Shown in pieces: positions 1-64,000 of a stretch of DNA of 64,000 bases (positions are counted from its first letter, which is position 1; each line of letters opens with the position of its first letter). The translations under genes were made by a program, and so were the position numbers. Source of the DNA: Octopus vulgaris (taxonomy: Eukaryota); NCBI GenBank assembly GCA_951406725.2, contig OX597822.1:55180001-55244000 (forward strand), read 5' to 3'. The notes under the pieces are model-generated. The model was not told the DNA's origin. It saw only the letters and a list, made by a program, of their open reading frames with translations, and did not search any database.

Positions 1-579
1 ACAGACCTAGCAGAACTGAAGTCATTTAAATCCTTGTCTCAGAGTGTAATTTAATTATCATTCTCTTTTGGTAATCTTATTTTTATAACAAGAGGAATAA
101 ATCGTCGCTTATTCGACTTATCCAAATCTTAACGTTTGATTACTTCTTTCTCTGTTATAAGGATTTAGTACGCGGTGGTGTGATGAGTAGGCCTACTTAG
201 GGAGGTTTGGAGTTATCTAACCTTCGAGACGGCCAGAAAACCGGGTGAGTGCTGGGCATAGAGGAGTTCAGTTTCAGATTGAGGGGATGCGAGCAGGTAG
301 AAGTAAACCTGGCGGGGCCAGGATCTGCACTGGGAAAGAGAAATGCGAGTTTTATTTTTAGTAGAAATATCGCGGAAGCTGCTGATTTGAAGTGCTGCGT
401 TGTAATATAAGGCATGATTATTAAAGATATCATCATTTGCTGATGTGTTAGAAATCTTGATAGAAACACTAGTGATTGCAGAGGATGCTGATTGGATAGG
501 ATGCTGATGTACAGGAGTGACTCGGTTTATGGTAAGGGTAAATTAGTCTTGGCCACTTTGATTCTATAGTCGATGTCAA

Positions 580-900
580 GTAGACATGTAAACGTATTCA
601 ATGTACACGTTTCTGCTATTCACATTCTGCAGACTCGTGTTAGCACTAGTGGGGCCTCAGCAGATCAAGCCCGACCAGAAATACCTCGCATCACCACAAC
701 CAGCCAAGGTCGCCATATTCTGAGACGACGTGTGTAGGAGAGGTTTCAGATATCAACGAATGCAACTCCGCAGCTGTCTGGTGACCTTCAACAATGTGTC
801 AGCATCAATACTATCTGGCATCGACGTCTCAATGAGAATGGCTTGGCAAACAAAAGTCATCTAATAGGTATAGCTTTGACTGAATGATATCGCAGCAATG
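580..900 (+). mobile_element. Tc1/mariner transposase N-terminal remnant
   Basis: Reads ARPEIPRITTTSQGRHI...VSINTIWHRRLNENGL, like Tc1 GRPRVTT..QDR...IS..TVRRRL.E.GL; contains stops. Confidence 0.5.
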
Positions 901-950
901 AAAGTTTGATGTGAAAGTTGCTCTCGATTACATGAAGATAACGCCTATGT

Positions 951-2217
<1,267 letters not shown>

Positions 2218-2362
2218 TATGTGCTGAAAGTGAAGCTGGACAGATGAGTAATTTCGTCTGTTGAAGAGAATGTGTCATTAGAAGTAACATCCAATAGGTT
2301 GTCAATGCACCGAAAGAAGAATGTATATCATTGAAAGGTTGTAGAAAAGACAATTAACTTAC

Positions 2363-2422
2363 AGAAAACTTTTTACATTTAGGATCCTCTTTTGAAGGTG
2401 TGGTACAACGGTCCATCAAGCT
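2363..2422 (-). CDS. TRPA1: TRPA1-like exon (SLMDRCTTPSKEDPKCKKFS); gene continues left of the window
   Basis: 60 nt, atctag| ... |gtaagt, phase 0 to 0; resembles TRPA1 VLLDFCMLHSTEDKSCRDYY. Confidence 0.85.
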
Positions 2423-2565
2423 CTAGATAGAAGCAGAGGTGCACGGTAAGATTAGAAATGCAGTTATTTTAAAATAGATTTAATTACGAAACTACTTTGC
2501 TCATTAAGGGTGTTCTATGTGGTTGTTAGATTTTTTTCAAAGCACACACTGCCGTTTCACACACA

Positions 2566-2634
<69 letters not shown>

Positions 2635-2654
2635 GATAATGAAGTTCAATATAG

Positions 2655-2762
2655 GTGCATAGTTCCAGGTTCAGTTCCACTGTGTGGCGTCTTGGGTAAG
2701 TGTCTTCTGCCTTGGCAAAGCCTTGTAAGTGGATTTGGTAGACGGAAAGTAAACAAAGGTGG

Positions 2763-2845
<83 letters not shown>

Positions 2846-3068
2846 TGTATGTGGTCGTATGTGTGTGTGTGTGTGTACTGCTTGACAACCGGTACTGGTG
2901 TGTTTACGTCTCGTAACTTAGCGGTTCGGCATTAGAGATCGATAAAATAAGTAGTAAACTTAAAAAGAAATAAGTCCTGGTGGTCAATCTGCTCGACGAA
3001 AACCCCCTCAAGGCAGTGCCCCAGCATGGCCGCAGTCAAATTACTGAAACAAGTAACAGATAAAAGAT
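2655..3068 (+). mobile_element. SINE family A, diverged
   Basis: ggttcagttccactg head, internal (TG)n, gaaacaagtaa tail. Confidence 0.7.
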
Positions 3069-4661
3069 ATCTCTATAAGGGGAGGTGACTATGATTTGTG
3101 TACTTGTAATTCTGGATATATGCTATTAGTGTTGACATGGAGTTTAGAAACAACTACCTTGGTCGTCAATTTGAGAAATATTTCATAGATACGTAACTAT
3201 ACAACTGTGAGGTTTTGTACATATTTGTTTATTGTCTTACTGATTTCGGACACTGGCCACTGGTCACACTATCGTACCGTTATCACAGATCTTTGTAGAA
3301 GAATATTATATTCGAAAGTATTTTATCTTATTATGTAGTTTCTCAGGTTCAATATAATTTGCATAGTTGGAACAAGACACCACAGACAAATAAACATGCA
3401 AGTCACTCCATGAGTTTTCTTCCATTAACTTCGACTATCGTGAGGTACACACATCTAGCTATTTCTATCCAAATATTATCAATAATGATAAATGGAAAAA
3501 TTAATTAATCAATTAATAATTAATAATTTTACCAAGTAGTTCGGTATGTTAAAAGAACCATTATCGGTAAACTTATACAAAAATCCTATAATTAAGAGCA
3601 TAATTATAATTAGGGTTCAGCAAAATTTGCTTCACCACATACCGAAATTTACAAATAGCAGTTAAAATAATATTCTACTACCATATGATATGCTCTATCC
3701 AAATATATATATTTATATGTTATTATGTATACATTAAATTCTTCATGGTAAATTAATCGATCAAATTGTTCATGAGCTTTGCAAATCAAAATACGCCTGC
3801 AAATGGCAGAAAGAACTCTTTACATGTACAAACTAGTTGCTCTCTTCAGCACGGTGACGTATAAGCAAGTATGTAATTGTTACATTGAAGCTAAGAGGAG
3901 TTACGTACCTGGGATAAAAATTGCCATAGCTCGCTAGTTTACTGGTTTTGTACTTATAAAACAAGACATGTTGACCTTTTGAAAAGATGCAATAAAGGAT
4001 TGTAAAACAGTGGCAGGACATAGGGATTCCTGTTATTTTTACAGGTGATGAATTTGTGGGTAGGAGTATAATCGACTACATCAAGCTGAATCTATATTTT
4101 ATCGATCCCGGAAAGACGAAAGTCAACGTAGAAATCGGCAAGATTTGAATTCAGAGTGTAATTAATTGGCCATAATTTATTCCCGTGAGTAATCTTGCCT
4201 GACGTTCTAAAGCTTTAACTAACCAAATACCTTTGTTATCAGTATTTCAGTAGATATTCAATGTCTCAACACTTACAATGTATAATGATTATTTGTGTCG
4301 GAGTCAATGTATAGTAATTTCTTGTTTCACAGTGTGGTTAAGATTCTGCTTGCAATAACGCATGTGCAAATGACATTTTGAATTAAAGATAAACTGGAGA
4401 ATCGGAACATGAAAACTTATACATAAATATAGGCACAGTACGCATTATTTGAACGGGATAAATTATATTTTCGTTGTGAGAACACAAGAAATATTTGTAA
4501 TCTGTAACGAGAACGCATCGCAATCATGCGAAATATCGCAACAGTTTATATTGTACTATCTTTTATAATATTTATAGTTATCTACAACTTTAGGTCATTT
4601 TGTTTTCAAACGAAACTGAGCTATAAATCATAAGAGAGAAATTCTGGAAATATATACCAAC

Positions 4662-4746
4662 CAAACAGACATCAGGCAGTTCTCTAACGAGTCCTACAAT
4701 CGTTTGACCGTAGATTTCTGAAGGTTGTGCCATAATCTCCTCCCAT
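4662..4746 (-). CDS. TRPA1: TRPA1-like exon, linker region (WEEIMAQPSEIYGQTIVGLVRELPDVCL)
   Basis: 85 nt, cttcag| ... |gttggt (weak donor), phase 2 to 0; aligns to the RW...LPE region of TRPA1. Confidence 0.82.
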
Positions 4747-5074
4747 CTGAAGAAGATAATATTAGATTGATTTTTACGGTAACATGATTGGTTGAAAATC
4801 ATCATATTTTCACAACTTATAAACAATGTAAACATATATTTGATAGTGCAAATTAATAATCATTTTAGCTATTCCCTCGGCAAGAACGCATAGATTTTTG
4901 TAGATAGACAACTACACCCCCTCTCTTTCTCTCTAACACCTTGAACTCTATACCAAATTATTTACAAACAAACTATATTTATTGAAAACTTTACGGGAAA
5001 ACTCCAGACATGTTCTACCCACCAAACAGAAGATAAATACAAACTGTTTTTACTTCAAATTTCAAATTTTTATT

Positions 5075-5117
5075 AACATTTGATAAGACGAAATTCATCA
5101 TCGAAACCGGTAATATT
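5075..5117 (+). ncRNA. Minimal type-I hammerhead ribozyme motif (U3-A8 core variant)
   Basis: aacat-TTGATAA-gacg aaattcat catc-GAAA-ccgg-TA-atatt; palindromic stem III ACCGGT; one mismatch each in stems I and II. Confidence 0.55.
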
Positions 5118-5194
5118 TTATATTTTCTATATATATATAAATTTTAAAAAATCATTTTATTAATTTCTTTCTAAATTAAAATGTGTTAAATTAT

Positions 5195-6315
5195 TTCTGT
5201 GCTGTTTCCACATCTATTTTCGGGAGCAACTGTTTTGTCGAAGGCGTATCTTGTTGTGAATTGCTTGAAATACGGAGTAGAAAAATGGCCGACAACGGAT
5301 GAAGGGTCGTTCTTTATGTTGCTTATCTTGTTTTCCATTTGTTTCTTTCGTTGTTCGAAAAAAAGTTCATATTCCATGTATTCGTATTTCGTATTTCATG
5401 TTGTTTATGTTTTGTGATGTCCTGTGCCCACATATGCGTATGTATATAGATATATATGTATGTACATATCTGTATATATATCATTTATATTATTATATGA
5501 TTGAACGCTACGCATCCATTTCCAAGTAAGCTTTATCTTAATTTTGATGCGACACTCATTCTGCTCTAATACTCTTTCGTTTCCTCTCTCTTCCTTTCTC
5601 TAATTCTTTTTATCTCCCCTTCTCCTCCTTTCGTTTTTTCTCTCTCATCCTTTCTCTAATTCTTTTCCTCTCCCCTTCGCCATTCTCTGTCTGTCCCTCT
5701 CTCTCCCTCACTCATCCTCCTTTGCTCTCTCGCTGCTCGCACATGACCATCGGCCACCTTTCTTTTCTTCCCTAACTTGAGTTTCTTTCCTTGTGATTCA
5801 GTTGCAGGGATCAGACGCATTCTTGTCTGTCTCCTGTTCAAGCTTGTTCCACCACGTTCGTCACCTCACCTCGTTTAGGCTTAGCAACCCTTCCTGTTTG
5901 TTTTCACTGTCCCGTTTTTGTTAGCAATTTTGACCCACTGCAAAATCTCAAATTTTATTTAATTTTCTCTGCGAGAGCAACTGTTTTGTCGAAGGCGTAT
6001 CTTGTCGTGAATTGCTCCACGAAATACGGAATAAAGCAGCCGACAATTCATGTTGCTTGTCTTGTTACTTGTCTTGTTTTCCATTTGATTCGTTCGTTGT
6101 TCGAACAAAAGTTCATATTCCATGTTTTCGTATTTCGCTTTTCATCCTGTTTTCGTATTTCTTGTTGTTTACGTTCTGTGACGTCCTGTGCCTACATATG
6201 CATATGTATATACATATCTATGTAAGTATGTACATATATGTATGTATATATACACATATATATATTATTTACATCATTATATGATAGAACGCCACGCATC
6301 CATTTCCAAATAAGT
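5195..6315 (+). repeat. Two diverged direct copies (~5195-5535 and ~5965-6315) of a repeat separated by a CT-rich stretch
   Basis: Shared gagcaactgttttgtcgaaggcgtatcttgt ... gaacgc.acgcatccatttccaa. Confidence 0.7.
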
Positions 6316-6427
6316 TATATATATATATATATATTTTAAGGACAATTTACTGTCATTTTTTACGACGGTTAAGCCTACTTCTGTTAACCTACATGTTAAA
6401 CTACTACTACTACTACTACTACTACTG

Positions 6428-6487
<60 letters not shown>

Positions 6488-7048
6488 TCTCCCACCAACA
6501 CTACCACTCTCAACGTTATTTATGGAGATCGGCAGCGATATCAGGAGGAAGTTTCAGTACGACCATTCTGTCTACTAGAAATAGATGTGAAATCTTCCTC
6601 CATTTACACAGTCGTCTATAAAAAATTTTTCTCGATGTTTGATACTTTAATTATACCACAGAACACTATATTGCATTACAATTCCATTACAGGCATAAAT
6701 ACTTGAGAATGGGTTGGTGACGAAAAATGTTTGGATTTTCACGGCTGGATCAGAACTGAAATATGGGGATAAACAACAGCAACAACACCAACAACAGTAA
6801 AAACAATAACAACAGCAACAACAACACAGCAGCAACAGTGGCAACAACAACAACAACAACAACAGCACCAGTACTAGTAACATTACTAATGGCAACATTA
6901 TCACCAGCAGTATCATTGTCACAGATAAAGCGACGACGACGCAAAGATTACTATCATCACGGTTATCACGGTCATTAGAAACAAACTATAAGAAACTAAC
7001 TACTAATACAACAACCATCTTTCCAATTCTTTGCAAACATTTATTTAC

Positions 7049-7215
7049 CTCTGATGTTCAATTACAGCCTGCGCCACTTCGAAACTTTTCATTTCTAGAA
7101 TATGGTCGTAAAATGTCATCTTCTTTCTATCTTTGAGTATCTTCGCCTTACACGAGAGTAGTAAACACACTGCTGTAGTGTGGCCGTTTTTCGCTGATAA
7201 ATGCAGAGCCGTTTC
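7049..7215 (-). CDS. TRPA1: TRPA1-like exon (ETALHLSAKNGHTTAVCLLLSCKAKILKDRKKMTFYDHILEMKSFEVAQAVIEHQR)
   Basis: 167 nt, atcaag| ... |gtaaat, phase 0 to 2; last ankyrin repeats. Confidence 0.93.
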
Positions 7216-8306
7216 CTTGATGGGGGATAGGTAAGAATATATAATGTTGCAAAAAACATTCATTAACAACAACAACAACAACTATAATAATAATGATAAT
7301 AATAATAATAATAATAACAACAATAACAACACCAATAAAAAAAAAAAATAATAATAATAATAATCCTTTCTTCTGGAAACTCAGGGCGTCAAATTTGGAG
7401 GATTACATCGACCCCTACCGACCCCGAAAGGATGAAAGGCAAAGTCGACACCGGCGGAATTTGCACTCAGAACGTAGCGGCAGACGAAATACTGTAGATG
7501 ATGATGATGCAATCCTAGTGATATAGAAAGATCTCTTGGGTCATTTGAAGAAACTCCTTATACAAGATCTCCCCGAACAATAATTTTGCTCTCCAGCTTA
7601 TAGGTCTATACTTATGAATGGTGCCATCCACTCTTACCATTTTCTCAACTATTACGTACATTTCAATAAATTCATTCGAGGACAGAACCTCTATTTCCAC
7701 TTTCACCTGCCATCTCGAATGAAACTTGAGGACGACAAGAACTCTATCAAAGAGGAAAGTCCCTGTCCTCATATCAATCAACCACGTCCACTATAAAACT
7801 TCGCTATAGCTATCAAACAGAGGAAAACTACCTTCTCTTTCTGTCTTTAGCCAGACAAGTGGACGAGGGCAAGCATCACCATAGACTTGCCGAACAGCCG
7901 GGTCCACCTCGCACGCAACAGTTGCTGTTTTACATGAATCTACAAGTCAGACACAGTCGGACATTGAAGGAGTGCATGCAGAACGATTTCGTTCTGCATG
8001 CGCATCTTGGACAGGACCGTCTGATATTTCCGAGTTTGTCAGGAACCGATGGCACCCCTCAGTAGCACTCCTAAGCAAAAGACTTTTGGAAATCACCCAA
8101 ATTACCTTTGCTTTTCCATTGGAAAACATCGGTGTGGAGAAGCAGGACTAGTATGCATGGGTGACTGCTGGTCTTCCATAAAAAAACCTTGCCCGGACTT
8201 GTGCCTCAGAGGCGAAATTTTAGGTGCAACCCCATGGTAATTCATAACAGAAGGGTGTTTTTACCCGTTACCCTTACGCCTAGTTTATAAATTGTATCTG
8301 ACTTAC

Positions 8307-8421
8307 CCCATCTACATTTGTAGCGTTCATCAAATAACAGTGGACATTTAATAACAATGTAATACTTTTCGTATAACCGTTGGCGGCAGCATGGTGAAGA
8401 GGAGAATTATTTCTATTGTCT
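8307..8421 (-). CDS. TRPA1: TRPA1-like exon (DNRNNSPLHHAAANGYTKSITLLLNVHCYLMNATNVDG)
   Basis: 115 nt, tttcag| ... |gtaagt, phase 2 to 0. Confidence 0.93.
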
Positions 8422-8766
8422 CTGAAAAACGAAATGAATATATGTACTAAGGATACGTCTTCAATGCTTTAAGGCACTGACATCAACTTCAATACTTTTG
8501 AAATCTCCTGTAGGTTTTTATTGATCTCAACTGTTTGTCGATCCATTAAGTAACCGAATACAAACGGACAGAACATTAATAACAATGGTTATTGCCTGTT
8601 GTAAACCTAAACAGAAACCCAGGCATATATACATGCAACATGTATGTATGTATGTATGTATGTATGTATGTATGTATGTATGTATGTATGTATGTATGTA
8701 TGTATGTATGTATGTGTGTATGTATGTATGTATGTATGTATGTATATATGTATGTATGTATGTATG

Positions 8767-8800
<34 letters not shown>

Positions 8801-8831
8801 TGTATGTATGTATGTATGTATGTATGTATGT

Positions 8832-9198
8832 GTCTCCTCCATTTTTTAAATTAGTATAAATCTTCTATTGAGGAGGGAGCCGGTTTCCAACAAAGATACA
8901 AGGCTCCATCTTTGGGATGTAGTAACACACAAATTCACATTTGGAACATAGGAAAAGTCTTGCATATTTTTACAGTTCCACTCACAGATTGTTTTTGTAA
9001 TGTACGAATCAGCCGGTCAATTTCTCTTTCTGAAAATCTCATTTTATCCAGATTCTCCTTTAAGCATTTACTAACAAAACCTAGTGCTCCAATTATTATT
9101 GGTATGAATATGAATTCATAGTCTGGATATAGAAACTGGAGGTTTCCAAGCAGTTGTCCATAGATATCCGCTTTTTCTTTGATTTTCAAAGAGATATT

Positions 9199-9200
<2 letters not shown>
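8832..9200 (-). mobile_element. 3' fragment of RLE-type non-LTR retrotransposon between (TATG)n tracts
   Basis: ORF 8935-9354 KEKADIYGQL...FIPIIIGALG...GTVKICK; related to 55772-56190. Confidence 0.7.
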
Positions 9201-9230
<30 letters not shown>

Positions 9231-9548
9231 TGTATGTATGTATGTATGTATGTATGTATGTATGTATGTATGTATGTATGTATGTATGTATGTATGTGTA
9301 CGTGTGTATGATTTTTCTTTGAGTTTTATATAAGTTCTTCTTCGGAGAGTTCAAGCTAACAAAGCGACAAGACTTTTAGAGTCAAGAAAGTTCCTGGCGT
9401 TTGTAAATATGTGGTTGAGTTGTATGTATGTATGTATGTATGTATGTATGTATGTATGTATGTATGTATGTATGTATGTATGTATGTATGTATGTGCGTG
9501 TGTGTGTGTATGTATGTATGTATGTATGTATGTATGTATGTATGTATG

Positions 9549-9580
<32 letters not shown>

Positions 9581-9685
9581 ATGTTAACAGAGAAGGTATT
9601 GTATTAATATATGAAAAGAACTATCAATTAAAATGTTTAATATTTTAAGAAAATGTAGAATTCCATTGTTAAATTATCAACTTAC

Positions 9686-9850
9686 TTTGAAACGACTGCT
9701 CCTCTTGTAATCAGCAGATCCAAAATCTTGACATGACCGTTTTCTGCTGCTATGTGCATAGCACTCATTCCTTTTCCATCAGTTTCGTTCAGGATGTTTT
9801 TGCCTTGTATACTATCCAGAAGTTTACAACAGCTCTTGTATCTTCCATAC
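9686..9850 (-). CDS. TRPA1: TRPA1-like exon (YGRYKSCCKLLDSIQGKNILNETDGKGMSAMHIAAENGHVKILDLLITRGAVVSK)
   Basis: 165 nt, aattag| ... |gtaagt, phase 2 to 2; YGR..C..LL...LNE.D..GM pattern of TRPA1. Confidence 0.94.
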
Positions 9851-9904
9851 CTAATTAATATGAATATGTAATTAATGAGTCGTATATACTGTGTCTACCA
9901 CACA

Positions 9905-9951
<47 letters not shown>

Positions 9952-10069
9952 ACACACACACACTCACACACACACACACACTCACGCACACATACGCACG
10001 CACACACGCATATATATGTATATATATATATGCATGTTCTTCTAAATGTATGTGTGTGTGTATATATAA

Positions 10070-10135
<66 letters not shown>

Positions 10136-10340
10136 GGAAAGTTTACGAAAATAAACAAAAGACGAAGACAGGTGGTGTACAAAACAAACAGATGTATTAG
10201 TATAGCGCTCAGGAATAGAAAAAGTCTTTTACGTTTCGAGCCTACGCTCTTATGTATGTATGTATGTATGTAGGTATGTATGTATGTATGTATGTATGTA
10301 TGTATGTATGTATGTATGTATGTATGTATGTATGTATGTA

Positions 10341-11003
10341 TGTTTGTTTCGAGACGCATAAGTTATAATGGTTATTGACAATTTTGTCTTTTTTTCGGCA
10401 TATTTGGCATTAGAATTTTTCTTTTGCCCTTATTTTGTAAATTATTTTAAAATTTAACCTTTAAAGGTATTTTTTGATATGCTGGCCATTGATAAAATAT
10501 TTTTTCCCGAAAAAATTTAACCTACATTAGTTATAAATTTAATAGTGTTCACTTCCGGATTCTCTCACTCTGTGAAAATTTCTAGTTCGAATCACACGTG
10601 TCTCGAGATGTGCCGAAGATTTTCTATTTTGGATATATTTGGGGTACTTAGGTCTGCTCTGGACTTAGTACTTGCTTTTTTCGTGGGTATGAGTAAGTAT
10701 TTCACTTATATCTCACGTATTTATCGCTGAAGAGGGGAAAATTCTTATGAATTAACCCCGAAATTGGGACCAATACGGTAATAACAGATTTTTTAGAAAT
10801 TTCTATCGGTTTGTTTTGAGACGCATAAATTATAATGGTGATTGACAATTTTGTCTTTTTTTCGGCATATTAGGCATTATAATTTTTCTTTTGCCCTTAT
10901 TTTGTAAATTATTTATAAATTTAACCTTTAAAGGTATTTTTTGATATGCTGGCCATTGATAAAAAATTTTTTCCCGGAAAAACTTTTATCTTACATTAGT
11001 TAT
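10341..11003 (+). repeat. ~468-bp unit with ~195-bp direct terminal repeat carrying a hammerhead (Penelope pLTR- or retrozyme-like)
   Basis: 10341-10535 repeated at ~10809-11003; hammerhead at 10721-10781 lies just before the second copy. Confidence 0.7.
10721..10781 (+). ncRNA. Minimal type-I hammerhead ribozyme motif
   Basis: ttatcg-CTGAAGA-gggg...cccc-GAAA-ttgggaccaa-TA-cggtaa; all three stems pair; predicted cleavage 3' of 10775. Confidence 0.75.
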
Positions 11004-11004
11004 G

Positions 11005-11035
<31 letters not shown>

Positions 11036-11081
11036 CAAAAAAGAGTGAAAAAAACTACAGAAGGCTTGTGTTATATGGTTT

Positions 11082-11146
<65 letters not shown>

Positions 11147-11485
11147 CGTTTTGAGATTTGGTTTGCATGCTTCTTTATGTGAGTTCATGTGTTGAAGCAT
11201 ATTCTGTTGTGTCTGGGGTGATTCATTCTCTTTTAGTGCCTTATAATTAAACACACTCACCGGTAAAATTTACACTCATTTCCTTCCTTATTTTCCTAAA
11301 ATTTTCGTTGCAAGACGTGCTGACCATTTATTTACGATTTTATTCAACATAACTCCCTCTCAGATACACAGTCCTTCAGTTCTTCTAAGCCTTGTCAAAG
11401 AACTCGGAAGGCTGAACCTGCAATTAGGCCTTCGTGACACTCATAAAGCCAAGACCTTTTCAGCACCCCTCGTATGAATGTATGA

Positions 11486-11589
<104 letters not shown>

Positions 11590-11844
11590 GTGTGTGCGTG
11601 TGTGTTTGTGTTTATATATATATACAAAATGTAGAGGACTAACCACTAAAAGTGAACAGCTTATATGCTAAACATAGTTTCTAATGCAAAATATGCCGAA
11701 AAATTGGACATATTGTTCATTACCATATAATTTTTCACAAAACGTAGCGTGCGTATTGTGAAAAATTATATGGTAATGGACAATATGTCCAATTTTTCGG
11801 CATATTTGGCATTAGAAACTTTTTCGTTTGCCCTTATTTATAAG

Positions 11845-11930
<86 letters not shown>

Positions 11931-12149
11931 AGGATCCACACAATAATGCATCTATTCATTCTTAATACGTTCTGGCCGATTCGGACGTGTATCTCTGTTG
12001 CTTTTTGTCAGCGAGAAAATCTCATTAATTTCGAATGTAGCAGAGCGTATGAAGAATGAACAGATCCGTTATTGCTTAGATTTTCGTATATGCAAATTAG
12101 ATTGCACACACGCACACGCAGACATCACATGTACATACATATTTCTTAC

Positions 12150-12331
12150 CGGACAGCAAAGTGAAATGGTGACGCTCTGTCATTGTTCTTCGAATTAATG
12201 CTTGCTCCGGACCTGAGTAAATCATTTAACGCAGCCAGTCGTCCTTCTTGAGAGGCATAGTGTAATGCTGTACAGCCAAACGCATCCTTTTCATTGGTTA
12301 GCTGTTTAATGGTTACATGAACATTTCCGTA
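12150..12331 (-). CDS. TRPA1: TRPA1-like exon (YGNVHVTIKQLTNEKDAFGCTALHYASQEGRLAALNDLLRSGASINSKNNDRASPFHFAVR)
   Basis: 182 nt, atgcag| ... |gtaaga, phase 0 to 2; TRPA1-like GCT.LHYA...SP.HFA. Confidence 0.93.
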
Positions 12332-12366
12332 CTGCATCATAAAAAGATGATGATGATGATGATGAT

Positions 12367-13028
<662 letters not shown>

Positions 13029-13032
13029 TAAT

Positions 13033-13068
<36 letters not shown>

Positions 13069-13100
13069 TAAGTAGGAGTGGTAGTTTATTGGATACGTAC

Positions 13101-13298
13101 GGATTCTGAACAAACCATTTTCGATGCCACCGCGCCTCCTTTTATAGCCAAGTGAAGAACATTTCGGGAGTTTACGTCTTTTGCCAGAGGATTCGCGCCT
13201 GCTCTGCACAACAAATTTCCGGCTTCATGGCTGCCCTTGCTGGCAGCAAGCAGCAAAGGCGTCCTCTGATATATATCTCCTATTTCAAGATCAGCTCC
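13101..13298 (-). CDS. TRPA1: TRPA1-like exon (GADLEIGDIYQRTPLLLAASKGSHEAGNLLCRAGANPLAKDVNSRNVLHLAIKGGAVASKMVCSES)
   Basis: 198 nt, tttcag| ... |gtacgt, phase 0 to 0; RTPLLLAAS and RNVLHLAI motifs; this frame is not in the ORF track. Confidence 0.92.
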
Positions 13299-13485
13299 CT
13301 GAAATTAGAAATAAGGTAATTGTGTCCACAAGGAATAAACAATGATATTAGTTGAGCAGAATGCACAAATTTTTTAATTCATTAAGACAACAAAAACCAA
13401 AGCCTATATGTGTGTGTGTGCGTATGTGTGTGTATGTGTGTGTGCGCGCGTGTACGTGTGCGTGTGTGCGTGTGTGTATGATATA

Positions 13486-13533
<48 letters not shown>

Positions 13534-13636
13534 AAAAAAGGAGATGTGGAACACGAGTTGTGATATATAAAAAAGGAAATGAAGAAAATGCTGACAAAAT
13601 AATTTAAGTAATTTAAGTAATTTAATTAGGTGAAGT

Positions 13637-13676
13637 TCTTTTTACCGGTTGCGCATTTGTTATGCTTATGAAAAGA
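13637..13676 (-). ncRNA. Degenerate hammerhead motif in a module flanked by (TA)n
   Basis: tctttt-cataa-gcat aacaa atgc-GCAA-ccgg-TA-aaaaga; stems intact, both core boxes mutated. Confidence 0.35.
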
Positions 13677-13720
13677 TGTTTTTTTAAGAGAGATAGAGTT
13701 ACTTTCTGATAGATTTTTTC

Positions 13721-13777
<57 letters not shown>

Positions 13778-13937
13778 TCCCCGCATACAAGAAATTCCAA
13801 ACCAAAATAAATCACATACAGAAATGTGACACGCATCACTAAACAAAACATCCATAGACACCCACACACACATAACAATCTGAAGCAACAATCCACCACT
13901 CCCCCAGACCAGTCCCATACAACATCACAGACAGCTC

Positions 13938-14850
13938 ATGCAAACAAAACTGCAACCAACATTTTTTAACCCCAGACCAGAGACACCAGAACATAGGTTG
14001 GAACCTGGTGGTCAGGAAAAACCGAAGATAATTAACCTCTCAACTAAACCTCTGTCAAACACAAAGATAGACATCCTCTCAAAAGGGTTAAAATTCACCC
14101 CAACACCACGCAAAACCAACCAAAATGAAGTGAAGGACAGTATAATAGAATTCTGTAGAAAATTAAGACTCACAGAAACATTAACCAATTACAATACTGA
14201 AGATGACTCACTAGTCAAAAACAAAAGTGGACACATCCCCCACAAAGAAAGAAAAAAAAATCTTGATGAATTCTGTAACTACATTGAGAACTTTCCTTAC
14301 CACACCATGCATGAATAGACAGTTAACTCAAACTTTAGCACTATGCAATGGAAGGAACCAACAGAATTTCAAAATAATGAAGATATAACGATTAAGGAAG
14401 CAGATAAAGGAAGCGCAGTGGTATTATACTATGGAAATCTAGTAATCTCCATGCTGGATGACAGTCAACATTACGAAAAAATCATAAACTACACCCCGAA
14501 AAATTAATGTAAAGCCTGTTCTCACTAATTAAAACCCATGGAAAAGAACTGACGACCAAAGAAATTGACTTTTTAACAAACTTTAAATGTAAACCTAGCC
14601 TTTTCTACGGTCTACCAAAAATCCACAAAAGCCAGATTATAACTGAAACTATAAAAAAATCACCAAAGACGTACATACATACACCAAACCCAGGGGACAT
14701 AAAATTACGACCCATTATAGCTGGCCCAGCCTGTGAAACACACAGACTAAGTTTGTTTATGGACATCCTCCTGAAACCCTTCCTTAAACACATCAATAGC
14801 TATATCAGAGATGAGGTGGACACATAAAATCACCTCCCAAAAAAGTCAAG
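13938..14850 (+). mobile_element. Penelope-like element reverse transcriptase N-terminal remnant
   Basis: IINLS...LSKGLKFTPTP, IKEADKGSAVV, FYGLPKIHK and LRPIIAG...SYIRD motifs with stops and frameshifts. Confidence 0.88.
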
Positions 14851-15370
14851 GAAGAATCAATCAGAATTCTATTAGACAAAATAGCTGTATAACTTAGAGG
14901 TTTATGATATGAGACGCAATTTCAAAAATAATAGGTTTCCGGGGTTTGTTAAATGAATATTTTTGATAAAAGGAAAATTGTTTGATATAACGGTATAATT
15001 AAAAAAATTAAGAAGTGATTTTGTTGGTACGGCTGTTTGGAACGCTATAAACCTTACAATAAGAACTATGCGATCACTGCTATTTCAAGCATGCTAAACG
15101 TAGTTGGGTTACCTTGAAGTTTGTTTAAATTAGAGATATATCACAACTACAATAAATCACTGAAAGAAATATTTACTAAGCAAGTGAGCATTATTATACA
15201 AAGAAATAAACGTAAAATATAAAAATTGTTAGAATTGGGAAGCAAAGGTGAAAATATTATCAAATGGCTAACAGAAAACCGCCCGAAAAGCAGTCTTTCT
15301 GCTAGTTTACATAATGTGTGTGTGTGTATATATATGTATATATATAAACACACACACACATATATATATT

Positions 15371-15746
15371 TGTTTACCAACCACATGGTTCCGGGTTCAG
15401 TCCCACTGTGTGGCACCTTGGGCAAGTGTCTTCTACTATAGCCTCGGGCCGATCAAAGCCTTGTGAGTGGATTTGGTAGACGGAAACTGAAAGAAGCCCG
15501 TCGTATATATGTATATGTATATATGAGTGTGTGTGTTTGTGTGTCTGTGTTTTTCCCCCTAGCATTGCTTGACAACCGATACTGGTGTGTTTATGTTCCC
15601 GTTACTTAGCGATTCGGCAAAAGAGGCCGATAGAATAAGTACTGGGCTTACAAAAGAATAAGTCCTGGGGTCGAGTTGTTCGATTAAAGGCGGTGCTCCA
15701 GCATGGCCGCAGTCAAATGACTGAAACAAGTAAAAGAGTAAAAGAG
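15371..15746 (+). mobile_element. SINE family A
   Basis: Near-complete copy; tail-to-tail with the next copy. Confidence 0.85.
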
Positions 15747-15758
15747 TATATATATATA

Positions 15759-16243
<485 letters not shown>

Positions 16244-16626
16244 TATTATATATATTTAATACATACAAGGGTCAAAGATCCTTTCTGAGCCCTAGACTCA
16301 CGAGGCCAGTTTGCCGGATTCTGTGACATATACTCCCCACTGGACAGGACGTCGGTCCATTGTAGGATTACTCCTTTTTTTCTACCTGAGTGGACTGGAA
16401 CAACGTGAAATGAAGTGTTTTGTTCAAGAACAGCAAGGACCTCCCGGTCAACGAATCGAAGCCAGTCTTACAATTATGAGTGCAGCATCCTAACCAGTAA
16501 GACACGCACCTCTCTTTCTCTCTACACGCCTCACACACATACATACACACATACACACGTATATGCATACATTAAACATTGTATTATATTACATTATATT
16601 ATAATTATATTGCATTTGTTTCTTAC

Positions 16627-16815
16627 CTTTGATATCAGAAATTCGATGATGTGGCCGTGATTAAATAATGTAGCTCTATGAAGAGGCGTCATTTCTAAAA
16701 TGTCTTTCTGACGTAAAGCTTTCATGAAACTTTCCTCCTGGAGTTCTGACATCAACGAGACCATGTCTAAATTACCTTGAGCGCTAGCCAGATGAAGTGG
16801 ATTATAAAGGTCATC
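16627..16815 (-). CDS. TRPA1: TRPA1-like exon (DDLYNPLHLASAQGNLDMVSLMSELQEESFMKALRQKDILEMTPLHRATLFNHGHIIEFLISK), copy left of gap
   Basis: 189 nt, phase 0 to 0; LHRATLFNH resembles TRPA1 LHRASLFDH. Confidence 0.88.
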
Positions 16816-17025
16816 CTGAAGGAGACGAAAATCATTTTAATAATTTATACTACATCGTATTCTAGACTGCTTTTTTTTCTTTTGACTGATATATCTATTT
16901 TGATAAACTTTGGATGTAACCGAAAAAAATTCACTACTTCTGTTGTTTAATATACCATTTTTGCGGCGGCGGCGGCTACTGCTGCTGCTAATAGCAGCAG
17001 CAGCAGTAACAACAACAACAACAAG

Positions 17026-17076
<51 letters not shown>

Positions 17077-17113
17077 AAATAAATAAATAAAATAAATGTA
17101 ACAAACTCCTCAC

Positions 17114-17161
17114 CTGCTTCAAATCAATTCGTGATCCTGCTTCGAGACATACCCTCACAAC
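17114..17161 (-). CDS. TRPA1: TRPA1-like 48-nt exon (VVRVCLEAGSRIDLKQ), copy left of gap
   Basis: AG/GT bounded, phase 0 to 0; completes the ankyrin repeat begun in exon 22231-22328. Confidence 0.8.
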
Positions 17162-17414
17162 CTATAATCAAAATGGAATGTAATAAAAGGCATAATAAAT
17201 ATACAAATAAACGATGATGATATGGTTCTCATGATATTGTAGGGTAAGTAACTATGTTGCACAGTGTGGGCCAAAAGTCACACACAAAATAAGTGCAATA
17301 AGCTCCGGAATAGTCAAAAACATGCTTCGAATTTTCTAAAATAGAAAAGATAAACAAAATAATGATGAATACACATGAACCTGTACTTGATGAACAAAAT
17401 GAATAATAATAATG

Positions 17415-17507
<93 letters not shown>

Positions 17508-18152
17508 TAATCACTGGGTAATTTGCAAAAGCCTGGACTTGCTCCATGATAAAAACTGGTGGGAACACAAACCACTTCCAGTGCTTGAAAATGACCACAT
17601 CTCACTCCTCTGGAACTTCACCATTCAAACTGACAGAAAGATAGAGGCAAATATGCCAGACATCATATTGAAAGACTTCAGACAAAAATCATGCCTCCTC
17701 ATCGAGATGACTGTCCCAATTGATATAAACGTATCTGACAAGACCTACCAAAAACTGAGCAAGTATAAAGATCTTGAAATAGAAATTGACAAAATGTGGA
17801 ACCTCAAGACTAAAACACTGCTTGTTGTCATAGGTGCCCTAGCAATGATAGCAAAAGGGGCTGATTGCTACCTAGCTCAGATACCAGGAAACCCTAAAAT
17901 GGTAGAAATTCAAAAGATAGTGATCATGGGAACTGCCCATATCCTACGTAAAATACTGTCTATGTAATCTCAATTTTTAAACCAAGCTCATAATTTTCTT
18001 GTTTTCTTAAACATTCTCTAGAACAATACTATGTGAAAAACCAAATATATGACACCCTAGGCATAATACCAACATGAACTTCTAACTTGTTTCTTCAGGT
18101 CTCCGGGTGAGATTTGGAATCAACTTGTACAGATACAAAGCAAAAGTCAAAC

Positions 18153-18154
<2 letters not shown>
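17508..18154 (+). mobile_element. RLE-type (R4/Dong/NeSL-like) retrotransposon 3' end between (TAA)n tracts; duplicate at 20378-21024
   Basis: ORF 17539-17967 WNFTIQTDRKIEANMPDII...IEMTVP...KLSKYKDL...GTAHILRK (PD-(D/E)xK nuclease). Confidence 0.85.
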
Positions 18155-18224
<70 letters not shown>

Positions 18225-18229
18225 TGATG

Positions 18230-18306
<77 letters not shown>

Positions 18307-18537
18307 GTTAATTGACCCGACATAATTCTTAAAGGGAGAAGAAAATACTTGCAGACTAATAGTTATAGGTCTTTCTACTGATACAATATATTTGTATCAG
18401 TAGGAACACCTATGTAAAGAATTTGGTAAACTTAGTAAATATAAGGACCTGGAAACTGAAATACAAAAGATGTGGAAACTTAAAGTAAAACCTGTTCCTG
18501 TTATTGTAGGTGCACTAAGTATGATAAAAAAAACGAA

Positions 18538-18637
18538 NNNNNNNNNNNNNNNNNNNNNNNNNNNNNNNNNNNNNNNNNNNNNNNNNNNNNNNNNNNNNNN
18601 NNNNNNNNNNNNNNNNNNNNNNNNNNNNNNNNNNNNN
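18538..18637. other. Assembly gap (100 N)
   Basis: Run of exactly 100 N. Confidence 1.
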
Positions 18638-18867
18638 ATATATATACTCTCTTACTTTTACTTGTTTCAGTCATTTGACTAAGGCTATGCTGGAGCACCG
18701 CCTTTAGACAAGCAAATCGACCCCAGGACTTATTCTATCGGTCTCATTTGCCTAACCGCTAGGTTACGGGGACGTAAACACACCAGCATCGGTTGTCAAG
18801 TGATGTTGGGGACAAACACAGACACATACATATACACACACATACATACATACATACATACATACAT

Positions 18868-18950
<83 letters not shown>

Positions 18951-19498
18951 TACGACGAGCTTCTTTCAGCTTCCGTCTACCAAATCCACTCTCAAGGCTT
19001 TGGTCAGCCCGAGGCTATAGTAGAAGACACTTGCCCAAGGTGCCACGCAGTGGGACTGAACCTGGATCCATGTGGCTGATAAGCAAGCTACTTACCACAC
19101 AGCCACTCCTACGCCTATTATATATATTTAATACATACAAGGGTCAAAGATCCTTTCTGAGCCCTAGACTCACGAGGCCAGTTTGCCGGATTCTGTGACA
19201 TATACTCCCCACTGGACAGGACGTCGGTCCATTGTAGGATTACTCCTTTTTTTCTACCTGAGTGGACTGGAACAACGTGAAATGAAGTGTTTTGTTCAAG
19301 AACAGCAAGGACCTCCCGGTCAACGAATCGAAGCCAGTCTTACAATTATGAGTGCAGCATCCTAACCAGTAAGACACGCACCTCTCTTTCTCTCTACACG
19401 CCTCACACACATACATACACACATACACACGTATATGCATACATTAAACATTGTATTATATTACATTATATTATAATTATATTGCATTTGTTTCTTAC

Positions 19499-19687
19499 CT
19501 TTGATATCAGAAATTCGATGATGTGGCCGTGATTAAATAATGTAGCTCTATGAAGAGGCGTCATTTCTAAAATGTCTTTCTGACGTAAAGCTTTCATGAA
19601 ACTTTCCTCCTGGAGTTCTGACATCAACGAGACCATGTCTAAATTACCTTGAGCGCTAGCCAGATGAAGTGGATTATAAAGGTCATC
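19499..19687 (-). CDS. TRPA1: TRPA1-like 189-nt exon (DDLYNPLHLASAQGNL...EMTPLHRATLFNHGHIIEFLISK), copy right of gap
   Basis: cttcag| ... |gtaaga, phase 0 to 0; identical to 16627-16815. Confidence 0.75.
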
Positions 19688-19896
19688 CTGAAGGAGACGA
19701 AAATCATTTTAATAATTTATACTACATCGTATTCTAGACTGCTTTTTTTTCTTTTGACTGATATATCTATTTTGATAAACTTTGGATGTAACCGAAAAAA
19801 TTCACTACTTCTGTTGTTTAATATACCATTTTTGCGGCGGCGGCGGCTACTGCTGCTGCTAATAGCAGCAGCAGCAGTAACAACAACAACAACAAG

Positions 19897-19947
<51 letters not shown>

Positions 19948-19984
19948 AAATAAATAAATAAAATAAATGTAACAAACTCCTCAC

Positions 19985-20032
19985 CTGCTTCAAATCAATT
20001 CGTGATCCTGCTTCGAGACATACCCTCACAAC
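19985..20032 (-). CDS. TRPA1: TRPA1-like 48-nt exon (VVRVCLEAGSRIDLKQ), copy right of gap
   Basis: ttatag| ... |gtgagg, phase 0 to 0; identical to 17114-17161. Confidence 0.75.
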
Positions 20033-20294
20033 CTATAATCAAAATGGAATGTAATAAAAGGCATAATAAATATACAAATAAACGATGATGATATGGTTCT
20101 CATGATATTGTAGGGTAAGTAACTATGTTGCACAGTGTGGGCCAAAAGTCACACACAAAATAAGTGCAATAAGCTCCGGAATAGTCAAAAACATGCTTCG
20201 AATTTTCTAAAATAGAAAAGATAAACAAAATAATGATGAATACACATGAACCTGTACTTGATGAACAAAATGAATAATAATAATGATAATAATA

Positions 20295-20377
<83 letters not shown>

Positions 20378-21022
20378 TAATCACTGGGTAATTTGCAAAA
20401 GCCTGGACTTGCTCCATGATAAAAACTGGTGGGAACACAAACCACTTCCAGTGCTTGAAAATGACCACATCTCACTCCTCTGGAACTTCACCATTCAAAC
20501 TGACAGAAAGATAGAGGCAAATATGCCAGACATCATATTGAAAGACTTCAGACAAAAATCATGCCTCCTCATCGAGATGACTGTCCCAATTGATATAAAC
20601 GTATCTGACAAGACCTACCAAAAACTGAGCAAGTATAAAGATCTTGAAATAGAAATTGACAAAATGTGGAACCTCAAGACTAAAACACTGCTTGTTGTCA
20701 TAGGTGCCCTAGCAATGATAGCAAAAGGGGCTGATTGCTACCTAGCTCAGATACCAGGAAACCCTAAAATGGTAGAAATTCAAAAGATAGTGATCATGGG
20801 AACTGCCCATATCCTACGTAAAATACTGTCTATGTAATCTCAATTTTTAAACCAAGCTCATAATTTTCTTGTTTTCTTAAACATTCTCTAGAACAATACT
20901 ATGTGAAAAACCAAATATATGACACCCTAGGCATAATACCAACATGAACTTCTAACTTGTTTCTTCAGGTCTCCGGGTGAGATTTGGAATCAACTTGTAC
21001 AGATACAAAGCAAAAGTCAAAC

Positions 21023-21097
<75 letters not shown>

Positions 21098-21108
21098 TGA
21101 TAATAATA

Positions 21109-21177
<69 letters not shown>

Positions 21178-21179
21178 GT

Positions 21180-21680
21180 TAATTGACCCGACATAATTCT
21201 TAAAGGGAGAAGAAAATACTTGCAGACTAATAGTTATAGGTCTTTCTACTGATACAATATATTTGTATCAGTAGGAACACCTATGTAAAGAATTTGGTAA
21301 ACTTAGTAAATATAAGGACCTGGAAACTGAAATACAAAAGATGTGGAAACTTAAAGTAAAACCTGTTCCTGTTATTGTAGGTGCACTAAGTATGATAAAA
21401 AAAACGAATGTCAGAAACATTTAGACAACATCCCAGGAGAACCATATCTCACAGAAATCCAAAAGATTGTGCTGACAAGTACTGCTCACATCCTAAATAA
21501 AACCCTATCAGTTTAAATGTTTATGGCGTATTTTTCTACCGTCCTCACCAATTCCGCTCACCAAGCTTTCAATTATATTTCAACATCTCTTAAGCTTCGC
21601 TTGCCCTAGGGCGCTGGGTGTCTGCCGTCAAGTGACTGCATCAAATATGCAGATTAAAAGTATAAAACGTAATATAAATA
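21180..21680 (+). mobile_element. Second RLE-type retrotransposon 3' fragment
   Basis: KLSKYKDLETEIQKMWKLKVKPVPVIVGALSMI...TAHIL. Confidence 0.7.
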
Positions 21681-22230
21681 AAATGTCAAATGTTTTGGTG
21701 CGTGACTTTTGGCTCACTCTCTAATTAAAATAATGGAGACAAACAGATACACACGCACGCGTGCGCTCATATGTATGTTGTATATAAAACAGGGTTCGCA
21801 GAAAGTGGTGGTGGTCTGCATTGGTAATAATTATATTTAAAGTTCAGGATTTGAATAAAATATGTATGCTATGTGGAGAAGAGGTATAGGGTGCTTCGAC
21901 TTTTTTTTCTTGTTAGAAAAAGAGAGGGGAGAAGGCAGAAAGAGGCAGAGGTGAAAGAGAAGGCTACAAGGAGAAAGAGACAGGGAGATAAGACAACGGG
22001 AAGAGAAAGGCTGTTTGGCGAAAATCTTTGCAAGTGTGTTTTAAACATTTTAGTGTTTGGCGCAAAAATAGTTAACTACGGTGTTTATAAAAAAGCACGT
22101 GCACGCGCATACACACACACACTCTCCCCCTCTGTTTCCCATCTCATTCCTCTCCCCTTCCCCACATGTATTATAGGAAACATCTGGATTGATAAGATCG
22201 GAACTGATTAGAAGTGTGAAATACATTTAC

Positions 22231-22328
22231 CTCTAAAGACCCACTCCGAACGGCAGAATGCAATGGTACATTATTATCTTTGTCTACATAGGAGAGTGCT
22301 CTGCTCAGGTCTTTCCCTTGGTCTGATA
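22231..22328 (-). CDS. TRPA1: TRPA1-like exon (VSDQGKDLSRALSYVDKDNNVPLHSAVRSGSLE)
   Basis: 98 nt, ttacag| ... |gtaaat, phase 1 to 0; an (ATT)n tract abuts the acceptor. Confidence 0.9.
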
Positions 22329-22330
22329 CT

Positions 22331-22401
<71 letters not shown>

Positions 22402-22409
22402 AATAATTT

Positions 22410-24392
22410 TATAAGTGTGTGCACGGATGGAGTTCCAGCTGCGATGGCTGAAAATGAAGGATTTATTGCACAGCTTAAAAGAGTAAGCAAAGAACCGAGT
22501 GTACTGATTTCTTTTCATTGTATTTTACATCAGCAAAATTTATTTTAAGTGACACTTTGCAGAAGGTTATAAGTATTGTTAACTATATTCAAGCAACTGC
22601 CCTGAAGCATTGTCAACTTCTCAACATGCTGATGATGGATGACGAAATAATTAATTAATGTAGATTTGGCTTATCATTCAAATGTACGTTGGTTGTCACA
22701 AGGGAAAGAATTGGTCAAAACATTGTAATTTATCAGATCCAAATTTTTACAGAGATGTTGCATTTTTATGCCAAAGCAAAACGAGTTAAACATTTCGTTG
22801 CTAAGCAAAAATAAATGTGTTTCTGATATGTGGAAAAAAATTTGGGTATTTAGAAACAAATTGTCGTTTATCAAGTTTCTTTTGGCTCAATCAAAACTTT
22901 CAGAAAAACAGCTTACGAAGGCAATGAGTGAAAATGAAGAAGATATCTATGAATCTTTTGAAGAATACGAGTCAGTTTTAGACTCATTAATAGAAGAATA
23001 TAATAAAAGATTCAATGATTTTGAAAAACATAACATCATTCTGAAACTTGCTCTTCAGCCTCACTTAGTTGATGCATCAGAGGCTCCCGAAGAGTTACAA
23101 ATGTAACTTATGGAAATGTCTGAAGATAATATCCTGAAATCTCTGTTTGACATGAAGGAAAATCCCATTGAAATTTGGAAAAATGCGGTAGAATATCCTT
23201 GTCTCCGTGAGCTTGCACGCCGATTAATTTCCTGCTTTTCTTCAACGTACTGTTGTGAATGCACATTCTCGTACTTGACGCAAATCAAGAAGTCTCTGAG
23301 AATGGAATTGGCAGATGAGCATTTGGAGGACCAATTAAAACTAAGAACCACTATGTTAGAGCCTGATATGAAAATGTTTTCTAAAAAAAAAAAAAAGAAG
23401 CAAAATCAAAGAAGTCATTAATTTATATAAAAAATACTTACTTGCCTAAATTAAATATTTGGAAATGTTATATTCTCGATGTTAATAAGCTATCCTTTTT
23501 TTTAAAAATAAGATTATGATTCATTTACTTGTAGAGGCACAATGGCCCAGTGGTTAGAGCAGCGGACTCGCGGTCGGGGGATCGCGGTTTCGATTTCCAG
23601 ACCGGGCGTTGTGTGTGTTTATTGAGCGAAAATACCTAAAGCTCCACGAGACTCCGGCAGGGGTATGGGGTGGTGACGACCCCTGTTGTACTCTTTCAAA
23701 CCCAACTTTCTCTCACTCTCTCTTCTTGTTTCTTGAGTAACGCTGCGATAGACTGGCGTCTCGTCCAGCTGGAGGGAACACATACGCCATAGAAACCGGG
23801 CCCATGAGCCTGGTTAGGCTTGAAAAAGGCGCATAAATAAAAGTAAAATAATTCATTTACTTATTACTTGTATACATTGTGCCTGTTTACTTGAATAAAA
23901 TATTTGAAAAGTCATGCTTTCGATTTCTACACACGTGTCTTTCTTTTATTAGATTACTAATAAATTACTTAGGGGATAAAATTGTTTGTTCCTTCTCGAG
24001 CCATGCCTGGCTCATAGGACCGGTTTCCCGGTTTCCTTGGCGTATAGGTTCCCCACCTGGACGGGACGCCGGTCCGTCGCAGGTGAGCTGCAAGAGGAAA
24101 GAGTGAGAGAAAGTTGTGGCGAAAGAGTCAGCAGAAGTTTGCAATTATCTTCTGCCGGAGCCGCGTGGAGCTTAGGTGTTTCGCTCATAAACACACACAT
24201 CACCCGGTCTGAGATTCGAACCCGCGATCCCTCGACCGCGAGCCCACTGCACTAACCACTAGACCATGTGCCTCCACAGGGGATAAAATAACTAAAAAAA
24301 GAAAAAGAAAAAGAATTTGTTCAATGCGGCCTCTACGAGGGATGATGAATTGTAGGGTGGCCTTCATGCACAAAAAGGTTCCCTATCGCTGC
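22410..24392 (+). mobile_element. hAT (Buster/SPIN/GTF2IRD2-like) transposon remnant with nested SINEs
   Basis: CTDG, FHCILHQ, VRWLSQG, FSSTYCCECTFS..IK, QRSH*; putative terminus ggttccctatcgctg near 24390. Confidence 0.85.
23533..24278. mobile_element. Two SINE family C-related copies in opposite orientation (23533-23835 +, 23986-24278 -)
   Basis: tRNA-like head gaggcacaatggcccagtggttag...ggtttcgattt. Confidence 0.75.
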
Positions 24393-25283
24393 TTTAGAGT
24401 ATACTTATTTATGTGCAACAGGTGATTTATGTCGCTACTTTGAAGGCTTTCTAATGCAATAATGAAGTTAAATATAAATATAAATGATACATGAGACCTA
24501 GCAAGTCATATATTCTCATTGGTCACTCCAGGTCACGTAGTATTGATGTAGATTGTTATCGGTATGTGATTAAATAATGTTTGGGAACTGGAGTTCTAAT
24601 GTCCATTTCCATCCAGAAGTCATCTTGATCTCATATGAAAATGTGCCCAAATGAGATGTTCTTGAATGAAGCAACTCTACTTTTTATTATGCAGGCATGT
24701 TGTAAATGTTTTATCTCTGCTGTTTTAAGCCTCTGAATCAGCTTCCTTTTAAGCCTCTGAACCATGTATGAAGATGCATATATATATACGCTAATATCGC
24801 ACAGTGAGAATGAGCGCTAATTACTTTTTCATGAATTTAGTGAAGGCATTTGTGTTAAAACCCATAAATAAAGTACAACCCCCGCCCACACACGCACACG
24901 CGTATATAAATATATACATATATATATTTCGTTTTGGATTTGGTTTGCAAGATTCTTTATTTGAATTCGTGTCCCCAGAGACAAGTAGTGGTGTGATTCC
25001 CTTCATCGATATATATATATATATATACGACGGGCTTCTTTCAGTTTCCGTCTACCAAATCCACTTACAAGGCTTTGGTCGGCCCGAGGCTATAGTAGAA
25101 GACACTTGCCCAAGGTGCCACGCAGTGGGACTGAACCCGGAACCATGTGGTTCTTAAGCAAGCTACTTACCACACATAATTCTTATATTAGTAGATTAGT
25201 GTGGATAATTTTGTATCCATAAAACCATCTCGTCAGCTAAAACAATCGAATATGTTTCGTTAACTTTAGTAGATGTGATGGAG

Positions 25284-25662
25284 TGGAGGCGCAATGGCCC
25301 AGTGGTTAGGGCAGCGGACACGCGGTCGGAGGATCGCGGTTTCGATTCCCAGACCGGGCATTGTGAGTGTTTATTGAGCGAAAACACCTAAAGCTCCACG
25401 AGGCTCCGGCAGGGGATGGTGGTAAACCCTGCTGTACTCTTTCACCACAACTTTCTCTCGCTCTTTCTTCCTGTTTCTCTTGTACATGTATTTCAAAGGG
25501 CCAGCCTTGTCACAATCTGTGTCACGCTGAATCTCCTCGAGAACTACGTTAAGGGTACACGTGTCTGTGGTGTGCTCAGCCACTTGCACGTTAATATCAC
25601 GAGCAAGCTGTTCCGTTGATCGTATCAGCTGGGACCCTCATCGTCGCAACCGACGGAGTGCT
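25284..25662 (+). mobile_element. SINE family C, full length; another copy at 58800-59160 (-)
   Basis: ggaggcgcaatggcccagtggttagggcagcgg head with A/B-box-like motifs. Confidence 0.8.
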
Positions 25663-25865
25663 CCTAGATGTGATGGTTTTATGAGTGTAAAATTATTGAA
25701 ACGAATATACCAATGAAGGCTTCAAAACATCAATAATTTATTTTCTGCTTTTTTCAAGTATACATGCGCGCGCGCACACACACACACATACACGACACAG
25801 TTCAATGGCTAAAACTATTGAAAGAATATAAAGATGTATAAAATTATAAAAAACATGCTACTTAC

Positions 25866-25974
25866 CGAACTCAAAAAAGACATTCAAGGTTTTTGCTGAA
25901 CCACTGAGAGCTGCAGTATGAATCGGATAGAAACCAATTTCACACGTTTGACACAGTAAACTTCCATTTTCCAG
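25866..25974 (-). CDS. TRPA1: TRPA1-like exon (LENGSLLCQTCEIGFYPIHTAALSGSAKTLNVFFEF)
   Basis: 109 nt, ttccag| ... |gtaagt, phase 0 to 1; resembles the TRPA1 segment GCFPIHQAAFSGS. Confidence 0.92.
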
Positions 25975-25998
25975 CTGGAATTCGAGTTAAAGGTGGAC

Positions 25999-26073
<75 letters not shown>

Positions 26074-26086
26074 GCTGTTGTTATTA

Positions 26087-26154
<68 letters not shown>

Positions 26155-26653
26155 GAGTGAGAGAGCAGTGCATGCCATCAAAGTGACACTGGGGTAAAAT
26201 ATACGAAGCCCAGTATACCCATCATGACTACCTGTCTGTTAAGGATACGCCAGGCACATGCATCACGACTATATGTGCGTGATATGGTGATCTCATGTCA
26301 AGATAAACAGCACATGACATTGCAGGTGGGGCCCAGTTAGAATTTTCCTCTGATTGAGTAAACCAACCCGCTCAAAAGGTCCCTGAATAAGGGTTGTTTA
26401 AGGATGTTGAACGAAACACTCATGTTTCCAGAGGTGAATTATTCAAACCCCAAAGAATTCCTTTCAAGACATGGCTATGATGCTCCCCCACTACTTCTGT
26501 TCGTGATCAGAGATGCACATCTCGTCAGCCACTAGGGGACATGCTCAACTGGTTAAGGTCAAACAACTGACAAGCAAATCTGTGGTAGAGAGCAGAATAT
26601 TTGCCGTAGCCCATCAGAAGGCATGAGAGCCACTGCTTGGTACTGCATCAGGG

Positions 26654-26655
<2 letters not shown>
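26155..26655. mobile_element. ~540-bp non-coding interspersed element inserted in (ATT)n
   Basis: gagtgagagagcagtg...ctgcatcagggca; copies at 33611-34041 and 45034-45570. Confidence 0.8.
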
Positions 26656-26711
<56 letters not shown>

Positions 26712-27052
26712 GTTATTATTATTATTATTCTATGTTTGACTTTTGCTTTATATTTGTACAAGTTTGCTCCAAGTCTCACCCAGGGACCCATCAAGAGACA
26801 ACAGGTCATGGAAGTTCATGTTGTTGTTATGCCTAGTGTGCCATATATTTGGTTTTGTATTTAGTGTTGTACTAGTGAATGTCTTATTATTAAAACGGAA
26901 ATTATTATTATTATTATTATTATCATTCGTCTAACTCAGGTTTTGTCGGAACTCCTAGAGTCTTGCATGCGTAGCGGGCTTACTGCATACAGCCTGTATA
27001 TATTTGGTTTTGTATTTAGTGTTGTACTAGTGAATGTCTTAAAAAAACGGAA

Positions 27053-27147
<95 letters not shown>

Positions 27148-27635
27148 CATTCTTCTAACTCAGGTTTTGTCGGAACTCCTAGAGTCTTGCATGCGTAGCG
27201 GGCTTACTGCATACAGCCTACCGTACCATGTTGTTTGTTCTTTTTAACTATCTAATACTTTCCTGATGATTCTGATCATGCCAAGTAGGCTCTACAGGGG
27301 GACTTTCTTCCGATTTTCTTTACATTTCTCTTGATGCCTTTCTGATACTGCCGCCAAGGACCCAACAACAATTGACACAATCTTCACCTTCTTCATTTTT
27401 CACATTTTTCAATCCTCGTATTTATGAGGATTGTATGTGTCCATGTTTTCGTTTTCCTTCTTCACAGTTTCGGGGTTAAAGGGATATTTAACATCAATTA
27501 CAGAGTACATGTTGTTCAGATTGTCCACCACCAGTACGTTCAGCTTGTTATGCTAAAGCACCTGGCCTTCATGGAATAGGGAGTCCCACAGAATTTTGCA
27601 GTAGTAGTAGTAGTAGTAGTAGTGTTAATACTCAC

Positions 27636-27743
27636 CAGTATTTTAGCGCATTTGTAGCTATCTTTTGATGCAGTGCAGTGTAAAGGGGTGTTACCATCTT
27701 TGTTCCATGCATTTACATCAATAGACTTGTATTTTAGTAACAC
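27636..27743 (-). CDS. TRPA1: TRPA1-like exon (VLLKYKSIDVNAWNKDGNTPLHCTASKDSYKCAKIL)
   Basis: 108 nt, cctag| ... |gtgagt, phase 0 to 0; GNTPLH motif. Confidence 0.93.
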
Positions 27744-27778
27744 CTAGGAAAAGAAAAATATGAACAACACTTTAATAC

Positions 27779-27880
<102 letters not shown>

Positions 27881-28621
27881 TGAGAATGTTTGTCTGTATG
27901 TCTGCCTGCATGAATCCCTAAAACTTGAGAACTACACAACCAATTTCATTCAAATTTTACACATGCCTTACTTAGGGTCCATGTAGTGTCATGGGCAAAA
28001 AATGTTTAACTTCTTGCTTAGAGCGAGCCCCACAGCAATATTATATCTTCTCCACTATTTCAGTATTACGTGTTAAAAGTGTAACAAAAACTTCTCTCTA
28101 TTATAATGTCAGATGCTTTCACTTTAACAGTTTCACTTCAATACTGAAACTATAAAAGTGAAACTATTATATAAGAGGGATGAACTGTTAGTGGACATCC
28201 ATTTTGCTAGGAGAAGATCCGCTATGGTCTTACCACTAACAAAGGAATGGTAAGACCATAGTGGATCTTCTTCTAGCATAATGGATGTCCACTTATAAGT
28301 CATCCCTCTTATATGTATTTAATATAATTTTTTCTGAAACTTCAGACTTTTCAATATGCTATACCACTGGTTTTAAATTGATATTAATCAAATTAATATT
28401 CAATTTTTCATCCTTATTATTTTAAATTTAAATTTACATGTATATATATATATATATATATACAAATAAGAAAATGGAGAAACAAATTCATTTCGTTCAT
28501 CAACTTACGGATATTACAATTTCACATTATTTATTAATTACACAAATAGGAACATCAAAATCAAACAAAACAATATAAATCAATATGTAATATAATAATA
28601 AAAATAATACAAATAAACTGT

Positions 28622-28752
28622 TCCTTACAGCTGTTTCAGCCTATGGTCAAGAGTCAATTCAACTTATATTGCCTATAGATGTCAGTGTATTATGTTTTAG
28701 GCATTAAAAATTATACTTGTATCTTAAAAAAACCAAAGGCCTCGTCAGAGGA
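28622..28752 (-). ncRNA. Type-I hammerhead motif with long stem II insertion, sense to TRPA1 pre-mRNA
   Basis: tcct-CTGACGA-ggcctttgg...ccataggct-GAAA-cagctg-TA-agga; palindromic stem III ACAGCTGT; GUA triplet. Confidence 0.7.
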
Positions 28753-28845
28753 TATAATTAACTTGAAAAGTATAATAATAATATTGATATACAAAATATG
28801 CTTCACTTATCCAATATAAACAAATAAATAAGACAAATATCCAAA

Positions 28846-28896
<51 letters not shown>

Positions 28897-29264
28897 AACA
28901 TATATATACATATAAAAAATATACAAATATACATACTTATACATACATAGGCAAATCGTACATACTATTCACATGCGCAAAATACATAATGAACAACATT
29001 GAACAATATATTAGATTACATTGGTTATATCATGCGCCGTATAGTCAAGTAAATGCATTCTAATGTATATATACTACCAGGTTTAACAGTACCAACAGTA
29101 TTATTGTTTTAACGATAATACTAAACAGAAAATACGCACTATATTCATGTATACTAACATAACAAAAATTCACGAAACAAGGTACGAAGTATAAATATTC
29201 ACATTATCTAGATTATGTTTGTATGATTAATATATTCATACGCAAATATTTTGTTTGTGCATAT

Positions 29265-29323
<59 letters not shown>

Positions 29324-29588
29324 TATGTGTGTATGTGTGTGAATATTTATACTTCGTACCTTGTTTCGTGAATTCTTGTTATGTTAGTATACATGAATAT
29401 AGTGCGTATTTTCTGTTTAGTATTATCGTTAAAACAATAATACTGTTGGTACTGTTGGAGGCCCCAATCAAAACAGGGGACCCGAAATGATAAGGTTGAG
29501 AAACGCTGTTATAGATTATGCCTAACCGAAAACGATCACAGCCACATCGTCCAAACAGACCGGGTGAAACCGGACTTAGCTGCTAGTA

Positions 29589-29621
<33 letters not shown>

Positions 29622-30238
29622 ATTTAATAAACACAGTGTATATGTTTATGAGCTACTCATAGTTTCATGCAATGAAAACAACTTGGACTGCATTTTATAA
29701 CACACCTGGTGCCTTCGCACAATTCTCAGACATATGATTGCGTAAAGACATCAGACATGTTATAAAATACTGAGCTGTTTTCATTACATGAAACTGTTAG
29801 TAGCTCATGTATTTATTAATTAATATTTATCTCTTACCAGATGGAGTACGTTTTTTTGTTGATCTGATCGTCACAGTACAGTATACCACACACACACACA
29901 CACACACACAGAGATACACACACATACACACACACATAATGATAAATCACGTGTGTAAGAACAAAGAATCGTAGCTCTGAATATCGTTGAAATAGAGAAA
30001 TAGAGTAGGATATATGATAGAAACTTGGAACATTAAGTGACAATACAATTAAGTTTCCTGGCAAGCCACGAATACTATTTCACACAACACTCGATGAACA
30101 ATGACAGACGTTGACTACCGAGCAGAAATCGGAAAACTATATACCCGGCGCTTGCCGGAAAACTCCGAGTACTGTGAACGTTCGTTAAATGAAATTTTAT
30201 GAAGAAACTTGGACAAGGATGTTATTATTGAAATATCA

Positions 30239-30280
<42 letters not shown>

Positions 30281-30306
30281 ATATGTGACAATTATTCGGT
30301 AGCCAT

Positions 30307-30367
30307 GATAAAACTCCGAGTTTCGTATGCCGAGGTGGAAATCCACGCCGCCATCTCTTCAGTTATC
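30307..30367 (-). ncRNA. Hammerhead motif, left arm of fold-back 30276-30485
   Basis: gataa-CTGAAGA-gatggcggcgtgg attt ccacctcggcatac-GAAA-ctcggag-TT-ttatc. Confidence 0.7.
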
Positions 30368-30394
30368 CGGCCATAGCATTTTTTCGATGGCCGA

Positions 30395-30454
30395 ATAACT
30401 GAAGAGATGGCGGCGTGGATTTCCACCTCAGCATCCGAAAATCAGAGTTTTATC
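30395..30454 (+). ncRNA. Hammerhead motif, right arm of fold-back 30276-30485
   Basis: ataa-CTGAAGA-gatgg...catcc-GAAA-atcagag-TT-ttat; one stem III mismatch. Confidence 0.6.
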
Positions 30455-31181
30455 ATGGCTACCGAAAAATTATCACATATTACATTTCCAGATAAATTCT
30501 TCTATTTACATATCGAGGTCTCTTTCATTCGTTTGCTGTCTTACCATTTTTATCAATATATATATACAATAGTGTGGTTTTTTTTAGCCGTTTTGACTCA
30601 TATTTCTAGCAATACTATCTTGTACCCTGATTATAAATTTCTATATATATATATATGTATATATATAAATTAGAAAAAACCCACCTTTTATCAATTCAAT
30701 AATGAAAAATTAAATTATACCATTTAGAAAAATTACATATTATAGAAAGATTGAATATAAGATAAAACATATAACAATGATTAAGTAATGTGCAAAATAA
30801 TATATATATATATATAATATGTGTATGTAATGTATGATTGTATATATGTACGTTTGTATTTATGTATGTGTTATTTATTTGTTGAGTAAAACAATTGCCT
30901 ATTTTAAATTCTTACTCTACAGATTCCTTACTTTCCTTACCGGTGTAGACGCACAGTTCAATGCGATTCTGGAGCAATTTCAATTCTATATAAAGACATG
31001 TTTTAGCAGGATGATGGTAAAAGCGAACTGTGGGAAATTTCGTTTCGAGTTAGTTCTGTAGCAACATCTAGATAGTTAGATGGAGAAATATTTCAACGAA
31101 TTCGACAAAAGCAGCAATGGGAACAATAACAGAGGCAGTAACACCAACATATGAAGCTCGAAAAAAAAAACTTATTCTTAC

Positions 31182-31357
31182 CAAGAGTACATCGTCAAAG
31201 TCAAGCTCGCAGGCCAATTGAATGGCATTTTGCTCCTGTAAGTTGTAAATATGTGGATTGCATCCATACTTAAGTAAAATGTTGACACACTTAGGAAACC
31301 GATTCATAATGGCAACGTGAAGGGGCGTGCACCCCTTATTATCTTCGGCATCGATCT
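31182..31357 (-). CDS. TRPA1: TRPA1-like exon (EIDAEDNKGCTPLHVAIMNRFPKCVNILLKYGCNPHIYNLQEQNAIQLACELDFDDVLL)
   Basis: 176 nt, ctgcag| ... |gtaaga, phase 1 to 0; GCTPLHVA ankyrin motif; part of ORF 31068-31421. Confidence 0.93.
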
Positions 31358-31394
31358 CTGCAGAAATTAGAAAGAAATTAATTATTTTTGAACA

Positions 31395-32620
31395 TGCTCG
31401 TACATCGTTGTATCTCGCCAAACGTTTCTATAATTCATCGAATATTAGCATACACTTCATACACCACCAAACGTCCCAGTATTTTACCATTCATCACTGT
31501 GCACCACCATATCAACGTACACCATTATACAGTTCATACATCATGGCTATCACCGAACATTACGATACAACACCATAAATGACCATAAGTATATATTACC
31601 GTATATCATCAAACCATTTCCACAAGCATATTCCATCATATATAACTATATGTTATTGAACATCATCATGCATTACCATACATCGTCATACTTCATTGTA
31701 CGCCTAGTTCAATCAATGTAAAGCACAAATGGCATGGGTGTGTGGAAAATAGCTTGCTTCCCAACCACACGAACGTACGTACATACGTACGCGCGCACAG
31801 ACACAGACACACATGCAAGCACGCACACACATACACACACATTTCCGGTTCAATAAAAGAGAATGATAGAATAAGTACCAGTCGTTAAAAAATAAGCGCT
31901 GGGGTTGATTTGTTTGACTAAACCTTTTCAGGTCTGTAACCCAGCATGGCCCCAATTCAATGACCGAAACGAGTAAAAGATAATGCAGTACAGTGGTGGT
32001 TAATGATATATATACTTATTTAAGACAGCTATTGTTGGACAATCATCGACAGTGATTTATAGTTAAGCCTGTATACAGCATTTCACGACACCGTACATTA
32101 TAATTCATCAACGTACCTCTCTGTTCATCACCATGAATCACCACGCATCACCATCCATTACATTACCTTTTTCTCCATCACCGTACACCACCGTATATCG
32201 TCGTGCATAATTGTATATCTCCATACATCAATTTACCTCATCGTTTCTCACTGTCCTTTACGATCCTCCAGCGTCGATCATTGCGAATACCTATACACAT
32301 ATGTATATCACCGTCAAACGCTGTATATTATTATTCATATGCATAATAGTCTTTACAACCCCCTTACATTACTGTACATCGTGGTATATCACCATATATA
32401 TATATAGAACAGATTACACTATCCTACGTTACTATGCAGTTCCAAACGTCAAAAGATACTTCTGTATCGTTGTCCGTTACTATAATCATCGTATCTCACT
32501 ATACATCAGTGTACATTACTGCACCTCATCATACAAAACCGTGTATTACGATAAATAATCAGGTATTTCCATGTATCACGATAAATCATTGTGCCTGTTA
32601 TATAAAAATTATCATCATCA
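31395..32620. repeat. Degenerate CAC/CAT-rich low-complexity minisatellite with a nested SINE piece
   Basis: Recurrent catcaccgtac/accatacat units. Confidence 0.5.
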
Positions 32621-32629
32621 TCATCATTA

Positions 32630-33490
32630 TTGTATTAAAACTCACAGCTTATATTGCTGGGTATGATGGAAAGTGTCAGCTGTCCACAGCCATGCTTCAA
32701 GAACTCTGCGAAGAATTCTTGTAGTTCCAAGCCAGCAGACTAAGGCAATACTTATTTATTGGACATGCTTCAAGAACTCTGCGAAGAATTTTTGCACTTC
32801 CATGCAATACTGATTTTTGTAGGTGTTCTGCTTTCACACCTGCACGGATCTTTTTCAGCAATGCTGGTAGTTGAGTGCTGATACTACCAAGTTCACCAAT
32901 TACTATTGGAATCACGTCTATCCTCTTCATTGACCACAACCTTCGTATTTCCCATTTTAAATCGTTGTAGTTGTTTATTTTTTCTTCTTTCACATTGATC
33001 CTGTTGTCACCGGGGCATGCTATATCGATTATCATGCATGTTCTTTCTTTTTTATTCACCGCAACAATGTCCGGTTACCTATGCCTGGTCACGTGATCGT
33101 ACTGGATCCCACAGGATTCTGTAGTTCTCCTTTTTGGTGACTCCTTCTAGGGTTTGTTCATACCACGTCATTGCTCTTTGTAGGCCGTGATTTCCACATT
33201 CTTGTCACATTGTCATGGCGTCGTTTGTATTCGCCTTGTGTCAATTTCGGGCATTCGCTAACGATGTGCCATACCGTTTCATTCTTCTCACCACACATTC
33301 TGCATTTGTCGCTTTCAGTAGTGTTGTTAACTCTGCACTTCATATAGTTGGTCATTAAAGCTTGTTCCTGAACTGCGTATATGAGTGCTTCTGTCTCTAT
33401 CCTCATCCATAGCCACCGTATCTCTCACTTGGCGTTCACATCCATATCTCTCTTGGCGTTCACATCTCGTGCAAACTGGCCATTATCATT
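32630..33490 (-). mobile_element. RLE-type non-LTR retrotransposon C-terminal remnant
   Basis: CRMCGEKNETVWHIVSEC...YKRRHD zinc knuckle, then IIDIACPGD...IPIVIG...ILRRVL. Confidence 0.88.
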
Positions 33491-33562
33491 CCCTCCTCCT
33501 CCTCCTCCTCCTCCTCCTCCTCCTCCTCATCATCATCATCATCATCATCATCATCGTCATCA

Positions 33563-33610
<48 letters not shown>

Positions 33611-34040
33611 GAGTAAGAGAGCAGCGCCAACCATTAAAGTGACTCTGGGCTACAGATATACGAAGCCCAGTATATCCATCATGACTACCCGTCTGATAAG
33701 AGTACAACAGGCACATGCATCACAACCATATGTGCGCGACATGGTGATCTCGTATCAAGATGAGCAGCGCATGGCCCTGCAGGTGGTGCCCAGGTCGAGT
33801 AGCTCATCCCACTCAAAAGGTCCCTGAATAAGGGTTGCTTAAGGATGTTGAACAAAACACCCATCTTTCCAGAGGTGAATAATTCAAACTCCAAAGAATT
33901 CCTCTCAACATATGATTATGATGTCCCCCACTACTTTTGCTCGTGATGAGAGATGCACATCTCGTCAGTCACAAAGGGACATGCTCAACTGGTCAAACAA
34001 TTGACAAGCAAATCTATGGTAGAGAGCAGAATATTTACTG

Positions 34041-34041
<1 letters not shown>
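33611..34041. mobile_element. Truncated copy of the (ATT)n-associated element
   Basis: Same start after (ATT)n; ends in (CTA)n. Confidence 0.75.
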
Positions 34042-34119
<78 letters not shown>

Positions 34120-34136
34120 AATATATATATATATAA

Positions 34137-34186
<50 letters not shown>

Positions 34187-34220
34187 GTATAAGTGAGAAT
34201 CGAGTATGTATGTAATATAT

Positions 34221-34255
<35 letters not shown>

Positions 34256-34694
34256 CAAAGTGAGATAGGGGTTGTGAATGTAATAACATTTATCCAATAT
34301 ACTGCCAGTAAAGTACACAGAAAGGCTAATACATGAATTCTAAGAATTGCAATGCAATTAATGCATTTATTGTATTATATGGGCGAAGGTAAAATGTTTT
34401 ACCTCAAATTCATAATAGAAAATAAGAAAATGGAGGAATAGATTTCTGTCAATCATCAACTACTAGATAATACTAATTCATATAATTTATTAACTAATTA
34501 TTTAGGAACATCCAGATCAAACAGAATAATACAAATTAAAACAGATGGAAGGTTTTCCACCATGGTACTGTTTTATTCTGTATTATTCTGTTTGATCTGG
34601 ATGTTCCTAAATAATTAGTTAATAAATTATATGAATTAGTATTATCTAGTAGTTGATGATTGATAGAAATCTATTCCTCCTTTTTCTTATTTTG

Positions 34695-34725
<31 letters not shown>

Positions 34726-34750
34726 TATGTGAGAAAAACATGACACTAAC

Positions 34751-34907
34751 CTGCACCGTTTGCTAACGAAAACAGCAGAATATCTTCGTGGCCCTTCTCT
34801 GCTGCCAGATGTAGGACTGTTTGACGCTTTGTATTGCGAGTGTGAAGGCGATCAGGATTTTTGTTAAAATATTTTTCAAATGACGTCAAGTCTCCTTTCG
34901 ATGCCAA
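34751..34907 (-). CDS. TRPA1: TRPA1-like exon, ankyrin repeats (LASKGDLTSFEKYFNKNPDRLHTRNTKRQTVLHLAAEKGHEDILLFSLANGA)
   Basis: 157 nt, ttctag| ... |gttagt, phase 0 to 1; ankyrin motif TVLHLAAEKGH. Confidence 0.9.
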
Positions 34908-34933
34908 CTAGAAAAAGATTATATAGAAAGATT

Positions 34934-34977
<44 letters not shown>

Positions 34978-35057
34978 CATACATACATACATACATACAT
35001 ACATACATACATACATACATACATACATACATACATACATACATACATACATACATA

Positions 35058-37820
35058 CATGATGATGGCCGTCCACTCGTGACCGAAGAAGACCATTGCC
35101 GACCTTCAGGAACATTGTGCGCTCTAGGACTAACTTATATTTTGCATTTGCGGCTCCGTTGGTGGCTAATGAGCCCTGCTCTTGACAAGCATACACGACT
35201 GCAAACATTGCAGACCAAGCTTTCCCCATTCACTATACGAGCCGTGCGCTTTCGCGCAGCTCGCTTAAGTTCTTCATGCTGGATACGTGCTCTCTCAAAA
35301 GTATCGATGCCCTCCTTAACCTGCTTCCTCTATCTGTGGCGATGACAGCCATTGATCTCCTGCATATCAAAAGCCTTTAACGAGGACTTGACACAGTCCT
35401 TAAATCGTAGCCTTGGATTCTGCTGGAGTCTCCTTCCATTCACAAGTTCTCCATAGAGCATCTGCTTAGGAATCCTTCTATCCTCCATTCTAATAAGGTG
35501 TCCAGTCCAACGCAACCGGTGTTTGTGTACCATCGCCTCAATACTCAAGATATCAGCTGTCCTCAGGATCTGTGTGTCTGGAATTTTTGAGGTCCAGCCA
35601 ACATTGAGAATGTGTCTGAGACATCTCTGATGAAAACGTTCAAGGACCCTTACCTGACGTTTGTACAGAGTCCATGTCTCACATGAGTAGAGAAGCGATG
35701 TCAGTACACAAGCACGGTACACAGCAACTTTTGTCTCCTTGCGATGCCATGTTGGGACCAGACACGAGACTGAAGAGACCGGAAGGAATTAGTTGCTCTC
35801 TGCAACCTGAAAGATATTTCCTCATCCAGGGAGCAAGAACGGCTGAGTGTGCTGCCCAGGTAGACAAACTTGTCTACTACCTTCAGAATTGTTCCTTCAA
35901 CCAAGATAGCTGGTTCTATATATGGATTTCCTGGTGCAGGCTGGAACATTACAACAGTCTTGTCCAGGCTAATGCTGAGTCCAAATGCCCTGCAAGAAGC
36001 AGAAATGCAATTCATGAGTATTTGCATGTCATCCACTGTATGAGTGACTAAGTCACAGTCATCTGCATAAAGGAGGTCACGAATAATAGACTGGGAAACC
36101 TTTGAATTGGCAGCAAATCAGCGAAGATTAAAGAGGCGGCCAGAAGATCGATATCTGACATATATTCCCAGAGAGCTAACCTTAGCAAAAGCATGAGTAA
36201 AAGCAGCAGCAAAGTACAAAGAAAAGAGAGTTGGGGCAAGGATGTCACCCTGCTTGACACCATTCTCTACAGGAATGGGTCCCGCCATGGCACCACCAAC
36301 ATTGACCCAAGCCTCCATCCCATCATGAAATGATTCAATTATAGATACAAAGTGATCCGGACATCCCAAGTTTGCCAAGTATTTTCCATAGAAGGGCCCT
36401 ATTTACAGTATCAAAGGCCTTAGTTAAATCAATGAATACCTGGACAAGATCCATGTTCTGCTCATAGCACTTCTCCTGCATCTGTCTTGCTGTGAAAATC
36501 ATATCCATTGTCCCTCTACCAGATCGGAAGCCACATTGAGATTCAGATAGGACATCATTTACGAGACACCCATTCAGACGGGTAAGAATAATATTTGCCA
36601 GAACCTTGCCAGCAGCTGATAGTAGAGCAATACCTCTGTAGTTACCACACATTGTTCTGGCTCTTTTTCCTTTATATAGAGGAAGAATAACTGCATCCTT
36701 CCAGTCCTTAGGGATTGCACCATTCCCTCCAGACTGCACTAATAAGTTCATGAAGGGACTGTGTGATGCAATTACCACCAAATCGCAAGACCTCAGCACA
36801 AATTCCATCCTTTCCAGGTGCCCTACCAAGATTCAATTTACTTATTGATGTCATTACTTCACGTATTGATGGCGAGGAGTCTAAGGAGTCAATGATAGGT
36901 CTTTGTTTCATAGTATCAATCACTATTTCATCCACAACTGACTCATGGTTTAGGAGTTCAGAGAAGTGTTCGATCCAGCGACCTGTGATTTCCATGTTTG
37001 CCAGTCTGTTCCAACCCTGGCATTAAAATCACCCAGTAGAATGACTTTTTCAGAATTGGGGATTTTTCTAAGTATGGCTCTCAGCTGGGTATAAAAGATT
37101 ATTTTATCTTCATCACAGCTAGTCAAAGTAGGTACATAGGCACTTATTAGAGTAGCAAACCGCTTACCTTTCAAGTGCAACCGAAGGGTCATTATTCGTT
37201 CATTTATAGGAACAGGGAGCTCTTCCAACTTCTTCAGGATATCAGATCGGACTGCAAAACCAACACCAGCCTCTCTGCGCTCCTCCTTCTGCCTTCATTT
37301 CCCAAAAAGGTGTATCCGCCTCCTACTTCCTCAAGCTGACCATCACCTTCTATATGAGTCTCTGAGAGTGCAGCTATATCAATTTTATAACGGTTCAGCT
37401 CACGAGCAACAAGTGCAGTGCGTCTTTCAGGCCTGCAATCACTCCTGTTGTCCAACAGAGTACGCACATTCCAACATGAAATGTTTAAGTTCCGTCCAGA
37501 TTTTATAGATAAACGACTCTTTGTTTTTCGAGCGCAGGGTGGACATCCGTTAGTCGCGCTAAACTGACCAGATATGGAAAGACAGGCAATTTTTGGTTCA
37601 CCTTTTCTAGAACCTCCCCGGTCTCCAGGTGAGCAGTGCCCTCTCCAAATGGAGCTGCTCAGACACCCATGCAGCAACCGAATCCTACCGCTGTCTTGGG
37701 CGACAAGGAGACGACTTTATATCTAGCATGGGCCGCCTACGTGCAGGTCGCTGACTATATGCTTCCAACCCGTCAGTTCTGCATGCTTCACCACCTTCCC
37801 ATCGCCGCAGGACTTCCGAA
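35058..37820 (-). mobile_element. RTE-clade LINE, internally deleted and frameshifted
   Basis: APE WNVRTLLD...IDIAALSET and LLGDFNARVG; RT ESQCGFRSGRGT, FIDLTKAFD, GVKQGDILAP, LYADD; HRLRWTGHLIRM. Confidence 0.93.
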
Positions 37821-38311
37821 TAAAAAAAAAAGAAATACTAAAAATGAAGAAAATGTATACTAAAAATAAGATAGATACATATAGAATAAAAAAAAAAAAG
37901 AGGTCGGCAATGCCTGTGCAGAGTTTTAGGTCCAATAAGGCTTGCACAACACCTCACAGACCCTCTCCACTCTATTGACATTATCCAGAGACAAGCCGGA
38001 GCAAGATGTCTGGTGCCAATATGAGTCGCAGGTTCAGGGATGTGGGAGCGCCGTGATCTCTAGCACAAACCAAAGGTCCCCAAAATGTTCAATGCCATTC
38101 CCTGCATATCTGGTTTTATATCAGAGTGACCTTCTCCTAGAGACGTGCTTTAACAAAAGCTGAGGGACGCCTCACTCCCAGTGGTCTTTCAGCACGCCGG
38201 ACACCACCCCGGAATTTCAACGTACCCGTGCTACATACATACATACATACATACATACATACATACACATATTTACATACATATATGTATATATGTATAC
38301 ACTCACATTTT

Positions 38312-38405
<94 letters not shown>

Positions 38406-38675
38406 ATGTATGTATATTATTATAAAATGTGAGTGTATACATATATACATATACATATATGTATGTAAATATGTGTATGTATGTATGTATGTATGTAGCA
38501 CGGGTACGTTGAAATTCCGGGGTGGTGTCCGGCGTGCTGAAATATGAATACGACAATGATTTTCAGGTGTTTTAACACCCGGCGCTCTAAGAGAGTCGTT
38601 TCATCCGTGTTAAATCGCAGCCGTCGGCGAAGTAGCAAAGCACATGCATTGCGTGTGTTCGTGTGTTCGATAATG

Positions 38676-38714
<39 letters not shown>

Positions 38715-38728
38715 AAGAAAGAGAGAGA

Positions 38729-38764
<36 letters not shown>

Positions 38765-39847
38765 TCCAAGAGCCGAAAGTTTCGTGCATTGACACATATC
38801 AAACTTAAGTAATCATATATTCATGTAAGTGCCAATGCACGAAACTCTCGGCCTTTTTAGTAACTGTAACTACTGCCAATTGTTATGATTGTTATCATTA
38901 TTATTCGTCTGCCACTACGCTCTGAGTTCAAATTCCGCCGAGGTCGACTTTGCCTTTCATCCTTTCGGGGTCGATTAAATAAGTATCAGTTACGCACTGG
39001 GGTCGATATAATCGACTTAATCCGTTTGTCTGTCGTTGTTTGCCCTCTCTGTGTGTAGCCCCTTGTGGGAAGTAAAGAAGTAGGTATTTCGTCTGCCGCT
39101 ACATTCTGAGTTTAAATTCCACCGAGTTTGCATTTTATCTTTTCAGTGTCAATACATTAAATACCAATGAAACACTGGAGTCGATGTAATCGACTAGTTT
39201 TCTCCCTCCAAAATTTCAAGGAAAAAAAATTATTATTGTATAAACTCGATAACAAAAAATATTAATAACATTTTCATAAAATAATTCACAATTGCATTGT
39301 TAAGTATCAGTTTCTTCGCTTTAAGTAGGTCATTTCATATCCTCAGGCAATACTTTTGTCTTTCCTGAACGGACTCTTACTCTATGGTTCTCAGTTAGTT
39401 TGTCTTTCTCCATTTTCTTGTTTTCTCGCCCATCTCACGTAGCAAAAAAAGTTCTACGCAGGAAAAATCCCTCTTTCTATTGCGTAGAAGTCATTTTAGT
39501 CGGTTACAACTAATTAGAAACTTGTTCATCAATTCTCGTACAGTTTTGATGAATTGTTAAAATAGTTTGCAACATCTCCGTGACCAGGATCTCTATTGCT
39601 GCCCAGGGCTCAGAAGTTCAACGAAATTTTTGACGATTCATAAAAAAATTAACGAAAGCAACGTAAAAGATGTTTTGCGTTTTTAAATGGCTACAATAAC
39701 TCTTCCATGATGTAACTGTATCAGTTTCAACACACGATTTCAGATCAATTTTATTTGCCAGGCAAATACACACGCTTACACAAACACATACGCACAGATA
39801 CACGCATGCAGAGGGAGAGGGATATATCTATATATATATATATATAT

Positions 39848-39941
<94 letters not shown>

Positions 39942-42900
39942 ATACATTGAATGCAAATATATACTAAGAAAGTTTATAAATAAAATGCAAAAAATAATGA
40001 TTATCTTTCTACAAAAAATTAAAAAAAACAGGCCGAAATGAATATTTAGAATGAAATTATCGCAGTAAGAAGCAACCCTTAAAGATAATCAGAGTACATC
40101 CACAGATCTCGGATTACATTGACTCTTGTAGTTCTGGTCCCTGTTCTACAGTCGCGTTTTGAGTAGACCCATTTAACTCATAGCCACTTTCCAGTAAATT
40201 TGCTGGTGGGCAGCATTTCCTTCTCTACCCTCACCCAAACCCTTTATGTAGTATTTGAGGAAGTCGTCGAAGGCTTCACTAGAGAGTAAAATCTCTGTCT
40301 TAGGTCCCCTCAGTTTTCTCCCTTCGACGCAAAGTCTTACATTTCATTAGGGATCGGAAATTGCTATTTAAATTGACAAAGGTGCTTAAGTGTACTTCAA
40401 TACGAACAGACCAGTAGATAGCAGAACCGGGAGACCGTTATGTAAAATGCTTTATAGTATTTTGCTACCTGTCAGGATCTATTTGCATTTCATCTTTCAG
40501 GATCGATAAAAATAAAATGTCAGTCAAGTACCGAGGCTGATTTCCCTCACTAAGTCCCCGACCTTGTGTCTATTTAAGAAATTAAGACTGGTGAATTGGT
40601 AGACTCGTTAAAATATCAGTGTTTCTTCCGGCTCTTTACACTGAGATCAAATTCTATCGAGATGAAATTTGCCTTTCATACCCATCACCATAAGTCGATA
40701 AAATATGGTAGCATTCAGTACATTCATGCAATACAAAGATGTATGTATTATTTATCTATTTGGTTTGTTTGTTGTTTCTGGTGTTTTAGTGTTTCGTGTC
40801 TTTGATAAGTACATTATATGAGCTATCTGATATGAGCTCTTTTATTTGATTGCGTCGTGTCCTGTTACAGAACCGGATGTTGGTTGTGTAGAATATGAGT
40901 TGCGTGAGTTGTTGCTGATTATGTTGAGTATATTCTGTGTGGGTTGTGCTTATATTTCTGGTGCTCAAGTGTCTAAGGGCACTAGATTCACGATCATAAG
41001 GTCTTGGGTTCGATTTTGGACAGAGCGGCGTGTTGTGTCTTCGAGTAAGTCACTTCATTTCACGTTGCTCCAGTCTACTCAACTGAAATGAATATCAACC
41101 GAGTGCTGTCCTCTTTTTCTTCAGTTGCCACATCCTAGATGTTTCTCTGGGTCAAAGGCAAGAGAACCGAGAATGTGTCTTTGTCTGCTTCTTATGCAAA
41201 CGCGAGCAGACGTAAATAATTAACGAAGACATGGTACATGCTGCCAGAGCATACACGCTTGCAAATGAGTGACAGTTGTGTGTCTTTTTTCTTTCGGTTT
41301 CGTTTGGTTTTGTAGAGTACTTGTTAAGTGACATGTGTTATTCTATTGGATGGCGATTGTGTAGAATAAGAGTTGTGAGTCTTATGTGGAAAGTGTATTA
41401 GTGCAATTGAAGTAGTGAATTGAAAATGATTTCAGTAACATGCAAATTGTGCTGTTTGTGCTGTGTTATAAGAGTGGATGTAGCATTTATGTTGTTGAAG
41501 TTCTTTATCATAGGGATGCTGAGAGAAGAGATAATATACTGGTTGTGATATAGTATGGTGTACTAGGTGATGATAAAGCCGAGGAAAAGGACATTGCATT
41601 ACCTGGAAAAAATCCAGAATATAAAATATATCATGAAACAAAATCTTGAAGATAAGAAGTAAAATAAAGCTCAAGATGAACAACATCTGGGAAGGCTGAA
41701 TAATACTGAGACGAATGTGAAAGAAGGTCTGATAATAGCAACCAGTGAAATAAGTGCTTATCACAAAGTTCTATTAAAAATATAACCAACTAGAAAGCTA
41801 ATTAATGCAGAATACGTTTTGAAACTAAGAAACAATCTCAGGCTAAATGAGGTTAAGTCAGAGAGAAATCACTGTTACAGTTAGGGCTAGCTCCAAGATA
41901 TTGAGATATTCTGTATCCTAAGCTAGCCTAACAGCGTGTATCTCCTTCACCAATTCTTTTTCTACAACCAGCACGTTCATAAAACCAGCTGGAAAATCAA
42001 GCTGGAAAATTATAATTAACTTATGAACAAGAGATATATAGTTTTATGATCATATGTATCATTGAGTAAATCTGTTATCTTGCAAACTTTTTAAGTGTTC
42101 CATGCCAAAGAATATAATAGGTCCTAAAAACTATTCGTTCCTTTCTTCTTCTCCACCCCAGCTCGTCCCCACTTCTTCATTCTCTTCTTTCCCAGGAGTA
42201 AACTCGCTTACTCTCTTTGTCACTAAGTTTTCTTGTTTTTAGTTGGATTAAGAAACTTTAAGATGTTAGGCAATAACTTCAGATTCCTGCGCTTTAGTGG
42301 TCGCTTACTTTGCCAAGAGCGTATCGCTGACTCTGGTGATGGCGGAGTGGATAATATTTAATAACTAAAACAGTAAATGTTAGAGACACAATAAACTGTC
42401 TTTGAAAAGGATCAAATCATAATATTCTTTACTACTCGAGGCACAAGGCCCGAAATTTTGGGGAGGGAGCCAGTCGATTAGATCGACTCCAGTACGCAAC
42501 TGGTACTTAATTTATCGACCTCGAAAGGAAGAAAGGCAAAGTCGACCTCGGCGGAATTTGAATTCAGAACGTAAAGACTGACGAAATACCGCTAATCATT
42601 TCGCCCGGTGGGCTAACGTTTCTGCCAGCTCGCCGCCGTAATCAAGTCATAATACTGAAATATATACAAGTCGTCGAAAGGAGTCTCGACGTAGTTGCTC
42701 GAGCTGCTAGTAATAACCAAAATATCTCCTTCAACTTATTTCCTACCAACAGGAAGGATACACCAGATAATGTCGTCCTAGATACTCAATTTCCGAGACA
42801 AGAACGAGAAGGTCATTGCTGGGATGCCTTGGGGCGTAGGTCTGCCCTGCCAGGAATCACCCGGGGGTTAAAATCTGTGCAATGTGCTTCACTAGCAGTG

Positions 42901-43483
42901 AGAGGAATCAATTTAAACAGCTGAAATAATAATATCAAAGACATACTTGGGAGGATAAACTTTATTGATATGTAATCAATACTTTTTGACCAGAACATTA
43001 CTTGGGAGGGAATTGAGAACCTATCAAAGAATGACATTTTGGAAAGCGAAGTAAACAGTTATGTTGGAGATGGATGCTTAAATTGTTCCCATAATAGGGA
43101 AACTATAGATATATGAGATTCTAGAAACAGATGGGAAAATATAAGCAGGAGACGAATGCTGAGTTTGTTCTCTTTATAGTTAGAACATTAAGGGTTGCTA
43201 AAGATAATACAGAAAAATGAAGAGAAAACATATATTCCGAGATTTATTCATCGAGACACATTCAATAGAATAAAATTACGGGGATCTTTTCATAAATTAA
43301 TTGCCTCAGGCAAATTTAACCACAAGCAAAAGTATTTGAGGCACATGAATTTGACATTGGTGTTGTAGGAGAGAAAAAAAGGATAAACGCATTAAAAAGA
43401 GGAAGAATAATGACAATCGTAACATCAACAACATAAATAATATTAGGAATATTGATAAGGATAATAATAATGGTAATATTGAT

Positions 43484-43851
43484 AGGAGTGGCTGTGTGGT
43501 AAGTAGCTTACTTACCAACCACGTAGTTCCGGGTTCCGTCACACTACGTGGCACCTTAGGCCTGTAGCCTCGAGCCGACCAAAGCTTTGTGAGTGGATTT
43601 GGTAGACGGAAGCTGAAAGAAGCCCATGTGTGTGTGTGTGTATGCTTGTGTGTCTGCGTGTGTCCCCCCCCCCACCGTCGCATGACAACAGATGCTGGTG
43701 TGTTTACCTTCCCGTAACTAAGCTATTCGGCAAAATAGACCTATAGAATAAGTACTAGGCTTACAAGGAAGAAGTCCTGGGGTTAGATTTGTTCGGCTAA
43801 AGGCGGTACTGCAGCATGGCTGCAGTCAAATGACTGAAACAAGTAAAAGAG
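43484..43851 (+). mobile_element. SINE family A, full length
   Basis: ggagtggctgtgtggtaag head to aagtaaaagag tail. Confidence 0.85.
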
Positions 43852-43905
43852 TAGCAATAATGATAATAAATTCGACATGCCAATGTTTATCTACTGAGTG
43901 CTTAC

Positions 43906-43935
43906 CTTTAGACACGAAACATCTAATTCATCCAT
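43906..43935 (-). CDS. TRPA1: Candidate first coding exon of TRPA1-like gene (MDELDVSCLK)
   Basis: ATG preceded by an in-frame TAA; 10 codons ending at a strong donor AAG|gtaagc. Phase 0 matches the next exon (LASKGD...). No homology support, so tentative. Confidence 0.45.
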
Positions 43936-44685
43936 GAGAAAATAGGAAATCCAGAGAGAAATTGGAGAAACGTCTTACATAACAAGTTGAGTCGTTCTAA
44001 TTGAGCGATTCCGACCTCTATCTATGCACTATGTATGTATGTCGAACAATGATTATGAATGATGTATGTATGTATGTATTTATGTATGTATGTATGTATG
44101 TATGTATGTATGTATGTATGTATGTATGTATGTATGTATGTATGTATGTATGTATTTTAGCATGCATTTATGTGTGCGTGTGTGTGTGTTTGAGGGTGTG
44201 TTTGAAGGTGTGTATTTGTTTCTTCTGCATGTTGACTTTGCCTTACGTGTCCAGGGTAACACTGGGGGAGGGGAAATCAAATATTTACGTTGAATGATAC
44301 ATTTTTTGTGCGCGCGCATATATAAATATATATGAGCTTCGATGGACCTATTTTATGGTGTTGTTGCCATTGCTGTTGTTGTTGTTTGGCATCGATCAGT
44401 ACCGATCCAGTTGGCTCATTTTGTTAATGCCTGCTTGTGCATCCATTACAAAAACAAAACAAAAAACTCATACACACAGAGATTATGCAATTATGAGCTT
44501 CCTGATAGTCAGAGAGAAAAATATAACATTTTTCAATAGAAAGCAATAATTTATACAGTTTATACTAAATAAAGCAATCTTGAGGTTGATCTTAGCATTG
44601 TATAATTATATTGTTGTTGATTTTGTTGGATGTTGTTATTAGTATTACTATTACTGTTGTGGCTGTTATCATCATCATCATCATC

Positions 44686-44720
<35 letters not shown>

Positions 44721-44722
44721 TA

Positions 44723-44790
<68 letters not shown>

Positions 44791-45033
44791 AGGTGGTGAG
44801 CTGGCAGAATCGTTAGCGCGCTAGACGAAATGTTTAGCGACATTTCGCCCGTCGCTACGTTCTGATTTCAAATTTCGCCGAAGTCGTCTTTGCCTGTCAT
44901 CCTTTTGGAGTCGATAAAATAAATACTAGTTGAACACTGGAGTCGATGTAATCGGCTGATCCCCTACCCCCAAATTGCTGTCCTTATGGCAAAATTTGAA
45001 ACGATTATTATTATTATTATTATTATTATTATT

Positions 45034-45569
45034 GAGTGAGAGAGCAGTGAAAGCCATCGCAGTGACACTAGAGTAAAATATACGAAGCCCAGTATACCCA
45101 TCATGACTACCCGTCTGATAAGGGTACACTAGGCTCATGTATCACAAACATGTGCGCGACATGGTGATCTCATATCAAGATAAACAGCGCATGACCTTGC
45201 AGGTGGGGCCCAGTTAGAAATTTCTTCTGGTCGAGTAACCCATCCCGCTCAAAAGGTCCCTGAATAAGGGTCATTGAATGATGTTTCCAGGGGTGAATTA
45301 TTCAAACCCCAAAGAATCCCTCTCAACACATGGCTATGATGCTCCCCCACTACTTCTGCTCGTGATCAGAGATACACATATCGTCGGCCACTAAGGGACA
45401 TGCTCAACTGGTTAAGGTCAAACAACTGACAAGCAAATCTGTGGTATTGAGCAGAATATTTGCTGTAGCCCATCTTTTATACTAACACAAAACGATGTAC
45501 ATGATAACACACTTCCAATCAGTTAAGATCAGAAGCCATGAGAGTCATTGCCTGGTACTGCATGAGGGC

Positions 45570-45570
<1 letters not shown>
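45034..45570. mobile_element. Copy of the (ATT)n-associated element with both termini
   Basis: (ATT)n on both sides; same termini as 26155-26655. Confidence 0.8.
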
Positions 45571-45645
<75 letters not shown>

Positions 45646-45782
45646 TCAGCTGTTGATGCATTGCTCCGCATGTCTTTTAATTGGGCATTTCCTAGATAAT
45701 CATTGTCCACCCAATAAATGTATTTTCAGACGTTCAGAATTCGTAGTAAAACAATATATTTAACAACAAATGTATTTGCTAA

Positions 45783-45821
<39 letters not shown>

Positions 45822-45847
45822 TGAGTGTATAAACACACACAAACACT

Positions 45848-45889
<42 letters not shown>

Positions 45890-48099
45890 ACACTCACACA
45901 CACGCACACATGTATATCTGTATATATAGGGAAAATGCTTTGCTGTATTTGTACTGTTCTAAGTTCATATACCACTTTGCTTTTCATCCCTCCGTAGTCG
46001 ATAAAAAACTAACATTGAAGTATTGGAGCGAAGGCACAGTTCAGTCCTTGTTGCGGTGTGTTAGTTTGTGTGCCTCAATAATCCCGAGAGATATGCCAGC
46101 GGATTTCAAGTTCCAGGTAGTGTCGCCCATAAAGGGACAGATTAGAGGGTAAAGGCCAGACTAATACAGACATCCGATCCCAGAGTTTAAAATGGGTTTG
46201 TGTACGGAAAACAGCCCTGCCTAGGAAAAAGCAGTTACAAAAGAATCGATAACAATTCAAAATCATCAAAACCTGGGAAGTGAAGTAGAAAAATCAGCCC
46301 AGAGTCTAGAACAGTGGAGAAAAGTTGTTGATGGCCTTATGTTCCACAAGAAGCGAAGGGCTTAAGTAACAAGTACTGTTGTCAATGGTATCGACTAATC
46401 TATTCCCCCTCAAAATGGCTAACCCTGTGCTTGAATCAAAAACCGTTATTAAATGCATTATAAAGACTTAGGCTAGTTGTTGGTTGGTACAACGGGAATT
46501 ATCCCTAAAAAGGATGTTTACTCTCTTTGATGCTTATCAGAAAATATATCGTACAAAGACAGTAGTATTGTAACGCTTATATCAGTTTATTCATCGATCA
46601 ATAATAACAAACAAACTTTTAAAGTTGTTAAGCTTCTCACACAAAACTATAGACTAATGCATTTTGTATGATGTAACTTAATAATTTCAAGTGTACACAA
46701 CCATTAGTTGTTATTTGTTAGATGAATTTGATGTTTGATGATGTTATTTGACGAATTTGAAAAAAAACTGCCGACCAAATGCTGCAGTGATTTGCCGATT
46801 GTATACCATATTTAACAGCAAATAATGCTATCCTTCGTAAATATCTTTGACACGTATTTGTTTGTTCAGAGTTATTAATATCGCATATTAAATACCAAAT
46901 AAGCTACTTGAGCTGACGTCACCGACCTTTATTCAGACGAACAACATGGAGATTACTACTAACAACTCAGTGGGACTGTGTAATCAACAGGGTAAACTCC
47001 CGTTTTAGGGAGAAGCTCAGAGGTCAAGGTCACACCTCTCCTCTCTAACTTTGAACGTTGTTGAAAGAGCTTCACTATACTCTAATGGATTGCATAACTC
47101 CAGCTCTGAAAGCATCCCGTAGTATCCTTCAGCATAAAATCTACCGTGATTTCCAACTACTACCACTGATGAATATTTCTTCTGGAAACTTTTGCGACTG
47201 ACGGAACCAGAAAACAAATCAGTGGACGACTGTACTACAAAGGAACAGTGCAGAGTAGACTACCTTGCCAACGGAAGTAAAGCTTAGCCGGACTTCTTCC
47301 TTCTTATTTTAATTCTATTCTGTCTCATATCAGTGGCCTGCGTCGACTTTCACCTCAGGATCTTCCTCAGTCACTGGACATTATACTTACTAATGGCCAC
47401 CAACAAACTGTTGTTTCCCAAGTGCAATTTCTTTTATATTTTTTATATAAAATAGAAATATTTTAATAGTTCTGCATAAGATAGAGTTAATCTGCAAAGA
47501 ACCTTTAGGAGCTTGACACAACTATTTTGTAATAATTATCATAATTATTCATTAGATTTATAAAGAATAAATAATTACATCACCTTTATTTAATACGAAA
47601 GTAAATTAGTTTAGACAATCAACCCTCGTTGTAATTTGTAGGCTAGGGTAGCTAATGTGGTTTAGACTTTACCCGAAAATCAATGGCAAAACGTATTTCT
47701 AGAGCACAAGCTTGCGCCCTCAAATTCTTGAAATTCAACGAACGTTCAACCGCTGAATGGGTTATCATTTTGTGGTTAAGAAGTTCATTTCGCAATTATG
47801 TGGGTTAGGGTTCAATTCCCCTGCGTGACTCATTGAACAAGTTTCTAGTACGATATTGTTAACCGACCCAAGTCACATAAAGGAAATTTGGTAGATGGAA
47901 AATGTATGAAACCTCACTGAAGGGAGCATTTATGCTTGTGGGTGATAGATCTAATCACTAACCCGGTTTAACACCAATACCTGGTTCTTAGATACTTTTA
48001 GCAAATTTCCATTATGTTGCAAACATCAAAGCTGGGTTTCCGCGTTTACATTAACTGCTTCCTTTTCTATCATTCTCAGAGATTCTGGAAGTGTTACAG

Positions 48100-48880
48100 G
48101 TGCTATCATTTCATACCAGACTGCGCTATAAAGCTAAATGAAAATCCCACAATTTGGACCTGCGTGGAAAGACTTATGTGGCCCGAGACAGGAAGTTCGC
48201 CTCTATTGTGGTGAGATTTGAAACCGCAGAAGGAGCAAGAGAGCACTCGGTTCCGACTTTGAAAACGAACAAGGTGGTACTTCTATCATCATATCTGGGA
48301 CGTAGAACGTCTCGGATAAAATTGAAAAAGTACCACCAAAGATAGACGCCACCTGAGTGGTGGCGGGCCTATGTTATTTGAGAGAAGAAAAAATACCCAT
48401 ACTACAAATAACCCGTTCTGCACCCCAAAATTGGTTGGGACAGACTAATGAGATTCTGATACAGGTGACACCTGAATATCTGGAAAAGATACCAGACAGC
48501 ATGTTGGCTAGAGAGGACATCGATTTTAAAAATACAAGTCGAGGGGAGGAAACCACGCTGTTTAAGTGTAGGCAGAAGAGCCACTTGCGAGTAGAATGTG
48601 GCTCTCCCAACACAGAACCCCCACCTCTCCATAAAACGAGGAAGAAGGTAAAAAAAGAAGAAAGAGAGGAAACCAGAACAGAAACCAGCGGAGAAGACTA
48701 CAGTATCAGAGAATACAGAGAAAATTCCCCACCTACTGACGATATGGAGGTCGTCGATCAGGAGGGGGAATTTCAGGTTATCTCCCGGAAACAGGCAAAG
48801 AAAAACATTGTGTCCCCAACTCCCTCAAACCCCACCCCTTTACTCACACGACCCTCAGGGACAGAACGGTACTGATAAAT
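48100..48880 (+). mobile_element. LINE ORF1/gag-like remnant
   Basis: Decayed zinc knuckle LFKCRQKSHLRVEC and low-complexity C-terminus in ORF 48357-48875. Confidence 0.5.
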
Positions 48881-49674
48881 TATGACGTAAAAGACAGCTC
48901 TAGACTTTGCTGGAAATCAGTTAACCAACCTGTTCGAAAGAACCTTCAGGCCGGTGTATCTGGATAATTACCAGAAATGCCTGGCCTAGTTGTGTTACCG
49001 ACTGGCCTTACCTGTTCGAGAGAGGCTATCAAGGCACGGGCGTGCCATCCCACTGACCTAATCGACTACACCTCCCAAAATATTTCGGACTTTGTGCCTA
49101 GAGTAGAAAAGTATATGAAGGTTTGGTCTTTAAGCACAAAAATTCATATTCATGAATGATTTTAAAGATTTCTTAAGCGGGTGACTTCACGTTCGGCTGA
49201 GAGTAAAATTGAGGTTACCCACCTTTGGCTTAAGTAGAAGCTTGCGAAGTTCAAACACACCTCTTACAATAGATTGTCTTTCTTTTTGCCATTAACAGCT
49301 GTTCTACTCACACGAAAGACACTTTCTCCGTCTACTGACAGACACCTGCTTCAAAGAACGGCTCTAACTTCCCTCGATTACGGCTCTGCCATTGTAAATA
49401 TATAGGACTGTTTAGTCAGGCTCTGGCAAGCAGGAAGATGGCATAATTACGGTTGGAATGGTTTTCATCAAACGTTTATTCGATCAAAGCTGATGCATCC
49501 ACATCAAGGACTCCTCATTATGAACGCTCCCAAGAATGATCCACCATTACAAGGTTTCTACAATTAGTTTCTTTGGTGGTTTTAGTTATATTGAAACTGT
49601 TGACTTGCCTTCCACTAAGTACTGAAGCTATCCATTACCACGCACCATTTCCTCATTTCCTCTGTTTAATACCC

Positions 49675-49707
<33 letters not shown>

Positions 49708-49847
49708 ACTCGCATTCCATCTTTCTATTTACCTACCTACCTACATACATACATACCTACCTATCTGTGTATCCATCCATCCATCCATCCATCCATCCAT
49801 CCATCCTTATTTAATGTCTCTATATCCTTGTCTTTCATTCATTTTCC

Positions 49848-49897
<50 letters not shown>

Positions 49898-50584
49898 CTA
49901 TCTACCTATCTATCTATCTCTTTCTCACTGTTCTTTTAAAAATGCCCTATAGTGCATGAATATCAACAACGACCCACTCCAAACTCTATCTACCAGCTCT
50001 GTGAAACACCTTAATATTAAGCAACCTCTCCGTATTTGCTCAATAAAAAAAGCCAACGCCCTAATCCTATCGCATACAATTACAACACACAAAAACCATA
50101 CATAAACTCTCTATATGAATCTAATTTCATGACGTAGCCCTCTTACATCCATACTTCTCTCGCTCTTTCTCTTTCTCTTCTCCTTTCCATCAACTTCTCT
50201 TCTATCTATTGATCTGTCTTAGAAACATACACATACAAACAACGAAACACATACAAGCGTAGGTTGACATAATTTCGACACCTTCAATCCATTAGTTAAA
50301 ATCAATAATGTCACACGATTTATCCAACAGGGAATATTTGTCTAATACCACTGGGTATAATGATTATGACAGCGGTCTAACTCTGCATTTAGGAATTTGA
50401 CTCCTCCGCCACGTATTACTTGATAATAGATGCGATCGATTCCAGTACAATCCAGAAACACATGACCGTTGTCAATTACCAGGATGTTTGTTGTCACATA
50501 GACAATGTTTAGTAGCAACAATAAACAAAACGTAAAGCAAAAAGTATATGTGTGTGTGTACATACATGTATACATGCATATATA

Positions 50585-50645
<61 letters not shown>

Positions 50646-50682
50646 GTGTATGTACATGTATGTAAATATATGTGTATATTAT

Positions 50683-50734
<52 letters not shown>

Positions 50735-50835
50735 ATCCAAACAAGAAAACAGAAAAAAAGAGAAAAAAAAACACAGCAAAGCAGGACGTGGAACAATTAA
50801 AGTATTATTGACGCTCAGGAAAGAAGGGAAGGAGA

Positions 50836-50870
50836 GTTTAACGTTTCGAGCGGAGCTCTTCGTCGGAAAC
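50836..50870 (-). ncRNA. Very small hammerhead motif (CCGACGA core variant)
   Basis: gttt-CCGACGA-a-gagc tcc gctc-GAAA-cg-TT-aaac; palindromic ACGT stem III; module sits between (TA)n tracts. Confidence 0.6.
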
Positions 50871-50949
50871 AAGGAGAAGGAAAGATCCCAAGAAGGGAAG
50901 ACAGAGGAAGAAATATTTGAGCTGGTGGCGCTCAAGAGATCACATGTTG

Positions 50950-50991
<42 letters not shown>

Positions 50992-51379
50992 GTTAGATAA
51001 GGTTGGTTTATGGGATTACTCTGAGTTTCACGTCTTTAACGAGGGGCCTGGATTTTCTAGGAGTCTCCATGATATTGTGTATGGAATCCCATCGTCTTTC
51101 AGCTGCCATATAAGGAGTCTTTGGAGTCGGATTGCTCGACCCAGGTCGAACCTTTATTGAACAGCACTGTTTTTCTGGCGTGCATAATGACTTCTATATC
51201 CCAGTCGCTAACATTAGTGATGTCGCCAACAAAGGAAAGTGTCTTGATCGATAACCCTTTGGTATAGACGTGTAAAAATTGCCTATGTCAAACTAAGTGA
51301 ACCTTGCTCTGCCTCTCACCTTGTTGGTGTTAAACCATGCAATCACCTCGTTGGTGCTATGCCATAGGAAAGGTTGGTG

Positions 51380-51737
51380 GCTCGCCTTATGTCGTTCAGG
51401 CCCCTACATAAACGGGACCAAGCGCTGTAAACTATGCATAGCGGAACAGGCGAGGATTCTTAAAGACTTCCTCGAGCCTGGAGAACATCGTTAACTCCTG
51501 AACGGAGGTCTTCAGACCGTACTTGCATTTCAGGAAATTCATAACAGGCTCTCTGGCGATCGATAGCCAAAGGGAGATGATCCTCTGTTGCTGACATTGA
51601 GTAACGAGGTCCTTTCTTCCTCTATATTCTAGAGATGCCTTAAGTCAGCAGGTTTTGGGGTCTGACGATACGCAGTAAAGCTAAGCACTTTATGGACTTG
51701 AAATTCAGGTTAATCCCATAAACCGGCCTTATCAAAC

Positions 51738-51745
<8 letters not shown>
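51380..51745 (+). mobile_element. Penelope-like element 3' end (GIY-YIG C-terminus plus pLTR)
   Basis: GPYINGTKRCKLCIAEQARI resembles the PLE motif Y.N..KRC.LC..EK..I; a hammerhead follows. Confidence 0.65.
51657..51717 (+). ncRNA. Hammerhead motif 3' of Penelope GIY-YIG remnant
   Basis: ggggt-CTGACGA-...ggactt-GAAA-ttcaggt-TA-atccc; an inverted partial copy at 51012-51035 reads GAAA-ctcagag-TA-atccc. Confidence 0.5.
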
Positions 51746-51813
<68 letters not shown>

Positions 51814-51988
51814 ACGGGCTTCTTTCAGTTTCCGTCTACCAAATCCACTCCCAAGACTTCAGCCGTCCTGAGGATATAGTAGAAGACACTTGGCCCAAGA
51901 TGCCACACAGTGGGACTGAACCCGGAGCTATGTGGTTGGTAAGGAAGTTACTTACCACACAACCACTCCTGCGCCTATATATATATAT

Positions 51989-52037
<49 letters not shown>

Positions 52038-53650
52038 CCTCACACACATATATATATGTAAATATACACACACGCACGCATACATTACACTCTTCTTCAG
52101 TGGCCTTCAATATCCGCCACTGCGTTGTGAAACGAGCTGTGTACTTTCCCCACTTTGTTCGGCATCTTTCTTGATGTTATGCTGGAACACGTCTTTGAGG
52201 CATCAATTAATGGTGTTTATTCCACATTAAACCGTATGAAAGACTCTTCAGTCAATTCCGGCTGAGAAAGAAACGCAAAATATGTGACGTACTCAATATG
52301 GACATGTTTGTAGGCTTAGTGACATAGGTAATGCACATTGAAGAGCTACTGCAACGTGTTATAGATACTCAAGAGCCAGTTGGACAATCGGCCAGCAGAA
52401 AACCAAAATGTTGGGCCAAGACAGTGAGCAACCACCTGATACTATCATCAACAACTGCGGATAGGAGAAAGTCCTTAAGCTCACGTTCACAGATATCTTC
52501 TTCGTAAAGTCTCAGATGAAAAGATAGATCAGAAGACCGTTTTCAGCAACTGTTAAGCTGGCAAAAAAAAAGTCTGTAAGAATAGCAAGCTAAGGACAAG
52601 CTTCAAGATTGCAATGCACATAGCCTTCACCATCATCTCAATGTTTCACGGTAGCAGATAGCAAGACAAGAGACCTCTTCATCAGATAAGAGCAACTTTC
52701 AATATCTTCTTATTTCGCAACCTGTGACTCATTCTAGACGGCAAGTGGTGTAACCGAGCCACCATCAATAAAGTTGTGACTTACGCATAGAAAGCAAGCC
52801 TCTTCATTTGCTCTAAGATACCCTTCTTCATTTGCGCCGAAATACTCGACCTCCTTATCGTGTTTTTTCCACGTGCCCTTCGTCTCACATAGATGGATCT
52901 CAAATGACCTCTTGTCCGGGGAAATGGCCTTCGGCTGTGGAACCTAACTGTAATACCATTTTAAAGAAGTCTACTGGAAATCAACGTCGAAAAGTGAAAG
53001 CACAAACTAGGCGGAAGTTTTAAATAAATGAAGAGAAGAGTAGAGAAGTTCAGGTACGCTGCTAAAGAAAAAGAGATTCTATAAATAAACAGCACTAGAA
53101 AAATACTGACAGAAAGTGTCTTCACTGTGCTGTGACTTTGGTCGCAGCAGAGGTTATTCAAAAAACAAGACTGGAGCAACATTTTCTAGATGTAGATCCA
53201 CGATCTCGCGACACTAAGGGATGCCCAAATTACCATATATGCGTGTGTGTGCGCATGTAAATATATATCAGACACACACACATACTAACATATATACATG
53301 CACACATACATGTATTCATACATGCCTGCATACATGCTTACATAGATGCATACACGCACACATACACACACACATACACACACATACATACATACATACA
53401 TACATACATACATACATACATACATACACAGAAACAACAATAACCTGTTGCTGATGTTGAAATTCCAATGAAGGAGCCCTGGATCGAGGCTAGAAACCGT
53501 TTCTTACTCTATTGGCAAGGAATCTTGAAATAAACTGAATAATGACATACATACATTCATACATACATACATACATACATACATACATACATACATACAT
53601 ACATACATACATACACACATACATACATACATACATACATACACACACAC

Positions 53651-53698
<48 letters not shown>

Positions 53699-53970
53699 TA
53701 AAATAATAATAATAATAATAATAATCCTTCGATGGAATTTATGGTTATTTTAATGTATCACTACGCGCGTTTCCACAAATCACATGTTTCTTAAGATCAT
53801 AGTCCGTATTTCTGGGATGATTACAGTGCAGTCCGTAGTATCCTTGGACATTGGGTAATGGTGTATCGCCTGATGAAATGAATGCATGAACATGATCTAT
53901 CTAATGTCCATGAATAATAGCGATGCATCAAATATTTATAAATTCCATTTAAGGATTATTATTATTATTA

Positions 53971-54045
<75 letters not shown>

Positions 54046-54099
54046 TTATCCTATATTATATCGGCACAGCTCGGTGCGACACCAACAGGCATCATTAGG

Positions 54100-54352
54100 C
54101 TTTAGCCGGCATAATAGAATAGGAGTTTGTTGATTTGGCTCAAAAGCAAATAGCAAGGCCATGTAGGGGGACATGGAGTTAAGTACAGGGTGGTGTTCAT
54201 GTAAAGAGTTCAGGCCACTTGAGGTCCAGGGAGGCTTTGAACAAAGCGGTCGTCGGCATCTTCACCATCTCGTCTGGCAGCTTGTTTCACGGATCCGCAA
54301 CCCGGACGGAGAAAGCTCCTCTCCTTCGATTGAGATGAAATCGTCGCAGGTA
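54100..54352 (-). mobile_element. CR1/L2-type LINE 3' fragment
   Basis: RRGAFSVRVADP*NKLPDEMVKMPTTALFKASLD. Confidence 0.7.
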
Positions 54353-55707
54353 ATGTATGTATGTATGTATGTATGTATGTATGTATGTATGTATGTATGT
54401 ATGTATGTATTTATGTATGTATGTATGTATGTATGCATGTATGTATGTATGCATGCATGTATGTATGTTTGTATGCATGTATGCCTGTATGTATGTATAC
54501 TTAGCAAGCAAGCAACAAAGTCATTTTATCATTAGAAAGATCTGCAGCTTTGCTGCAGCATCAATGATTGCATAAAACAAACTACGGTTATCAAGCTCTG
54601 CTGTCTATTCCGCAATCCAATTGGTCAGTAGTATTTTCTAAAGGCAAGATGCTGCCATTTAAATATAAGAAACCATTTGTTTTACTATCTCATAATGATC
54701 AACATATCCTGTTTCAGTATTTGTTGTATTATCTAAAAAAACTTTTAATATAAACAATATTATATGATTATGCATTTGTAAATGACATGTTGACGTATAG
54801 TAATATCATCTTAGTCCCTGGCGGATTAGAACCGTGAAATGCATTGGTTCTCCGTCGGTTTCGATGATGAAAGTGGAGTTGTTCAATCAGCCGAACTGTC
54901 GGGTCATTAAGTTAGTGTGTACGTCGCTGGATATTTCACAGACGCTTGCACCATCAAAGTAATTCTCAGGCAGAATCAGTTGGACACATAGCATGGCACA
55001 AGACAGCATACCTACAACAATTAATGAAAGCATGGTGTGTGCTATATGCTACAGGGTCATAGCTCTTGCACACACACACACATATCAGTGTTACTCGGGC
55101 TCTTCACAGATTTAGCATAAGACACATGACAGCTCAAAGGATTTCACGCTTTCCCGCTTTATTTCTAACTCCAAATAGCTTATTTTTTATATCGAGCACT
55201 ATGTTTTTCTCCATTTCTAAGTTAAGAGTAAAAATAAAGTAACCCAGTAAAACACAACTGATCTTTACACACAGACGCACAGAGTAACAGCAATCAAATA
55301 ACGACAGCGGAGTGCACAACAAACAATCATTGATCTGACTGTCGTCGGTACACTTGACAAGAGATACCAGTTACTCTTTTACACCTACCAGGCTCGTTCT
55401 TATTAGCCCGAGTTGCCGCATATATTTTTTCGTTCTTTTAAGAATATTGTACAACGGAAACTTTTCATAGATTGGAATTTAAATCCTAATCTCTATAGAA
55501 ATTTATTGTTTCAAGAAAACAATGAATTTGAATTGCTTTTCATTTTTATGTTTATAGATAGCGACTCGGTCTGTAACTTCTGAGCCCGAGGAGACGCGTG
55601 TGAACGATGTCGAGAGAGCGTCAGCTCCAAATGATACTTTTTGATACAGGGTACCTCTAAGACTACCGTCAGACGTTGAATGAAAATAAATGAACTGCGA
55701 CGGGGCT

Positions 55708-55770
<63 letters not shown>

Positions 55771-55771
55771 T

Positions 55772-56190
55772 AGTCTTCGAATCAGGCTTCTGCTTTCTGG
55801 TTTTGAGAAGCCAGATAAGATTAGTATTTAGGTAGCGTGTTACTGCCCCAATAATTACAGGTATAAACCTGAACTTGTAATCTGGATGGAGTAGCTGTAA
55901 ATTTCTCAATACTTCAGCGTAAGTATTTTCTTTTTTGCTGATCTTTAGTTTTATGTTAACATTCACAGGGCAGCTGATTTTTACAACTGTACACAGTTTC
56001 TCTTCTCTGTCCTAAATTATAATATCAAGTTTATTATGTTTACATTTTATTGAAGTTTTCTCTGGGACATTCCACCAGTACTCCTATTTATTATGAGTGG
56101 TTATGAATTCTACCATACTGTACGTTCTTATTTCTTTGGCCTCGGGTTGTCCATCCGATGGTTCTTTTTATTCAGTGTCCTAGCTACAAT
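55772..56190 (-). mobile_element. RLE-type retrotransposon fragment
   Basis: NIKLKISKKENTYAE.LRNLQLL.PDYKFRFIPVIIGA. Confidence 0.7.
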
Positions 56191-56292
56191 ATCATACATA
56201 TGTATGTATGCATGTATGTATGTATGTATGTATGTATGTATGTATGTATGTATGCATGTATTTATGCATACACACACACACACACACACACA

Positions 56293-56341
<49 letters not shown>

Positions 56342-56428
56342 GTATAAGGATGAAAAGGAACACAGGAGTTGACATATATGAAAAAACAAGTGAAGATAGA
56401 AAATGCTAAAATAATTTTATAAAGAACA

Positions 56429-56471
56429 TTTCAGTACCGGTTTCAGTCATTTGAGACCATTTCAACTGTAA
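56429..56471 (-). ncRNA. Hammerhead motif, left arm of fold-back 56374-56690 (A9 mutated)
   Basis: cag-TTGAAAT-ggtc tcaaat gact-GAAA-ccgg-TA-ctg. Confidence 0.5.
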
Positions 56472-56591
56472 CGATTAAATAATTAAATTTAGAAAAATTA
56501 AAAGAAAATGCCACTTATATTTGAACACTATACAAATATTCTTTTAAAAAAATCTTTTCTTTTAATTTTTCTAAATTTAATTATTTAATCG

Positions 56592-56634
56592 TTACAGTTG
56601 AAAAGGTCTCAAATGACTGAAACCGGTACTGAAA
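56592..56634 (+). ncRNA. Hammerhead motif, right arm of fold-back 56374-56690 (U3-A8 variant)
   Basis: ttacag-TTGAAAA-ggtc tcaaat gact-GAAA-ccgg-TA-ctgaaa. Confidence 0.65.
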
Positions 56635-56679
56635 TGTTCTTTATAAAATTATTTTAGCATTTTCTATCTTGACTTGTTT

Positions 56680-56770
<91 letters not shown>

Positions 56771-57059
56771 TGTATGTATGTATGTATATATATATGTATG
56801 TATAACTATAAGAAATATTTAACGCAATTTGTTTTCTTGACTTAATCAGAGAGTGAAAGGCAACGCTCGTGGCCTTTTCGAAGGTTTTTGACTCGGGTGG
56901 AAGGCAGAATGACAGATTGATATTCTTAACTTGGAAACCTGATCACAAAGATTACGACCTTAAAAGTATTTTCGAACTTTGACCATAGGGAAGTGTGATC
57001 AGTACTGACTTTAAACTAAACAAAAAAGAGAATTTATAAATTTTCTAGCTACGCAATTT

Positions 57060-57810
57060 GGGAGGTTAAACAAAACACACACTTCCCTCCAACCGAACAT
57101 GCTTTGGTATTTCTCAGACGAGAAAAAGTTCTGCTAGGATCAGATGGTGAACACACAGAACAACCGATGGCTTGACGTGACCCCAAAACATGTACCGAGA
57201 ATGATAAAAATCAAACATCAGTCAACATCATGGTGTTTGGAATGATCACTAGTGATGGCGATTTTATGCCTCCTTTCATCTTCCCACACGGACTCAAACT
57301 CAATACGGAGGCCTACATCAAGTGCCTGGAGGAGGCAGTGCTGCCCTGTGTCAAGAGGGTGGCTGCTGGAAGACCCTATATCTGGCAACAGGACTTTGCA
57401 CCATGCCACACAAACAGGAGAACCCAGTAATGGCTGTCAGACAATTTCTGCGTCCACATCACTCTTAACATCTGGCTATCTAGCTCCCCAGACTGCAACC
57501 CCCTTGATTATTAAATGAGGGGCGCAGTTGAGCGAGAGACCAACAAAACTCCTTGTAACACCAAAGAGGAACTGAAGGCAAGGATTATTGCAGCATTCAC
57601 CAAGTTAAACAAGGAGACCATCCAGAAAAGCTGTAGGAGATTCCGAAGTTGTCTGGAGGCCTTGGTTGAAGCCAATGGCGAGTTTATTGAATAAATTTAT
57701 CCTTTAGTATTTCAAGATATTTTTATGTAATTTTGGTAAACGTATCTGTCAAAATGACTGTCAATGTTATTTTCATTTTTGCGTAATTTAGACGACTGTT
57801 TATGTACCGC
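57060..57810 (+). mobile_element. Tc1/mariner DD37D (maT-like) transposase remnant
   Basis: FSDEK...WQQDFAPCH...SPDCNPLDY; 37 residues between the second and third Asp; internal stops. Confidence 0.88.
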
Positions 57811-57849
57811 ACCTTGTGTATGTGTATTAATATATATATATATATATAA

Positions 57850-57880
<31 letters not shown>

Positions 57881-58695
57881 TGTATGTATGTATGTATGTA
57901 TGTATGTATGTATGTATGTATGTATGTATGTATGTGTGCATGCATGAGTGTGTGCACCTTCTTCCTTTACTGATCGACTATCTTGAATGGCTTGGTCGAG
58001 CAAATCGATCACAGGACTTATTTTTTAAAGCTTGGTACTTATTGTATTAGTACCGTGTATGTATGCATGAACGTACGTATGTACGAATGCTCGCAACAAT
58101 AATACAATCCATTGAGAGATACACTGTTATCTATGGATGTCTTTTGTTACAATCGGTTACTGTAAAACTTTTCACTGCAAAATTATATTTCAACACGTCT
58201 ACTTAATGAACTACATAAACCATTGCTAACTAGTCATTACTAATTAATCCTAATGCATTGTATCAATTATGCATTATATAATTGTCGTCACTTACTCTGT
58301 CGAATGAGATAAAAAAAATAATGCAAATAATAGTAAGAAATTATGTGAGTTCCTATGGCTCCAGGAAGCTAAAAACTAGTGATGATCGACAAGGTTGAAA
58401 GCAAGACTAGTTTCTAAATCCAAATGTGCCCTTTCGCAACTTCGAATATAATATTTTTCTCCTTTTTTCGCTCACTGCCTTTTGTTTTTTTAAAACTTTA
58501 TGGTTAAAGCGTTAAACTTGATTTAAAATACCGAATTATTATTAACCATTCAACTGGCTGGTGTATTATGTAACAATAGTCCATTAAAGTAAAATATTAA
58601 TAACTACTAAATAAAATATACTGCTAGCTCTGTCTGTCTCTTTCTCACGCTGTCACGCTGTCTTTCCTCTCCCCCATACACACTCGTGCATGTGT

Positions 58696-58764
<69 letters not shown>

Positions 58765-59350
58765 CGTACGTATGTGTATATATGTATAATGATATGTCGT
58801 GGTACTGTCGGTCACGACGACGACGAGGGTTCCAGTTGATCCGCTCAATTGAACAGCCTGCTCGTGAAATTAACGTGCAAGTGGTTGAGCACTCCACAGA
58901 CACGTGTACCCATAACGAAGTTCTCGGGGAGATTCAGCATGACACAGAATGTGACAAGGCTGACCCTTCGAAATACAGGTACAACAGAAACAGGAAGAAA
59001 GAGTGTAAGAAAATTGTGGTGAAAGAGTACAGCAGAGTTCGCTGGAGTATCGTGGAACTTTAGGTGTTTTTGCTCAATAAACACTCACAACGGCTGGTCT
59101 TGGAATCTAAACTGCGACCCTACGACCGCTGCCCTAACCACTGGGCCATTGCGCCTCCACATAACAATATGTATATATAAGTATAAATATGTGTGCATGT
59201 GTGTGTGTATAATGATATGCATATACCTATATATGTATATATATATACTCTCTCTATATATATATATTTACTTTCATACACGCACGCACACACAAACACA
59301 CACACTCACACACATATGCATATATACATATATATTTCACTTGTATTTGC

Positions 59351-59430
<80 letters not shown>

Positions 59431-59688
59431 TAAGATTCAGTTGAATTAGATACTTGAATTGAGGCACCTTGCTAGGTCGGTATAATCCACACAACCAAAC
59501 AATATCAAGAATCCGTGCAGGGATGATTGTAAATGCCGTGTGTAGCAGACAACGCAACGCAGCTAAGTGAAGATATCCGCTGTTGGTAATTCAGACATGT
59601 ACTTTTATAAAGGTACTTTCTATAGCATTTCTGAAGTGCAGATTTCAAATTAGGTGAACATAATTTAAATGAGTAACAAAGTGTCAAT

Positions 59689-59772
59689 TCATTACGCTCG
59701 TTTCAAGCGGCTCATTTAATTGATTAATGAAAACATCACATCAATTTGAAAGAAACCGTTCTCGTCAGATGA
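59689..59772 (-). ncRNA. Hammerhead motif, left arm of fold-back 59682-60068
   Basis: tcat-CTGACGA-gaacgg...ccgctt-GAAA-cgagcg-TA-atga. Confidence 0.65.
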
Positions 59773-59980
59773 CCGCATAGGACTTCAAATATAAAGGATA
59801 TAACCACTTTTTAACATATTTACACCATATTTACAACATATTTAAATTGTTTCTTGTGTCATATATGTGGTAGATTCTGCCACAGATATGACACAAGAAA
59901 TAATGTAAATATTTTTAGTTCCATTATTGATGTAAATATGCTTAAAAGTGATTATATCCTTTATATCCGAAGACTATGCG

Positions 59981-60067
59981 GTCATCTGACAAAAACCGTT
60001 TCTTTAAAATTGATGTGACGTTTTCATTAACCGATTAAAGGAGCCGCTTGAAACGGCCGTAATTGAC
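59981..60067 (+). ncRNA. Hammerhead motif, right arm of fold-back 59682-60068 (G8 to A)
   Basis: gtcat-CTGACAA-...ccgctt-GAAA-cggccg-TA-attgac; palindromic ACGGCCGT. Confidence 0.5.
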
Positions 60068-60108
60068 ATCTGTACATCTTTGTTACATATATATATATGT
60101 TTGTGAAC

Positions 60109-60162
<54 letters not shown>

Positions 60163-60287
60163 GTGCGTGTGCATGTCTCTGTGTGTGTGTGTGTGTGGTG
60201 AATTTATGGAAAGAAATCCCATGAAACTCAACAGTTTAGTTTAAAAGGAAGACAAGTTGTTATAATATATAAGAGAATTTTAATTCA

Positions 60288-60395
60288 TGCAGACGATCGT
60301 TTCGTACAGAGATATAAAAATAATGCAAATTCATGATTGAATTGGATTAAATAAAATTAATTAAATTAATTAATTATCAATATGCTCTTCAGTGA
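60288..60395 (-). ncRNA. Hammerhead motif with long AT-rich stem II loop
   Basis: ca-CTGAAGA-gcata...tgtac-GAAA-cgatcg-TC-tg; palindromic ACGATCGT and GUC triplet; the inverted copy near 61234 has CTGAAGA-gtaca, which restores stem II. Confidence 0.6.
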
Positions 60396-61294
60396 AGGAA
60401 ATATTAACAAAACTTTTACAATGAACTTGAGAAAGAAAACAGCAGAAGAATAGGATCTAGGACATTCTTATTTATCCTTTTGAGAAAGAGATGTGAGTCC
60501 AGTTAGGTATTAACTATAGCTAAAGGCTATAACGGTTATTTTAAAATATAAGTAAAGAGATATCAGAGACGTGCCCTCTATAGATGAGTAAGGAAATTAG
60601 AAATTTTAACTCCAAATAAGTCGGGTAGGGCAAAATTGTATAGAAATGCCCAATGTAAAAGTATGACTATATTTGAATTAAGACATGATCTAACAGTTGA
60701 AAACATTACGTAGTGTGGTATATATTTATAAAAAATTTATACACGAAAATGAAGTTAATCTAGAGGAGATAGTATATAAAAGCCTTATACTAGATAGTTA
60801 ACATATACAAGTATTTGAGAGGTAAAAAGCGTTAAAGAGAGAATAAGATGCGTAAGATGGACTTATGTTTGCATAAGATCTAATGTTCGTAGTATGTATT
60901 AAATATAAAGCAGAAAAATAAGTAAAAACAGAAAAAATAGTTGCTAATATTGCTATTTAGATAGTAAATGCTTGCTGTGTCTATAAAGACGAAAAAGGGA
61001 AGCTGAAATGTAAGAATACGAGGAAATAAATCAATGTTGGGGAGTTAAATGAGCTGGTATGAAAATAGTAAATAAAAAAGTTTATTTTATTTGTATTGAT
61101 ATGTAAGATTATACAGTAACTGTAAGGATAAAAATCTCTTCCTCACAAGGAGAAATATGAATCTCCTAGATTCTATTCTTCTGCTATTTCCTTTCTTAAG
61201 TTCATTGTAAACATTTTCTTTATACTTTCTACACTGAAGAGTACACTCTACATTCAACCTTTTTACACCTCTATATATATTATCCTCTCACACC

Positions 61295-61346
61295 GTCTCC
61301 GATGAAGACATATAATTAATAAATATCCTGGAAACAGCTATGAGAC
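61295..61346 (+). ncRNA. Degenerate hammerhead motif
   Basis: gtct-CCGATGA-ag...ctg-GAAA-cagcta-TG-agac; a related half-motif on the minus strand at 62512-62535 reads GAAA-cagctg-TA-agacc. Confidence 0.4.
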
Positions 61347-61775
61347 CTTCTATCTATAAATGCTCTAATATCTACACAGACTTGGCTTTTTATCTTATTA
61401 CGCACAAAATTCTATATATATATAAGAAATATTAAATTTCTAAATCTCTCGTAGAGACATGTACGGTGGTGGGGCGATAGAATGGTTGTATACTGTCAAT
61501 CTAACAAGAACGTGACAGTAGGGGGTACACCACCACGTATAGCCCTAGAGCTATCGAACGCCTCCTGATGGCTTTGACACATTTTTCCCTGTCTCCTTAT
61601 ATACATTTACGAAGGGGAGCCGGCAGCCGGGGGTGTTTGTCTCCCTTCGTAAATGTATATAAGGACACAGGGAAAAATGTGTCAAAGCCATCAGGAGGCG
61701 TTCGATGCTTCCTAGGCTATACAGCGGTGGTGTACCCCCTACTGTCACGTTCTTGTTATATTGACAGTATACAAC

Positions 61776-61825
<50 letters not shown>

Positions 61826-61920
61826 ATAAAACGGTAAGATAACAAAAGAAAGAAAGAGACCTCAATATTATGTAAATAGAGGAAATTTATCTATACAATA
61901 TGTTACATTACTGGTAGTCA

Positions 61921-61982
61921 AGATAAAACTCTGAGTTTTCAGATGCCGAAGTGGAAATCCACACATATCTCTTCGGTTATCT
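61921..61982 (-). ncRNA. Hammerhead motif, left arm of palindrome 61889-62382
   Basis: agataa-CCGAAGA-gatatgtgtgg attt ccac...catct-GAAAA-ctcagag-TT-ttatct; same family as 30307. Confidence 0.5.
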
Positions 61983-62286
61983 GGCTATTTGAAAACGTTA
62001 TGAAAAATACCGTTAAAAATGAAGGGAAATTAGTCCTGTTATAACTCTGCTTTGCCTGCGTATTATACATCGACTCGCATTTTTCGTCATAAAAATTATA
62101 TAAAAATACATAAAAATATATAAAAATATATAAAAATATATATTTTTATATATTTTTATGTATTTTTATATAATTTTTATGACGAAAAATGCGAGCGATG
62201 TATAAGTACGCAGGCAAAGCAGAGTTATAACAGAGTAATTTCCCTTCATTTTTAACGGTATTTTTTCATAACGTTTTCAAATAGCC

Positions 62287-62349
62287 AGATAACCGAAGAG
62301 ATGGTGTTGTGGATTTCCACTTCGGCATCTGAAACTCAGAGTTTTATCT
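62287..62349 (+). ncRNA. Hammerhead motif, right arm of palindrome 61889-62382 (CCGAAGA variant)
   Basis: agataa-CCGAAGA-gatgg...catct-GAAA-ctcagag-TT-ttatct. Confidence 0.6.
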
Positions 62350-62378
62350 TGACTACCGAGTAATGTAACATATTGTAT

Positions 62379-62442
<64 letters not shown>

Positions 62443-62534
62443 ATATATAAATTTTCAGAATGAGATAAAAATCCAAGGCTGCGAAAGATTTTAAAACATT
62501 TATAAATAGAAGGTCTTACAGCTGTTTCTGGATT

Positions 62535-63393
62535 TATTCTTTGTAAGCCTAGTGCTTATTCTACCGGCCTCTTTTGCCGAACCGCTAAGTTAATGGGACT
62601 TTAACACACCAACATTTGTTGTCAAGTGATACTGTGGTGACAAACACAGACACAAAGATACACACACATAAATATATATACATATATATACATACATATA
62701 TACATACACACACACACGTGTGTGTGTGTATGTGTGTGTACGACGGGCTTTTTTCAGTTTCCGTCTACCAAATCCAATCACAAGGCTTTGGTCGGCTCGA
62801 GGCTATAGTGGAAGACACTTGCCCAAGGTACCACCCGTGGGACTGAACCCGGAACCATGAGGTTGGGAAGCAAGCTACTTACCACACAGCCACGCCTGCA
62901 CATGCTCAGTCCACTCCTGGACGAAAAATTCACTGGCCTATTGCATTTACAATACTGAGAATTACAATCTAGTGACTCTCTTTGCTCTTTTTGCTCTTTT
63001 ACTTGTTTCAGTCATGTGAGTGTGGCCATGCTGGAGCACCGCCTTTAGTCGATCAAATCGACCCCGGGACTTATTCTTTGTAAGCCCAGTACTTATTTTA
63101 TCGGTCTCTTTTTTGCCGAACCGCTAAGTTACGGGGACTTTAACACACCAGCATTGGTTATCAAGCGATGCTAGGGGGACAAACACAGACACACAAACAC
63201 ACACACATATATATATATATACATATATACGACAGGCTTCTTTCAGTTTCCGTCTACCAAATCCACTCACAAGGCATTGGTCGGCCCGAGGCTATAGTAG
63301 AAGACACTTGCCCAAGATGCCACGCAGTGGGACTGAACCCGGAACCATGTGGTTGGTTAGCAAGCTACTTACCACACAGCCACTCCTGCGCCT
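62535..63393 (-). mobile_element. Two tandem SINE family A copies (62535-62898, 62976-63393)
   Basis: Reverse-complement match to family A. Confidence 0.8.
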
Positions 63394-63787
63394 ATCTACT
63401 AACTTTTCGTTTTTTTTTTTTCACTCGGTAGTTATATTTTCGCCGATATAGATCAATGAAAGAAACAACCCACGCCACATACATTAGTGAAGAGTCACTG
63501 GTTGTTCAGTGCAGCATTACTCTGAGATTCATACAGGCATAATCGTGCGATATGTATTTCTGATGCTTCGGAATGATATGGTGGATGTGAATAATGCTGG
63601 AAGTTGCCATGTTTGTTGTGTACATACATGCGCGCGCACAGACAGACAGACAGACACACCGCGCGCACACAGACAAACAGACAGACACACCGCGCGCACA
63701 AACAGACAGACAGACACACACTCGTATACATCTACTCACGCACACCATCAAAAGCACACGCACATATACATGAGCGCACACACGCAC

Positions 63788-63837
<50 letters not shown>

Positions 63838-64000
63838 TACATACACCCACCCACACAGACACAGGGGTTATATTTAAAAACTGTATAAAACATCATTTAG
63901 GAATTATCGAAAACAAATGTAAACTTATGAATGACTGCATGGAGATTAGCAGGTAGAAAAATAGAATGGTATAAATGTGTAGTAAATAAGTAATAGATAA

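Follow-up and report, generated by a model that had tools for sequence, protein, structure and literature searches.

A TRPA1 intron of Octopus vulgaris contains a fold-back sequence with a hammerhead ribozyme motif on each arm, and the question is whether this element is a new RNA switch, a mobile unit in its own right or the remains of an insertion. Within the window (the whole stretch of DNA analysed, 64,000 nt), it consists of two 5'-truncated, hammerhead-bearing repeat ends in head-to-head orientation, flanked by (TA)n tracts and with a tail at only one end. It is very probably a dead stub left by a Penelope-like element (PLE), with a surviving ribozyme that is predicted to be masked. It is most likely an ordinary insertion by-product rather than a new RNA switch; the kind of feature is known, and this family member had not been flagged before. 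A preliminary description of the locus had itself named an inverted-pLTR by-product of PLE insertion as the alternative, and this fits the arms, the tail and the varied junctions. The features of the locus, and of a second copy at 62 kb, are as follows.

27744..31181, minus strand: Octopus TRPA1 host intron, between the exons for approximately amino acids 100-160 and 160-197 of P0001
30242..30277, no strand: (TA)n tract at the left end, the likely insertion target
30276..30374, minus strand: left arm, a short 5'-truncated element end without a tail, 3' end outward
30300..30373, minus strand: intact type I hammerhead motif, sense-oriented with respect to the TRPA1 pre-mRNA (core 30362-30356, GAAA 30324-30321)
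30372..30374, no strand: CAT, a 3-nt microhomology at the head-to-head junction (from loose ends at 30372 and 30374 and alignment to the longer-armed copy)
30375..30386, plus strand: spacer of 12 nt, formed by additional upstream sequence from the right arm, the longer one, and aligning with the arm of the 62-kb copy
30387..30485, plus strand: right arm, the second 5'-truncated copy, 3' end outward
30388..30461, plus strand: type I hammerhead motif, damaged (core 30399-30405, predicted cut 30449/30450)
30486..30555, plus strand: one-sided 70-nt tail, similar to that of the 62-kb copy (family depth stays high as far as about 30566)
30556..30565, no strand: (TA)5 tract at the right end (loose ends at 30566 open with (TA)n in 4/4 runs)
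61824..62386: second family member, with arms of 250 nt (61885-62386), a left-hand tail (61824 to about 61890) and the core CCGAAGA

The inverted arms of about 100 bp around a short loop that were first described are real. The arms (30276-30374 and 30387-30485) are 99 nt long, flank a spacer of 12 nt and are complementary at 92 of 99 positions, the other seven being mismatched. The full palindrome has a fold energy of -153 kcal/mol (z = -23.6), and none of 200 shuffles was equally stable. The (TA)n tract reported at the left edge is present, and the arms occupy the extent originally assigned to the element (30276..30485), which stops short on the right, where the one-sided tail runs on to about 30555. 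The placement in a TRPA1 intron is borne out by a protein match, the neighbouring exon being 91–92% identical to Octopus TRPA1 proteins, and by gene mapping with tblastn, which places the gene on the minus strand. A 98-codon open frame at 30377-30670 was rejected as a gene, as it has no Pfam match and needs a copy-specific change at 30467.

In the left arm, the motif CTGAAGA...GAAA...GTT reads from the minus strand, in the right arm from the plus strand, and both arms keep the letters of core C3-A9, G12-A14, U16.1-H17 and G10.1-C11.1. A strict type I pattern matches the left arm and none of 20,000 shuffled arms; over the real window it has two matches, against none in 30 shuffled windows. The left-arm hammerhead, with a predicted cut between 30312 and 30311, has a stem I of 5+6 bp around a single bulge, a long, imperfect stem II with G10.1-C11.1 and a short, near-palindromic stem III. 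No extra base separates 9 from 10.1, G10.1 directly following A9, and it is the 3' strand of stem II that has the bulge. The motif of the right arm does not match the strict pattern: position 30441, at which about 98% of the aligned contig depth has another letter, breaks the pair 15.2-16.2, and position 30394 breaks a pair of stem I. The hammerhead fold energy is -18.9 kcal/mol for the left arm versus -3.9 kcal/mol for the right. The palindromic 15.2-16.2 and loop 3 are predicted to be able to dimerise in the left arm and to have lost this capacity in the right: the left stem III self-pairs at -9.7 kcal/mol, like dimeric PLE hammerheads, versus -0.4 kcal/mol on the right. Since the right arm fails the pattern and folds weakly, the intact motif is, judging from the letters and predicted folds, only on the host pre-mRNA strand. 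The idea that either strand encodes a ribozyme therefore stands for the motif letters, which are in both arms; an intact ribozyme is found in the left arm only.

The left arm differs from the family majority at one position, and the right arm shows four clear differences and two of CpG type. Among the positions listed, the only difference in the left-arm motif is at 30326, a bulged base of stem II. In the right arm (30387-30485), there are six departures at which this arm is the odd or decayed one; all six are to A and two of the six are at CpG, probably by chance. The core 30399-30405 has no variant at 5% or more among the positions listed. This invariance was not taken to indicate selection, since the majority of non-CpG positions vary just as little. 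There were no Rfam matches at the gathering threshold across the window, and hammerhead families were absent from the 24 matches over the element at E values of up to 10. Rfam matches to miRNAs scored under the gathering cut-offs and reflect the hairpin only.

The copy at 62 kb is likewise bounded by (TA)n at each end, and its AT-rich centre is a different one. Each of the two copies has one arm that meets (TA)n directly and another that extends for 60–70 nt before reaching a (TA)n of its own, the tail being one-sided in 2/2 window copies. Aligned to each other, the two tails share 59 of 74 columns, and they are found at opposite ends (right in the 30-kb copy, left in the 62-kb copy). (TA)n flanks both ends of both copies, and a TSD is unreadable within TA repeats. 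The core of the 62-kb copy is CCGAAGA (U4C) in both arms, and there is no variant at 10% among the contigs aligned there, for which reason a large subfamily seems, from these alignments, to carry this core. U4C is described as reducing hammerhead activity in vitro (PMC3088659), and, by eye, 6 bp can also form between the core of the 62-kb copy and the 3' strand of stem II. The derivation of CTGAAGA from CCGAAGA by CpG decay was considered and rejected, with no 5% variant at the 30-kb copy and no 10% variant at the 62-kb copy; going by these variant counts, the two cores look like two subfamilies.

The layout is that of EN+ PLE insertions: a 5'-truncated repeat inverted head to head, a tail at one end and a type I hammerhead in the terminal repeat. 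Published sources are cited here for the passages that bear on such features. Inverted pLTRs with a tail on one of them and microhomology junctions have been described, the head-to-head arrangement being the most frequent (PMC3846280). The same PLE layout is reported in a second study, in which (TA)n is the preferred target of some PLE clades and the Naiads are described as lacking canonical hammerheads (PMC8557442). The octopus element is like these insertions in its head-to-head 5'-truncated ends, its tail on one inverted arm, its terminal-repeat hammerhead, its microhomology at the 5' junction and a microsatellite target that hides the TSD. Unlike those described in the same passages, it has no coding body between the arms, and its tail is 60–70 nt long rather than the 30–40 bp described for PLEs. 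Variable 5' truncation is visible in the depth gradient detailed below, in the varied joints and in the arm lengths of 99 versus 250 nt. PLE membership rests on this layout because no RT or GIY-YIG frame attached to the family was found in the window; a search for a long reading frame beside either window copy was also negative. A Neptune-type parent element is only a guess, because microsatellite bias is tied to Neptune elements as a hypothesis (PMC8557442). O. vulgaris is reported to have 31 recently active Penelope-like families (PMC13282606).

The hammerheads have close counterparts in the minimal hammerheads of metazoan PLEs (PMC4209133). They are alike in being of type I, with a long helix II, G10.1-C11.1 and a small palindromic helix III, and in the presence of two motifs close together on opposite strands. 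They differ from the published examples in the absence of the extra base between 9 and 10.1, described as typical of metazoan PLE hammerheads, in a longer helix I (5+6 bp), in cores that start 37 nt apart and in the core CCGAAGA (U4C) of a large subfamily. A recurring two-strand ribozyme cassette had been presented at the outset as not being a standard annotation, but opposite-strand pairs of minimal hammerheads 100–700 bp apart are already described (PMC4209133). A literature search returned no title on this octopus family, which may be included in the supplements of PMC4209133 and PMC13282606, and a combined query on opposite-strand hammerheads in an inverted-repeat retrotransposon hairpin returned nothing on that combination. 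Metazoan non-LTR retrozymes (bioRxiv 10.64898/2026.07.22.740005) are similarly protein-less, with a type I hammerhead and a relationship to PLEs; as described in the relevant part of that preprint, they are head-to-tail tandems in which two ribozymes pair per transcript, whereas the octopus copies are inverted, with one per strand. Within the window, only inverted copies were found, and no head-to-tail tandem of hammerhead units.

The structure can be accounted for by known features of PLE copying. An Anolis PLE is reported to cleave and extend both strands in vitro from two internal RT starts; the tail is attributed to the two start sites, and ribozyme cleavage is described as dispensable for insertion (PMC11167929). 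Going by published PLE work, the PLE RT-endonuclease would have cut both strands of the (TA)n target and reverse transcription would have been primed from each cut. RT starts at two internal RNA sites about 60–70 nt apart would give a tail to one end and leave the other without. Synthesis of each cDNA would then have halted just upstream of the ribozyme, and the two would have been joined at the 3-nt microhomology, the bases 30372-30374 being common to both arms.

A MITE or fold-back DNA transposon with long TIRs, inserted at TA and moving as a unit with the hammerhead as a passenger, would also have inverted arms, a small size, a TA context and about 10^4 copies, and palindromic DNA transposons do exist, as in the frog Harbinger (PMC5625713). 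It is nonetheless very improbable here, as one end is 70 nt longer in both window copies, the arms measure 99 versus 250 nt, depth falls steadily inward, the junctions vary and a hammerhead is unlikely to have arisen by chance, given its absence from the 20,000 shuffles. The symmetric TIRs and fixed interior of a MITE are not seen in the two window copies, which differ in tail, centre and joints.

The abundance of the family was assessed by aligning contigs of 6 different public runs (of 24) to the two window copies. The four DNA runs represent four organism codes, and 1,973 to 5,967 contig pieces per run fit the element. Relative to the unique flank, the summed depth of the outer arm is about 34,000x in X1 and 46,000x in X6; summed contig depth is not copy number, and only the order of magnitude, 10^4, is taken from it. 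On this estimate, the family would comprise roughly ten thousand or more stubs. In X1, depth declines inward over mirrored bins (1.0, 0.71, 0.50, 0.35), and at the 62-kb copy, in the space of about 85 nt upstream of the ribozyme, it drops from 542,000 to 41,000 and then to 336. Two places, 30494 (listed for X4 and X6) and 30566 (4/4 runs), have ends that are followed by (TA)n. Between 45 and 75 contigs per run depart from the reference at 30372, and between 31 and 65 at 30374; by eye, they run into upstream sequence like the longer arm of the 62-kb copy. A metagenome scan with a 30-nt arm pattern gave no matches.

The preliminary description favoured a compact two-strand ribozyme cassette, recurring with a shared loop. 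This would be the case if a stub subfamily had been re-amplified as a whole hairpin with this loop, which is about as improbable as a DNA transposon. In many copies the turn does lie close to the 5' edge of stem I, and in many bridging pieces it is no more than about 13 nt from the junction of the 30-kb copy, so that turn points may cluster; a minor subfamily with one common junction may exist. The 62-kb copy, however, is centred differently, and the right-arm ribozyme is damaged. Junctions were compared in 32 listed pieces (there being 17,079 others), 15 of which bridge the centre by at least 31 letters on each side. All 15 listed bridging pieces have between 7 and 27 other letters, 14 of the 15 also have between 2 and 13 gap letters, and all 15 are near single-copy depth; the contigs from an identical junction that had been amplified would be short and may lie outside the listed pieces. 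Each of the 15 joints listed (of 57) is represented by one contig per run. One bridging contig (X1 record 5) has identical spacing and no gaps, but it carries 19 other letters and is at single-copy depth. The depth of the spacer in X1 (165,000) is also close to that of the inner arm edges (174,000–176,000), but this is because 31–75 contigs per run branch off into native upstream sequence at 30372 or 30374. The search for copies sharing the loop and junction therefore returned varied junctions near single-copy depth among the pieces listed, and the 'loop' is, by its alignment, native upstream sequence of the longer arm and not a separate part. Six of the 15 listed joints fall close to the cut site, but this seeming cluster was discounted, as it lies at the edge of detection.

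A dead PLE stub remains the preferred reading, and its ribozyme can be considered in the light of transcript folding. As first proposed, and as the arm layout bears out, a transcript contains a hammerhead motif together with its own antisense, and the suggested masking of the ribozyme by the hairpin is backed by predicted energies: the hairpin is predicted to beat the hammerhead fold by 106 kcal/mol on the minus strand and 108 kcal/mol on the plus strand. The antisense arm is transcribed first on either strand because the 3' ends face outward. In growing transcripts (six lengths per strand, 12 in total, folded at equilibrium rather than kinetically), the pairing of the sense arm to the upstream arm is 0.93–1.0 on the minus strand and 0.87–0.96 on the plus strand. 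With the antisense arm first and a gap of about 106 kcal/mol, folding order is therefore predicted to favour masking, and the model leaves little room for a switch between cleavage and masking. The earlier suggestion that cleavage might depend on folding order does not hold on these predictions, the antisense arm always coming first and capturing the emerging sense arm. Least probable of all is the co-option of the insertion for TRPA1 regulation, switching between ribozyme cleavage and hairpin masking: the intact motif is indeed on the pre-mRNA strand, in the arm with one difference from the family majority rather than four clear and two CpG-type differences, but the comparison of one with six is based on few differences, the antisense arm is transcribed before the sense arm, the energy gap is about 106 kcal/mol, single short-stem-III PLE hammerheads are described as not cleaving alone (PMC4209133), and the PAc ribozyme is reported to have required its protein (PMC11167929).

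In the TRPA1 pre-mRNA, the antisense arm of the PLE stub would be made first and capture the sense arm, forming a predicted dsRNA of about 100 bp, which would depart with the intron and would be a likely ADAR substrate. Intronic dsRNA formation is probably the only activity of such a dead stub. Two presumed RNA runs, X11 and X23, contain contigs of the family, for which locus, strand and cut site are not assignable. The higher depth over the tail in these runs recurs in DNA runs, and its onset is not at the cut site. The Harbinger repeat of Xenopus tropicalis (PMC5625713) is comparable in being self-complementary over about 200 nt and forming tight dsRNA without a neighbour. There it is presented as an ADAR substrate and as a DNA transposon whose consensus is palindromic, whereas the octopus palindrome would arise anew at each insertion. 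In the cross-species survey of the same study, octopus had the strongest hyper-editing signal and was among the species with the highest shares of dsRNA-forming loci. It is conceivable, if rather unlikely, that PLE fold-back stubs are a main source of the unusually plentiful dsRNA and hyper-edited RNA of octopus, the antisense-first order disarming the ribozyme so that stubs are tolerated in introns from which solo sense copies are purged. If PLE stubs do supply much of the dsRNA, part of the non-coding editing of cephalopods would be explained by the way in which a retroelement inserts. The single locus matters little, being one of about 10^4 or more stubs whose layout is already in the literature; the many junctions and two 3' ends of the family could serve to map where PLE copying starts and stops.

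Short-range palindromes occupy about 3.1 kb of the 64-kb window. Those at 56330-56690 and 59657-60101 are unrelated to this family and have outward hammerhead-like cores; the former also has a one-sided extension of about 30 nt and (TA)n on both sides. In a relaxed hammerhead scan, 7 of 11 palindromes had no match, and two-mismatch matches alone are weak because the scan also yields inward-facing ones. No canonical hammerhead match was seen in the palindromes at 28169-28314, 29085-29456, 29648-29808, 34415-34697, 38187-38542 and 61477-61783, and (TA)n adjoins those at 34415 and 61477 on one side only. A separate, clean type I hammerhead motif (10719-10785, plus strand) lies upstream of a repeat ending in (TA)n near 11003, and the palindrome at 11676-11820 is built from the downstream part of this repeat. 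Broken frames at 13884-14827 (plus strand) contain motifs that we take to resemble PLE reverse transcriptases; they have no Pfam match and no visible link to the hairpin family. Those at 35330-37716 (minus strand) presumably resemble a LINE endonuclease and reverse transcriptase, and a hAT transposase remnant (Pfam PF05699) is present at 22729-23421 (plus strand). The segments 15750-18537 and 18638-21408 form a 2.8-kb direct duplication, 99.2% identical, on either side of a 100-N gap; this duplication repeats two TRPA1 exons and is likely to be an assembly artefact.
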